Below, one piece after another: positions 1 to 64,000 of a DNA stretch of 64,000 nt. The DNA is taken from the sequence record SRR22947727_232. The stretch is one strand, 5' to 3'. The translations under genes were made by a program, and so were the position numbers. Every line of letters begins with the position of its first letter. Within the stretch, counting starts at the first letter, position 1. Below the pieces are notes generated by a model. The model worked only from the letters and a program-made list of their open reading frames with translations. It made no database searches and was not told where the DNA came from.

Positions 1-1414
1 AGGAAGGAACCATAAGTCGTGAATCATCATTAAATGCCTGTTTTAACAAACCGGTCCACTCGTAATGATTGAAAGTTCTTCCATAGGCAAATGATGACTG
101 GGTATTATTGTAAACAACAAAAGTTTGATTATTAGAGATAACAGTACTATCAATAAAATTCTGTTGAATGCCAAATTGATAGAACCAATCTATATTAAGA
201 CGATGCTGATCATGCAGCGAGCGACATAAAAAAATTGTAACTAGAAACATAAAAATACCAATTGAGATTTGGTTTCTAACAGTCTCTTTTATGCATATGT
301 ATGGCAGGTTACTGATGCTCTTTAAAACTAACATCAAAAATGCATAAAGAACGATTGACTCAGGTACTAATGTCAAAAGGTAAAATCGAGAATCCCACCC
401 GAATAGAGTAGGCACTTTACCAACCATAGAATATGGAAAAATTGCTAGCAACATTCCAAATAAACCTATAGCAAGCATAATTACTGACACCTTATATGTC
501 GGTAATTTAATGTGTAAAAATTCTCTAAATCTAGGCAAAAACATCGCTAAAATAGCAATAACTGCCGATATTAATCCAAATTCCCAAAATAAAATCGCTG
601 AGTTTTCAATAAAATTAAACAAAGGAAAATCAAAATTCGTTTTCAAAAGTACCTTCAAATTTTTTATGCTAATCTCGTTATAGCCAGCATACAAACCACT
701 TGGATTCATGAAAACTAGTTTGTAAATGAAGAATACAATCGGAACTAAAATAAAATCAATGTTACCTCTTAAGAAATTTTTAACTTTATTTAGAAAGTTA
801 ATCTTTTCATTTGGGTCATAATATTGTTTATAAAAAATATATAAAGGCACTAGTGCATAAAGCACTAGCAGAGAATTGAATACAAAAGAATTAAAAAACA
901 GCAGTAAAATAATAACTCTATGATACCAATATAGCTTTTTTATATTGCTTGCCAACCAATACCAAGCAATAAAAAATAAAAAAACTGAGACATAAAACTG
1001 AAGGATTGTAATAACAGCTTTTGTATGAAAGACAGGGTTGATTAAATAAAATAAGCCAATTAGATAAGCAGATTGATTGTTAAATATTTTGATAGTTTTT
1101 AAAATGTATATTACTATTAGCGCAGAAATAAAGTACATTAAAAATAAAGATAACCGAAATCCATAAATACCATTTCCAATATTATTAAATATATTTAAAA
1201 ATACAAAATTTAAGGTATATGTTGTATTCCGAATCATCTCTGCAAAGCGAGCTAATGTTGAATACTCTTGATTATAAACAACCCAATCATCCCAATACAA
1301 GGCATCAATATTCACCAAATATGTTATATTTGCAATAAAATATATTATGAATAATATATAGATGTTTCTTACCCCTACAGACTGAATCAATGTATTTCTG
1401 TTACTGCTAGTCAT
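1..1414 (-). CDS. Polytopic membrane protein, probable GT-C/GtrII-like glycosyltransferase (3' end runs off the window)
   Basis: Read by hand: ATG at 1414, MTSSNRNTLIQ...NIDALYWDDWVVY..., open to position 1; many hydrophobic segments and an acidic DD motif after the first TM; downstream of ugd. Absent from the ORF track because truncated. Confidence 0.6.
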   Translation of the reverse strand, partial: MTSSNRNTLIQSVGVRNIYILFIIYFIANITYLVNIDALYWDDWVVYNQEYSTLARFAEMIRNTTYTLNFVFLNIFNNIGNGIYGFRLSLFLMYFISALIVIYILKTIKIFNNQSAYLIGLFYLINPVFHTKAVITILQFYVSVFLFFIAWYWLASNIKKLYWYHRVIILLLFFNSFVFNSLLVLYALVPLYIFYKQYYDPNEKINFLNKVKNFLRGNIDFILVPIVFFIYKLVFMNPSGLYAGYNEISIKNLKVLLKTNFDFPLFNFIENSAILFWEFGLISAVIAILAMFLPRFREFLHIKLPTYKVSVIMLAIGLFGMLLAIFPYSMVGKVPTLFGWDSRFYLLTLVPESIVLYAFLMLVLKSISNLPYICIKETVRNQISIGIFMFLVTIFLCRSLHDQHRLNIDWFYQFGIQQNFIDSTVISNNQTFVVYNNTQSSFAYGRTFNHYEWTGLLKQAFNDDSRLMVPS

Positions 1415-1584
1415 TGCAAATCCTTTTAAAAGGTGATTTTGATTTATAACAAATTAAGCTGATATCTTGGAATTGAGACTTTATTCGCTCTAAGTATTTT
1501 CAAATATTAGTTGATACTCTTTTCAACTAAATGCATCACAATGTCAGCCTTTTAATATAAACACTTATATAAATTCTTGCTTAT

Positions 1585-2760
1585 TTAATCAGTGTTATAT
1601 AAATCACGAGTATAGAGCTTATGCTTAATATCATTAAGGTCGTCAGATACTCTATTAGCAATAATTAAATCGCTAATTTGCTTAAATTCCTTTAAGCTAT
1701 TTAAAACCTTAGAATGAAAAAACTCACTCTCACCCTCTTCCGTGAGAACTGGCTCAAAGATCACTACCTCAATTCCTTTTTCTTTAATACGTTTCATAAT
1801 GCCTTGAATACTTGATGCTCTAAAATTTGCTGACCCAGACTTCATAATTAATCTGTACACTCCAACAACTTTAGGCTGTTGAGCAATAATAGAATCTGCA
1901 ATAAAATCTTTTCTGGTTGAGTTGGCATCTACAATGGCACTTATTAATACATTTGGAACATTTTTATAATTAGCTTTAAGTTGCTTAGTGTCTTTTGGTA
2001 AACAGTACCCACCATAACCGAAGCTAGGGTTGTTATAGTGTGATCCAATTCTTGGATCTAGACCCACACCTTCAATAATTTGTTTAGAATTTAGATTATG
2101 GGCTTCAGCGAAAGAATCTAGCTCATTAAAGTATGAGATTCTCATAGCAAGGTAAGTATTACTAAACAGTTTTACTGCTTCCGCCTCAGTAGAGTCAGTA
2201 AATAAAACATCTATATTTTCTTTTATAGCCCCTTCTTGCAGAAGTTCAGCAAATTTTTCCGCTCTATCAGATTGTTCACCAATAATTATGCGTGATGGGT
2301 AAAGATTGTCAAATAATGCCGAGCCTTCTCTTAAAAACTCAGGAGAGAAGATGATATTGTCATTATTAAATTTTTCTCTAATGCTTTGAGTGTAACCAAC
2401 AGGTACGGTTGACTTAATTATCATGACTGCATTAGGGTTAATATCAATTACATCATTAATAACCGATTCTACCGAGGAGGTACTAAAATAATTATTTACA
2501 GTATTATAATCTGTAGGTGTAGCTATGATAACAAAGTCAGCATCCTTGTATGCCAATTCTTTATCAAGTGTTGCTGTAAAATTAGAGATTTTATTAGCTA
2601 AAAAATCTTCAATTTCACTATCTATTATTGGAGAAACTTTGTTTTTAAGTTGCTCAATTCTCTCTGGGTTGACGTCAAGTGCAACAACCTCATGATTCTG
2701 AGACAACAATAAAGCATTGGAAAGTCCGACATACCCCATGCCAGCTATTGCTATTTTCAT
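1585..2760 (-). CDS. ugd: UDP-glucose 6-dehydrogenase
   Basis: GMGYVG Rossmann motif, FSPEFLREG, catalytic [11 protein letters not shown]-terminal YTRD. Confidence 0.95.
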
Positions 2761-2841
2761 TTGAGTATTTTTGATATTTTTTCAATCATTTTTTTATAGA
2801 TATTAAATATTAAACAATCATCTTAGAATTAAAATCTCACT

Positions 2842-3180
2842 TTATTTTTTAAGCTCCTCAGACAGATCATCAATTTCAAGTTTGAGTGCCTTGTACTCTT
2901 GCCTCTTTCGATTCAAGAAATCGAGTGCTAATTTTGATTTCTGCGCCATCCCCTCAGGAGTTAAAAGATAAAGGTAAGTAGACTTATCTGGGTTATTTTT
3001 AAAGTTACCCGCCTTTACCCATCCTTTTTTAGCTAGGGCTTTGAGGCAGTAGTGCGTTGATCCCAAGCTAATTCCTATTTTTTTGGCAAACTCACGCTGA
3101 GTCATCTCTGGATACTTATGAATTAAGTCCATGACGCGGTAATGATTATCAGGGTGTTGAGTTTTGGTTTTTGTATTCAC
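2842..3180 (-). CDS. MarR-family EPS-associated transcriptional regulator
   Basis: TQREFAKKIGISLGSTHYCLKAL wHTH and YLYLLTPEG motif; heads the polysaccharide operon. Confidence 0.85.
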   Translation of the reverse strand: MNTKTKTQHPDNHYRVMDLIHKYPEMTQREFAKKIGISLGSTHYCLKALAKKGWVKAGNFKNNPDKSTYLYLLTPEGMAQKSKLALDFLNRKRQEYKALKLEIDDLSEELKK

Positions 3181-3198
3181 TTAAATTATCATTTTGAA

Positions 3199-3222
3199 AA
3201 CGCTACCGCCCTACCAAGTATT
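3199..3222 (-). promoter_or_regulatory. ops element within a shortened JUMPStart-like sequence
   Basis: Minus strand reads TACTTGGTAG-GGCGGTAGCGTT; GGCGGTAG is the RfaH ops core; located 5' of marR-ugd and beside rfaH. Confidence 0.85.
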
Positions 3223-3325
3223 TCACGGTATGTTTTAAAAAATAGACTAAATTTTTCTGTTCAACATTGAACAACTACACTCTATCCTTTAAAAATTAAA
3301 AAAACAAGAGGTATAATAGGATCGA

Positions 3326-3835
3326 ATGATACAAAAACCTCAAAACAATTGGTGGGTGGTGCAGACCAAATCGAATAGAGAATTTCAGGCTGTTGATCAA
3401 CTTGAGCGTCAAGGCTTTACAACATATTGTCCATTGTTTAAAAAAGAGATAATAAAAGGGCGGCGGGTCATTATTAAAACTCTACCCCTATTCCCAAGAT
3501 ACATATTTATTCAGATAAATGAATTAATCCAAGAAAGAATTCATGTGATTCGATCTACTTTGGGTGTTAGTCAAATCCTTAAGATTGGTGAGAACCTTAT
3601 CATTGCGCCACATTCAATGATTGATTCCATTAGAGAGATGGAAAAAGATCGTCTATTAAATCATGAAAATCATTTTAAACCTGGAGATGTGATCAAGATT
3701 AAGGGTGGAATTTACAATGGCTTAGAAGCAGTCTACCAAATAACAGATGGTTTAGAGCGTGCAGTTGTATTGATTAACCTTATACAACAAGAAACAAAAC
3801 TTAATATCTCTAAAAATCAATTAGCTAAACAGTGA
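3326..3835 (+). CDS. rfaH: Transcription antiterminator RfaH (NusG paralog)
   Basis: NGN domain (WWVVQTK, PLFPRYIF, IRSTLGV) plus KOW domain; adjacent ops site. Confidence 0.9.
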   Translation: MIQKPQNNWWVVQTKSNREFQAVDQLERQGFTTYCPLFKKEIIKGRRVIIKTLPLFPRYIFIQINELIQERIHVIRSTLGVSQILKIGENLIIAPHSMIDSIREMEKDRLLNHENHFKPGDVIKIKGGIYNGLEAVYQITDGLERAVVLINLIQQETKLNISKNQLAKQ

Positions 3836-3939
3836 TTAAAATTTTATAGTAATAAGACGTTAATTAAGCTTTAAAAAAATATTCGAAATTCATAAACTCT
3901 TTGATCATGAAATTAATTTTTATTGGGCTGATGAAACCG

Positions 3940-4512
3940 TCATGTTTTTAGATTTAAGCCATCTTCAATGAGGGTGCATAAAATATGGCCGATTAGTATA
4001 TGCATCTCTTGAACACGCGCAGTAGATTTTGATGAAATAATTATTGACTGCTTAACCGAGCTAGCAGCCTTACCGCCTCCTTTACCCAATAAACCAATTG
4101 TTTCCATACCCCTCTTCTCGGCCATCTTAAAAGCATGTAAAACGTTTTTGCTATTGCCAGAAGTAGTAATACCAACTAAAACATCACCTTCGGATCCAAG
4201 TGCTTCAACCTGCCTAGAAAAAATATGCTCGTATCCATAATCGTTGACGATACATGTCATGACAGCAGAATCTGCAGTTAAAGCTATTGATTTGAGAGGT
4301 CTTCTATCTCCATCAAACCTTCCAACAAGCTCCCCTGCCAAATGTTGGCTGTCTGAGGCACTGCCACCGTTGCCACACCAAAATATAGTTCCATCATTTT
4401 TTAGACAGTGAATTAATAAATTTGCCACTTTTTCAATTGACTCACTTAATTCAGCAACTGAGTCAAGGGTAGCTCTATGCTCAATAAAATGTTCTTCAAT
4501 TATTTTTTTCAT
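3940..4512 (-). CDS. gmhA: D-sedoheptulose 7-phosphate isomerase
   Basis: CGNGGSASDSQH, TTSGNS, ARVQEMHILIGH motifs. Confidence 0.95.
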   Translation of the reverse strand: MKKIIEEHFIEHRATLDSVAELSESIEKVANLLIHCLKNDGTIFWCGNGGSASDSQHLAGELVGRFDGDRRPLKSIALTADSAVMTCIVNDYGYEHIFSRQVEALGSEGDVLVGITTSGNSKNVLHAFKMAEKRGMETIGLLGKGGGKAASSVKQSIIISSKSTARVQEMHILIGHILCTLIEDGLNLKT

Positions 4513-4744
4513 ACAATATTTGGCTTTTTTTTGAATTAATAAACTATATATTCCAATGAATATTTTGAAAATATCACTGTCTACATTTTCATTTTTACAA
4601 TAAAAAAAGAAGGTAAGCAGGTAAAATTTACTTCAATCAATATGATTTACCCTATTGGTAGAAAAATTAAAATATTAAAATATTAATTCAAACTATAAAT
4701 TTACACTTACTGTTTTGAATAGCAAAAATTTTATAAGCTAAGAT

Positions 4745-4888
4745 TTAATTTTTTTCTAGTTGCTCTTTAATTCTTAACTTTTCTTTCTTAAATTTTCTAA
4801 TCTTTAGATCAGGCACATAATTTTTGAAGCTTAATTCGATGATTTCATCTAACTCTTTATGTCTACTTTTCAACTGCTTTATATCCAT
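4745..4888 (-). CDS. Small coiled-coil protein, DUF465/YdcH-like, 47 aa
   Basis: Read by hand: MDIKQLKSRHKELDEIIELSFKNYVPDLKIRKFKKEKLRIKEQLEKN; strong SD GGAGG upstream; H..LD..I and KKEKL.IK pattern. Confidence 0.75.
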   Translation of the reverse strand: MDIKQLKSRHKELDEIIELSFKNYVPDLKIRKFKKEKLRIKEQLEKN

Positions 4889-5143
4889 AAAACACCTCCG
4901 AAAATTTATTAAAGAATGTTATTTAACTTTTTCAATGGACTCCTGATAATTTTTTACTACATTTATACTTTATACCCATTTTTTTAATATTTCTACCTTT
5001 TAATTTTTAAAAAAACCTGAACAATTAATTTTAATGATTGTCTTGAATAGTAGTAAATTTAAAGGAAACTGGGTAAAAGATATTTTTTTATACAGGCTAT
5101 TTGACTTATAATTATCATTTAATATTTAATATAATGGAAATTC

Positions 5144-6178
5144 ATGAAAGCACTTGTTAAAAGCCATGCAAAAGAAGGTATTTGGTTAGAAGACATAGCT
5201 GAACCCGACGTCGGAAATAATGACGTGCTCATTAAAATACACAAAACCGCAATATGTGGCACAGATGTGCATATTTATAATTGGGACGATTGGGCAAAGA
5301 AAATAATTCCAGTTCCAATGACAACAGGCCATGAATATGCTGGAGAGATTGTAAAACTTGGTTCAAATGTAACTGACTTAGAAGTTGGTGATATTGTTTC
5401 AGGCGAGGGACATATCACTTGTGGTCGTTGCCGAAATTGTTTAGCAGGAAAACCACATCTATGTCCATTTACTATAGGGGTGGGTGTCAATCGAACAGGT
5501 GCGTTTGCGGAATACCTGTCTGTTCCATCAAAAGTTGTTTTTAAACCAAGTAAAAAATTATCAACTGATCTTCTATCAGTCTTTGATCCTTATGGTAATG
5601 CGGTTCATACAGCTTTATCCTTCAACATGGTGGGTGAAGATGTTTTAATAACTGGTGCAGGGCCTATTGGTATTATGGCGGCAATGGTTGCAAAACACGC
5701 TGGTGCGAGAAATATAGTAATCACAGACCTTAATGAATATCGTTTAAAGCTTGTTAAAGATATCGTCCCTAATATCATTACTATTAATGTTTCTAGTCAA
5801 AAAATTGATAAAAAATTGATGGAATCTTTAGGAATATTCGAGGGCTTTGATGTTGGCCTTGAAATGTCTGGATCCCCATTAGCATTTAGTGGAATGTTGG
5901 AATTAATGATAAATGGAGGTCATATTGCAATGCTTGCCATAATGCCTCAAGGCTCAGGAATTGATTGGGATATGGTTGTGTTTAAAGGATTAACAATCAA
6001 AGGAATTTACGGTCGAGAAATCTTTGAGACTTGGTATAAAGGTTCAATGATGGTGCAATCTGGTTTACCTTTAGAAAAAATCATTACGCATCGTTTTTCA
6101 TACAAAGACTTCCAAGAAGGATTTGATGTCATGAGGTCAGGGCAATCTGGCAAAGTGATTCTTGACTGGACTAACTAA
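5144..6178 (+). CDS. tdh: L-threonine 3-dehydrogenase
   Basis: [13 protein letters not shown], Zn-binding [19 protein letters not shown]; next to kbl. Confidence 0.95.
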
Positions 6179-6202
6179 TAACTTAATAACATAAGGAATA
6201 GA

Positions 6203-7396
6203 ATGAGTTTTGACAAAGTAAGGCAAGGTTTAGCTAGTGATTTAGAAGAAATAAAGTCAGCAGGTTTATGGAAAACTGAAAGAAATATTAGTTCTAATCA
6301 AACAAACCAAATCTCTCTAGAAGACGGCCAGCATGTAACCAATATGTGTGCTAATAATTACTTAGGTCTAGCCAATGACAAAAGGATTATTCAAGCAGCT
6401 AAAGATAGCTATGATAGCTGGGGGTATGGACTTGCTTCGGTCAGATTCATTTGTGGCACCCAGACAATCCATAAGACATTAGAAAAAAAAGTGAGTGAAT
6501 TTCTAGGAATGGAAGAAACCATTTTGTATGCAGCCTGTTTTGATGCAAATGGTGGGTTATTTGAAACAATTTTAACTGCAGAAGATGCTGTTATATCTGA
6601 TGAACTTAACCATGCGTCTATCATTGATGGTGTTCGTCTATCAAAAGCGCAGAGATATCGTTATAAAAATAATGATATGAATGACCTCAGGTCAAAACTC
6701 ATTGAAGCTAAAGAGAAAGGTGCTCGAAGAATACTAATTACAACAGATGGCGTCTTTTCTATGGATGGAACAATTGCTCAACTAGATAAAATATGTGATC
6801 TTGCGGATGAATTTGATGCGATGGTTCACCATGATGATTGTCATGCAACTGGTTTTATGGGTAAAACGGGTAAAGGTGTTCATGAATACTGTGATGTTAT
6901 TGATCGAGTAGATATTATTACCAGCACGTTTGGTAAAGCTTTAGGTGGAGCTTCTGGAGGTTTTACCTCAGGTCGAAAAGAAATTATTGATATGTTAAGG
7001 CAACGTTCTAGACCCTATCTTTTTTCAAACACTTTAGCCCCATCAATATGTGCAGGGACTCTAAAAGCTATAGAGATTTTACAATCTTCAACCCAATTAA
7101 GAGATACCTTAGAGGAGAATACACATTATTTTAGAAAAGGCATGCAACAAGCTGGTTTTGCTGTCGACGATGGAGACCATCCTATCGTTCCTGTCATGCT
7201 AGGTGATGCAAATCTGGCTCAAACCATGAGTCAAAAACTACTAGAACATGGAATTTATGCAATTGGATTCTTTTATCCAGTTGTTCCAAAAGAGAAAGCT
7301 AGAATTAGAACGCAAATTTCTGCCGCACATACCAAAGAAGATTTAGATAAGGCGATTAAAGCTTTCGCAACAATTAGAGATGAACTACAAGATTAA
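6203..7396 (+). CDS. kbl: 2-amino-3-ketobutyrate CoA ligase (glycine C-acetyltransferase)
   Basis: [20 protein letters not shown] lysine in [19 protein letters not shown]. Confidence 0.95.
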
Positions 7397-7398
7397 CT

Positions 7399-8226
7399 AT
7401 GGGATTTCATACTAAACTAATCGCAAAAACATTAGTTATTTCCTGGCTAGCTCTATCCCTTCAGGCTCACGCTCTTCAAATTGGTGACAAAGCCCCTAAT
7501 TTTAAGGCTGACACGACCCAGGGAGAATTAGACTTCTATAACTGGAGTCAAAGCCAGTGGGTAATCCTTTTATCTCATCCTGGAGATTTCACACCTGTAT
7601 GCACAACAGAACTCGCCGAAGCTGCAAAATTACAACCCCTATTGAAAAAAAGAAACACAAAAATACTGACACTAAGTGCTGATTCAGTCGAAGATCACCT
7701 CGAATGGGTTGAGGTAATCAATAATTATAAAAATAAAACAACGACAACGGACGATTTAAAGAATCTGCTTCTTGGTATTGATGGTGATACAGACGTTAAT
7801 TTTCCTATCATTTCAGATCCTAACCTAGAAGTTGCTACCCTTTACGGCATGTATCATCCCAAAGCTTTACCAAATGCAGGCTCCTTCGGAGGTGAAGAAA
7901 AATCAACCATCAGAGCAGTCTTTATAATTGATCCTAAAAAAAATATTCAAGCTATGCTGACTTATCCAAAAAATATTGGCCGTAACTTTAATGAGATTGT
8001 AAGAACACTTGAAGCGCTTCAAATATCAGATGAGCTTAATGTATCCACACCAGCCAATTGGGAATTCGGTGATGACGTTATTGTTTCAAACGATATACCG
8101 GATGAAGATATCAAAGAAAAGTATGAAGTAGAAGAATACAACGTGTTTGAAACGTTTTTAAGAACCATCAAGCAACCCGGACATTATGGTGGTAATGATG
8201 CGAGAAGGAAACGAGTCAGAAATTAG
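7399..8226 (+). CDS. 1-Cys peroxiredoxin (Prx6 type) with N-terminal signal peptide
   Basis: HPGDFTPVCTTE active site, GRNFNEIVR, TPANW; hydrophobic leader ending AHA. Confidence 0.85.
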   Translation: MGFHTKLIAKTLVISWLALSLQAHALQIGDKAPNFKADTTQGELDFYNWSQSQWVILLSHPGDFTPVCTTELAEAAKLQPLLKKRNTKILTLSADSVEDHLEWVEVINNYKNKTTTTDDLKNLLLGIDGDTDVNFPIISDPNLEVATLYGMYHPKALPNAGSFGGEEKSTIRAVFIIDPKKNIQAMLTYPKNIGRNFNEIVRTLEALQISDELNVSTPANWEFGDDVIVSNDIPDEDIKEKYEVEEYNVFETFLRTIKQPGHYGGNDARRKRVRN

Positions 8227-8951
8227 ACGATTGAATTATTTAAAAAACACCACTGCCCTAATGGTATGTTTCCCAAACGAATATTACCTATACGGACTCT
8301 TTTTAAAGTAACCACTTTTAGATTTACCATTGCACACATTTTCCTTATTTGACGATTTCTACCTTCAATCAATATAAATTTTAATTGATTTTCGTTCTGC
8401 CAACTCACCTTTGCAGGCTTTAGCTTGTATCCATCTAGTGTGAGTCCATGATTTAGAAGTTTTAAATTTTCATCAGTTAAATCACCCTGCACCTTCACTA
8501 GATATTCTTTTTCAACAACTACATTCTCACCAATAATTTTTTTTGCCATTGTGCCATCCTGAGTCAGTATGAGAAGTCCAGTTGAATCAATATCTAAACG
8601 ACCTGCAGGTGCTAGACCCTCTTTATTAAATAAAGGACTACGATTGTTTAATTCATTAGAAAAATAATTATCTGGATTGATTAAATCTGAGGCAGGTTTA
8701 AATTCTTTATCATCATCAAGATGTGAAATATACCCTACTGGCTTATTGAGAAGAATGGTTAATTTTTTTGCTTGCTTGGTTTTAGCTTTTTTATTTAACT
8801 CGATTTTTTGGAATCGACATGCTTTTGTACCAAGCTCATTTACTACATTGCCATCCAAAAGAACAAGGCCTTGTTTGATATATTCATCAGCTTCTCTTCT
8901 CGAACAAAGCCCGAGTTCTGATAATATTTTTGAGATGCGAACCTGTTCCAA
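8223..8951 (-). CDS. S4-domain rRNA pseudouridine synthase (RsuA/RluB/RluF family)
   Basis: CSRREAD, LNKPVGY, GRLDIDSTGL, EGRNRQIRKM. Confidence 0.9.
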   Translation of the reverse strand: MEQVRISKILSELGLCSRREADEYIKQGLVLLDGNVVNELGTKACRFQKIELNKKAKTKQAKKLTILLNKPVGYISHLDDDKEFKPASDLINPDNYFSNELNNRSPLFNKEGLAPAGRLDIDSTGLLILTQDGTMAKKIIGENVVVEKEYLVKVQGDLTDENLKLLNHGLTLDGYKLKPAKVSWQNENQLKFILIEGRNRQIRKMCAMVNLKVVTLKRVRIGNIRLGNIPLGQWCFLNNSIV

Positions 8952-8960
8952 AGCTAATGA

Positions 8961-9581
8961 TTACTTTAGAAGTGGTTTGAGATTTACTGCTATTTCTTGC
9001 CCAAGTTTTGTCAAACATTCACTTTGTGCCTCAACCATTTTGTCAATATCCGTTGATGAAGCCTCTGCAGTGAAACTTGATCGCTTATTCAAAAGTGTTT
9101 TATCTTTTGACTTAATAGACCATTGTGCCACTAGTCTACTTTGTCCAGTCTGATCAATATTGAATTCTAAAATATCAATCTTGACTTGAAAATCAACTCC
9201 GGGTCTTTGTGGCCATGGATAGCGAACCATCCTATCAGTGCCTAATTGTGCTGGTAATGACTTGAATAAAGCAAGCGATACATTCTGATCTAATTTCTCA
9301 GCCCAGCGATGGCTATCTATCAACTTATATTTATTTTCTGATACAGCTACAACCATTTGAAATCGATCTAAATACTCTGGCAATCTAATTGGCCCTAAAC
9401 CAATTAAAGGTCCACTATCATTCTCAATTAATTCATTTGACGATAATCCAACCGAGGCATCCAACATATAATATTCGATTGGTTTGCTATTTTTGGCACA
9501 GCCGGAAATAAAAATGATGAATAATATGGGGATCACATATTTTAAAAAGTGATAGGTTGAATATGTTTTCATTTTATTCAT
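8961..9581 (-). CDS. PqiC-like ABC transport auxiliary lipoprotein
   Basis: Lipobox ISGC, LPEYLDR, HRWAEKL; last gene of an MCE operon. Confidence 0.85.
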   Translation of the reverse strand: MNKMKTYSTYHFLKYVIPILFIIFISGCAKNSKPIEYYMLDASVGLSSNELIENDSGPLIGLGPIRLPEYLDRFQMVVAVSENKYKLIDSHRWAEKLDQNVSLALFKSLPAQLGTDRMVRYPWPQRPGVDFQVKIDILEFNIDQTGQSRLVAQWSIKSKDKTLLNKRSSFTAEASSTDIDKMVEAQSECLTKLGQEIAVNLKPLLK

Positions 9582-10590
9582 CTCCTTTACCGTAAATGAT
9601 TGATTCAGGATTTCTTTCTAGTGTATCGGTTAAGTTTTTTGTTGATTCGGCTGCTTCTTTGATTGCTTCTAAAGCTTGCCATAATGGTGCTTCTGGAGAA
9701 GAAAATTCTTCAAATGAACGAACAGCATACTGAGACTCTGATAATATTTCTGTTGCCTTATTTAATGTTTTTTCTAGCGAACTTAAGACGGGTTTTATGT
9801 CTCTTGAAAATTCTTGCACCACGACTCGCGTATCCTTCATTGTTCCATTCAAATTAAACATGAGCGGTGTGAAATTTTCATTTAAATTAATTAGCAATTT
9901 TTCCATTTCTTTAATTGACTGATTAATCCCTTGTCGATTCTCTTTAAGGGATTGGGATGTGAGAATTAATTTTATCTCGCTCATGTTCACAGCTAAATCT
10001 TCTACTATTTGTTCTAAAGGTAGATTACGTACCCTATTTATAGCATTTTGTGCTTCCCTTTTAAAATCTTCAGTAGCATTTGTAGTCGTCGGGAGCTCTC
10101 TTAAGTCGCGAAATTTTCTACCCGTTAAAACTACTTTATCCTCTGGTGTAAATTGAAACTCGATGTACAGTAAACCTGTGAGCATGCTTTGTGACTTTAG
10201 CTGTGCTTTAAGGCCTCGTTTAATAAAAGCTTTGATTTGTTGATCCTGGTCTTCGCCTTCAGGTTTATCATATTCATCTAACTTATCATCCTCCTCGCTA
10301 ATAATATTCGAATAATCTAACTCAATGACAACAGGCTTGACTACCTCTAATGTATTTTCATCAAGTAAAAGTGCCACCTCTTTTACTTCTCCAATTTGGA
10401 CCCCTTCAAGCTTTACGGGTGCACCGACATTCAATCCATTCAAATTATTCTCAGAATGAAAATATAAAACAAACTTATGATGCTTTTCAAAGTAATTGCC
10501 ACCACCAAACATTATTATTGCGATAATCACAAGCCCTAAAGCGGCCAGGAAAAAAGAACCAATTAACGTGGGGCTTACTTGCTTACTCAT
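9574..10590 (-). CDS. MCE/MlaD-family protein with helical C-terminus
   Basis: N-terminal TM, GLNVGAPVKLEGVQIGEV, C-terminal LERNPESIIYGK. Confidence 0.9.
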   Translation of the reverse strand: MSKQVSPTLIGSFFLAALGLVIIAIIMFGGGNYFEKHHKFVLYFHSENNLNGLNVGAPVKLEGVQIGEVKEVALLLDENTLEVVKPVVIELDYSNIISEEDDKLDEYDKPEGEDQDQQIKAFIKRGLKAQLKSQSMLTGLLYIEFQFTPEDKVVLTGRKFRDLRELPTTTNATEDFKREAQNAINRVRNLPLEQIVEDLAVNMSEIKLILTSQSLKENRQGINQSIKEMEKLLINLNENFTPLMFNLNGTMKDTRVVVQEFSRDIKPVLSSLEKTLNKATEILSESQYAVRSFEEFSSPEAPLWQALEAIKEAAESTKNLTDTLERNPESIIYGKGDE

Positions 10591-10603
10591 TTATTTAACA
10601 TGC

Positions 10604-11356
10604 TCATAATTTTTTACTTCTTGATAAAAATTTAATTACTCTCTCATCATTAGATGTTTTTAATAATTTTTTTGGGTCACCCTCAGCTATCATTGTCTTA
10701 GATTCTGGATCAAGAAAAACTGAATTACTCCCAATTGCAAATATACTTGCCAGCTCATGAGTTACCATCACTATAGTAGCATTCAAATTATCTCTTAGAT
10801 TCAAAATTAAATCATCCAATAATTTAGAGCTTATCGGATCAAGGCCAGCAGATGGTTCGTCAAAAAACAAAATTTCAGGATCAAGTGCCATCGCTCTCGC
10901 TAGTCCTGCCCTCTTTTGCATGCCGCCACTAATTTCTGAAGGGTAAAAATCACTAAAGCCTGCTAGCCCTACGAGAGAGAGTTTATAGTCTACAATTTCT
11001 TGAATATTCTTTTTATTTAACTCGGTATGTTCTGAGATAGGTAGGGCAATATTTTCACCTAATGTCATTGAGCTTAATAAAGCACCGCTTTGAAAAAGAA
11101 CTCCCGTTTTATTTAATAATAATCTCTGGTTTGATGCCTTAGGGCCCCATAAATTTTCATTGCCATAGTAAATATTGCCTTTTGAGGGAACAATCATTCC
11201 AATCAGATGCATCATCAATGTGCTTTTACCACAACCACTTCCACCCATTATGACAAATATATCGCCTTGGTTGATTTTAAAATCCAAATCTCTCTGGATG
11301 ATGAAATCGCCGTAAGCCATAGTCATTTTTTTAATTGTAATACAGGCTTGAGTCAT
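10604..11356 (-). CDS. MlaF-like ABC transporter ATPase
   Basis: GGSGCGKST, ISGGMQKRAGLARA, FFDEPSAGLDP. Confidence 0.9.
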   Translation of the reverse strand: MTQACITIKKMTMAYGDFIIQRDLDFKINQGDIFVIMGGSGCGKSTLMMHLIGMIVPSKGNIYYGNENLWGPKASNQRLLLNKTGVLFQSGALLSSMTLGENIALPISEHTELNKKNIQEIVDYKLSLVGLAGFSDFYPSEISGGMQKRAGLARAMALDPEILFFDEPSAGLDPISSKLLDDLILNLRDNLNATIVMVTHELASIFAIGSNSVFLDPESKTMIAEGDPKKLLKTSNDERVIKFLSRSKKL

Positions 11357-11361
11357 TTTAC

Positions 11362-12507
11362 TTATATCCCAAGCTGATTAAAAATAATCGTTATGAGTGA
11401 ATCGGAGATAACGATGAAAATAATTCCCGTAACTACTGCAGATGTTGCAGCATCCCCCACTGCAGAGGCACTTCGGCCACATTGCATACCTCTAATGCAA
11501 CCCGAGTAGGCAATTAATATTCCAAAAATTGATGCTTTAAATAAGCCGACTAGTACATCCTTTAAATTAACAGCTAATTCAGTTCTCACCCAATATTCTG
11601 TTGAGGAAATGTCAAACAAGCCGATGGCTACAGCCGCACCTCCTAACATACCCATGAAGTCTGCATATAAACATAAGAGTGGCATCACTAAAATGAGTGC
11701 CAACATGCGTGGCATTACTAAAAATTCCATCGGACTAAATCCCATTGTTTTTAATGCATCTATCTCACTATTTACGTTCATCGTGCCAATCTGAGCAGCA
11801 TATGAGGCACCCGTTCGTCCCGCCATGATAATACCCACCATGAGTGCTCCCATTTCACGTGTCATACCCAATCCAACTAAATCTGCCAGGTACATTTGAG
11901 CCCCAAATAATGACAATTGGAGTGCCCCTACAAATGCTAATATTAACCCCACTAAAAAACTAATTAAACTGACGATAGGCAGTGAGGCGGGTCCACAATC
12001 TTGTATATACGTCATCAAATCAACAAAACGAAAACGCCCTGTTCCTTTGATCAGAGAAAATGTACTTTGGATAAGCTCCCCTAAAAAGGTCACTAAATTT
12101 TTTAGTTCAACTTTTGCGTTCAACAAACTTCTTCCAATCAATTCAATCAAGGGTATTTTTTTCTTTTGTTTTCTTGCTCCATCCCTTTCTTTTACAGAAT
12201 AAGCAAGTTCTAGGAGCCCTTGAATACCCTTTGGAAGGGATTGAATGTCAACAGTGATTTTTTTATTCTTAGCAAAATCGATGATAAGTATTAATTGAGT
12301 CATAAAAAAACTATCCCAATCATCTAATTTTTTCGTAGAAAATGTTAATTTTTTAATCTTAGGATAGTCGGCTAGTCTTAGAAGTAAATCTTCTACCCCA
12401 TAAGCTGGCGAGCCTGTCGTCCAATTACCAAAAAAATTTATCTCAAAAACCTCTTTTTTGACAATTAACTTTATTTCATTTTTTGCAGTATTGTAAATTT
12501 TAGACAT
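11362..12507 (-). CDS. MlaE-family permease with N-terminal STAS-like domain
   Basis: REMGALM, AGRTGASYAAQIGTM, EIDAL motifs. Confidence 0.9.
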   Translation of the reverse strand: MSKIYNTAKNEIKLIVKKEVFEINFFGNWTTGSPAYGVEDLLLRLADYPKIKKLTFSTKKLDDWDSFFMTQLILIIDFAKNKKITVDIQSLPKGIQGLLELAYSVKERDGARKQKKKIPLIELIGRSLLNAKVELKNLVTFLGELIQSTFSLIKGTGRFRFVDLMTYIQDCGPASLPIVSLISFLVGLILAFVGALQLSLFGAQMYLADLVGLGMTREMGALMVGIIMAGRTGASYAAQIGTMNVNSEIDALKTMGFSPMEFLVMPRMLALILVMPLLCLYADFMGMLGGAAVAIGLFDISSTEYWVRTELAVNLKDVLVGLFKASIFGILIAYSGCIRGMQCGRSASAVGDAATSAVVTGIIFIVISDSLITIIFNQLGI

Positions 12508-12531
12508 TCAACTATTTAGATTTAATATTCA

Positions 12532-13212
12532 TTATAGTAAGTTTTTGTGCTCAATCAGACAATAGTTATTACCTACGCTTGTATAAAAATCCTCGATGCA
12601 TTGCTTGATACCCTCTTTATTATCAACCAGCTTAATTAAATTTAAATCTTCATCGCCTATCAGGCTATTTCCCAACAATTGCTTTTTTATCCATACCAAT
12701 GATTCTGACCAGAAGTCTTTCCCCACCAAAATAATTGGGAATTGTTGTATTTTGTTAGTTTGCATCAAAGTCATTACTTCAAATAATTCGTCAAGCGTAC
12801 CAAAGCCCCCTGGAAAGACTACATAAGCAGATGCATACTTTACAAACATCACCTTTCTTGTAAAAAAATATTTAAAGTTAAAGCTAATATCTTGATAACT
12901 GTTTGGTTCCTGCTCGTGAGGCAGGATAATATTTAGCCCAATACTGTTGGACTTTCCCTTAAAGGCGCCTTTGTTGATAGCCTCCATGATCCCAGGACCA
13001 CCTCCAGAGATAATAGAAAATCCTAAGTTAGATAAATCATATGCGACTTCCTCAGCCATAAGGTAGTACTTATCTATATTTTTTGTACGTGCACTTCCAA
13101 ACATAGAAATCGCTGGCATTATTTTTTTAAGCTCTGATGTTTCCATCAACTCCTTCATGATTTCTAAAAACTGGTCATTTTCTGGGTTATTGATGTCTAT
13201 TGTTTTTTTCAT
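12532..13212 (-). CDS. LOG-family nucleotide phosphoribohydrolase (TIGR00730-like)
   Basis: FGSAR, GGGPGIMEA, PGGFGTLDE. Confidence 0.9.
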   Translation of the reverse strand: MKKTIDINNPENDQFLEIMKELMETSELKKIMPAISMFGSARTKNIDKYYLMAEEVAYDLSNLGFSIISGGGPGIMEAINKGAFKGKSNSIGLNIILPHEQEPNSYQDISFNFKYFFTRKVMFVKYASAYVVFPGGFGTLDELFEVMTLMQTNKIQQFPIILVGKDFWSESLVWIKKQLLGNSLIGDEDLNLIKLVDNKEGIKQCIEDFYTSVGNNYCLIEHKNLL

Positions 13213-13415
13213 AAAAGGGTTTTTTTTATTTTAGATTGTATATTTTAAATATTACAGTATTTGAGAATTAAATTATTTTGAGGGATTTTTGATTTTACTT
13301 AAATCATGAAACAGGGGTTGGGTAAATTAAACATCATCAATAGGATAATGAGTTAAATGAATTCAACACACACACAAAAATTTTAGTAAAATTTAATCTA
13401 TGCGTGTAATTAAAT

Positions 13416-13904
13416 TTATTTTTCTAGGAGACTTCGAAGCATCCAAGCAGTTTTTTCATGCACATTTATTCTCTGGGTAAGCATATCTTCCGTGGCCTGA
13501 TCACTCGCTTTTTCGACTGTGCTATAAATACTTCTAATGGTCTTAATCACTGTTTCATGTCCTTCAACCAATTGAGCAATCATCGCTTCTGCTTTTGGTG
13601 GATTTGAAGGCGCATCTTTAACTGATGAGTATGCAGAAAAATCTTTATACGATCCAATTGCAAATTGATCTAATGCTCTTATCCTCTCAGCGATAACATC
13701 AACTGAATTCCAAAGCTCGGTATATTGATCCATAAACATCAAATGCAATGTATTAAACATTGGCCCTGTAACATTCCAATGGAAATTATGGGTATTTAAA
13801 TATAGTGTATAGGTATCTGCCAAGAGCTTAGAAAGACCTTCAGCAATTTTTTTTCTATCTGCGTCATTAATACCAATATCAATTTCTCTTTTTCCTAAGC
13901 TCAT
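13416..13904 (-). CDS. dps: Dps family ferritin-like DNA protection protein
   Basis: HNFHWNVTGPMF..LH, D..AERIRAL, HEKTAWML. Confidence 0.93.
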   Translation of the reverse strand: MSLGKREIDIGINDADRKKIAEGLSKLLADTYTLYLNTHNFHWNVTGPMFNTLHLMFMDQYTELWNSVDVIAERIRALDQFAIGSYKDFSAYSSVKDAPSNPPKAEAMIAQLVEGHETVIKTIRSIYSTVEKASDQATEDMLTQRINVHEKTAWMLRSLLEK

Positions 13905-13926
13905 TTGAGACTCCCTCTGAAAATAT

Positions 13927-14475
13927 TTATTGTACTGTTAGAAGAGTGGTATCAACTTTTTTAACGCCTTCAATAGCCTTTGTTACTTTAATTGCAATAT
14001 TAGCAGCTGATTGTGTGACTATGCCCATTAGGTAGACAACACCACTTTCTGTATAAATTCTTGTGTGAAGTTTTGATACACCTTCAGTATCAAGAAGCGC
14101 CGTAACTACCTTGGCTGAAATTTCAACATCGTCAGCAATACCTGAAGTTGAGTTGTTAGGTCCGACTGTCATTCTGTTATAGACAGCCTTCACATTCTCA
14201 ATTTTCTTAACTGCTGAAAGTATCTGATCGATGATTGCCTGATTAGCTGCCTGCCCAGTTACCAAAACTCTTCCTTCATAAGCATTACAACTCGCTCTAA
14301 ATTCACCTTCTATGTCAGAAAAATCACTGATGCAAGCAAAACCTATTTTTTCATCATCATACTGCGTTGATAAATCTCTTTTATCTCCAGCCGCACTTAT
14401 CACAGTCGTACAACCTTGAAGAAAAATAGTCATCGTTAAAAAAAGAAATGCAAAATAACCTCTAAGTGTGAACAT
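13927..14475 (-). CDS. Dual-BON-domain lipoprotein (DolP/YraP-like)
   Basis: Lipobox LQGC; two BON repeats (GRVLVTG, GVVYLMG). Confidence 0.8.
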   Translation of the reverse strand: MFTLRGYFAFLFLTMTIFLQGCTTVISAAGDKRDLSTQYDDEKIGFACISDFSDIEGEFRASCNAYEGRVLVTGQAANQAIIDQILSAVKKIENVKAVYNRMTVGPNNSTSGIADDVEISAKVVTALLDTEGVSKLHTRIYTESGVVYLMGIVTQSAANIAIKVTKAIEGVKKVDTTLLTVQ

Positions 14476-14641
14476 AAAATACCTATATATAAAATTAATA
14501 ATTACTTTAATTATATATTTTTAATTGATACTTATGTCGAAGTTATGACGCTTGGTTATGATTTATTTTTTGCATTATGGCAATTCTTTCATCGACCTTA
14601 TGATCTAGGACTAAAAAAAGGGTAATAACTGCAAAACCTAT

Positions 14642-14669
14642 AAAAATACTTTTTATGAGGTATTTTTTT
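14642..14669. terminator. Probable intrinsic terminator after the Sel1-repeat gene
   Basis: AAAAATACTTT-TTAT-GAGGTATTTTT hairpin with A/T tracts, immediately after the stop at 14671. Confidence 0.5.
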
Positions 14670-14670
14670 A

Positions 14671-15822
14671 TCATGACTTAAGTTCCTCTTTTGATGGCTG
14701 TAATTTTATTTTTGATTCACGAATAGAGATATCATTTAACATTGAAGATGCTTCAATGACGCCCAATGATGATGCTCGTTTGAACCATTGATTTGCAGCA
14801 ATGTCATCCTTTTCTACCCCATTGCCATTTTTATAAATCAAGCCAAGATGATAATGCGCTTGCGGTAAGTCTTTTTTTGAGGCTATTTTAAAATATTTAA
14901 ATGCGATAGATGGATCAGTAGGAACGCCTAAGCCATAGTAATATAAAAATCCTAGGTTTAAATCAGCCTCTGCTATGTCAGCTTGAACCGCTTTGAGGTA
15001 ATGTTGCCTTGCTAAAACATAATCTTGCTGAGTACCTCGACCATAATGATGCATTAATCCCAAATTAAACTCAGCTTCTAAAACATTTTGATTTGCAGCT
15101 TTTAGATACCAGCGATAAGCCTTTTGTAAATTTTGCATTTCGCTTGGGCCATAATGTAGTATTTGAGCAATATTAAATTGTGCTTCTTTCATGCCCTGCT
15201 TTGCTGCAAGCTCATAAAGCATTGCGGCATAAGAAAGATTTCTATTTACCCCTAAACCATAGTGATACATTTGCGCTAAATTATACTGAGCCTCAACAAG
15301 TCCTTCCCGAATCTCTTTGCATTGATAACGATCCAATGAAACTTGTTTTCTTGAAGCTTTCTCAAACCATGCAAATGCACTTTCAAAATTCTTTGGTCGC
15401 CCAAGGCCATATCTTTCTATTAAACCTAAATTGAATTGTGCATCTGGGTTATTTTTCAAAGCCGATTTATAATAGTAATCATAAGCTTCCTGATAGCTCA
15501 CCAATCTTCCTTTACCGTAATGACTCATTAAGCCAAGATTAAAATTAGCCTCATGTATACCGTTTCTTGCAGCTTTTTTGTATAGCGCTATAGCTTTAGA
15601 ATAGTCCTTAGTAAGGCTTTTACCAGAAAAAAACTGGTTCGCTCTGTCTAGTTGTGCATTAGCTATTTGATTTTGCGAGGGAATATTCCCAAACCCGATG
15701 AATTGACTTTCTTTAAACCACTTGTGCCAAAAATCACCATCATGACATTTTTCTTCTGAATGGCTTGTTAAGGAAAACATTAATAATTGTGCTAACGCTA
15801 ATAAAAGAACTTTAATTTTCAT
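14671..15822 (-). CDS. Secreted Sel1-like repeat protein
   Basis: Signal peptide; about eight A(Q/E)FNLG..Y..G.G repeats. Confidence 0.9.
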   Translation of the reverse strand: MKIKVLLLALAQLLMFSLTSHSEEKCHDGDFWHKWFKESQFIGFGNIPSQNQIANAQLDRANQFFSGKSLTKDYSKAIALYKKAARNGIHEANFNLGLMSHYGKGRLVSYQEAYDYYYKSALKNNPDAQFNLGLIERYGLGRPKNFESAFAWFEKASRKQVSLDRYQCKEIREGLVEAQYNLAQMYHYGLGVNRNLSYAAMLYELAAKQGMKEAQFNIAQILHYGPSEMQNLQKAYRWYLKAANQNVLEAEFNLGLMHHYGRGTQQDYVLARQHYLKAVQADIAEADLNLGFLYYYGLGVPTDPSIAFKYFKIASKKDLPQAHYHLGLIYKNGNGVEKDDIAANQWFKRASSLGVIEASSMLNDISIRESKIKLQPSKEELKS

Positions 15823-15854
15823 ACCCCACCTTTAATATATTAATTAATAGGAGG

Positions 15855-15881
15855 TAGACGAAAAAAAAATTAATTGTCAGG
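15855..15881 (-). promoter_or_regulatory. Candidate ECF sigma promoter, copy 1
   Basis: CCTGACAATT-N10-TCGTCTA, 32 nt upstream of the ATG at 15822; same boxes and spacing as 18250-18276. Confidence 0.7.
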
Positions 15882-15896
15882 GTTTAATTTATTATA

Positions 15897-16643
15897 TTAA
15901 TAAACTAAACCTTTTTTTATTAAGTACTCCATATTTGATTTTGCATCTTCATTTCCAAGCGCGGATGATTTTTTGTACCACTCATAAGCCTGAAAATAGC
16001 TTTGCTCAACATTAATTCCAAGCTCATACATAAGGCCTATATTGAATTGAGCATTTGAATCGTATTTATTTGCTAATACTAAACACTTTTCTAAGTTCAG
16101 AGTTATATTGTATGAACATAAATTATCATTTACGTCTTCCGGTATGGTTTTTTCATTATCCTTTGGTGCGTAACGCGACCAAAATCCGGTAAAACCGCCA
16201 TGTTTATCAAAATGTTCATCCCAAAAACTTTTATCATTTTGTTCAATATCCTTTGTTATTTTATCTGTCGTCTCTTTTGCAAGTACAATATGATTTAATT
16301 CCTCAGAAATAGACACGACCCCGTCATAGGTCTTTTTAGAAGCATAGACAAAGCCTGTGCCTAAAATGACAACCAAAAAAGCCTTAAATTTATTTTCAAA
16401 AAAAGATGCCCACAGATTGATTGCTGGAGTTTTATGCTTTTTCTTTTTTATAGCCGCTCTAATATTTTGGTAAAAAGGATCATCACGATCAGGAATTTTA
16501 TTTTCAATTTTTTTATTTTCGTCTAGCCAGGCTTTTCTGAGTAAACGGGCCTCAAGCCTTGTCTTAGAATCCATGCCACGCACAACAATTCCCTGAAGCG
16601 TATTTATCCAATCTTGTAATATTTTTTGTTCTTTATTTTTCAA
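15897..16643 (-). CDS. Single-pass membrane protein with C-terminal Sel1 repeat; candidate anti-sigma factor
   Basis: Basic N-terminal domain, one TM (AFLVVILGTGFVYA), C-terminal AQFNIGLMYELG repeat; 5 nt downstream of the ECF sigma gene. Confidence 0.6.
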   Translation of the reverse strand: MKNKEQKILQDWINTLQGIVVRGMDSKTRLEARLLRKAWLDENKKIENKIPDRDDPFYQNIRAAIKKKKHKTPAINLWASFFENKFKAFLVVILGTGFVYASKKTYDGVVSISEELNHIVLAKETTDKITKDIEQNDKSFWDEHFDKHGGFTGFWSRYAPKDNEKTIPEDVNDNLCSYNITLNLEKCLVLANKYDSNAQFNIGLMYELGINVEQSYFQAYEWYKKSSALGNEDAKSNMEYLIKKGLVY

Positions 16644-16648
16644 ATTTA

Positions 16649-17230
16649 TTACTCATCTATTTCGTTACATATCTCTAAAAATGGTCTAAACTTTTTTCTG
16701 CACTGACTCATAAATTCTCTCGTGGCGCCATACGACCTGCCGATAATCAATCTGATTTGTTCAGTGTTTAAGTCATTTAAAATAAATTCTACAACTTCTG
16801 CATGTTTAGGTTCTTTTTCACGAAATATTTTAAGCTGCTCTTGCACACAATCACTTAAAGCCTGATTTTTATCATATGTTCTTTGTTCATAAGCTTGATC
16901 TTTATTTTCATCAAGAGGAACCTCTCTATTTCTAATGAGCATCCTTCCCTGATCATTTATCATGTTACGAAAAACTTGATACATCCATGTTCTTGCAAAT
17001 TCAATATTTTTTATTGAATCTGATTTCATACAAAGTTTATCTATGATGAATTTTTGCACTAAATCTCTTGCATCTTCATAATCAATTCCACTTTTCATCG
17101 CAAAACCAATAAACTCTTTTCTAAATCCATATTTTTCAAAAAGTTTCAAAGCCTCATTACTACGGTTATCGACAAGCAATCGAACAATTTCAGTTGCTTG
17201 ATGACCTTTTGATGGCTTTTCTTTTGTCAT
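16649..17230 (-). CDS. ECF-type RNA polymerase sigma factor
   Basis: Region 2 (DARDLVQ, RTWMYQVFRNMIND) and region 4 HTH (EQIRLIIGRSYGATREFMSQCRKK); 193 aa. Confidence 0.8.
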   Translation of the reverse strand: MTKEKPSKGHQATEIVRLLVDNRSNEALKLFEKYGFRKEFIGFAMKSGIDYEDARDLVQKFIIDKLCMKSDSIKNIEFARTWMYQVFRNMINDQGRMLIRNREVPLDENKDQAYEQRTYDKNQALSDCVQEQLKIFREKEPKHAEVVEFILNDLNTEQIRLIIGRSYGATREFMSQCRKKFRPFLEICNEIDE

Positions 17231-17272
17231 TTACTTCCTCCTCTAAGTAAATTACGCTAATTTAAATAATAA

Positions 17273-17881
17273 TCATAGGCTTGTTGTTTTTACAATGCCC
17301 TCACATAACTCTTGTGCTTTTAATTTTGCAGCTACATAACCATTCAGACTAAATTCGTCCGATGGAACATCAAAGTATATTTTATGCGGGTTTGTTACCT
17401 CAATTTTAATTGTATTGAAATATGCCATCAGTGAGTCGAACATCCTCCCTTGAACAAAATTTCCAAAGAAAGCTATTTTGAGTGTTGCTAAATCAAATAC
17501 ACCTACTAAGTCAGTATTAATAATCGCTGGATCCTCACCTTCTGCTTGTGGGAAATTTACGCGCAAATCAATACTATCTCCCTCAAAATTATACAAACGA
17601 TTCTTATTTTCTTTTTGAGTAGACAGCGATGTTGCTAGAATATCTCGGTCACAATTTCCAGCTTTCTTTATCCACCCAAAGCGATGGCCATGAACAACCT
17701 TTCCATGTGTACTGTAACGAACAAGATTTTCATACCTTTCTACCTCCCAATCTTCGTATACATTATTTTCTGCCTTTTGTTCAATGTTGCTATGTTGGTT
17801 TTTATTATCAATGCTGTTGGCTGAGATAACATTACAAAATAAAAGCATTATCATTATTGAAATTACATTAATTTTTTTCAC
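17273..17881 (-). CDS. Hypothetical secreted protein
   Basis: GTG start with SD AAGGGAG; signal peptide; two Cys in the mature region. Confidence 0.7.
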   Translation of the reverse strand: MKKINVISIMIMLLFCNVISANSIDNKNQHSNIEQKAENNVYEDWEVERYENLVRYSTHGKVVHGHRFGWIKKAGNCDRDILATSLSTQKENKNRLYNFEGDSIDLRVNFPQAEGEDPAIINTDLVGVFDLATLKIAFFGNFVQGRMFDSLMAYFNTIKIEVTNPHKIYFDVPSDEFSLNGYVAAKLKAQELCEGIVKTTSL

Positions 17882-17898
17882 AATTTTCTCCCTTTTAT

Positions 17899-17962
17899 CG
17901 GTGGCTAGATTTTCGCACTAGCCCGGCGGCAGAAGAAGAACAGGAGGAGGAAATTCCTCTGC
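17899..17962 (-). ncRNA. Putative structured RNA element: two hairpins, one with a CCUCCUCC loop
   Basis: GC-rich patch in an AT-rich spacer; stem GCAGAGGAA/UUCUUCUGC with loop UUUCCUCCUCCUGUUC, then stem GGCUAG/CUAGCC. Confidence 0.45.
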
Positions 17963-17970
17963 AATTTTTA

Positions 17971-18222
17971 CTAAATTATCTTTCCTGAGGTAATCACCGT
18001 TTTTTTATTTGTTGAATGGATTAAATAACAATCTAAATAACTCCTCACTTCACTAACAACTGCATCATCCAACTTATTTGCTATGGCATTCAATGAAGAT
18101 TGGCCAAATGTTCGCATAAACTCTGAAATGCCGAGTTTTTGCTTTTCTCCGTATTCAAGTAAGAGATTCTGTATTTTTAATGGTAATTCACCTGTTTGGT
18201 AAGATTTTTTTGAAATAGACAT
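17971..18222 (-). CDS. Hypothetical small cytoplasmic protein, first gene of the ECF module
   Basis: 83-aa ORF with SD AAGGA, directly behind the candidate ECF promoter. Confidence 0.6.
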   Translation of the reverse strand: MSISKKSYQTGELPLKIQNLLLEYGEKQKLGISEFMRTFGQSSLNAIANKLDDAVVSEVRSYLDCYLIHSTNKKTVITSGKII

Positions 18223-18249
18223 ATTATTTCCTTGATTTTGTTTAATAGT

Positions 18250-18276
18250 TAGACGAGGGAAACAAAAATTGTCAGG
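18250..18276 (-). promoter_or_regulatory. Candidate ECF sigma promoter, copy 2
   Basis: CCTGACAATT-N10-TCGTCTA, 27 nt upstream of the ATG at 18222. Confidence 0.7.
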
Positions 18277-18341
18277 ATTTTTTTTAGTAAAAATTTTATA
18301 TGTTATCTTTAGTATTTGATAAAACTTGAAAATTAATATCT

Positions 18342-19661
18342 ATGCTTCAATCAATAGAAATTTTTGTTAGCCAACTGGCTGGCTGGATGTGGGGTGCCCC
18401 TTTATTAATACTCTTATTTGGCACGCATATCTTTCTAACATTTCAACTAAAAGGCATACAATTTAGAACCCTGCCCCTCGCCTTTAAAATTGTATTTAGT
18501 AAATCTGATCAAGATGGTGACATTTCACATTTTTCAACTCTAATGACAGCACTTGCTGCAACTGTAGGTATCGGGAACATAGTTGGGGTTGCCACAGCTA
18601 TCACATTAGGCGGACCTGGCGCTATTTTTTGGATGTGGCTAACAGCACTTTTTGGGATGTCGACAAAATATTCTGAAGCACTCTTAGCGGTTAAATATCG
18701 AGAAAAGGGTCCTAATGGAATGCGGGGTGGGCCTATGTATTATATTGCCAAAGGTGCAGGCCTACCTTGGTTGGGCTCAATTTTTGCCGTTTGTACTTTC
18801 TTGGCTGCATTTGGGGCAGGCAATATGGTTCAAGCAAATGCAACCGCATCTATCTTCCTAAATGTTTTTGATATTCCTACCATGTGGACTGGTGGAATTT
18901 TAGCGATTCTTGCAGGGTTAGTTATTGTCGGTGGAATAAAGTCCATTGGGAAATTTGCCTCATTTTTTGTTCCCTTCATGATCTTAATTTATATCAGTAC
19001 AGTTTTACTTGTCTTGATCTATCGATTTGAAGAGATACCTAATGCTTTTGCTTTAATTTTTAATCATGCATTTAATGGACATGCAGCAACAGGTGGTTTT
19101 GTCGGTGCAACACTTGCTGCTGCCATTCGCTTCGGCGTTGCACGCGGTTTATTCTCTAATGAGGCAGGACTTGGTTCTGCACCTATTGTTGCAGCAGCAG
19201 CTAAAACAAATGATCCGGTTAGGCAAGCTTTAGTTAGCATGACAGGTACATTCATCGATACAATTGTTGTATGCACACTCACTGCTTTAGTAATTTTAAC
19301 AACGGATGTCTGGACAGAAGGCATCAGCGCAGCGGACTTAACAGCTAGGAGTATTGCTGCCACTCTAGGTAATAACGGCGCAACCATTGTTGCCGTTTGT
19401 TCTGCCCTTTTTGCTTTTTCAACACTCATTGGTTGGAGTTATTATGGAGAAAAAGCGATTGAATATTTATTTGGCACTAGCGCAATCAATCTTTACAAAG
19501 TTGTTTTTTCACTTCTGATTTTTGTTGGCGCAACCATGAGTTTAGACTTTGTCTGGAATTTTTCAGATGTCATGAATGGCATGATGGCCATTCCAAATTT
19601 AATTGGTATTTTATTGTTAGTTAAAATCCTTAAATCAGAAACCAATAGATATTTTAAATAA
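18342..19661 (+). CDS. Alanine/glycine:cation symporter (AGCS family)
   Basis: ATVGIGNIVGVA, GGPGAIFWMW, RGLFSNEAGLGS, GWSYYGE. Confidence 0.93.
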   Translation: MLQSIEIFVSQLAGWMWGAPLLILLFGTHIFLTFQLKGIQFRTLPLAFKIVFSKSDQDGDISHFSTLMTALAATVGIGNIVGVATAITLGGPGAIFWMWLTALFGMSTKYSEALLAVKYREKGPNGMRGGPMYYIAKGAGLPWLGSIFAVCTFLAAFGAGNMVQANATASIFLNVFDIPTMWTGGILAILAGLVIVGGIKSIGKFASFFVPFMILIYISTVLLVLIYRFEEIPNAFALIFNHAFNGHAATGGFVGATLAAAIRFGVARGLFSNEAGLGSAPIVAAAAKTNDPVRQALVSMTGTFIDTIVVCTLTALVILTTDVWTEGISAADLTARSIAATLGNNGATIVAVCSALFAFSTLIGWSYYGEKAIEYLFGTSAINLYKVVFSLLIFVGATMSLDFVWNFSDVMNGMMAIPNLIGILLLVKILKSETNRYFK

Positions 19662-19678
19662 GCTCTGAATTAAATTTT

Positions 19679-20089
19679 TTAAACATTAATCACGCCCTTA
19701 GATAAATCAACTTCTTTTAAGAAGCTTAATAAACCAAAAATTAAGAAGGCCATTGCTAAAATAAATAAGATTGTAATAAGTTGATCAAAATTAAAAAGTA
19801 CTTCTGTTGCAATAAAAATCATAGCAATTAATACACATATCAAGAGTGCAGAAACTGTTGTTAATGCAATTGCCCAGTGTGTCCACTTAGATCTTTTGAT
19901 GAGGAACTCTATTTCTTTCTTGTGTTCCTTATTAAGCTTTTTGGATCCCTCCTTTAGAATTCTATATCGATCGACGATTCTTGAGAGCCGTGTTGACATA
20001 ACAGCTAAAATAGCCCCTATACCCGTTAACAAGAATGCAGGTGCAACCGCTAGTTGGATTACTGTAGCAATTTCTGTAAATTCAATCAT
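19679..20089 (-). CDS. DUF2721-like membrane protein
   Basis: IQLAVAPAFLL...RLSRIVDRYR pattern, three TM segments. Confidence 0.75.
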   Translation of the reverse strand: MIEFTEIATVIQLAVAPAFLLTGIGAILAVMSTRLSRIVDRYRILKEGSKKLNKEHKKEIEFLIKRSKWTHWAIALTTVSALLICVLIAMIFIATEVLFNFDQLITILFILAMAFLIFGLLSFLKEVDLSKGVINV

Positions 20090-20132
20090 ATTTTTTCATC
20101 AAAACCTTATTTTATCATTCTATATATAGTTA

Positions 20133-22715
20133 TTAAGTCTTAGTGAAGGTAAATTTTTGTTTTGAAAATCCAACCTCTACTTTATCTTTGGCGATAAAAT
20201 CCCCTGCAAGAATTTTTTTAGCTAATGGATTTTCTATTTCAGACTGAATTGCTCTTTTCAATGGTCTTGCCCCAAATGCAGGATCAAATCCGGCTTCAGC
20301 AATTTTTTTAATCGCTTCAGAGTTAATCTCAAAATCCATTTCCATCGCAAGTAACCTTTCACGAAGTTTTTCTAATTGAATTTTAGCAATGGACTGAATA
20401 TTTTTAGCTCCAAGTGAATGAAATACTACAATTTCATTTATTCTATTTATAAATTCAGGTTTAAAGTAATTTTTCACCTCACCCATGACAGCAAGTTTTA
20501 AAACTTGATAATCTTCATCTGCTTTTGCTTGAATCATCTGAGAAGCAAGATTGGATGTCATAATAATGACTGTATTCTTAAAGTCGACAGTTCGTCCTTG
20601 ACCATCTGTCAATCGACCATCATCCAATACTTGTAATAGGACGTTAAAGACATCAGGATGTGCCTTTTCAACCTCATCAAGTAAAATTACACTATAAGGT
20701 TTTCTTCTCACTGCTTCAGTTAAATAACCCCCCTCATCATAGCCTACATACCCTGGAGGCGCCCCAATAAGCTTAGCTACAGAATGTTTTTCCATAAATT
20801 CACTCATATCGATTCGAATTAAATGATCTTCTGAATCGAATAAAAACTCAGCCAATGCTTTTGTTAATTCAGTTTTCCCCACACCTGTAGGCCCAAGAAA
20901 TAAAAATGAACCGTAAGGTTGATTTGGGTCACTTAAGCCCGATCTTGATCTGAGGATTGCATCAGAGATTGTCGTCACAGCTTCATCTTGACCTACCACA
21001 CGCTGATGAAGTTTCTCTTCAATATTTAAAAGCCTATCCCTATCTCCTTGTAGCATTTTAGAAACTGGAATACCTGTAGCACGACTGACAACCTCTGCAA
21101 TTTCATCAGCCCCCACCTCAGTAATCAACATCCTTGGTTTTTTACCTTCTTTATTTTCATTCTTTGTTGCCTCTTTCAATTGAGACTCTAATTGCGGCAA
21201 CTCACCGTATTGTATTTCAGATACTGCCTGCCAATCACCAGCACGATTTGCACTGTCCATCCTAAGTTTAGCCTGCTCAATTTTTTCTTTAATGTCATGT
21301 GTGCCACTTAATAAGATTTTTTCAGACTTCCAAACCGCCTCTAAGTCATTAAATTCTCTTTCACTTTCTTTGATATCGTGTTCAATCGATTTCAAACGCT
21401 TTTTTGAAGCTTCATCTTTTTCTTTTCTAACAGCTTCTTTTTCAATTTTTAATTGAATTAATCTTCGCTCAAGTTTATCAAGCACTTCTGGTTTTGAATC
21501 AATTTCAATTTTCACTCGAGATGCGGCTTCATCAATTAAATCAATTGCTTTATCAGGGAGAAACCTATCGGTGATATATCTTTGAGATAACTCAGCCGCT
21601 GCAACTATAGCTGGGTCTGTAATTTCCACATTATGATGAATTTCATATTTTTCCTGAAGTCCTCTTAAAATTGCAATCGTAGCTTCAACTGAAGGCTCTT
21701 GAACAATTACCTTTTGGAATCTTCTTTCAAGTGCTGCATCTTTTTCTAAATACTGACGGTATTCATTTAAGGTTGTAGCTCCCATACAATGCAACTCTCC
21801 TCTTGCTAATGCAGGCTTGAGCATATTTCCGGCATCCATTGCCCCTTCTGCCTTTCCTGCACCGACCATAGTATGGATTTCATCGATAAATAAAATAATT
21901 CTTCCATCCTCTAATGAGATTTCTTTTAAAACAGCCTTGAGTCTCTCCTCAAATTCACCCCTATATTTAGCCCCCGCAAGTAATGAAGCCATATCAAGTG
22001 ATAATATTTTTTTGTTCTTCAAGGACTCGGGCACTTCCTCATTGATAATGCGTTGAGCTAACCCTTCAACAATAGCTGTTTTTCCGACACCCGGCTCACC
22101 AATAAGTACTGGGTTATTTTTAGTTCTCCTCTGAAGAACTTGCATTGCCCTTCTAATTTCATCGTCCCTTCCAATAACAGGGTCAAGTTTTCCTTGTCTT
22201 GCTCGTTCAGTTAAATCAAGCGTATATTTTTTTAAGGCTTCTCTTTGACCATCTGCACTTTGTGAATTTACCTTCTCATTTCCTCTAACTGACATAATTG
22301 ATTTTTTTAGTGTTTCCTTATCACAGCCTGCCTCTCTTAATAGTTTACCTGCTAAATTTTTATCCTCGATCAAAATTAATAAAAACATTTCTGTTGAAAT
22401 GTAGTCATCTCCTTGCTTCAAAGCTAATTTTTCAGTTAAATTTAAAACACCGTTCAATTCTCGTGAGATACCTATCTCACCATCTTTAGATTCAATTTTT
22501 GGTAGATTTTGTATTGCTGCATTGAGAGCATTTTTTAAATTTTGAGTTTTACAACCAGCCGAAGATAACAATGATATTTCATCTCCTTCTGTTTTTTCTA
22601 ACAATGCATAGAGTAGATGAATGGATTCAATTGATCCATTATCATTTACATTTGCTAAGGTTTGCGCATCAGCAATTGCTTGTTGAAATTTTGTTGTCAA
22701 TTTATCAAAACGCAT
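20133..22715 (-). CDS. clpB: ATP-dependent disaggregase ClpB
   Basis: Two AAA+ modules ([16 protein letters not shown]), coiled-coil middle domain, GARPLKR. Confidence 0.97.
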
Positions 22716-23034
22716 ATATTTAATATTCTCCAGTTTTTTTTATTTGGTTAATATAAATATTGTGATAAAAATAAAAAATACAAGTATTGAAATTATTCGA
22801 AGATTTCAGGTCATTTATTCGAACAAAAATTGGCAGATTTAAGCAGTAGAGAAATAGTTTTAGGATTCTTACTTATGTGCCATAGGTTAAATCACTTTTG
22901 ATGATTTATTTATTCTTAGAGCCAGCACATAAGCAAGATATGGTGAATTGACTGATATCCGGCAACTGAGTTCACTTTGATTAATATCATTTCAGGTATA
23001 ATCGCTATAAAATTAATTAACTTAAGGAAAAATT

Positions 23035-23337
23035 ATGAGAAAGATTTTAATCACATTTTTTATGTTGGGCTTTATGAATACTGCGTTGGCTGATGAAGAA
23101 TTCTACGGGAAAATTGAAAGCATGCCTGAAAATTCATTTGAGGGAGAGTGGGTTATTGACGGGAAGACCTACCAGGTAACCAGTGAAACAGAAATTGATG
23201 AAGAGGATGGTATCGCAAAAGTAGGTGCTTGTGTCGAGGTTGAAATCGACGGTGGTGAGAAAGATTCTGGGGCGGTTGAAGAGATCGATGTTAAAAAATA
23301 TAGTTTCTTATGTAGTTTCTATAAATTTATTGACTAA
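23035..23337 (+). CDS. Small secreted acidic beta-barrel protein (DUF5666-like)
   Basis: Signal peptide; FYGKIE..., W.IDG....V...TEI, VGACVEVE pattern. Confidence 0.6.
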   Translation: MRKILITFFMLGFMNTALADEEFYGKIESMPENSFEGEWVIDGKTYQVTSETEIDEEDGIAKVGACVEVEIDGGEKDSGAVEEIDVKKYSFLCSFYKFID

Positions 23338-23366
23338 AAACTTAATTATTTAAAATAAGGAAAAAA

Positions 23367-23681
23367 ATGTTATTTCATTTAGATTTTCGTGTTGAATACT
23401 CAGCTGAGATGTCACAAAACGACTTATTTGATATTTGGTCAGAAGAGGCAGCTGCAGCTGTTGGCGCAAAAAAAGCTGGAGTGGTTGTAGACCTATGGAA
23501 AGCCGTCGGAGATAGACGTGTTATTGCAATTGTAAAAGTTGAGAGCATGGAAATGCTAGATCAAATTTTATTAGATTTACCTATCATGAAACGAATGGGT
23601 CAACATGTAAAAGTTAATGTTACTGCATTAAGAACATATGAAGGTTTTGCTCAAGATGTTAACGAGCGCCTAGCAAAATAA
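23367..23681 (+). CDS. Muconolactone delta-isomerase family protein (CatC-like)
   Basis: MLFH..., EA.A, LWK.VG, V.S...LD.IL.LP, V.VTAL pattern; about 100 aa. Confidence 0.7.
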   Translation: MLFHLDFRVEYSAEMSQNDLFDIWSEEAAAAVGAKKAGVVVDLWKAVGDRRVIAIVKVESMEMLDQILLDLPIMKRMGQHVKVNVTALRTYEGFAQDVNERLAK

Positions 23682-23687
23682 TTAAAT

Positions 23688-23903
23688 TTATCTGAATTTA
23701 TTCCAGAAATGTAGTGAAAATTTTTTAAAAAAAAGTACATTTAAAATCAAAGGGAAAATAATACCCAAAACAATAGAAAGAATGATCCACTGAGTATCAT
23801 CTACGTTCATTAATCGCATTTTATTGTCATATAAACCAACAATTAGAATAACTATGCCAGAACAGTATGTGACATTTACAAGGGTATTCGTAAATCTATT
23901 CAT
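23688..23903 (-). CDS. Hypothetical small two-TM membrane protein
   Basis: 71-aa ORF with two hydrophobic segments filling the gap. Confidence 0.5.
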   Translation of the reverse strand: MNRFTNTLVNVTYCSGIVILIVGLYDNKMRLMNVDDTQWIILSIVLGIIFPLILNVLFFKKFSLHFWNKFR

Positions 23904-23928
23904 TCTAGTATTTCCAAGAATATTTATT

Positions 23929-23959
23929 AAAAAAACTCCCCTTTAAAAAAAGGGGAGTT
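23929..23959 (-). terminator. Intrinsic terminator of the TonB receptor gene
   Basis: AACTCCCCTTT/AAAGGGGAGTT stem followed by a U-tract on the minus strand. Confidence 0.85.
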
Positions 23960-23976
23960 CTAAAACTTACTTTTTA

Positions 23977-26028
23977 CTAAAAGGTACCAGTCACACCAAA
24001 TATCACAGCACGAGCTCCTAATGGAGTTTTATCTTTAATAATCGATGTACTCTCTCTTTGTGTTGTATCAAGTAAATTAGTCCCCTTTACAGAGAGAATA
24101 ATATTAGCTTCTAGGGGAAGCGCATAACTTACATAAGCAGATATATCAGTGAAATCATCAGTCTTATATTCATTTTCAGCAAGCTTATCTTGCTCAAAAA
24201 CGTGCATGACTTCTACTCCTGCATTTAATCTGTTCCATTGATAGTTATGGCCCGTTCCAATTCTCATCGCTGGCATCAATGGTAAATCTCCACCATCTCT
24301 ATTTTTGCCACGAACGTAGTCACCCCAAACATCTGCAGTGTAATTTGTGGTAATTTTTCTGCTTCCCTCAAATTCATACCCATAAAAGTCTGCTGGGACA
24401 CTTTGATATTGATAGACGGGTAATGCTTCTTCTTCACCTTCATGCTCATGATACTGAACTGTACCTGTATTGATTTCAGCAATATAGTCGTCAAATCGTG
24501 TGAAAAATGGACTAAAGGACAACTTAGTTTTTCCATCCTGCCACGTAACCGTTGTATCAATTCCATTAGATTTCTCTTTCTTTAAATTCCTATCACCTTG
24601 CTCGATAGTCTCAGTTGCATGATGTTCACCATAAATATAGAGCTCATTCATCGCAGGCGCTCTCTCTGTGTGGTTCAAATTAACTGCTATCGACCAATTT
24701 GGATTTAAATTAAAAATAGACCCAATAGATGCATTGGTAATATTAAAGTCCTCTTCTGATGCATCAAAGGTGGTTTCACTCTCTTCTCCGCCTGGTTCAG
24801 ATGCACCATTATCACTGGTGAAGCTATTAGCATCATATTTCGTATAGCCTTGCCTAAATCCAAAACTAAAGGTGTGATCATTGAATTTAAAATCTTCCAA
24901 GAAATAGATAGCAATATCTTTATTCTGGTTATTTGCAATCAATGGTTTACCTGCATCCTTAGAAAACCTTCCCTGCCCTGCATCGATTCCAACTACACCG
25001 GGAGTATTAAAAAATGAGTGGGCAAATTCTACTTTTCCATCAAATTGTTTATCAATAAAATCTGTGCCGATTTCTCCTTCCGGCTCTACTTCTTTGTGGT
25101 AGTAATCAGCATAGCTAAAGGCAAACTTAAAATTATCGATATTATTTGCAATATCTTTTCTTTCCATTTTAAAGTCATATTTATCTACATCCATATCGAT
25201 ATAAGCGCCATCTTCGAGTGGAATTCCATATTCCATTTGGTGGTTTGAATAAGAAAACCCTGTATAACCTTGGTCGGTAATCTTAGAGATTCCAACTGAC
25301 CCACCTTGGCTTTCAACATAAGAATTAACTAATGTGTCATCACCATATTTATCTCTTGGGTACTCCTCTGGCTCGGCCTCATTTAAATATTTGGACACTG
25401 ACAGACCTGGAATATTCAAGTTTTTACTAGAACGATCGTAACCATCCACATGAATCATTATGTCATTGATACCATAGTCAATTAAAAACGAACCCGCCTG
25501 CTCATTATTAGCCCCACCAGTCCCTAAGTCATAGGCACCCATTAAGCCTTCATAGTAATCACTATGAATTCTGTTATCTATGATATTAATAACGCCACCA
25601 GTCGCGCCACCTCCATAAATTACTGCGGCTGGGCCTCTTACGATTTCTATCTGCTCGGCTGCTAATGTATCAATGGCCACACTGTGATCTCCAGACATAG
25701 CTGAGACATCATTGAATTGAATGCCATTATTTAAGATTTGAATACGGTTATTACTCATACCTCTTATGACTGGTCTTCCGATAGCATCACCAAAGGCTGA
25801 ATTAGATACACCTGGGGTACCCTTTAATGTAGCACCAAGAGACGAGTCTCGTATTCTGCTTAATCCTTCTCCATTATAAATTTGAATGGGTTTTACCATT
25901 TCATCATTTGATAACTTCAATGGATTTGCAGTGACCGGGATCTCTCTTAGCTGAACATGCCCCACACCATCTGCATAAACGCTCATACTCATAAATGGTA
26001 GAGCGCATAAAATATATTTTAAACGCAT
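23977..26028 (-). CDS. TonB-dependent receptor, ZnuD-like (probable zinc uptake)
   Basis: Plug RPVIRG, DVSAMSGDH, IEIVRGP; DYYHKE, ELYIYGEHHAT, His/Glu loop HEHEGEEE; C-terminal Phe. Confidence 0.8.
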   Translation of the reverse strand: MRLKYILCALPFMSMSVYADGVGHVQLREIPVTANPLKLSNDEMVKPIQIYNGEGLSRIRDSSLGATLKGTPGVSNSAFGDAIGRPVIRGMSNNRIQILNNGIQFNDVSAMSGDHSVAIDTLAAEQIEIVRGPAAVIYGGGATGGVINIIDNRIHSDYYEGLMGAYDLGTGGANNEQAGSFLIDYGINDIMIHVDGYDRSSKNLNIPGLSVSKYLNEAEPEEYPRDKYGDDTLVNSYVESQGGSVGISKITDQGYTGFSYSNHQMEYGIPLEDGAYIDMDVDKYDFKMERKDIANNIDNFKFAFSYADYYHKEVEPEGEIGTDFIDKQFDGKVEFAHSFFNTPGVVGIDAGQGRFSKDAGKPLIANNQNKDIAIYFLEDFKFNDHTFSFGFRQGYTKYDANSFTSDNGASEPGGEESETTFDASEEDFNITNASIGSIFNLNPNWSIAVNLNHTERAPAMNELYIYGEHHATETIEQGDRNLKKEKSNGIDTTVTWQDGKTKLSFSPFFTRFDDYIAEINTGTVQYHEHEGEEEALPVYQYQSVPADFYGYEFEGSRKITTNYTADVWGDYVRGKNRDGGDLPLMPAMRIGTGHNYQWNRLNAGVEVMHVFEQDKLAENEYKTDDFTDISAYVSYALPLEANIILSVKGTNLLDTTQRESTSIIKDKTPLGARAVIFGVTGTF

Positions 26029-26085
26029 AACACTAATCCTAAAAATTAATTTATTTAAACTTCTTCGAATGAATTTTTAGGTTTT

Positions 26086-26367
26086 TTAAGGTGCTCGGGA
26101 TTGATAAGCGACAAGTCCAAGAGAAAAAATATCTCTAAGCAGGTAATTGTCGTTAATATGATTGGTTTGAGTAAACGAAAAATCAATATCGTATGAAAAA
26201 TTGGTCGTTTTAGTTGAATGATCTTGAAGTACACAGTCTTCACAATCGAAGGCACTTTCATGATGTTCATCACCATGATATTGATGCTCAATATCATGAG
26301 TGAAGCCTGTTTGTATGTTAAATAAAAGGCTAAATAGTATTAATAGATATGAAAGATTTTTTTTCAT
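26086..26367 (-). CDS. DUF2946/CruR-like leader protein: signal/TM, His-rich, CxxC, ends SRAP-stop
   Basis: THDIEHQYHGDEHHES, CEDC, terminal codons TCC CGA GCA CCT TAA; 57 nt upstream of the receptor. Confidence 0.7.
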   Translation of the reverse strand: MKKNLSYLLILFSLLFNIQTGFTHDIEHQYHGDEHHESAFDCEDCVLQDHSTKTTNFSYDIDFSFTQTNHINDNYLLRDIFSLGLVAYQSRAP

Positions 26368-26420
26368 TGAGCTTATTTTAACTTAAAATTGGTACTTTTC
26401 AAGATTGATGAACCAAATAA

Positions 26421-27827
26421 ATGTCACAATTTATAAATAAAAATAATCCACACAGCTTAAGCACCTTATTTTTTACTGAGATGTGGGAACGTTTTAGTTA
26501 CTATGGTATGCGCGCTTTATTAGTTTTGTATTTGGTTAACTCACAAAATTATAGTGAATCAGATGCGCTGCATATTTATGCAGTCTATACTGGCTTAGTT
26601 TATCTAACACCCCTTATTGGAGGCTACCTAGCCGATAGGTTTTTGGGCTCTCAAAAGGCAATTTTCATTGGGGGTTTAACCATGATGATTGGGCACTTCT
26701 TGATGGCGTTTCCCAATTTTCTTTATCTTGCAATCGGCATGTTAATTATTGGTAATGGTTATTTCAAACCCAATATAAGCTCCCTTTTAGGTCGTTTATA
26801 CAAACCAGACGATGTAAGGCGTGATAGCGGATTTAGTATATTTTATGTGGGTATAAACTTGGGTGCATTTTTAGCGCCCTTAATTGTTGGTTATGTTGGG
26901 GAAACAATCAACTGGCACTATGGTTTTGCAATTGCAGGCTTCGGTATGCTGGCAGGCCTCATTCAATTTTATATTGGCCAAAACAAAATAATAAAAGAGG
27001 ATATTTCATCACAATCAAAAAAATTAAATCCAGCAGACTGGGGAATAATTACATTGGTATCACTAATCAATCTGCCCCTGATCTTAGTAATTCTCGAATT
27101 AAATCAAATCATCAATGATTTCTTTTTTGAAATATTAGCAATCTTAATTATTTTGATTTTTTTCTACTTCATAGCCAAAAAAAAACAACTTTTAACAGTA
27201 AAAAAAGATATTAAGAGAATTGCCTACATCGGTATCCTATCAATTTTTGTCATATTTTTTTGGGTCGGTTTTGAGCAAGCAGGTGGGTCTTTAACTTTGT
27301 TTGCTAATAATTCAGTTGATAGAAATTTCCTAGGATTTGTCATTCCTGCCTCATTTTTTCAATCCATTAATCCTTTAATTATTATTCTAATTGGACCTAT
27401 GATTGCAAATTTTTGGTTAAGTGTTGATCGAAGTAAAAATAAGATTTACACCTCGCAAAAAATGGGATTAGGTTTACTTCTTCTAGCAAGTGGTTTTTTC
27501 CTTATAATGCTTGTCAATAACTCTAGCGAAACATCGATTAGTCTTTGGTGGCTAGTGGGCGTTTACTTTTTGCATACTATGGGTGAGCTATGTCTCTCCC
27601 CTATTGGGCTTTCAATGGTTTCTAAAGTATCGCCTAAAAAAATTGCCTCTCTTATGATGGGCTTTTGGTTCCTTTCGTCTGCGGTAGCTAACTTTACGGC
27701 TGGAAAATTGCCAGCAATATTAGAATCAAATAATTTGGATTTATTTACATTCCTTTCGGTCTCATCCTTATTAGCAGGTTTAGTGCTTATCTTCATATCA
27801 TCATTTATGGAAAAATTAATTAAATGA
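26421..27827 (+). CDS. POT/PTR family proton-dependent oligopeptide transporter
   Basis: EMWERFSYYGMR, GNGYFKPN, FEQAG, GELCLSPIGLS. Confidence 0.93.
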   Translation: MSQFINKNNPHSLSTLFFTEMWERFSYYGMRALLVLYLVNSQNYSESDALHIYAVYTGLVYLTPLIGGYLADRFLGSQKAIFIGGLTMMIGHFLMAFPNFLYLAIGMLIIGNGYFKPNISSLLGRLYKPDDVRRDSGFSIFYVGINLGAFLAPLIVGYVGETINWHYGFAIAGFGMLAGLIQFYIGQNKIIKEDISSQSKKLNPADWGIITLVSLINLPLILVILELNQIINDFFFEILAILIILIFFYFIAKKKQLLTVKKDIKRIAYIGILSIFVIFFWVGFEQAGGSLTLFANNSVDRNFLGFVIPASFFQSINPLIIILIGPMIANFWLSVDRSKNKIYTSQKMGLGLLLLASGFFLIMLVNNSSETSISLWWLVGVYFLHTMGELCLSPIGLSMVSKVSPKKIASLMMGFWFLSSAVANFTAGKLPAILESNNLDLFTFLSVSSLLAGLVLIFISSFMEKLIK

Positions 27828-28435
27828 AACTGATTTTATTTATCTTTACTTTACTGTATTCAAATTTATCCCTTGCAAAAGAATGGACTTTTGATGCCAT
27901 ACTTAACGATAAGTTAATTGGGCAACACACCTTTATATACAAAGATGATAAAACTTTAAGTCAAGCTAATTTTGAGTTCGAATACTTCTTCATGGACTTT
28001 ATCTATCAACATAAATCAACTGAAACCTGGGATGGTAATTGCTTAAAATCAATCACTAGTAATACTGATGATGATGGAGAAATATATGATGTTGATGGCC
28101 GCTTAGGTTTAGATGGATTTGTAGTTTCATCGAATAACAAAACAACAAAACTTCCGTTATGTATTATGACCTTTTCCTATGGAAACCCTAAAATTTTAGA
28201 ACAAAAAAAACTAATGAATGCACAAAGTGGTGAGTATTTAGGTGTTGATATTCAATTTCTCTCGCAAGAAGACTATATTCTAAAAGGTAAAAATATAAAG
28301 GCTAATTTATGGCAAATTAAAGCCGAGGGTGAAAACGGTGATTTATTAATTCATCTTTGGTACGATAAGAATATGCAGTGGGTTGGACTGAAATCTTCCA
28401 CACCCATAGGTGATATGCACTACAAATTGAGATAA
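27824..28435 (+). CDS. Hypothetical secreted protein (DUF6134-like)
   Basis: Signal peptide; IGQHTF, Y.H.S.E.W...CL, LWYD pattern. Confidence 0.6.
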   Translation: MKLILFIFTLLYSNLSLAKEWTFDAILNDKLIGQHTFIYKDDKTLSQANFEFEYFFMDFIYQHKSTETWDGNCLKSITSNTDDDGEIYDVDGRLGLDGFVVSSNNKTTKLPLCIMTFSYGNPKILEQKKLMNAQSGEYLGVDIQFLSQEDYILKGKNIKANLWQIKAEGENGDLLIHLWYDKNMQWVGLKSSTPIGDMHYKLR

Positions 28436-28471
28436 TTTCATTTTATAAATTTTTGCAATATTAAGAATGAC

Positions 28472-28834
28472 ATGAACACACTCTTGGCCTACATTCAATT
28501 CATCTTTATGGGTTTTATCATTTATGGCTCAGTTATTACTTTTGGTGATACTTCAACCAACACAAGCTTATCAGGAATTTTTGCTCCATTATTAGCTTGG
28601 TTTTCTGGCACAGGTCTTCGAGCATCCTTTAATAGTGATAATAAAAGCCAAAAGCAGGGCAGCATTTTTATGACAATCATCCTTCTGGCTTTAAGTTACT
28701 TATGGATCAATGCAAGTGGTTACTGGTATATTGCAAATGAAATTGAAATTTCAGGTAAAAACTTATTAGTTATTAGTTTTTTTATCGGATTTTTAAGCAC
28801 TACAAAAACAATATCGCAGATAAAGAAATATTAG
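28472..28834 (+). CDS. Hypothetical membrane protein
   Basis: 120-aa ORF with about four hydrophobic segments. Confidence 0.6.
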   Translation: MNTLLAYIQFIFMGFIIYGSVITFGDTSTNTSLSGIFAPLLAWFSGTGLRASFNSDNKSQKQGSIFMTIILLALSYLWINASGYWYIANEIEISGKNLLVISFFIGFLSTTKTISQIKKY

Positions 28835-29298
28835 GATCCCCCTTCTTTTTTGCAACTACCTGTAAAATTTTTCCTAAAGGCATAAATCAATTCTGCCTTG
28901 TCATTAGTAATATCCACTCTATTAAATTCGTGTCTCCATAAAATTTTATCAGTAAGCACATCAATCTCTACTTTATCAACTTTAATTGTTTGAATGTCCT
29001 TGTTTTCTATTAATGCACTTGTAGTAAAGCTTCTAGTGCCATTTATATTATCTTTTGTTTTAATGTAACTTCTTTCAAGGGAATAATCTTCCGTTAGATC
29101 AGTTTTATTATCAAACCATTCTCCATCAACTCTCATGCCTTTTTGATACACCTGAATACCAATAATTTTTTTAGCACCTCTTTCGGTACTTGAATCTCCT
29201 TCAATATACTTAATCTCCTCACCATGACAAATGATCCTGAAGTCTTCTGCGAAAATAATTGAGGGTATAAATGATATTAATAAAAATAAAGTTCTCAT
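28831..29298 (-). CDS. Hypothetical secreted protein, paralog of 29315-29794
   Basis: Signal peptide, EDF..IC.G, ID.LT.K, NF...CKKE. Confidence 0.7.
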   Translation of the reverse strand: MRTLFLLISFIPSIIFAEDFRIICHGEEIKYIEGDSSTERGAKKIIGIQVYQKGMRVDGEWFDNKTDLTEDYSLERSYIKTKDNINGTRSFTTSALIENKDIQTIKVDKVEIDVLTDKILWRHEFNRVDITNDKAELIYAFRKNFTGSCKKEGGS

Positions 29299-29314
29299 AA
29301 ATTATGTTGTTAGC

Positions 29315-29794
29315 TTAGAAAGATCGGTCCTCTTTTTTACACATCGCTTGAAAATTATTCATTGTTTCTTTTTTTAGCGTTTTCTTATTACTGACACTTT
29401 CCATTTCAGACAATTTTCCTGTCAAACGATCAATATGGACATTCATAAGACTAATACGAGAATCCTTAGTGTTTCCAATATCAGTAATTGTTTGTGAGGC
29501 TTTTATATCTTGTAATGTTAATTCATAATTTTCTTTAATTTCTATATCCTCATGTGGTGGTCTTTTTGGGGCAGTATATTCAGTATTTCTGAATATATAT
29601 TTTCTACCAGAGTTTATGCCAATGTATTCCATTGTGTCCCTTTTAATTTTAATGAGCACTGATTCAAAATCTTCGATATTCAATTCATTACCTATAAAAC
29701 TTCTAAACTCTCTTTTACCCTCACAAAATAAAGAAAATTCTTCAGTGTAAGCCAGCGGAGAAAAAAAGATGAAAATTGTAAATAAAAATTTCAT
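29315..29794 (-). CDS. Hypothetical secreted protein, paralog of 28831-29298
   Basis: Signal peptide, EEF..FC.G, IDRLTGK, NF...CKKE. Confidence 0.7.
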   Translation of the reverse strand: MKFLFTIFIFFSPLAYTEEFSLFCEGKREFRSFIGNELNIEDFESVLIKIKRDTMEYIGINSGRKYIFRNTEYTAPKRPPHEDIEIKENYELTLQDIKASQTITDIGNTKDSRISLMNVHIDRLTGKLSEMESVSNKKTLKKETMNNFQAMCKKEDRSF

Positions 29795-29914
29795 TAATAA
29801 ACCTAAATTAATAATCTTTAAGACATTTAAAGATTTTTTTAATTCCTAGTAATTAGCTTAAAACGTTTGTTTTTAAAGTCTAGCTCTAATCCCTCCAAGC
29901 CAGTGTATAAATTT

Positions 29915-31369
29915 TTAAGTTCCGCAAAAAGTTTGGTAATTAGGATTTGGCTTAATGGTTGATTGCTGAAATGCTTCATTTGAAGTTGATAAAGTGAATG
30001 GATTTAATAAAGCAGCCAGGAGAGAGTTAAAAGGCTTCATATCCCCGTTTTCTGCTGCCAATAGAGCCTCTTCTACAAAATGGTTATAGGGAACGATGAC
30101 TGGGTTATGTTTACGCATCAAAATTAATGCTGATTTAGTTGTCTTTGAATTTCTTAATAACCTTTGTTGCCAAACTTCGTACCATTTTTTAAAGTCAGGT
30201 GATTTATATATTTTATTTTCAGACAATCTTTCATATGAAAGATCCCTAAATGTACTTGTAAAGTCTGCTTTTGCAGTTTCCATCCACTTAAAAAGATTCT
30301 GAGCTAATACATAATCATCCTCTTCTTCATTAAAAAGTCCAAGCTTAGACCGCATACCAGAAATCCATGCACTATTAAATTCTTTTGCAAATCCACTTAT
30401 TGAGACTTCGGCTAGCTTTAATGCATCGTCCATATTTTCGTGTAAAAGCGGTAAAAGACTTTCAGCAAGTTTTGTCAAATTCCAATGCGCAACATGCGCT
30501 TGGCTTCCATATTCATAACGTCCATTTTGATCAATTGAGCTAAATACTTTGTTCATAGAAAAGATATCGATGAAAGCACATGGGCCATAATCAATTGTCT
30601 CACCGCTAATAGTCATATTATCGGTATTCATAACGCCATGAATAAAACCAACATGCATCCATAAGGCAATAAGTTTAGCTTGCTGAGAAATAACAGCTTT
30701 AAGAAAGCTTAAATAGGGATTTTCCTGATTAGTAAGTTCTGGATAATGCCGTTTTATTGTATAATCAGCCAAATTCTTAAGCGCTTCGCTATCGAGCATT
30801 TTACTTGCATATTCAAAAGTACCCACCCTTATATGGCTGGATGCAACCCTCGTCAATATTGCACCTTTCATTAAAGATGATCGCATTATTGATTCACCGG
30901 TTGATACAACAGCTAAACTTCTGGTCGTGCGAATATTGAGCGCATACATTGCCTCGCTGATAATATATTCTCTCAACATTGGAGCAAGCGCAGCTCTTCC
31001 ATCTCCATTTCTTGAATAAGGAGTTTGACCTGAACCTTTAAACTGTATGTCATAACGCTTTCCATTCGCAGAGATTTGTTCACCAATCAAATGTGCACGA
31101 CCATCACCAAGAATAGAAAAGTGACCAAACTGGTGACCTGCATATGCTTGTGAAATTGGTTTTGCTTTTTCTGGTAATTTATTACCTGAAAAAAGTTGTG
31201 CAAGAAGCTCTTTATCGTCGGGTAAATCGATACCTATCAAATTTGATAACTCTTTATTATAAATAATAAGGTTAGGTTTATTTACCGGAGTTGGATTTAT
31301 GCGTGTATAAAATTGCCTAGGTAGGTCTGCGTAGGTATTTTCTAACTGCCATGTATTTAAAATATTCAT
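29915..31369 (-). CDS. selO: Protein adenylyltransferase SelO (YdiU)
   Basis: YAGHQFG, LGDGRA, KGSG.TPYSR.GDGRA, HGVMNTDN, C-terminal TFCGT. Confidence 0.95.
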   Translation of the reverse strand: MNILNTWQLENTYADLPRQFYTRINPTPVNKPNLIIYNKELSNLIGIDLPDDKELLAQLFSGNKLPEKAKPISQAYAGHQFGHFSILGDGRAHLIGEQISANGKRYDIQFKGSGQTPYSRNGDGRAALAPMLREYIISEAMYALNIRTTRSLAVVSTGESIMRSSLMKGAILTRVASSHIRVGTFEYASKMLDSEALKNLADYTIKRHYPELTNQENPYLSFLKAVISQQAKLIALWMHVGFIHGVMNTDNMTISGETIDYGPCAFIDIFSMNKVFSSIDQNGRYEYGSQAHVAHWNLTKLAESLLPLLHENMDDALKLAEVSISGFAKEFNSAWISGMRSKLGLFNEEEDDYVLAQNLFKWMETAKADFTSTFRDLSYERLSENKIYKSPDFKKWYEVWQQRLLRNSKTTKSALILMRKHNPVIVPYNHFVEEALLAAENGDMKPFNSLLAALLNPFTLSTSNEAFQQSTIKPNPNYQTFCGT

Positions 31370-31376
31370 TATAAAT

Positions 31377-31589
31377 TTATAGGTCTAACTCTTGGTTATC
31401 AATAAATTCTTGAGTTTTATGTTGTTGCGCTACCCAATTCTCAATCACGGCATAGCTCCATAAAGCTGTCCTGTCTCTCATTTCTATAGGAGAGGGAAAT
31501 TTTCCGTCTTTAATCCATTGCCTAAGAGTGTCTTTATTTATCTTTAAAGAGCTGGTGATATCATCAATATTCAAATAACATTCTTTCAC
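31377..31589 (-). CDS. AlpA/excisionase-like HTH protein
   Basis: TLRQWIKDGKFPSPI...W....IENW pattern; GTG start. Confidence 0.75.
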   Translation of the reverse strand: MKECYLNIDDITSSLKINKDTLRQWIKDGKFPSPIEMRDRTALWSYAVIENWVAQQHKTQEFIDNQELDL

Positions 31590-31693
31590 ATTTTTTATAT
31601 TAGCAAAAATTGAACATTTAGACTTGTTTCATACTATTATTTTGATACTATGTTGAACAATTAAAAAAAAAATTAAACTAAAGGAAAAGACAG

Positions 31694-31912
31694 ATGAAAA
31701 AATTATTAGCTTTACTAGCGGTTGCTGCACTTTTTGCAGGATGTGCTACCAAAGAACCTGAAAAAGGATTTCACCCTACTGATGATGTAAATTCAAATGC
31801 TCAAGGGGGTAAAGGCTTTGAAAGTGATGGTTCTGAGGTTGATTTTGGATTAGATGAAGAGCCAGCAAAAGTTCAGTACGAAGACCCAAAAAAATATTAC
31901 CCTAAAAAGTAA
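31694..31912 (+). CDS. Small lipoprotein
   Basis: MKK leader, lipobox FAGC, SD AAGGA, followed by a terminator. Confidence 0.8.
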   Translation: MKKLLALLAVAALFAGCATKEPEKGFHPTDDVNSNAQGGKGFESDGSEVDFGLDEEPAKVQYEDPKKYYPKK

Positions 31913-31934
31913 TTTTATTTTAAAAGTGTAGGAT

Positions 31935-31964
31935 AAAAAAAAGAGCCTTTAGGCTCTTTTTTTT
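31935..31964. terminator. Bidirectional intrinsic terminator
   Basis: A-tract, GAGCCT/AGGCTC stem, T-tract, between convergent genes. Confidence 0.85.
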
Positions 31965-32003
31965 AATCAAACTATAAAATAATTTCTGAATGAAAATTTT
32001 TAC

Positions 32004-32189
32004 TTACATGTTTTTTCCACAACATTTCTTAAATTTGCGTCTATTACCACAAATGCAAGGGTCGTTACGCCCAATCTTTGGAGTATCTCGTATAATTGCA
32101 GTTGCAGGCGGACAGCAGCTTGTGTCACTGCAACAGACTCCGTCTTTATTAAGTATTTCGTCAGATGATTCGTCTATTTTTTCAATCAT
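32004..32189 (-). CDS. Small SEC-C motif metal-binding protein with extra CC pairs
   Basis: [21 protein letters not shown] plus upstream CCSDTSCC. Confidence 0.85.
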
Positions 32190-32276
32190 ATTTTATAACT
32201 CTCTAACAAACCACATTAGATCAATTGGAAGATTAAATTAACAATGCAGCCTAGAGCATTAGAAAGATAAACTCAA

Positions 32277-32375
32277 TTAATCTTTACAACAGCATTTATC
32301 TTTACAACAAGAACAAGTTTTTTCTGTACAACATTTTGAAGCTTTGCAATTGCATTTACATTTATCTTGTGTCAT
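32277..32375 (-). CDS. Metallothionein-like peptide, 32 aa with 11 Cys
   Basis: Read by hand: MTQDKCKCNCKASKCCTEKTCSCCKDKCCCKD; SD AAGGAG 6 nt before the ATG; below the ORF-track cutoff. Confidence 0.8.
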   Translation of the reverse strand: MTQDKCKCNCKASKCCTEKTCSCCKDKCCCKD

Positions 32376-32435
32376 AAAATTCTCCTTATTTTTTAAATTA
32401 AATATTAGTTACTTATTTCGAAATTTTCAAACAGT

Positions 32436-32485
32436 AACCCTATTATAATCATGGATTTATGTTAAATTAATTAGTTGATCTGGGG
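32436..32485 (-). repeat. Degenerate copy of the tmRNA 3' end and flank (att-like remnant)
   Basis: 36/50 ungapped identity, counted by hand, to 34646-34695. Confidence 0.6.
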
Positions 32486-32749
32486 ACCTCATAATAGAAA
32501 TTATGAACCATGATCTGTAAATTAGTTGCTGTTAGAAATTCAATTCCTACTTAAAAAAATAAATAACAGGGCTTGCATCGTTTAAAGATATTTTATTTTT
32601 TTTATAACTAGATCTCCGGTAGAAAACCAATCATCGTAAATACATATAAAGTATTAGAATTACCTATTCTTCTGTAAATTATAAAAAAACGCACATTTTG
32701 AAGGGTATGCATTTTTTTAAATCTAAATAGTAAAATTTAGCTTATAAAG

Positions 32750-34183
32750 CTATTCGTTCTGATCAAAGTTCACCACTGATTCATCATCATCAGTTCGATT
32801 GAATCCACAATTATCACCAACCAAAGGATCTTTTAATAAAACGTCCTTGAATAACCAAGGATCCATTCCTTTACCAAAATAATAACAAAATGGTTTTGGG
32901 ATGTTGAGGTGTCCGCCATGGCTTTTTAAAAATACACTGTAATATTTATCAATTGATAATGAGTTTATTGCTCCAGTTAAAACCGAAATAGTTATAATTA
33001 ACACAGGTATAAATTTTTTTAAATTTCCCTCGTGTTTTGAAAACGCATATAAAAATGCAGTAATACACAAAAGTAATGGTGGGACAATATATCTGCTATA
33101 CCAAACGTCTTTTACGGAGTAAATGGAAGGATGAGCTATTATGTTTGCTGTATTCAGAGCTATACCAGATAATAATAATGACACGCTGATAAACATGTCT
33201 AATCTACTTTTCAATTGTACTGTAACTATAAACCATGAAGCCAGCACCAATTTATAAATAAATGCACCGGAAAAAAAAGAAATAAGTGAATGGTTTAATA
33301 CTTCAATTGCACGCCAAGCATTTATATTGAGGGTGCTCAGAGTCAAGTGATTGAATTCACCAATAGTGTGTGTGTGTTCTCTGAGTGGAGTAGGTGTGAA
33401 GAATTCGAACAAAAATCTACCTATGCTTACATAAAATATGAAATAAATTATTAATGTTAATATGTAAGTAGTAGCGGCATTGTTGATTCGACGTTCTGAC
33501 GCTGAGATTACTAATGAAATAGCTGCCAAGAGAGCCAGCAAGGCTAAAAATGCTTCGTCAAGTGTGGCAAGAAGAAATAGGCCAAGACTTGATAATAGAT
33601 AATATGGTAAGTTTTTTTTAAAGCTCAAATATGTTGTTTTGTTCATTAAAAAATGATTAATCAAATATAAGCAAGCTGCAAAAGCTAATACTTTTGCTGA
33701 TCTTCCATGAAAATAGTAAAGACTCGTCTGTATGTTAAAAAAGAATAAAACTGATGAAGCTGTCAAGAGACGGCTTGATAGAGGTATGAGAGGAAATAAT
33801 ATTTGGATGGTTTTCTGGCCAACAAAAATGAGAAGTCCAAAGCCTAGATATTGAAAGGGTTGTCTGATTCCCCAGTCAGGAAAATAGTCATTGACCGCTA
33901 CGATTAAATTGGGCTCGATATAGCCAATTAAAAAAGCTAGTAGCCTAGGGCGGTACCCCCCAAACTCAACTATTTGCAGATTAAAGGTTTTTTTATATAA
34001 ACCTTCTATAAAACCTTCCCCTGGATGATTGAGTAATTTCGGGAAAGTAAGAACCAACTCAGGATGTACAATTGGCAAACGAATGTATATATTGTAAATA
34101 AAATATATAATAGCAATTAAAAAAATTAAAAATGCAGTAGTATTTATATACTTATTGTTTAAGTTAAATTTACTATTATTCAA
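32750..34183 (-). CDS. Polytopic membrane protein, probable GT-C-type glycosyltransferase
   Basis: Many TM segments, periplasmic GGYRPRLL motif after the first TM, late YSRY motif; isolated by long spacers beside tmRNA. Confidence 0.55.
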   Translation of the reverse strand: MNNSKFNLNNKYINTTAFLIFLIAIIYFIYNIYIRLPIVHPELVLTFPKLLNHPGEGFIEGLYKKTFNLQIVEFGGYRPRLLAFLIGYIEPNLIVAVNDYFPDWGIRQPFQYLGFGLLIFVGQKTIQILFPLIPLSSRLLTASSVLFFFNIQTSLYYFHGRSAKVLAFAACLYLINHFLMNKTTYLSFKKNLPYYLLSSLGLFLLATLDEAFLALLALLAAISLVISASERRINNAATTYILTLIIYFIFYVSIGRFLFEFFTPTPLREHTHTIGEFNHLTLSTLNINAWRAIEVLNHSLISFFSGAFIYKLVLASWFIVTVQLKSRLDMFISVSLLLSGIALNTANIIAHPSIYSVKDVWYSRYIVPPLLLCITAFLYAFSKHEGNLKKFIPVLIITISVLTGAINSLSIDKYYSVFLKSHGGHLNIPKPFCYYFGKGMDPWLFKDVLLKDPLVGDNCGFNRTDDDESVVNFDQNE

Positions 34184-34641
34184 TTTTGGAATTTACTATT
34201 GCTCAATGTTGGGTCCTTTTATGGACTTTTTAAAAAGTTTATAACCCAGAGCTATTCTTGTAGAATTTATTTTCATTATAATTTAACAAAGAAAACCAAG
34301 CTTTCGTTATTAAAGCTTAATTATCAGTGACACTAAATGCAAAAGATTATAACCCGTATTCTTATTTTAAGGTAACTACTCAGCCCAAATCCCTGGATCA
34401 GCTTAAGCTTTCAGGTAATAACTCTCGCATTAATGCTAAGAAATAATAGGCAAGTGCCGCCATTAAAAAGTACACGGCATTCGCCTCAAATTCGCTACCA
34501 GGTAAATAATAGCGCCATAAAGTTTATTTAAAGTTTAATCATTAAAGTGTCAATTTGATAACTAAAAAGGTCATTGGGGGTATGAGTAGCGGATACCAAG
34601 GTACATGTTAGACTACTTGTTAATAACAATTTAGATATAAT

Positions 34642-34669
34642 AAAAAAACCCATTATAATCAAGGGTTTA
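34642..34669 (-). terminator. tmRNA terminator overlapping an IHF-consensus site
   Basis: Minus strand AAACCCTTGATTATAATGGGTTTTTTT; plus strand 34657-34669 AATCAAGGGTTTA matches WATCAANNNNTTR. Confidence 0.65.
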
Positions 34670-34681
34670 TCTTGGTAAAAG

Positions 34682-35036
34682 TGGTGGAGCTGGGGGGAAT
34701 CGAACCCCCGTCCGCAAGCCCTCTGCAGGCAGTTCTACATACTTAGCTATGTTGTTTATGTTTAACTTTTACTTCACCAACAAGCAAGCAAATATAAAAG
34801 CGAGTTACCTTAAGTTTAAGAAATTACTAAGTAGCCCAATAATTTCCGAGTCTCTCTTTATGACGCTGTAACCTGAGCGAGTGACCCATCAGGACAGCGT
34901 TTAGCTGGAATTAAGCAGCTAAAGCGTAGTTATCGTCATTTGCGATTACTGTTTTTCTAGTTTATTAACGAGGTACCTAGAAGCCTCGGTATGCACTGAT
35001 CTGTTTTGTAACCCACGTCGAAACCGGGTCAGCCCC
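34682..35036 (-). ncRNA. ssrA: tmRNA, tag peptide (A)ANDDNYALAA
   Basis: 5' GGGGCTGACCCGGTTTCGAC, 3' GGTTCGATTCCCCCCAGCTCCACCA, tag frame 34943-34911, directly downstream of smpB. Confidence 0.97.
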
Positions 35037-35054
35037 AATCAACTTCCTATTATA

Positions 35055-35510
35055 CTACTTTCCCTTGCTAGTTGCGCTGAGAATCTGTTTACGCTCCCTA
35101 TTCCAATCCTTTTCCTTCTCAGCCTGTCTTTTATCGTATTGTTTTTTACCTTTAGCCAATCCTATTTCACACTTTATCTTGCCTTTACTAAAGTGCATGT
35201 CCAGTGGGACTAGTGTAAAACCTGAACGTTCAACTTTGCCGATCAGTTTTGCAATCTCATCATGATTTAAGAGTAGCTTACGCGTACGAATATTATCCGG
35301 GTTGATATGAGTGGAAGCGCTGCCTAAAGGCGTGATATGGCATCCCAAAAGATAGATCTCACCCTTTTGAATAATAACGTATGCCTCTTTAATGTTGACC
35401 CTATTATCTCTGATTGCTTTAACTTCCCAACCTTCTAAGACAATACCTGCTTCGTATTTATCTTCAACGAAGTAATCATGGTAGGCTTTTTTATTTTGTA
35501 TAATGCTCAT
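35055..35510 (-). CDS. smpB: SsrA-binding protein
   Basis: [35 protein letters not shown]. Confidence 0.97.
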
Positions 35511-35567
35511 AAGAAATGTTAAATTTATTATCTTTTAATTGTACGCTATAAGTAATATTATCACTTC

Positions 35568-36002
35568 ATGGTCTCCATCAAAAAAAGTGCGCTAGTTTTA
35601 TACTCAAGAGAAGAAATATTCGCCTTAGTAGATAATGTTGAGGAGTATGAAAATTTTCTTCCATGGTGTGGAGGAACTGAGATCATAAATAAATCCGATA
35701 AAATCACGAAAGCATCCATTAAAATTAATTATCACGGCGTCAAGCAAACATTCACTACAGAAAATAACAAAACCTTCCCTGAAAAAATGGTAATCAAATT
35801 GATCAATGGACCATTCAAAGAGCTTAGCGGTGAATGGCGCTTTAAAGAACTTGATAAGAATGCGTGTCGTATAGAGTTGGAATTACACTACCAATTTAGC
35901 AACATTATTTTAGAAAAACTCATCTCACCTGTGTTTAATATCATTGCCAATACGTTCATTGATAATTTTGTTAAAGAGGCCAACAGGAGAAAGGATGCCT
36001 GA
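35568..36002 (+). CDS. ratA: RatA/PasT (YfjG) START-domain protein
   Basis: LVDNVEEYENFLPWC, GPFKELSGEW; divergent from smpB. Confidence 0.9.
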   Translation: MVSIKKSALVLYSREEIFALVDNVEEYENFLPWCGGTEIINKSDKITKASIKINYHGVKQTFTTENNKTFPEKMVIKLINGPFKELSGEWRFKELDKNACRIELELHYQFSNIILEKLISPVFNIIANTFIDNFVKEANRRKDA

Positions 36003-36276
36003 TGAAATATTAGTCGAAGTTGCTTATGCGTTGCCTGAAGAACAACTCATTATCTCCATTAAAGTTCCAAGCAAGTTTGACGTCAAGCAAGCAATTGAAA
36101 AGTCAGGTATTCAAAAAAAATTCCCCTGCATTGATTTATCAAAAAATAAAGTCGGTATTTTTGGGAAAAAAACCAAACTCGATCATCCTTTAAATGACAG
36201 AGACCGTATTGAAATTTATCGGCCATTAATTTTAGATCCCAAGGAAATGAGGAGAAAAAGAGCAGCCAAAAAATAA
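35995..36276 (+). CDS. ratB: RnfH/RatB ubiquitin-like protein
   Basis: VEVAYA, VGIFGK, DRIEIYRPL.DPKE.RR; start placed at the ATG at 35995. Confidence 0.9.
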   Translation: MPDEILVEVAYALPEEQLIISIKVPSKFDVKQAIEKSGIQKKFPCIDLSKNKVGIFGKKTKLDHPLNDRDRIEIYRPLILDPKEMRRKRAAKK

Positions 36277-36304
36277 ATGAATTGCAAGCCTAAGCTTTTT
36301 TTAA

Positions 36305-37828
<1,524 letters not shown>

Positions 37829-37865
37829 TTTTACTCACTTTTAAATAAAAGCGAATTAATTCTTA

Positions 37866-39425
37866 ATGGATAAAATTTTAATTATTGATTTTGGTTCTCA
37901 ATACACTCAACTTATTGCAAGAAGAGTCAGAGAGCTTAATGTCTATTGTGAAATTTTCCCCTATGACGCTTCTATTGAAAAAATTAATTCATTTGAAGCC
38001 CGCGGGATCATCCTTTCCGGTGGACCTAATTCAGTTTATGAAAATGAAACACCCAATGTCAGCTCACATATTTTTGATCTAGGGATCCCAATTTTAGGTA
38101 TTTGCTATGGCATGCAAACGATGGTGAATCAATTGGGAGGCACTGTTGTAAATAGTAATGAAAGAGAATTTGGCTATGCAGAAATTAGGGCTCAAGGACA
38201 TTCTGATTTATTAAAAGATATTGAAGATAAAAAAAATGATGAGGGTCATGGGTTACTTGACGTATGGATGAGCCATGGAGACAAAGTCAATCAATTGCCT
38301 GACGGTTTTGAAATTATTTGCAGCAATCAATCTACCCCAATAGCGGGTATTGCGAATAAATCAAAGCATTTCTATGGATTACAATTTCATCCTGAGGTGA
38401 CCCACACAAAAAAAGGATTTGAAATAATCAAAAAGTTTGTAATTGATATATCAGCGTGTAAGCCTGAGTGGAATATGCCAAATTACATTGAAACAGCAGT
38501 AAAAAAAATACAAGAAGCCGTCGGCTCAGATGAGGTTATTTTAGGACTTTCAGGAGGTGTTGATTCGTCTGTTGCTGCAGCATTAATTCATAAAGCGATT
38601 GGTAACCAATTAACCTGTGTTTTTGTTGATCACGGCCTACTTAGACTGAATGAAGGCAAGATAGTGATGAAAACATTTAAGGAAAACTTAGGTGTTAAGG
38701 TGATTCATGTCAATGCAGAAGGTAAGTTTTTAGAGGATCTAGAGGGAATTACTGATCCCGAAGAAAAAAGGAAAATTATTGGCCGCGATTTTGTAGAAAT
38801 TTTCCAAGAAGAATCCAAAGAATATCCTCAAGTTAAATGGTTGGCGCAAGGCACTATATATCCTGATGTCATTGAATCTGCAGGAGGTGATACAAAAAAA
38901 GCACATAATATCAAAAGTCATCACAACGTAGGGGGTCTTCCTGATACCTTAAAATTAAAATTACTAGAGCCTTTAAGAGATCTTTTTAAGGATGAAGTCA
39001 GGAAATTAGGTGTTGAGCTTGGCCTTCCAAAAGATATGGTTTACAGACATCCCTTCCCCGGCCCAGGTCTAGGCGTTAGGATCTTAGGTGAAATAAAAAA
39101 AGATTTTGCTGATTTACTGAGAGGTGCAGATGCGATTTTTATTGAGGAGCTAAAAAAATCAGGTTGGTATGACAAAACATCCCAAGCTTTTGCCGTTTTC
39201 CTTCCTGTAAAATCAGTAGGGGTTATGGGAGATGCTCGGACTTATGAATACGTTGTTTCACTAAGAGCAGTTGTTACTTCAGATTTTATGACTGCAAACT
39301 GGGCTGAACTCCCATACGATTTACTTGGAAAAGTCTCAAACAGAATTATTAATGAGGTCAAAGGTATCAATCGAGTTGTTTATGATGTCTCAGGTAAGCC
39401 ACCTTCAACCATTGAGTGGGAATGA
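37866..39425 (+). CDS. guaA: GMP synthase
   Basis: [28 protein letters not shown]. Confidence 0.97.
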
Positions 39426-39693
39426 ATAAACCTATTTAGTTTTTTTTAGAAATATAAATAATTGACTATTTATGAAAAATATTTTCTAAAACTACTTTTG
39501 CTTTGGTAATTTTTTAGTTTTAACTTAGAATATTGGATTGAACTTTCTAATGAAATGAGTAAAGCCATTCTTCATAATAAAATATGATAAATCAAATCTC
39601 TAACTGGGTTACCAAAATTTACATCTTATTGCTTATGTTTAGTTTTGGTGCATCAAACGTCAACATAATTAAAGATATGATGAGGAGCCTATA

Positions 39694-40371
39694 ATGTCTG
39701 CACATTATCCATCAAGCAATGATGAAATCGACTTGTTTAAGCTTTTAGATACTCTTTGGGATGGTAAGTGGTTTATCATTTCGTTTACGGTGCTGGCTAC
39801 TTTGATAGGATTTGGTTACTCACAAGTTTCTGAACCCAAATACAACGTTTCCGTTACTTACAATTTAAATGATATTGATTCTTTGAGAAACAAAAAAATA
39901 TGTAGCAGTAAGAGTAATTGTTTCGATTCTTTATTAAGTTCTGGATGGACTAAAAACAAAAAAAAAGAGAGTCTATCACTTTCAACAACATCGCCATTGG
40001 ACATAAATGAATATGCAGCGCAACTGGAGGAAGCTAACAATTTAAAAACTAATGAAATTTATACGAGTGCTAAGGAAAATCTTCTTATCCTGAAAGCAGA
40101 GTCTATAGAATTTTTATCAATGATAAAGGCAGAGTTCCCAATAAATAATTTTATGTTAGGACCATTGGCTTTCAATGAAATATTATATTGTAATAAAATT
40201 ATTCATTCCATTGATAATGGAAATAGTGCATTTACCTTCGGTCCAATTCTTATTTCAAAGAAAACACCAGCAGTGCCTTTGATACTATTCATTTCAGCTG
40301 TGTTTGGTGGAATGCTTGGTATCGCCGTTACTCTCATTCGCTCCGAAATTCTTAATCGTAAAAAGAATTAA
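39694..40371 (+). CDS. Short Wzz-like polysaccharide chain-length determinant
   Basis: DEIDLFKL..LW.GKW, two terminal TMs, GGMLG motif; only 225 aa. Confidence 0.7.
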   Translation: MSAHYPSSNDEIDLFKLLDTLWDGKWFIISFTVLATLIGFGYSQVSEPKYNVSVTYNLNDIDSLRNKKICSSKSNCFDSLLSSGWTKNKKKESLSLSTTSPLDINEYAAQLEEANNLKTNEIYTSAKENLLILKAESIEFLSMIKAEFPINNFMLGPLAFNEILYCNKIIHSIDNGNSAFTFGPILISKKTPAVPLILFISAVFGGMLGIAVTLIRSEILNRKKN

Positions 40372-40430
40372 CTACAGCGTAAAAAAATTATGTGGGAGTA
40401 ATACCGGACATTTACTTCAGAACTAATCCA

Positions 40431-41396
40431 ATGACAAATTTTGATGCTCAGATTGATATAGTTTATTTATGGGTTAATTCTAATGATAAAAATTGGCAAG
40501 AAAAAAGACGCAGGTCTTTTGGTGTTTTTTTAAAAACCAATAAAGATGATATTGCTCTTTATGCTAACACTGATGGAAGATTTCGTGATAATGGTGAACT
40601 AATCTTTAATCTAAGATGCCTAGAAAAATTTTTTCCAGATCATGGGCATGTTTATATTGTGACTGATGAACAAAAACCGGAGTGGTTGGCCCAAAATAAA
40701 AGATTAACAGTTGTTGATCATAATGATATTATTCCAAAAAAAACAAACCAAATTTTTGCATCAGCAAATATTGAATCTTATATTCATCACATACCAAACT
40801 TATCTGAAAATTTCTTTTATTTAAATGATGATATATTTTTTGGGATGCCAGTAGATAAAAACTGGTGGTTTGATGGGGGATTGAAATATTTTTATGATAA
40901 CCAACCACATGATGAATATGGTGAGTTACAGTCAACGCTCCTATCCCCAATCAATTCGTCCATACAATCAAAGCTATGGTTAAAAGAAAAGTATTCAAAC
41001 TATAAACATCAAAATATAGCTCTAGCTCATGCACCAAGACCCTATAAAAAATCATTACTGCTAGAAATAGAAAAGGAGGCGATAGATTTATTTAACAAAG
41101 TCAGATTAACTAATTTTAGATCGTGGAAAACACCAGCTGTAATGGTAGATTTTGTTCCCAGATGGCTTGAATATCATGGATATGCGAAAATAAGGCCGTC
41201 AAATACTTTGTATATTGAAAGCGGTTCAAATGAAATTGAAATAGAGTTAGATCAACTTAAACAAAAATTTGGTAAAATACCATTTTTTTGTATTAATGAT
41301 ACCTGCGATAATGCAAACGCTTTGGATAGAAGGCTACAGTTAGTTAGAAGACAGATGGAAATGCTGGTATCGAGTAAATCTAATTTTGAAATCTAA
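40431..41396 (+). CDS. Stealth-family hexose-1-phosphate transferase
   Basis: CR1 IDIVYLWVN, CR2 RFRDNGEL and FFYLNDD, CR3 HAP, CR4 FFCIND. Confidence 0.9.
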   Translation: MTNFDAQIDIVYLWVNSNDKNWQEKRRRSFGVFLKTNKDDIALYANTDGRFRDNGELIFNLRCLEKFFPDHGHVYIVTDEQKPEWLAQNKRLTVVDHNDIIPKKTNQIFASANIESYIHHIPNLSENFFYLNDDIFFGMPVDKNWWFDGGLKYFYDNQPHDEYGELQSTLLSPINSSIQSKLWLKEKYSNYKHQNIALAHAPRPYKKSLLLEIEKEAIDLFNKVRLTNFRSWKTPAVMVDFVPRWLEYHGYAKIRPSNTLYIESGSNEIEIELDQLKQKFGKIPFFCINDTCDNANALDRRLQLVRRQMEMLVSSKSNFEI

Positions 41397-41447
41397 AAAG
41401 TTGCTCTAATCATTTATCTAGCAACATTCTTATAGTGAAACTTTAAT

Positions 41448-42443
41448 ATGGATCCAGTAACACAAGGTACAATCGGCGCTGTTCTCCCACAGGCGCTAAG
41501 TAAGAAAAATCTAGGGATTGTTGCAGTGCTTGGATTTCTATCTGGAATGGCACCAGATTTAGATATTTTAATTCGCTCAAGTACTGATCCACTATTATCC
41601 TTAGAGTATCACCGTCAATTTACCCACTCCTTTATATTCATACCTTTTGGTGGGCTAATATGCGCTCTATTTCTATTTGTAGTTTTCAAAAAAATAAGTC
41701 CATTTAATTTCAAGAAAACATGGCTTTATTGTACCCTAGGCTACGGGACTCATGGTTTAATTGATGCATGTACAAGCTATGGGACTCTTCTCTTTTGGCC
41801 TTTTAGTGATATGAGGATTGCTTGGAACAATATTTCAATCATTGATCCGTTATTCACGCTTCCCTTGATAGTATTACTAGTGCTCGCAACGGTAAAGAAA
41901 AAAAATATCTATTCAAAAATTGCCCTAGCATGGGCAGCCACGTACCTCATTCTAGGAGTCTATTTGCATAATGTTGCAATCAATATAGGTAAAGAAATTG
42001 CAGAGCAGAGAGGCCACATTGTAAAAAGAATAAAAGCAAAGCCAAGCTTTGGGAATTTAATTTTGTGGAAAACAATATATGAATCAGATGATCAGTTTTA
42101 TGTTGATGCTACAAATTTACTCTTTCAAAAAATTATACCTGGGGAGAGTATTAAAAAATTAAATCTAGAAGAAGATTTTCAATGGTTAAAAGAAGAATCT
42201 CAACAATATAAAGATGTAGAGAGATTTAAATGGTTCAGCAATGACTTTCTTGCGGTTAATCCACAAAATAAAAATCAAATTATTGATATAAGATATTCAG
42301 GTATTCCAAACCAAATAGGTAGTCTCTGGGGTGTACAATTAAACCCAAACAAACATAATCAGGAACATGTTGAGTTTGTAAGTATGCGTAGTGCATCTAT
42401 AGAAAGATTTAAAATTTTAAGGGATATGATAATAAAAAAATAA
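41448..42443 (+). CDS. Membrane-bound metal-dependent hydrolase (YdjM-like)
   Basis: MDPVTQ, PDLD, HRQFTHS, THGLIDACTSYG, IIDP. Confidence 0.85.
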   Translation: MDPVTQGTIGAVLPQALSKKNLGIVAVLGFLSGMAPDLDILIRSSTDPLLSLEYHRQFTHSFIFIPFGGLICALFLFVVFKKISPFNFKKTWLYCTLGYGTHGLIDACTSYGTLLFWPFSDMRIAWNNISIIDPLFTLPLIVLLVLATVKKKNIYSKIALAWAATYLILGVYLHNVAINIGKEIAEQRGHIVKRIKAKPSFGNLILWKTIYESDDQFYVDATNLLFQKIIPGESIKKLNLEEDFQWLKEESQQYKDVERFKWFSNDFLAVNPQNKNQIIDIRYSGIPNQIGSLWGVQLNPNKHNQEHVEFVSMRSASIERFKILRDMIIKK

Positions 42444-42507
42444 TAATATAATCATATATTTAAATATAATTTATAATAAAACAGATTAAAAAAAGGTAAA
42501 TAAAAAA

Positions 42508-43119
42508 ATGATTGCATGTCTAGATTTAGAGGGAGTATTACTTCCAGAAATATGGATTAAATTTGCTGAGAAAACTGGTGTGGAAGATCTAAAATTAACA
42601 ACGCGAGATATTCCTGATTATGACGAATTAATGACTAAAAGACTCGGTATACTTAAAGAAAATAATTTTAAGCTAACGGACATAAAAGAGGTTATTAGCA
42701 CACTTGAGCCCCTTGATGGAGCAATTGAATTTCATAAATGGCTCAGGTCCGAGTTTGAAGTAATAATACTTTCAGATACTTTTTACCAATTTGTAAGTCC
42801 GTTGATGCAAAAATTAGATTACCCTACCCTTTTCTGCCATCAATTGGTCATTGATACCAATGATTCAATCGTTGGATACAAGCTACGCCAACAAAATGGT
42901 AAGCAAGAGGCTGTAAAAGTACTCCAGAATTTAAACTTCAAGGTTGTTGCTGCAGGTGACTCATACAATGATATTGGAATGCTGAAGCAAGCAAATGAAG
43001 GTATTTTATTTGCCCCACCGCAAAATGTGATCAGCGATTATCCACAATTTTCTGTTTCAATGAGCTATGCAGATTTTAAAAAAAAATTAGAAGCATGTAA
43101 AATTGAGTTTGAAGGGTAA
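42508..43119 (+). CDS. thrH: Phosphoserine phosphatase/homoserine phosphotransferase
   Basis: CLDLEGVLLPEIW, TTRDIPDYD, GDSYND. Confidence 0.93.
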   Translation: MIACLDLEGVLLPEIWIKFAEKTGVEDLKLTTRDIPDYDELMTKRLGILKENNFKLTDIKEVISTLEPLDGAIEFHKWLRSEFEVIILSDTFYQFVSPLMQKLDYPTLFCHQLVIDTNDSIVGYKLRQQNGKQEAVKVLQNLNFKVVAAGDSYNDIGMLKQANEGILFAPPQNVISDYPQFSVSMSYADFKKKLEACKIEFEG

Positions 43120-43239
43120 ATTAAAATTATTGGTTATGTGGCTATTTATTAATTATAAGTTTTAATTTAATTCTAAAATTATTATACGTATATTTTATAT
43201 TATAAATTTTATTTATAATATTGATTTAAAACAAAAAAA

Positions 43240-43740
43240 ATGAGTAGAGCTTTTGTAAAAGAAAATGATTTAGAGCATGCTGGAATAGATGTGCCAGAGC
43301 GCCCTATAAGCTCTGAAAAAAATTATGTAACTCCTGATGGGCTTATGGAGCTAGAAGAAAAAATCTCAAATTTGGAAGTGGAAAGAAAAAAAATATCCCT
43401 CACAATCGACTCCTTACACAAGCAAAAAAAAATGCAATTGGAGCGTGATTTAAGATATTTTATTAATCGCCTTGAATCAGCAATTTTGATTAACCCCCAT
43501 GGACAGGACAAAAATAAGGTACTTTTTTCTGCTTCTGTTGATGTCGAAAATAAATTAGGAGATATTCTAAATTTTCAGATTGTTGGTGAAGATGAAGCAA
43601 ATGTTAAGATAAATAAAATTGCATACAATTCACCTCTTGCAAAAGCTTTAATTGGAAACGCTCTAAATGATGAGGTTGTTTGGATGAAGCCCTCAGGAAA
43701 TGAAATTTTAACTATCGTAAACATACAGTACAAGCTATAA
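43240..43740 (+). CDS. GreA/GreB family elongation factor
   Basis: MSRAFVKE, NYVTPDG, IVGEDEA, SPLAKAL. Confidence 0.85.
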   Translation: MSRAFVKENDLEHAGIDVPERPISSEKNYVTPDGLMELEEKISNLEVERKKISLTIDSLHKQKKMQLERDLRYFINRLESAILINPHGQDKNKVLFSASVDVENKLGDILNFQIVGEDEANVKINKIAYNSPLAKALIGNALNDEVVWMKPSGNEILTIVNIQYKL

Positions 43741-43817
43741 TTCGTAAAAATTTTAACTTCAACATACTTTAAATCATAATTTCCTAACTATTACCAAAAA
43801 ATAAGAGGCTCATATAC

Positions 43818-45410
43818 TTGCTAATTACAAATAATATTACGATGCAATTTGGTTCAAAACCACTTTTTGAGGATATCTCAATAAAGTTTGGAGACGGTAA
43901 CCGCTATGGCCTTATCGGTGCAAACGGATGTGGTAAATCAACATTTATGAAAATTCTAGCTAAAGAGCTTGAGCCTTCTTCGGGTTCAATTTCCATTGAA
44001 TCAAATGAAAGAGTTGCGTGGTTGAGGCAAGATCAATTTGCATATGAAGAGCTAAGGGTTCTTGATGTTGTCATGATGGGTCATGAAGAAATGTGGAATG
44101 CCAATGAGGAAAAAAATAAGTTGTATGCAAACCCTGATGCCTCAGACGAGGATTATATGAAGGCGGCTGAATTAGAAACAGTCTATGCAGAATATGATGG
44201 GTACACAGCTGAATCAAGAGCTGGGGAGCTATTAGATGGTGTAGGCATTGAAAATAGCTTTCATGATGGAGTAATGAGTGCAATCCCTCCTGGATTAAAA
44301 CTTAGAGTTTTATTAGCTCAAGCGCTATTTGCAGACCCAGATATACTTTTACTTGATGAACCTACTAACAATTTGGATATCAATACGATTCGATGGCTTG
44401 AAAAAATTATTAATTCTAGAAATTCGACCATGATTATTATTTCGCATGATCGTCATTTTCTGAATCAAGTATGCACCCATACAGCAGATATGGATTACCA
44501 AAAGTTGACGGTTTATCCAGGTAACTATGATGACTTTATGGTAGCAAGTACAACAGTAAAGTCACAACAACTCAAAGCAAATGAAAAAGCTAAAGCCCAA
44601 GTAGCCGAACTTCAAGAATTTGTTAGAAGATTTTCAGCAAATGCATCTAAAGCTAAACAAGCGACATCAAGAGCAAGACAAATTGATAAAATAAAGATAG
44701 AGGATATGAGGCCATCAAGTAGGCAATATCCGTTTATTCGATTTGAATACGAGGAAAAAGATAAATTATATCGTCAAGCACTTACAATTAATAAATTAAG
44801 TCACGCTTATGAAAAACCCTTATTTAATAATGTAAATTTTATGGTTGAGGCTGGCGAAAAAGTCGCCATTATTGGTGAAAATGGGATAGGCAAATCTACC
44901 TTACTCAAAATTCTTGCAAATAAAGTAAAACCTGATGATGGCTCTATTAAATGGGCAGAAAAAGCAAAAATAAGTTACTTTGCACAAGACCATAAAGACG
45001 AATTTGATAAAAGCACTTCAATATTTGATTGGATAAATGACTATAAACAAGTACAAGATGACGATCAATCTATTAAAAGCATTTTGGGTCGATTATTATT
45101 TTCTGGAGATGATTTTAAAAAGAAGGTGAATGTATTATCTGGTGGAGAGCAAGGTCGGATGTTATTTGGGAAAATAATGCTCGAAAGAAATAATGTATTA
45201 TTATTAGATGAGCCCACTAATCATATGGATATGGAATCAATTGAGTCGTTAAATACAGCGTTAGAAAAATTCAAGGGAACCGTATTTTTTGTAACACACG
45301 ACCGTGAATTTGTTAGCTCAGTAGCTACACGTATATTTGAAATAAAATCTGATAAGATTATTGACTACACAGGAAACTATGAGGATTATGTAAACTCTCA
45401 GGAAGATTAA
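43818..45410 (+). CDS. ybiT: ABC-F family ATPase, YbiT-like
   Basis: Two ABC domains without [27 protein letters not shown] linker. Confidence 0.85.
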
Positions 45411-45422
45411 ATAAACATATTT

Positions 45423-46691
45423 TTATAATCTTCCATCAACAAATTTTTTATCAAAAATATACTTTACGTCAAATAACACATGGTTTCTTTTTGCTAGCTT
45501 TTTAAGACTATTAAGTGAATATTTTCTAAATTCATCATGAGCTAAAGTGAGAATAATAGCATCATATTTCCCCGTCTTTGGCCTAGTAATTAAATCTATT
45601 TTGTATTCTTTTTTTACCTCCAGAGCGCTTACACAAGGATCAAAAATATCTACATTGCATCCCAGACTTTTAAAATTTTTAAATACTTCGACTATTCTTG
45701 TGTTTCTAATATCTGGGCAATTTTCTTTAAATGCAAAACCCATTATCAATATATTTGCATCGGCAAGTTTAATGCCTTTTCCTTTCATCAAATCTAAAAC
45801 TTGATTGGTTAAATGCTCAGCCATATGCTCATTAATTTTTCTAGCTGATAAGATCAATTCTGGAACGTACCCAACCTCTTTAGACTTATGAATTAAATAG
45901 TAGGGGTCTACTCCTATACAATGCCCTCCAACCAAACCAGGTCTGAATGGAATAAAATTCCATTTCGTCCCTGCTGCCTTTAAAACTGACTCAGTATCTA
46001 TATCCAATTTATTTAAAATAATCGATAGCTGATTTATAAAAGCTATATTTAAATCTCTTTGCGTATTTTCAATAACTTTTGATGCCTCTGCAATCTTAAT
46101 CGATTCTGCGAGATGTGTGCCTGCCTTAATAATCTCTTTATACAATTCATCCACTTCCTTAGAAGCAGTTTCTGAAGACCCTGATGTAACCTTTATAATG
46201 GATGTGACATGTCTGTCTTTATCGCCGGGATTTATTCGTTCTGGAGAATAGCCACATGAAAAGTCTTTATTAATAACTAAGTTTGATGTTTTTTCTAAGA
46301 TTGGTATGCATACTTCTTCGGTAGCCCCGGGATAAACAGTTGATTCATAGATTACTAAATCCCCAGCCTTCAATATACCTCCTACCATTTCACTTGCGAT
46401 AACTAAAGGGGAAAGGTTTGGGCCTTTATCAAGGTTTACAGGCGTTGGAACTGTAATTATAAAAATAGAGCATTCACTAATATCAGTTAATTTACTAGTA
46501 AAAACTATATTTTTTGTTCTTTTTAATTCCTGGCTAGTAATTTCTAAAGTGTCGTCAACGCCTTCCTTAAGAGCATGAACTCTTTTACGATCTATATCAA
46601 AACCAACTACGTTTCTTTTTTTTCCGAATTCTATTGCAAGTGGTAGGCCTACATAACCTAACCCAATAATAGCTATTTTTTTTCTTTGCAT
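45423..46691 (-). CDS. UDP-HexNAc dehydrogenase (TviB/WbpO family)
   Basis: GLGYVGLP, YSPERINPGD, GGHCIGVDP, FKENCPD. Confidence 0.9.
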   Translation of the reverse strand: MQRKKIAIIGLGYVGLPLAIEFGKKRNVVGFDIDRKRVHALKEGVDDTLEITSQELKRTKNIVFTSKLTDISECSIFIITVPTPVNLDKGPNLSPLVIASEMVGGILKAGDLVIYESTVYPGATEEVCIPILEKTSNLVINKDFSCGYSPERINPGDKDRHVTSIIKVTSGSSETASKEVDELYKEIIKAGTHLAESIKIAEASKVIENTQRDLNIAFINQLSIILNKLDIDTESVLKAAGTKWNFIPFRPGLVGGHCIGVDPYYLIHKSKEVGYVPELILSARKINEHMAEHLTNQVLDLMKGKGIKLADANILIMGFAFKENCPDIRNTRIVEVFKNFKSLGCNVDIFDPCVSALEVKKEYKIDLITRPKTGKYDAIILTLAHDEFRKYSLNSLKKLAKRNHVLFDVKYIFDKKFVDGRL

Positions 46692-46756
46692 TCAGCTAGC
46701 TTTCTAAAATGTTAAAAAAAAAGACATAGTAAAATTAAATTACATACTAAGTATCG

Positions 46757-48565
46757 TTATGATTTTGCAGCGCGTTTTCTTTCATGCTCAATAAGATATC
46801 TTTTTCTAATTCTAATTGATTCGGGAGTGATTTCAACTAATTCATCATCATCTATAAATTCAACTGCATATTCCAAACTCATTTGAATTGGAGGTACCAA
46901 TCTGACTGCTTCATCAGTTCCTGAAGACCTCACGTTTGTCAGTTGCTTTCCCTTTATTGGGTTCACAATTAAATCATTATCTCGAGAATGAATGCCAATG
47001 ACCATGCCTTCATATAACTTGTCTCCTGGATGAACAAACATTCTTCCCCTGTCTTGAAGTTTCCATAAAGCATATGCTACTGCCTCTCCTTTTTCTGATG
47101 AAATTAAAACACCATTTCTTCTTCCTGGTATTTCCGTTTTGACAGGCAAGTATTCCTCAAAAACATGAGACATAATCCCAGTTCCTTTGGTCATGGTCAG
47201 AAATTCACCTTGAAAGCCAATAAGACCTCTTGCAGGAATTGTGTACTCAAGGCGCGTCCTACCAAGTCCATCAGACTCCATATTGGTCAATTCACCTTTT
47301 CTTCTTCCTAACTCCTCCATCACTGCCCCCTGTGTCTCATCTTCTATATCTACGGTGAGATTCTCATATGGTTCACATTTATTTTGGTCAATTTCTTTGT
47401 AAACAACCTGAGGTTTTCCAACAGCAACTTCATAGCCTTCCCTTCTCATATTTTCTAAGAGGATTGTTAAATGAAGCTCGCCCCTTCCTGAAACCCTAAA
47501 AACATCTGCATCTTCAGTATCTTCTACTCTCAGTGCGACGTTAACTAATAATTCCTTTGTGAGCCTCTCTTTTATTTGCCTACTTGTCACAAACTTACCC
47601 TCTTTACCAGCCAGAGGTGAGGTATTAACCATAAAATCCATATTTAATGTGGGTTCATCGATAGGGATTATTGGAAGACCTGAAGGATTATCAAGTTGCG
47701 CAATCGTAACACCAATACCGATCTCCTCAATCCCAGTCACGATTACAATATCACCAGCCTCTGCTTGCTTTACGTTAACCTTTTCTAGTCCATCATAGCC
47801 AAATACCTCATTAATTTTACCTTGTCCAATTTTTTTATCGCCTAACATTACGGCTACTGAACTTCCTGGCTTTAAAATTCCATTACGAATCCGACCAATG
47901 CCCATCCGGCCAGTATAGGAGGAATAATCTAGTGCTGAAATTTGAAACTGCAAAGGAGCTTCTAGGTCACCATCAGGGGGTTCTACATGAGATAAGATGG
48001 TTTTGAATAATGCAGTCATATCATTCGTATCTTCATCTTCTTTCATCTTCGCATAACCATTTAAAGCTGATGCATAAACGACTGGAAAGTCTAATTGTTC
48101 ATCAGTTGCGCCTAAATTGGCAAACAAATCAAATGTATGGTTTATTACCCAATCCGCTCTCGCCCCAGGTCGATCTATTTTATTTATAACCACAATAGGT
48201 TTAAGACCCAGTGCCAATGCTTTTTTAGTAACAAAACGTGTTTGTGGCATAGGTCCATCAACAGCATCAACAAGTAAAACAACGCCGTCCACCATTCCTA
48301 ATACCCTCTCAACCTCCCCACCAAAGTCAGCATGACCTGGCGTATCAACTATATTGATATGATGGTCTTGATAATTAATCGCTGTATTTTTTGATAGGAT
48401 GGTAATTCCTCGTTCCTTTTCAAGATCATTAGAGTCCATGACCCGCTCACTAACTTGTTGGTGATCAGCAAAAGTCCCTGATTGTTGCAATAATTTATCA
48501 ACAAGGGTAGTTTTACCGTGATCAACATGGGCAATAATTGCGATATTACGAAGCTTTTGATTCAT
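46757..48565 (-). CDS. typA: Translational GTPase TypA/BipA
   Basis: HVDHGKT, DTPGHADFGGEVER, GRGELHL, KQLTNVRSSG. Confidence 0.97.
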   Translation of the reverse strand: MNQKLRNIAIIAHVDHGKTTLVDKLLQQSGTFADHQQVSERVMDSNDLEKERGITILSKNTAINYQDHHINIVDTPGHADFGGEVERVLGMVDGVVLLVDAVDGPMPQTRFVTKKALALGLKPIVVINKIDRPGARADWVINHTFDLFANLGATDEQLDFPVVYASALNGYAKMKEDEDTNDMTALFKTILSHVEPPDGDLEAPLQFQISALDYSSYTGRMGIGRIRNGILKPGSSVAVMLGDKKIGQGKINEVFGYDGLEKVNVKQAEAGDIVIVTGIEEIGIGVTIAQLDNPSGLPIIPIDEPTLNMDFMVNTSPLAGKEGKFVTSRQIKERLTKELLVNVALRVEDTEDADVFRVSGRGELHLTILLENMRREGYEVAVGKPQVVYKEIDQNKCEPYENLTVDIEDETQGAVMEELGRRKGELTNMESDGLGRTRLEYTIPARGLIGFQGEFLTMTKGTGIMSHVFEEYLPVKTEIPGRRNGVLISSEKGEAVAYALWKLQDRGRMFVHPGDKLYEGMVIGIHSRDNDLIVNPIKGKQLTNVRSSGTDEAVRLVPPIQMSLEYAVEFIDDDELVEITPESIRIRKRYLIEHERKRAAKS

Positions 48566-48643
48566 TGATGCATAACCATTAAATTTACTAGACGCGCGAT
48601 TTTAGCACAAAGAGGCTAACTTAACCCATGATGTTTTCAAGTA

Positions 48644-49471
48644 TTAGAGCAAATCTTTAAGATTGTTAATTATTTTTTTGGGATCTATCTTTTCTTCATC
48701 AGAATCAGATTTTTGCTCACCACTGAGCTTATCGATGATTTTATTAATATTTTTTCTGATATCAGTCTTAAGTGATTTAAAGTCAAATACAGTTTCTAAA
48801 TTATCATCTATTTTTAGGATAACTCGCTCTAGGACAAATTCAGGAGAAGCGCCTTGCAATTTTGAACCGATATCCCTTATTACTATCAATGGAATTTTTT
48901 TGTTTAAAAAATCTTTTTTTAAAGAACTTACCCTTGCTTTTATTTCTAAATCTACAATTTTTAATTCTTTAATAAAAAAAGTTTTAGGAGTTTTTTTATC
49001 ATTAATATCTTTTACTTTTTTGTTTTCAGTTGTTTTAGTTGATTTTTTTTCTTGGGATATATTACTTCCATTATTTTGATAGCTTTGAATATTCTCCTTG
49101 AGAACATTAAAATTTGTTTTTTTCCCATTATATTCGTAGATAATCTCTGGATTATTTATCAAAACTAGAGGAATCTCTATAATATTTTGGGTTAATGATT
49201 CCTTTTTAATATTAATAATAACTTTTTCAACTTCAAATGCTTCAGAATTACTAAATCCATTAGGGTTTTCAATGCCCAGTCTATTTATTGAAATTTCACC
49301 TTTTTGAAAATCTGTTTTGACAGAATCGACCTCAACTTCAGTTTTGGTCATTTTGGAACCATTCTCAACCATGTAGTTTTTGATAAAATCATCTAAATTA
49401 TCAAAAAACCAATATGTCACGCCTCCAAGAACCAAAATAAGTAATAAAGTAACTAGTAGTATTTTTTTCAT
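48644..49471 (-). CDS. AsmA-like membrane-anchored protein
   Basis: N-terminal TM, G.I.I..L.I.NP.GF pattern, TNF..L..NI. Confidence 0.6.
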   Translation of the reverse strand: MKKILLVTLLLILVLGGVTYWFFDNLDDFIKNYMVENGSKMTKTEVEVDSVKTDFQKGEISINRLGIENPNGFSNSEAFEVEKVIINIKKESLTQNIIEIPLVLINNPEIIYEYNGKKTNFNVLKENIQSYQNNGSNISQEKKSTKTTENKKVKDINDKKTPKTFFIKELKIVDLEIKARVSSLKKDFLNKKIPLIVIRDIGSKLQGASPEFVLERVILKIDDNLETVFDFKSLKTDIRKNINKIIDKLSGEQKSDSDEEKIDPKKIINNLKDLL

Positions 49472-49475
49472 TATT

Positions 49476-50678
49476 TTATCTCTTTAGTTTAGTTTTAATT
49501 TTTAAGGCTGCTTTTTTAACGCTTACCAAAGCAGATTCCATAGTATTTGATGATGCTAAAATAACACCCATTCTTCTTTTCTTAAAAGACTTAGGTTTAC
49601 CAAACAGTCTTATATCGACTCCAGGCACTTTAAGTGCTTGATCTATTCCCTCAAAGTAAATATGGTCTGCATCATGATTACCATAAATAACCTTACTAGC
49701 TCCAGGTTTACTTAATGATGTATCAACCGGTAATCCAAGAATCGCTTTGGCATGCAACTCGAATTCAGATTGTCTTTGAGATGCCATAGTGACCATACCA
49801 GTATCATGAGGTCTGGGACTCACCTCTGAGAACCATACTTCCTCCTTCTTAATAAACAACTCAACACCAAAAATACCAAGCCCACCCAAGGAGTCCGTTA
49901 TTGATTTGGCAATATTTTTTGACTTTTCCAATGCTGCTTTACTCATCGGTTGTGGCTGAAAACTTTCGATATAGTCTCCATTCTCTTGGTTATGCCCTAT
50001 CGGGTCACAAAATTTTGTACAAACTTCACCTTTCAAGTCTTTAGATCTAACAGTGAGTAGTGTTATTTCATAGTCAAAATCAATTAAACTCTCTGCTATC
50101 ACCACGCCTTGATCAACCCTTCCTCCAGTTGCTGCATGGTTCCAGGCAGATTTTATTTCACTTTCAGACTTTACTAGTGATTGACCTTTTCCTGATGATG
50201 ACATGGTAGGTTTAACAAAACATGGGAATTTAATTTGGTTTAAAATTAGATTTTTAAGTTCTTCATAACTTTTTGCAAAACCATAATTTGATGTAGGAAG
50301 CCCTAATTCTTCAGATGCCAGCTTTCGAATACCTTCTCTATTCATTGTTAACTGAACTGCTTTTAAACTAGGAATTATCTTGGAATAACCCTTGCTATCT
50401 ACTTCTGATAATAAATTTGTATTAATTGCCTCAATTTCTGGGACGATATAATGAGGGTTCTCTTTTTGAATAATTTCTCTTAGTTGCTTTTCATTTGTCA
50501 TATCAATAACGTAAGCACGATGTGCAACTTGATGCCCTGGTGCATTTTGATAACGGTCAACAGCAATAACCTCCACACCTAGCCTTTGAAGTGAAATAAT
50601 TACTTCCTTACCAAGCTCTCCAGCCCCTAGTAACATAACTTTTGTAGATAAAGAACTTAACGGCGTTCCAATGTCCAT
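49476..50678 (-). CDS. purT: Formate-dependent GAR transformylase
   Basis: [31 protein letters not shown]. Confidence 0.95.
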
Positions 50679-50736
50679 ATATGAGCCTGTAATGTTATTG
50701 AACCAATTATAACAATAGATTTATGAAGATAATTAT

Positions 50737-51345
50737 TTATAAAATTTTATTTTCTTTAGCTACATTATAAAAATCGAGTATATTTTTTATATTTAATTTT
50801 TGCTTAATTGATGTTTGATAATTTGCTGCTGTCTTATAACTTATATTTAGTTTTTCAGCGATTGAAAGTAATTCTTCGCCCGATGCTAGAGACTTGAAAA
50901 TCTCAAATTCCTTATTATTTAAGTCCTTAATTCTTGAATCTTTAAATTCGTCTACATCTACCGATGCTGAAATAATAATTTCATTATTCATTACTTTCTC
51001 AATTGCATTGAGTAAATCATCTGATAGGTCATTTTTTAGAATATAGCCATCAGCACCCGCCTTTATCGCTTTATCAATAATCATAGAGTTGTCATGCATT
51101 GAGAGCATTAAGATCTTAATTTTTGGAAATCTTTTTTTAATTTGATTTGTTGACTCAATACCTCCTTTTCCAGGCATAGAGACATCCATAATGATTAGAT
51201 CAACTTTATTTTTTTGTAAAAATTGATATGCCTCTTCCCCGGTACCTAAATCAGCAACTATATTTAGATTTGGAGTATTTTCAACAAGACGCTTAATACC
51301 TGCTCGAACAATTTCATGATCATCTACGATTAATAAATCTGTCAT
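50737..51345 (-). CDS. NarL/LuxR-family response regulator (MxcE-like)
   Basis: VDDHEIVR, DVSMPG receiver; C-terminal HTH ISYKTAANYQT. Confidence 0.85.
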   Translation of the reverse strand: MTDLLIVDDHEIVRAGIKRLVENTPNLNIVADLGTGEEAYQFLQKNKVDLIIMDVSMPGKGGIESTNQIKKRFPKIKILMLSMHDNSMIIDKAIKAGADGYILKNDLSDDLLNAIEKVMNNEIIISASVDVDEFKDSRIKDLNNKEFEIFKSLASGEELLSIAEKLNISYKTAANYQTSIKQKLNIKNILDFYNVAKENKIL

Positions 51346-51348
51346 CTG

Positions 51349-52665
51349 CTAACTCAAATTAATAATTAATTTAAATAATTTCTTTTTGGAAACTTCTACG
51401 GTTCCGTTAATTTGGTCTACACGTTCAGCTATACCAATGAGACCAAGGCCTTCTTGATTTGATGAGTCATCGTTAATACCATCGTTGCTTATCAAAATTC
51501 TTGTTCTGCCATTGTTTTCTAAATACTTTATGCTTATTTGAATTTTTGTAGGAGTTGAATGTTTAGCAATATTAGTAAGTGTTTCTTGAAAAATACGATA
51601 AAGATGAGCAGTTTTCTTTTTTGTTATTTTTTTAAAAGCCTTTTCATCCATTTGATATTCAAACTTAACTCCCTTAAATCGCCTTTTCCAATTCTCAAAT
51701 AGCTCAATCAAAGCAGACTCAAATCCCAAATCTTCAATTAAGCCTAAATTAAGTTTTTTTATGATCTCCCTTGTGGACAGCATCATATTTTTTGATAATT
51801 GTATTACGTTAAATATAGCTTCATCACGAGATTTCTTCTTGGTTGATTTTGAAATTGAAGCTGCTTCTGCTTGCAATGCAGTTAATGACTGTCCTAGTTC
51901 ATCGTGAAGATCTCTTGCTAATTCACTTTTTTCTTGTTCCTGAACATCAATTAAGTTTTGACTTAATTGATGAATCTTATTATTACTTTGCCTAAGATTG
52001 TCGATCATACTATTGAATTTTTTTCCAATAATATCAAGCTCAAGAATATTTGATTTTTTAATCCTTGACTTGTAGTTTCCTGTTTCTAGTTTTTCAAAAC
52101 CCTCAATAATTTTATTGATTGGTTTTATCATATAAGAAAAAAGAAGCAGCACTACAAAATTTATAACAACAAGAAAAGCAACTATGATCCAAAGACCTAC
52201 TTTAATTTGTTGCCATATTTCTGCATACTCATAAATTGGCTCAGGTTTTATTAATATATAACCAGCGAGCTCCCCTCTTTGTTCAATATTAATTTTCGAG
52301 AAAAATATCTTATCTGAGAGACTTTCAATTATATTTATAAACCAAACTGGAGGAGGTTTAATTTCATCAGGTGTGTTTAATGTTTCTTCTAATAAAACAT
52401 CATTTTCATCATAAAATTGAATTTTTAAATGGCGGATTCCTGACAATTCCGAGATACCTAATTCGTTATTTTCCCTTTGAAACAAATAAAAATCAGGATT
52501 TTTCTTTACTCCTTGTTCGATAGCAAATTCAGCAAGAGACATTGTAGATAAAACTTCTTCCCTGACATTTTTTTGGGTGACCATCATAATAGTCATCAGA
52601 CCAATAAGTGTTGCAATTAAAAGTAAGGAATTAATGTAAATAAGAAGTTGTGATTTAAGGCTCAT
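51349..52665 (-). CDS. HisKA_3-type sensor kinase with HAMP domain (MxcQ/MoxY-like)
   Basis: Two TMs, periplasmic RHL and PP.WF, ELARDLHDELGQSLT, QETLTNIAKH; start placed at ATG 52665. Confidence 0.85.
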   Translation of the reverse strand: MSLKSQLLIYINSLLLIATLIGLMTIMMVTQKNVREEVLSTMSLAEFAIEQGVKKNPDFYLFQRENNELGISELSGIRHLKIQFYDENDVLLEETLNTPDEIKPPPVWFINIIESLSDKIFFSKINIEQRGELAGYILIKPEPIYEYAEIWQQIKVGLWIIVAFLVVINFVVLLLFSYMIKPINKIIEGFEKLETGNYKSRIKKSNILELDIIGKKFNSMIDNLRQSNNKIHQLSQNLIDVQEQEKSELARDLHDELGQSLTALQAEAASISKSTKKKSRDEAIFNVIQLSKNMMLSTREIIKKLNLGLIEDLGFESALIELFENWKRRFKGVKFEYQMDEKAFKKITKKKTAHLYRIFQETLTNIAKHSTPTKIQISIKYLENNGRTRILISNDGINDDSSNQEGLGLIGIAERVDQINGTVEVSKKKLFKLIINLS

Positions 52666-52711
52666 ATAATACAAAAAAGTTTAAAAACAATAATATACAC
52701 CCGATACTTAT

Positions 52712-52738
52712 AAAAAAAGGGCCTATAGCCCTTTTTTT
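52712..52738. terminator. Intrinsic terminator after the TonB receptor
   Basis: A-tract, GGGC-CTATA-GCCC, T-tract. Confidence 0.8.
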
Positions 52739-52750
52739 ATTTTTAATCAT

Positions 52751-55075
52751 TTAGAATTCGTAACGTAATCCTACCCAGCCTGCTCTAGGGGCACCACCAA
52801 CAAGTGAAGCTGTGGCAATTTCTTCTTCACTAAATGAGCGATCAGCATTTACTCTTGATTCAGCGATACGTCCGCCTGTGTAATATTTGTTATCAAATAA
52901 ATTAGTGACCTTTGCGTATATCTTCCAACCATCAAACATATTTGAAAACTTATACTCAGAGTCTAAATTAACAACAGCGTAGCCAGGAACTTCACTTTGC
53001 AATCCATTAACTGATGAATCATTTTCTTGGTTTTCGTTCCCCATCATATATGATGAACTGAATGCGGTCATCGTTGCACCCAAATGCCATGCTGGATCTG
53101 GTTTATACACTGTTCTTAATTTGAAGCTATGTTTTGGGATATTTGGTAAATAATCACCATCCTCAACCTGAATCGCTCCATCATCCGCAGATGAATTATT
53201 TTCACTAACTAAAGTTAGATCAGTCCCATATTGAGCTTTTACATAGTTATAATTCATGCTTATAGTCCATGTTTCAAACGCTGTGCTCAAACCTACATCG
53301 ATACCTTTTCTTGTTGTTTCTTCAACATTGTCAAAATACCCTGCTGTCGTATTTGCTTCGGTATAAATAAATAATATGTCATCATGGTTCGTAGCGCTGT
53401 AACCAGAAATGTTCCACGAAGTATTACTATTTAAAAAGCTTGTAAATCGCCCTCTAGCACCTGCCTCAAATGTTTTCGCAACAACTTGCTCAAGTGGTGG
53501 ATCATCAGCCATTTGTGTGGGCAATGTACATGGGTTATCTGGGTTCGCACAACCAAGCTCTATACTTGTTGGCGCTCTATTAGCCTCATTATATGAAGCA
53601 TAAGTACTGAGAGTATCAGTTGGAGTATAGGTAAGGCCAACAGATGGATTAAGTCGATCAAAGTCATGGTCACCAGTAAGTGAAGTTGCTCCACCCTCTC
53701 CGTTTAAAGTATCTTCATTACGAATATCTACGTAGTTATATCGTGCTGCCGTATTAATATTCCATTGATCATTTAAAGCATGATTATTTGTTGCAAAAAT
53801 ACTTGTTGTATAAGTTTTACCAGTCAATCCAGACGTTTGTTCTTTTTCTGCTGTTGCACCAGAAAAGAATCCACTTGGATCAAGCGTTGCAATATCTTGA
53901 GAAGATTGCTCAAAATTAACTTTTGAGTATTCAAAAGCTGCGCCAAAAATAAATTGATTACGTCTATCCAATAAATCTTCATCAAATGTTAATTGCCCAT
54001 TAACGCCATAAGCATCAGATTTTGTTGTGGATCGGTTGATGACCCCTTCATTTTCATTGACATCGGCAAGGGTATCACACCCTTCACCTTCTTCTTCACC
54101 AACGTCATCTTCTTCACAATATTCATCGTTTAAGTCACCGTTATAAGTACTTTGATCAAGGTTTCGCCAGTATATGTTCCCTGACGCCATCAATGTATCA
54201 CTCAAAAATTCTGTACCAGCTAATTGAACTTGGTTATATTGCGATCGTGTTTTATCAATGAGGGTATGAACGCCTTCCAAATCATCACCCAATAAGTATT
54301 TTGGTACCATACCGTTACCTACAAGGCTGTTATGAGCACCTGTATAACTCAGATCAATTCTTGTGTCCTCATCTTCATAGCCTAATTTTGCAAAACCTTG
54401 TTGTACTTCTGAAGGAGAAGGTTTTCTCCAACCATCTTCTTGAAAGTAGGAATAACCAGCATAGTAATCATATTTGTTGTCCTCAGAAACCCCACCTGAT
54501 TCTATAAGACCTGTATTTCGCCCCCATGAACCTGTTGATCCTTCAATTGCATTTTTATCAAAAGTTCGACCGCTTTTTGTTTGTAAGCTTAAGGAGCCAC
54601 CCAGTGTATTCAGACCATAAACAGGGTTTGATCCACCCACTAATTGCATATCATCAATAGCAAAATCTGGAATCGTATCCCATAGGACATTGTTACTAAA
54701 AGGCATATTTTGTCTCACACCATCAACATAGATAGACAAGCCCTGAGGATTACCCATTATCGGTGTTGCATTGTAACCACGATAATTGATTTCTAATTGA
54801 TAAGGATTGCCACCGACTTCATTTACTGTAACGCCTTCAAGATTATTTACCATATAGTCAGCAATACTGACACCCGGCTGCTCTCTTATTTCTTCACCCG
54901 TAACAGTCTGAACTGCATACGGAACATCATTTACAGGTAACCCAATTGAGGGTAAAGCTGTTGGGGAGTAAACCTCAATGCTATCTATTTTGACTGATTC
55001 ACCTGCAATGACGCCTGTCGGTAAAAGTAAACTTGTGATAGCAATTAAGCTTATCGCTTTAGAATTTTTTTTCAT
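52751..55075 (-). CDS. TonB-dependent receptor, possibly lanthanide-related (LutH-like)
   Basis: GNPYQ..INYRG, GSNPVYGLNTLGG, RAPT.IELGCA, C-terminal YEF; very acidic loops; upstream of the MxcQE-like pair. Confidence 0.75.
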   Translation of the reverse strand: MKKNSKAISLIAITSLLLPTGVIAGESVKIDSIEVYSPTALPSIGLPVNDVPYAVQTVTGEEIREQPGVSIADYMVNNLEGVTVNEVGGNPYQLEINYRGYNATPIMGNPQGLSIYVDGVRQNMPFSNNVLWDTIPDFAIDDMQLVGGSNPVYGLNTLGGSLSLQTKSGRTFDKNAIEGSTGSWGRNTGLIESGGVSEDNKYDYYAGYSYFQEDGWRKPSPSEVQQGFAKLGYEDEDTRIDLSYTGAHNSLVGNGMVPKYLLGDDLEGVHTLIDKTRSQYNQVQLAGTEFLSDTLMASGNIYWRNLDQSTYNGDLNDEYCEEDDVGEEEGEGCDTLADVNENEGVINRSTTKSDAYGVNGQLTFDEDLLDRRNQFIFGAAFEYSKVNFEQSSQDIATLDPSGFFSGATAEKEQTSGLTGKTYTTSIFATNNHALNDQWNINTAARYNYVDIRNEDTLNGEGGATSLTGDHDFDRLNPSVGLTYTPTDTLSTYASYNEANRAPTSIELGCANPDNPCTLPTQMADDPPLEQVVAKTFEAGARGRFTSFLNSNTSWNISGYSATNHDDILFIYTEANTTAGYFDNVEETTRKGIDVGLSTAFETWTISMNYNYVKAQYGTDLTLVSENNSSADDGAIQVEDGDYLPNIPKHSFKLRTVYKPDPAWHLGATMTAFSSSYMMGNENQENDSSVNGLQSEVPGYAVVNLDSEYKFSNMFDGWKIYAKVTNLFDNKYYTGGRIAESRVNADRSFSEEEIATASLVGGAPRAGWVGLRYEF

Positions 55076-55165
55076 TTATATCAATCTTTATCGTAAATTA
55101 TTGTTTATCGGAGGTATTTTATAGAAGTTTTCTTTAATTCTTAATAGGAATAATTCCTTATTTTT

Positions 55166-56524
55166 TTAATTGCGCAACCAATTAATTTGGTAACCCTCTT
55201 CCCCTTTTATTGATTTGTATTTATGTTGAATAGCAAGATTCGGAACCGCAACTAATTGATTTTTTGCAAAAATTAAAGGAATCTGGCCTCTTTCCCAAAT
55301 AGGAATATCAGCAGTTTGAAATAAATATTTTAGGCTTCGGCTGGGTTGGTCTGAAAAAGGCTTCAGTTTTTCACCGCCTGCCCTGCTTCTTACCCTAAGC
55401 GTTTTAACACCAAGTTTCGATAAAGATAACCCACCTTCTTTAATTTTTATAAATTGTAGTTTTGTTTTATTGGGTAAGTAAAGCTCTTCTTGACCAGACC
55501 ATTTCAAATCAAATTTACTTGGATTAATGTCTAAACTGACAATAAAGAGTTTATTGTTATATGCACGAATAGATGCATCATCAGAAATTTTTAAATTTAA
55601 AGATGTATCCCTTTTTATCAAAAGTATTTGTTTATAGAGTTCGTCTATATTTCGTCTACTTGGCATTAATAAATTATTAAATGAAAGCCACCAACGAATT
55701 AGGTTTATTGCTCTAATCTTGGGAAGACTTTTTAAGTCGGTAATGAATAAATACTTTCCATCATCCGACATAACGCTTTTACTGTCATCCAATGCTACTA
55801 ATTCATTTAGGTGATGACCTTCTGATATATTAATAGCCGAACGACTCATTGTTTCGATTGACGATGGATATCTAGATTCAATTAAAGGCAAAACTTTCTT
55901 GCGAATGAAATTTCTATCGAAATTTATATCTTGATTACTCTCATCTTCAATGTATTCAATTTTTTTATCTTTAGCATATTTTTCAAGTGTATCTTTTTTA
56001 ATATTAAGCAAAGGTCGCCAAAACTTTCTTTTTGAATCAAATTCTGGCATCGCTGCTAATCCTTTTAAGCCTGCGCCTCTTAATAGCTGAAGCATTAATG
56101 TTTCTGCCTGATCATTTTGATGGTGACCAAGTGCGACAATATCTTTTTGAGTTTTCTTTATTGCTTTATATCTTAATTTTCTAGCTTCGCCTTCTATACC
56201 TAATGAAGTTTTTTCATTAATTTTTACTTTTTCACTATGAAATTCAATGTCTAATAATTTACATTTTTCTTTACAAAAATTTAACCAATCATCTGCAGAT
56301 GAGCTTAAGCCATGATGCAAATGAATCGCCTTAAGTTTAAAATTTAATTTAGCTCGCATTTGTGAGAGAAGATGAATTAAAACAGAGGAATCTAACCCCC
56401 CACTAAATCCCATAAGAATTTCTAGATTTGAATTATCTTGTTTTAAGTTTTCAAGAAAAGATTGGTAAATTTTATCCTGAATTTCATTTTCATTTTCATT
56501 TTTCACTGTGACTGTGTTGCCCAA
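55166..56524 (-). CDS. tilS: tRNA(Ile)-lysidine synthetase (start uncertain, overlaps accA)
   Basis: [24 protein letters not shown]. Confidence 0.93.
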
Positions 56525-57464
56525 AGCTTGTTAATCGCTCATATCTATTTTTAAGTAACTCATCAGTTGGAATTGTCCTTAATTGCATCAATTGATCTTT
56601 TAGAGTTTTTTTAACATTTTTCATTGTCATTGCATAATCTCTATGTGCGCCGCCTAATGGCTCTGACACAATTTCATCTACTAGGCCTAATTTTTTTAAT
56701 TTCGCAGATGTAATCCCAAGACTCTCAGCAGCAACCTCTGCCATTTCAGCTTTTTTCCAAAGAATAGAAGCACAGCCTTCAGGCGAAATAACCGAGTAAG
56801 TTGAAAATTCCAACATCGCTAAATAATCAGAAACACCCAAGGCTAATGCACCACCCGAACCGCCTTCACCAATCACAATTGAAATAATAGGCACTTGAAG
56901 CTCAGTCATCACATACAAATTCCTCGCAATCGCCTCTGACTGTCCACGCTCCTCAGCACCAATACCTGGATAAGCACCGGGTGTATCGATCAAAGTGATG
57001 ATGGGTAAGGAAAATTTTTCTGCGAGTTTAAATAACCTTAAAGCTTTTCTATAACCCTCCGGTCTTGGCATACCAAAATTTCTGTGCTGCCTTTCTTTAA
57101 TATCACGACCCTTTTGATGACCAATGACCATCACAGAATGACCTTCAAAGTCTGCAAGCCCGCCAATAATAGCTGGATCATCAGAATAAGTTCTGTCACC
57201 ATGCAATTCTTTAAAATTTTTAAAAATTGCATCAATATAGTCTTGCGTATAGGGTCTTTGCGGGTGTCTGGAAACTTGAGAAATTTGCCATGCAGTTAAA
57301 TTATCAAAGATTTGGTGTTGCATTGCTTCTAGTTTTTCTTGAAGAGAATTTAACTCTTTATTTACGTCGATGGTTGGATGATCATCGTGCGCTTTCTTCA
57401 AACTTTCAATTTTAGCTTCAAGTGTTTCGACAGGTTTTTCAAATTCCAAATAGGTACGCTTCAT
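56496..57464 (-). CDS. accA: Acetyl-CoA carboxylase carboxyltransferase alpha
   Basis: [27 protein letters not shown]. Confidence 0.97.
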
Positions 57465-57492
57465 AATCTCAAATCAGGCCATAAATAATTTG

Positions 57493-60400
57493 CTAATTAT
57501 AAAGTATTTTAACGTTGTCATCTTCGAATGATGCAACAAGTCCAAAAATTAAATCCTCATGAAGTGCAACCGACCACTCAGGTCCTAACATGAGCTCCAC
57601 TTTTCCTTGTTGATTCTGATACTCAATCTTGACCCGACATTTCTTAATATCTGCACCAAAAGCTCCATTACAAAATGGCTTAAGTAAATTTTTAAGCTCA
57701 TCGGGTTTTGCTTGCTTATTTAAAGTAATTTTTAATAACTGTGCCTTTGTGCTCTGGATACTTAAAAGGTCAAACGCTCTGATTACATTAATTCTATTCC
57801 CACCAGTAAAGTCATCATGACTCACTCTGCCTTCAACAAACAATAATTGATCTTCCTTGATCAGCTCATAAAAATCATTCAGCACTTTGCTTCCAACCAC
57901 CATATCCATGCGACCTTCTGAGTCATCCAGTGTAATAATTGCAATTTTTCCACGGCTTGTCATTTTAAACCTCACGTCAGAAATAATGCCCGCAACCAGA
58001 TAAGGCGCCTCCCTAGGGATCAAATCAGATAATTTTGTTGGAATAAATTCGCGAATCATTTTCTTATAGTAGATAAAAGGATGTCCGCTAAAATAAAAAC
58101 CTAAGGCCTCTTTTTCCTCCAGCAATTGTTTTTGCATATCCCAGGGTGTTACATTCACTAATTCTATTTGTTGCTCTTCAGCAGTATCAAAAAGATTATT
58201 CTGACCTATATTTGCATTTGCTTGGTCAGCGTAATTAATCGCTAAACTAATACTTGCAAGCAATGATGCTCTATTATTTTCAATTTCATCAAACGCGCCT
58301 GCCTTTATTAAAGACTCAATGACCCTTCGGTTTACCTTCCTTAAATCTAGTCGCGATGTAAAATCAAAGAGAGATTTAAATGGTCCACTCTTCTGTCTTT
58401 CTTGGAGAATCTCTTCGATAGCAATTTGGCCTGAGCCCTTTAGTGCACCAAGACCATATAAAATTTGCGTTTGATTGACCGTCACAAACTTGAATTGACT
58501 TTGATTGATATTGGGGGGAAGCAACTCCACTTTATTCCTAGCACAATCATCGAATAATAAGTGCACATTGTCTGTGTTATTCATATCCGCCGACATTGAG
58601 GCGGCTATAAATGATGAAGCGTAATGCGTTTTTAGATAAGCAGTTTGGTAAGCAATTTTTGCATAGGCAGCTGCGTGGGATTTATTAAATCCATAACCTG
58701 CAAATTTTTCTAAAAGATCAAATAAATCATTCGCCTGCCTTTCATTAAGCTTATTCTTCGTTGCCCCTTCTATAAAATTGGCTCTCTGTGCATCCATTTC
58801 CTCAACTTTCTTCTTACCCATAGCCCTTCTGAGTAAGTCGGCACTCCCTAGGGTATAGCCAGCAACTACTTGAGCAATTTGCATCACCTGTTCCTGATAC
58901 ACCGCAATTCCATATGTCTCTTTTAAGATTTCTTTTGTTGCAGGGTGGGGATAAGAAACAGCATCAATGCCATGTTTTCTTCGACAAAATTCAGGGATGA
59001 GGTCCATAGGCCCTGGCCGATAAAGTGCAACTAAAGCAATAATATCTTCAAAACAATCTGGTTTTGCCTGCTTCAGCATATCCTTCATGCCTCTTGATTC
59101 TAGCTGAAAGACTGCCGTTGTATTTGAGGCTTTGAGTAAATCGTAAGTCGGCTCATCATCAATTGGAATTTCTTCGATATCGAGTGGCGCTAACTTATCA
59201 GCCTGCCTAATTTTATTTGCATTTTCTATGGCCATCGAAAGAATAGTTAATGTGCGTAATCCTAAAAAATCAAACTTCACTAAACCCAATGACTCAACAT
59301 CGTCTTTATCAAATTGGCTCACCACCCCTTCACCTTCCGATTGACAGTAAATAGGTGAGAATTTTGATATTTCGCTCGGGGCGATCAATACACCCCCTGC
59401 GTGCATACTCACATTTCTTATCAAACCTTCGAGCTTCAAAGCTAAATCAAATAACTCCTTAACCTCCTCTTCTTTCTTAATCCTATCCCTAATTTGACTC
59501 TCTTTTTCAATCGCTTCTGTCAATGTAATGCCCAGTTCCATAGGGATTAATTTAGCAATACTATCGACAAATAAAAATGGAAGGTCTAATACACGCCCTA
59601 CATCTCGAATAACCGCTCTTGCTGCCATGGTTCCAAATGTAGCAATCTGAGACACAGATTCTGCGCCATATTTTTCTTTTACATAATCTATGACACGATC
59701 ACGGCCTTCTTGACAAAAATCAATATCAAAGTCAGGCATCGAAACTCGATCTGGATTCAAAAAACGTTCAAAAAGAAGGTTATATTCAATAGGATCTAGG
59801 TCAGTAATACCTAGGCTATAGGCCACCACTGATCCAGCACCAGAACCCCTGCCAGGTCCTACGGGAATATTATTTTGCTTAGACCAATTTATAAAATCAG
59901 CAACAATTAAAAAGTAGCCTGCATAGCCCATTTGATTAATTACATCGACTTCAAAATTAAGTCGATCGGCGTAAACTTTTTCATCGAAATTTTCTGTTTT
60001 GGTTATATTCTCAAGGCGAAGTTTCAATCCTTTTTCAGCTTCTACTTTTAAAAACTGGTCTATCTGCATCCCATCTGGGATAGGAAAATTAGGCAGATAA
60101 GTTTCACCTAAATGAAAACTAAAATTGCATCTTTTTGCAATTTCAACGGAGTTTTCTAAAGCCGAGGGGATGTCTTTAAAAAGCGCTTGCATTGCTTCAC
60201 TATTTTTAAAAAATTGATTTGATGAAAATGTTTTGGGTCTTCTGGAATCTGCTAAAACATAGCCCTCTGCAATACAGGTTTTGGTTTCGTGTGCTCTGAA
60301 ATCTTCCTCTTGCATAAACTGGATAGGATGGGTTGCGACCACAGGAATTGCATTTTCGGAAGCTAGATGCAGCGCATGCTGAATGTATCGCTCTTGATCA

Positions 60401-60951
60401 TCATAAGCCTTACCCTCTGCATATCTTTGAAGCTCTAAATAAAATCGATCTCCAAATTTTTGCTGCCATTTTAATGCTGTCTCTGATGCTTCCTCAGTTT
60501 TGTCATTTAAAACCAGCTGGCCAATTTCGCCTTGTACACCGCCAGATAAAACAATTAAACCCGCATTGAACTCATCCAGCAGCCATGAGGATTTTATTTC
60601 TGCTCGGCCTTTATATTGATTTTCTAAAAATGATTTTGAAATAATTCGAGATAAATTTAGATACCCTGCTTGAGATTGGCACAATATGAGAATTCGATAA
60701 GGTTGTTCTCGATTTTTTTCATTTTGCAACCAAACATCGCAGCCAATCAAAGGTTTTATTTTTTTATCAATGGCTTTTTTATAAAACTTCACTGCCCCAA
60801 AAACGTTGCTTAAATCTGTTAAGCCAACGGCAGGCATGCCAGTTTCTAATGCTTGATTTAGGTATTCATCAATCTTAACAATACCGTCAGTGACAGAGTA
60901 TTCACTATGGCATCTGAGATGAATAAATTTTGGTTGATTTGCATCTTTCAT
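57493..60951 (-). CDS. dnaE: DNA polymerase III alpha subunit
   Basis: PHP domain HLRCHSEYS, GPGRGSGAGS, SMPDFDIDF, FNKSHAAAY. Confidence 0.97.
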   Translation of the reverse strand: MKDANQPKFIHLRCHSEYSVTDGIVKIDEYLNQALETGMPAVGLTDLSNVFGAVKFYKKAIDKKIKPLIGCDVWLQNEKNREQPYRILILCQSQAGYLNLSRIISKSFLENQYKGRAEIKSSWLLDEFNAGLIVLSGGVQGEIGQLVLNDKTEEASETALKWQQKFGDRFYLELQRYAEGKAYDDQERYIQHALHLASENAIPVVATHPIQFMQEEDFRAHETKTCIAEGYVLADSRRPKTFSSNQFFKNSEAMQALFKDIPSALENSVEIAKRCNFSFHLGETYLPNFPIPDGMQIDQFLKVEAEKGLKLRLENITKTENFDEKVYADRLNFEVDVINQMGYAGYFLIVADFINWSKQNNIPVGPGRGSGAGSVVAYSLGITDLDPIEYNLLFERFLNPDRVSMPDFDIDFCQEGRDRVIDYVKEKYGAESVSQIATFGTMAARAVIRDVGRVLDLPFLFVDSIAKLIPMELGITLTEAIEKESQIRDRIKKEEEVKELFDLALKLEGLIRNVSMHAGGVLIAPSEISKFSPIYCQSEGEGVVSQFDKDDVESLGLVKFDFLGLRTLTILSMAIENANKIRQADKLAPLDIEEIPIDDEPTYDLLKASNTTAVFQLESRGMKDMLKQAKPDCFEDIIALVALYRPGPMDLIPEFCRRKHGIDAVSYPHPATKEILKETYGIAVYQEQVMQIAQVVAGYTLGSADLLRRAMGKKKVEEMDAQRANFIEGATKNKLNERQANDLFDLLEKFAGYGFNKSHAAAYAKIAYQTAYLKTHYASSFIAASMSADMNNTDNVHLLFDDCARNKVELLPPNINQSQFKFVTVNQTQILYGLGALKGSGQIAIEEILQERQKSGPFKSLFDFTSRLDLRKVNRRVIESLIKAGAFDEIENNRASLLASISLAINYADQANANIGQNNLFDTAEEQQIELVNVTPWDMQKQLLEEKEALGFYFSGHPFIYYKKMIREFIPTKLSDLIPREAPYLVAGIISDVRFKMTSRGKIAIITLDDSEGRMDMVVGSKVLNDFYELIKEDQLLFVEGRVSHDDFTGGNRINVIRAFDLLSIQSTKAQLLKITLNKQAKPDELKNLLKPFCNGAFGADIKKCRVKIEYQNQQGKVELMLGPEWSVALHEDLIFGLVASFEDDNVKILYN

Positions 60952-61029
60952 ATATTAATTTATTTTACCTGATAAGCTTTGATAGAATATGAGTAAATAT
61001 AAATTTATTTTAAAATTTTGGAGAAAAAA

Positions 61030-61533
61030 ATGTCACAAGTTACACTCAAAGGAGATCCGGTTCAAATAGGTGGAAATTTTCCTAAAACAGGAGATACAGT
61101 CAAGGATTTTAATTTAGCGAATAACAAACGTGAAAATGTGAATCTTGAAAGCTATGCGGGTAAAAAGAAAATCTTAAATATTTTTCCAAGCGTTGATACC
61201 CCCACTTGTGCCTTATCTGTCAAACGCTTTAATGATGAAGCAGCAAACTTAAGCAATACAGTTGTATTATGTATTTCGGCAGATTTGCCTTTTGCGCAAA
61301 AAAGATTTTGCGGGGCAGAAAAGACAGAAGCTGTTGAGACACTGTCAGCCTTTAGAAATATCAGTCAGTTTTCAAATGACTATGGAGTCGCTATTGAAGA
61401 CTCAAGTCTACAGGGGCTTACATCAAGAGCAGTCATCGTTTTGAATGAATCTAATGAAGTAATTCATAGTGAATTGGTCAATGAAATTACTGAGGAACCA
61501 AATTACGATGCGGCATTAAGTGTTTTACGTTAG
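61030..61533 (+). CDS. tpx: Thiol peroxidase
   Basis: FPSVDTPTC, CISADLPFAQKRFC, EPNYD; ATG at 61030 with SD GGAG. Confidence 0.95.
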   Translation: MSQVTLKGDPVQIGGNFPKTGDTVKDFNLANNKRENVNLESYAGKKKILNIFPSVDTPTCALSVKRFNDEAANLSNTVVLCISADLPFAQKRFCGAEKTEAVETLSAFRNISQFSNDYGVAIEDSSLQGLTSRAVIVLNESNEVIHSELVNEITEEPNYDAALSVLR

Positions 61534-61567
61534 ATTTTAATATTTTAAAAATTTAACTTATACTCCC

Positions 61568-61930
61568 ATGCTTATGAAAAAAAAGAACCTTATAAGACAT
61601 TATTTTATGTTGATGGCAATGTTATTCGTTGTGTCAGGTTCTTTTGTTTCAAACGTCATGGCAGCAGATACCGACTTTGAAGTAATCTGCTCTGGCAACT
61701 CAGTAAAGCTGGTATCCATCTCAAATGATGACAACGATAATTCAATATCAAGCCCGTTCACTGATTGTGTGTTTTGTCATCTCAGTGAAAATGAAGACCT
61801 TTACAACGCGTCCTTTCTTTCACAAACATTCGCAAGTCAATCTCATGTACTGAAAAGAATATATCTCGCAATCATCAGCAATAAAACGATCTCCAGTTTT
61901 TACGCACAAGCCCCACCCCATTTTTCTTAA
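61568..61930 (+). CDS. DUF2946/CruR-like leader protein: signal/TM, ICS, CxxC, C-terminal QAPP
   Basis: EVICSGN, DCVFCHL, YAQAPPHFS; directly upstream of a Cu-type receptor. Confidence 0.8.
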   Translation: MLMKKKNLIRHYFMLMAMLFVVSGSFVSNVMAADTDFEVICSGNSVKLVSISNDDNDNSISSPFTDCVFCHLSENEDLYNASFLSQTFASQSHVLKRIYLAIISNKTISSFYAQAPPHFS

Positions 61931-62019
61931 AAAAATTCAAATTAAAAAATAGTACTTTAATTCGACCTCATTTTTGTGGTTCGAATAATTAAAATAAATT
62001 TATTGAAGATATAATAAAA

Positions 62020-64000
62020 ATGAAAAAAATAATTGCAGGTATTTGCACAAACTTACTTATGACTCACTTTGCGATCGCAGAAAATCGTATAGATAGTATT
62101 GACATTACCGAACCCTATGAAGTGCCATTTTCAGATAATAAACTTGGCAACGGTGTGAGTGAAAATGAGAAAATTATGAGTAATGACTCAGGTAAGCTTA
62201 TTAATAATTTCTTAGGGGGTAACAGTATTAACAATGGGGGGTTTTCAAGCCTACCCATGATTCAAGGTCTATCTGATGACCGAATAAAGATCAAAATTGA
62301 TGGCATGGATTTAATTGCTTCTTGTGCAAATCATATGAATGCCCCCCTTTCTTATTCAGACCCGGTTAACATAAAAAATATCTCAGTGTTAGCTGGACTT
62401 TCTGCCGTTGATCAAGGGGGAGATAATATTGGAGGGGTCATCAAGATCGACACCGTAAAACCTATTTTTGCAGTTGATGAAAATCCCATTTTTTTTGGTC
62501 AAGTAGGCACAAAATATAAATCCAACAATAAAGCGATGAGCGCAAATGTTTCTCTCAATGCATCAAATCAAGATACCGCTTTGAGTTATTTCAGCTCTTA
62601 TGTGAAAGCAGATAATTATTATGCAGGCGGTACTTTTAAAGAAGCAGGCCTTGCAGCACCTGATCGTGGTTACCTAGATGGGGATGAGGTGGGTTCATCG
62701 GCTTATAAAAATCAAAACCATCAACTCTCAATCTCGAAAGCTATTGATAATGAAATTTACCAGGTCATCGCAGCCTATCATGACAGCCCTTATGAGAATT
62801 TTGATAACCAAAGAATGGATTCGGTGGGCAATAAAAACTATCAACTTAATCTAAGTCAAAAGGGAGATTATGAATGGGGGGAATTAACCTCGCGTGTTTA
62901 TGTTGACGACACCAATCACAAGCATAACTTTGGACCAGACAAGCAATACACCTACTCCAATATGGGAAATACCAGCTTTGGCATGCCAATGGAGGCCGAT
63001 GGGTTCACAGCAGGTTTAGCAGTGGATAGTGAGATTTTTTTGAATGATCAAGATACCTTAAAAGTAGGATCAGAAATTCAATACTATCAACTCGATGATA
63101 CCTGGGATTCAAATCCAGGAAGTGGCATGATGACGGGTAGTGATTTTTTAAATATTAACAATGGTAAGCGAAATCGATTTGATGTTTATGGGCAGATTGA
63201 TAGTTTATGGACAGAAAATTGGATTACCTCTATCGGTGCTCGCTTAGGTATTGTTCAAACTGATGCAGATGATGTGCAGGGCTATAACCAAACCAATATG
63301 ATGGGCTCAAATCAGTTAGCTGACTCAACTACTTTTAACGCATCTAAAAAGAAACAGACAGATGAGAATATCGATATTAGCTTACTCACGAGATATGACA
63401 TAGAAGAAGACAGTTCTATTGAGCTGGGTTACTCCATGAAAACCAGAAGCCCGAATTTATATCAACGCTATACCTGGTCGACGTGGACCATGGCAGCCAA
63501 TATGAATAACCTTTATGGTGATGGGAATGGTTATGTGGGTGATATTGATCTTAAACCAGAAACGGCGCATAAGGTTGGCTTGGTGTTGAACCATGAAGAC
63601 CCAAACAAAAACTGGCGAGTTAAAGTAAACCCTTATTACACTTACATCAATGATTATATTGATGCGAATGTGATTGCTGAAAGAGGCGATGGTTATCGAA
63701 ATTTAAAGTTTGCTAACCAAACCGCCACGATTTATGGGTTGGATGTGGGAGCTGATATGCATCTATTTGAAACTTTAAACTTTGGTAACTTTAATTTACT
63801 GAGTAAATTCAATTATCAAAAAGGTCGCAATACGGATGCCGATACCGATCTTTATAATATGATGCCACCCAACTTAAGCGTAGCGATTAATCAAAATATT
63901 GGCAGCTGGAGTAATAACTTATCCATGATCTTAGTGGATGAGAAGGATGACGTGAACAGCACCCGACAAGAGAGAGAGACGGCTGGGTTTACCAAGTTTG
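62020..64000 (+). CDS. TonB-dependent receptor, OprC-like copper type (3' end runs off the window)
   Basis: Read by hand: MKKIIAGICTNLL..., plug CANHMNAPLSY (CxxxM), Met-rich segments GSGMMTG, NMMGSN, WTMAANMNN, and DLKPE. Confidence 0.8.
   Translation, partial: MKKIIAGICTNLLMTHFAIAENRIDSIDITEPYEVPFSDNKLGNGVSENEKIMSNDSGKLINNFLGGNSINNGGFSSLPMIQGLSDDRIKIKIDGMDLIASCANHMNAPLSYSDPVNIKNISVLAGLSAVDQGGDNIGGVIKIDTVKPIFAVDENPIFFGQVGTKYKSNNKAMSANVSLNASNQDTALSYFSSYVKADNYYAGGTFKEAGLAAPDRGYLDGDEVGSSAYKNQNHQLSISKAIDNEIYQVIAAYHDSPYENFDNQRMDSVGNKNYQLNLSQKGDYEWGELTSRVYVDDTNHKHNFGPDKQYTYSNMGNTSFGMPMEADGFTAGLAVDSEIFLNDQDTLKVGSEIQYYQLDDTWDSNPGSGMMTGSDFLNINNGKRNRFDVYGQIDSLWTENWITSIGARLGIVQTDADDVQGYNQTNMMGSNQLADSTTFNASKKKQTDENIDISLLTRYDIEEDSSIELGYSMKTRSPNLYQRYTWSTWTMAANMNNLYGDGNGYVGDIDLKPETAHKVGLVLNHEDPNKNWRVKVNPYYTYINDYIDANVIAERGDGYRNLKFANQTATIYGLDVGADMHLFETLNFGNFNLLSKFNYQKGRNTDADTDLYNMMPPNLSVAINQNIGSWSNNLSMILVDEKDDVNSTRQERETAGFTKF

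Follow-up and report, generated by a model that had tools for sequence, protein, structure and literature searches.

A candidate termination-arrest leader of DUF2946 ancestry upstream of a ZnuD-like receptor in marine methylotrophs

Small secreted upstream open reading frames and RAPP leaders are reported to be common in front of TonB receptors (PMC12992588). Among the closest described systems is CruR (Bp2923, DUF2946/PF11162), which precedes BfrG in Bordetella pertussis, ends in RAPP plus three residues, arrests during elongation, senses copper and acts through Rho over a spacer of 162 nt (PMC9426467). CutF, found before CutO in Rhodobacter capsulatus, is an exported metal-binding leader with a CxxxC motif, a poly-proline tail and a dependence on EF-P, in which copper induces the stall and a detoxification gene is turned on (PMC9973294, bioRxiv 10.1101/2025.02.05.636593). 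Its stalled ribosome melts a stem-loop over the next gene's Shine-Dalgarno (SD) sequence (PMC9973294).

Arrest on R-A-P with Pro in the P site is known from the RAPP peptides ApdA, ApdP and RQH (PMC7897499, PMC12992588). The Arg is irreplaceable in ApcA, ApdA and ApdP (PMC12992588), and ApdA and ApdP also need the A-site Pro, for which 19 substitutions were tested, all of them amino acids and none a stop (PMC7897499). Since these residues are indispensable in the peptides just named, the RAPP mechanism cannot simply carry over to a leader with another ending. Stalling with a stop codon in the A site has been described for uDF_NAP-stop and uA_NSP-stop, which need residues −3 and −1 (PMC10987492). 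These leaders precede secDF and secA, are reported only in Bacteroidota, one proteobacterial sequence having been discarded, and have no metal site described (PMC10987492). For LudP, a stop codon in the A site weakens arrest (10.64898/2026.10.26.761930). One published arrest-peptide screen required RAPP or RGPP and a screen of CutF-like leaders required PP (PMC9973294), so leaders ending in xAP-stop were left out by construction and would form a class hidden from screens filtered in this way.

In this context, we analyzed a leader on the minus strand of a 64,000-nt stretch of sequence record SRR22947727_232 (the window; Table 1). An earlier note had described a 93-residue exported open reading frame with a His cluster, a CEDC motif and a terminal S-R-A-P-TAA placed 57 nt before a receptor. 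The sequence confirms all of this, with export standing as a prediction. The final codons are TCC CGA GCA CCT TAA, and the spacer from the stop to the receptor ATG covers 57 nt (26029-26085). Five of the seven His residues fall within residues 24-36 (24, 28, 31, 35 and 36), and the whole leader is identical in sequence to the protein of locus L003.

Table 1. Features of the leader-receptor locus, in window coordinates
Feature	Position	Strand	Basis
Leader ORF, 93 aa, DUF2946/CruR-like, ending YQSRAP-stop	26086..26367	(-)	ORF list, homolog alignments, profile comparison
Predicted signal peptide, residues 1-23 (alternatively an uncleaved anchor)	26299..26367	(-)	Sequence pattern; helix 2-31 in model
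His cluster, residues 24-36, H24-x3-H28 invariant	26260..26298	(-)	Aligned sets of 26, 20 and 89 sequences
C42-E-D-C45, C45 invariant	26233..26244	(-)	Homolog alignments
YQSRAP-TAA, candidate termination-arrest motif (P-site Pro, A-site stop)	26086..26106	(-)	Motif conservation; arrest inferred
Anti-SD hairpin arm, +11 to +20 from first base of Pro codon	26072..26081	(-)	Folding, SD-pairing test
Hairpin 3' arm including receptor Shine-Dalgarno AGGA (26040-26037)	26037..26047	(-)	Folding, SD-pairing test
ZnuD-like TonB-dependent receptor, 683 aa	23977..26028	(-)	Family, fold and ligand alignment
Sigma-70-like promoter candidate TTGAAA-16-TAAAAT, 7 nt 5' of leader ATG	26375..26402	(-)	10/12 consensus match

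The N-terminus is basic and continues into a hydrophobic stretch, and 16 of 19 stop-type representatives carry G or S at −3 and T, A or S at −1 before the invariant His24; by the hydrophobic stretch and these small residues only, the leader is predicted to be exported. A structure model (pTM 0.36) leaves the metal site unresolved and is too weak for a fold search. The distance from CxxC to the motif is 45 residues here, matching the 45 residues between CxxC and Arg in DUF2946 (PMC9426467); it is 45-47 in leaders with the stop ending and 44 in their RGPP relatives. The distance from His to Cys varies from 8 to 43 residues among leaders. In seven cases (P0105-P0109, P0118 and L121) the His-rich segment has grown by short tandem units to as many as 17 His, with the spacing from CxxC to the end unchanged. 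C42 is lost in the close relatives L009 and L017, and the first Cys likewise in L033 (NEDC, SEDC); the leaders of all three retain RAP-stop and the hairpin, and thus offer a natural test of the metal site.

Family assignment required some care. The leader protein gave no Pfam or NCBIfam match above noise and does not reach the cut-off of the PF11162 (DUF2946) model. Among 84 homologs compared with this model, 36 match at E<=0.1 and five exceed the cut-off, all of them RAPP-type. A profile of the stop-type leaders nevertheless aligns by hhalign over its full length with P0169, a DUF2946 protein above the cut-off (probability 95, E 3e-8), and the sister-clade protein P0006 bears the UniRef label 'DUF2946 domain'. 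The end-to-end alignment, the CxxC motif (C42-E-D-C45) and the 45-residue spacing together support the DUF2946-like architecture claimed earlier. As the leader falls below the model cut-off and has RAP-stop (R/Q/N-A-P-stop across its clade) in place of a C-terminal RAPP, we call it a variant of DUF2946 rather than a member, to which it is homologous on this profile evidence.

The comparison with the known systems is mixed. As with CruR, the leader is the first gene before a TonB receptor, it shares the CxxC, the 45-residue spacer and an R-A-P near the C-terminus, its predicted signal peptide would correspond to the export signal of CruR, and the logic of an importer suggests that metal should release the stall (PMC9426467). 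It differs from CruR in its xAP-stop ending, an additional HxxxH, a ZnuD-type target, a 57-nt SD hairpin and a dispensable Arg. The SD unmasking of CutF (PMC9973294) is the readout that we propose here as well; unlike CutF, the leader has no PP and its target is an importer, so that the sign of control is probably opposite. Whereas the RAPP peptides have an invariant Arg and a Pro or Gly codon in the A site, the A-site codon here is a stop. The ending itself, x-A-P directly followed by a stop, agrees with the NAP-stop/NSP-stop pattern, and some members of the present group even read NAP-stop; the context, a TonB receptor in Methylophilaceae, differs from the secA/secDF genes of Bacteroidota. 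Because the ending derives from RAPP relatives, as set out below, the likeness to NAP-stop leaders looks convergent. A literature search, with most subscription papers outside its scope, returned no xAP-stop DUF2946 leader and no leader controlling ZnuD. Similarly, Table S1 of Roy 2022, with its 18 Methylophilaceae rows, has no entry for HTCC2181 or OM43.

A leader that stops one codon short of a known motif could simply be a truncated or mis-sequenced RAPP gene without function, all the more as every relative outside its clade reads R[AG]PP. We therefore surveyed loci anchored on the receptor, taking the 30 best among 61 genomes, 27 of which came from the same genus. Sixteen of these 27 end in YQS-x-AP-stop, where x is Arg in eight, Gln in seven and Asn in one, with 15 TAA and one TAG as stop codons in these intact loci; ten end in R[GA]PP plus three residues, and the remaining leader is frameshifted and retains the end FQSNAP-stop. 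The 120 listed of 133 protein homologs divide into 62 with an RAP end, 39 with QAP, 17 with RGPP plus three residues and two others. Metagenomic loci, searched with a pattern that left out the stop, carry the motif in 77 of 80 cases, and a stop follows the Pro directly in all 77 (75 TAA, 2 TGA). Each codon of the motif varies synonymously among these loci, which identifies the peptide as the conserved entity. Contigs of two other studies (runs X1 and X5) span the stop unchanged, the X1 piece having nine differences, none at the stop. Pro-stop is not a chance ending either, as it terminates none of the 53 long open reading frames of the window compared with 101 of the 120 listed homologs (RAP or QAP). 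Given further that the stop loci form one deep clade whose receptors are only ~50% identical, truncation or sequencing error is rejected and retains practically no probability. The comparison of RAP-stop with RAPP that the earlier note had proposed thus came out divided: the sister clade and all outgroups read R[AG]PP, while the whole clade of this locus reads xAP-stop, and the idea that a stop stands in place of the A-site Pro holds as a conserved clade trait.

RNA libraries were available as contigs only, in which DNA admixture is possible. Two RNA-library contigs from two studies (X8, 26094-26250; X11, 26096-26306) end in the Arg/Ala codons of the motif. The X8 contig is much deeper than its neighbours and has adapter at its end. 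Such ends might stem from RNA cut beside a stalled ribosome or else from PCR duplication, and we did not use them as evidence.

To place the stop form in an evolutionary frame, receptor trees were built with FastTree (55 rows) and IQ-TREE (34 rows), leaving out five duplicate loci and partial receptors. The xAP-stop loci form one clade (17 rows, support 100) that is sister to the RGPP group, and both are nested among RAPP-type Methylophilaceae; both runs warn of long branches meeting. Two named relatives, L031 (receptor identity 92%) and L033 (Methylophilales bacterium HTCC2181), put the window among the Methylophilaceae, and we take them to belong to the marine OM43 clade; the latter, a named isolate genome, has the stop form of the leader. 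With a profile of the leader family, homologs are recovered throughout the order, in 182 of 401 genomes. Outside OM43, a sample of 68 loci (28 top matches and 40 chosen further down the list) contains 61 RAPP, six RGPP, one RDPP and no stop. On this distribution the stop form is derived, the A-site Pro codon having turned into a stop once, in the ancestor of one OM43-type clade of Methylophilaceae. The 130 cluster representatives comprise 103 of the PP-type and 19 that end in [RQN]AP-stop; five of the latter are distant (P0144, P0154, P0168, P0191, P0201), and a second origin outside OM43 may have occurred.

The change of ending went along with a shift in constraint. In PP-type homologs the Arg is kept in 68 of 68 non-OM43 loci and in 101 of 103 representatives. 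The stop-clade motif is [YF]Q[SP][RQN]AP-stop, with six changes among R, Q and N at the Arg position on the tree and Gln in place of Arg in 39 of 101 stop-type homologs, so that the Arg-dependent RAP motif assumed earlier does not stand. Conversely, 18 of 19 stop-type representatives have Gln at −5, versus 11 of 101 of the PP-type. Y/F(−6), Q(−5), S(−4) and A(−2) are conserved and the 40-residue linker is variable; the Ala and Pro of xAP are fixed in the stop-type representatives, a set selected by that ending. An Arg set free and a Gln(−5) nearly fixed form the pattern that would be expected if the mechanism had changed.

What allowed the change is a separate matter. Peptide release is slower after a C-terminal Pro, an ending whose depletion is more pronounced in clades that lack RF3 (PMC7246954). 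No RF3 over the cut-off was found in five genomes of the genus from both clades, so that the Pro-to-stop change appears permitted rather than explained. Loss of EF-P as the driver was rejected, EF-P being present in three stop-clade and two RGPP-clade genomes. As to a conversion of RAPP leaders throughout the genome, a scan of G024 for the RAPP pattern gave 16 matches, only two of them in open frames and neither leader-like.

The spacer offers a readout for a stall at this site. In the window, the fold of the spacer brings CCUAAAAAUU (26081-26072) together with the SD arm (26047-26038). A stalled ribosome protects the mRNA as far as 15-17 nt, counted from the P-site codon's first base (PMC7897499). 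In 19 of 22 stop loci the GG of the SD pairs with positions +8..+18 relative to the xAP Pro, a pairing reached by <=2 of 100 spacer shuffles for each of the 19; in the remaining three its partner is the Pro codon itself. The RGPP sister clade shows the same register in 10 of 10 loci, with the last Ser codon and the stop as anti-SD; all these loci are kin and not independent samples. As the SD position itself varies from +37 to +56 across the OM43 loci and the anti-SD register stays constant, the position of the arm follows the stall site rather than the SD. Of the outgroup leaders, nine of 16 could be located (seven could not); three of the nine pass the +8..+18 test, and in the other six the SD pairs with the region of the A-site Pro codon. 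In both clades, these folding models place the base of the hairpin under the footprint that a ribosome with a P-site Pro would have. The register alone is no proof of arrest, because a normally terminating ribosome covers the same nucleotides.

When the footprint is blocked in the folding model, SD accessibility rises in 15 of 16 stop loci, reaching >=0.4 in only eight; in the window it goes from 0.25 to 0.40, a partial opening. The folding energy of the whole region is no better than that of shuffles (z 0.62), leaving the position-specific SD test as the informative one, and a DNA alignment of 13 spacers is too gappy for a covariation count. Spacers of the stop and RGPP loci are 43-58 nt long, AU-rich and folded, and the spacer here contains no intrinsic terminator and no Rfam RNA. 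Taken together with the analogy to CutF, these features make SD unmasking the likely readout rather than the Rho route of CruR. On the 5' side, five sigma-70-like sites were found where 3.7 are expected, which makes the promoter candidate weak alone; the best such site ends <=10 nt before the ATG in 21 of 25 orthologs versus 14% of shuffles. An SD before the leader ATG is absent in all 25. The lack of an SD and the closeness of the promoter suggest that the leader mRNA is probably leaderless, and the pattern is found in both clades. The start codons of the leader and of a divergent POT-family peptide transporter (26421-27827) are separated by only 53 nt, which means that the two promoters must overlap.

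The earlier note had called the receptor ZnuD-like. Its best family is NCBIfam NF038289 (ZnuD), at 302 bits against a cut-off of 950, with 59 bits for OprC, which is also below ZnuD by fold. ZnuD of Neisseria meningitidis (PDB 4RDR) is its best PDB match by sequence and by fold (TM ~0.8) at an identity of 23-24%, and the high-affinity zinc site known from that structure, D99, H100, E340 and H499 (PMC4557270), aligns with D114, H115, E313 and H469 of the receptor (offset 14). These four residues are invariant in 20 receptors. Ligands and fold thus support a zinc-type receptor, one that differs from ZnuD in lying below the family cut-off and in having no Zur box.

Across 89 homologs of the leader, H24, H28 and C45 never vary and C42 hardly does; this His2Cys2 set would suit Zn2+. 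The His cluster had been read as the source of zinc tuning in this particular copy; that part fails, since HxxxH and CxxC are common to RAPP-type relatives and any zinc tuning predates the stop.

Zur-type palindromes were searched within 900 nt upstream at <=1 mismatch, skipping four short loci. One of the forms used, found beside a Zur-like gene in L029, we take to be Zur-type. Another came from the Caulobacter Zur table (PMC4176598). Boxes precede 17 of 34 receptor orthologs that have no leader ORF and nine of 40 non-OM43 RAPP loci, and were found at <=1 mismatch in none of 27 OM43 loci; Zur repression, a trait of ZnuD, is accordingly not seen here. In the set that includes L028, L029 and L062-L080, receptor orthologs lacking a leader have a Zur-type box in most cases and those with a leader usually have none; some Methylophilus loci have both. 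Exactly one Fur-family gene is present in 40 of 42 genomes of the genus (20 of 20 of high quality), which is Fur proper in the two classified cases. A Zur-like query from Methylovorus matches only Fur loci, in three of 42 genomes, and neither a Zur nor a second Fur-family gene was found among the 42. By comparison, six of seven Methylophilaceae loci with a Zur-type box lie in genomes with a second Fur-family gene. ZnuA was found in none of five genomes searched. COG0523 proteins are markers of zinc starvation. A COG0523 gene is present in only four of the 42 genomes; it directly follows the receptor in G066 (L282) and lies ~3 kb from the leader in G003 (L281). In G018 (L278 2036-2347) an RGPP-type second leader with an SD-masking hairpin stands 22 nt before a COG0523 GTPase and DUF1826. 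Overall, we take zinc to be the most likely ligand, a metal that would release the stall.

We propose that the leader is a cis-acting termination-arrest switch of DUF2946/CruR-type origin with CutF-like SD unmasking, in which zinc probably releases the stall, an account that we hold to be moderately probable. Its ancestor would have been an RAPP/RGPP elongation-arrest leader of DUF2946 type in which Pro became a stop in one OM43-type clade. The mRNA would be made constitutively, probably leaderless and without a Zur operator. On YQSxAP, a ribosome would have Pro in its P site and the stop in its A site and would release its peptide slowly; it would then cover about +15 from the Pro codon, including the base of the hairpin, so that at low zinc the SD would be open and the receptor translated. 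Plentiful metal, most likely Zn2+, would be bound by H24/H28 and C42/C45, which would then be 48-69 residues from the P site, outside the ~30-residue tunnel and at or through the translocon. Folding or export could pull the chain, termination would be completed, the hairpin would re-form and the receptor would be turned off. Release by Zn-driven folding has a precedent in SecM fusions (PMC4571824). A bolder version, which we put forward tentatively as possible though short of probable, holds that one Pro-to-stop change, along with tunnel contacts re-tuned by the freeing of Arg and the fixing of Gln, turned an elongation arrest into a ligand-gated termination arrest. On this view, the arrest would be the only sensor of zinc for uptake across the outer membrane in marine bacteria that are streamlined and have lost their Zur.

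Several parts of this proposal could be read otherwise. One reading has no regulated arrest at all: an ordinary or generic Pro-stop pause would open the hairpin and couple the receptor to the leader, the His/Cys peptide perhaps being a separate periplasmic metal binder. Any terminating ribosome covers +10..+16, the Arg position is free to vary, Pro-stop slowing is generic (PMC7246954) and, as described below, a paralog keeps the ending in another context. Mere coupling leaves unexplained why Y/F(−6), Q(−5), S(−4) and A(−2) are conserved when the linker is not, and why the spacing from CxxC to the motif is held at 44-47 residues; as this spacing has a bearing only as long as the chain stays ribosome-bound, its conservation counts against the reading, which we consider unlikely. 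A rather unlikely variant keeps the termination stall and the hairpin and assigns the ligand to one or more other metals (Co, Ni, Cu, Cd) rather than chiefly to zinc. It draws on the copper response of both tested family members (PMC9426467, PMC9973294), on the Ni/Co genes that neighbour CutF-like leaders with His-rich sites (PMC9973294), on the distance of the receptor from the ZnuD cut-off and on the missing ZnuA; the invariant ZnuD ligands, the poorer score and fold match of OprC, the Zur-type boxes before orthologs and the COG0523 linkage all point to zinc instead.

In a secretion monitor of the SecM or uDF_NAP-stop kind, pulling by Sec and not metal would end the stall and the receptor would be tied to export capacity, as a signal-like N-terminus, a 45-residue spacer and the sec linkage of the known xAP-stop peptides (PMC10987492) might suggest. 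With H24, H28 and C45 invariant across 89 divergent homologs and downstream genes of the zinc-uptake and not the sec type, we regard this as quite improbable. Very improbable, finally, is a CruR-type readout in which the stalled ribosome would keep Rho from terminating transcription ahead of the receptor, with only an incidental part for the hairpin. This mechanism has been shown for CruR and its metal-off importer logic would fit (PMC9426467), but the spacer here is far from the 162 nt of CruR, being 43-58 nt, AU-rich and folded, and all 32 OM43 loci tested preserve the SD pairing.

Under the preferred termination-arrest switch, the results suggest that, in one branch of small marine bacteria that feed on methanol, a metal switch of a known kind has moved its ribosome stall from elongation to termination. 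If true, an arrest peptide can move from blocking peptide-bond formation to blocking release while sensor, spacer and mRNA switch are kept in register. Two questions would become testable: how the catalytic centre is inhibited by chains of the R-A-P type with a release factor as A-site substrate, and whether metals beyond copper are sensed by leaders of the DUF2946 type. The RGPP sister clade and the stop clade form a natural before/after pair. Such a switch would also explain the control of a zinc importer without Zur in an abundant coastal methylotroph.

Some further leaders and genes deserve mention. A 94-aa paralog of the leader, ~70% identical and with RAP-stop kept, occurs at nine loci (L129-L134, L138, L142 and L200), the copy in L200 being frameshifted. 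In L129 (1681-1965) it stands behind a different, Met-rich TonB receptor and ~96 nt before a Cro/HTH-like gene of 78 aa (2062-2298), whose SD can pair weakly with the Pro and stop codons; the xAP-stop ending thus persists without the receptor hairpin. In Cupriavidus and its kin (L052, L055, L058, L064, L079 and L030), RAPP leaders with His..H-x-C and no CxxC precede the same receptor family. Elsewhere in the window, a muconolactone isomerase-like gene (Pfam MIase, 23367-23681) is found in this methylotroph beside a DUF5666 protein.
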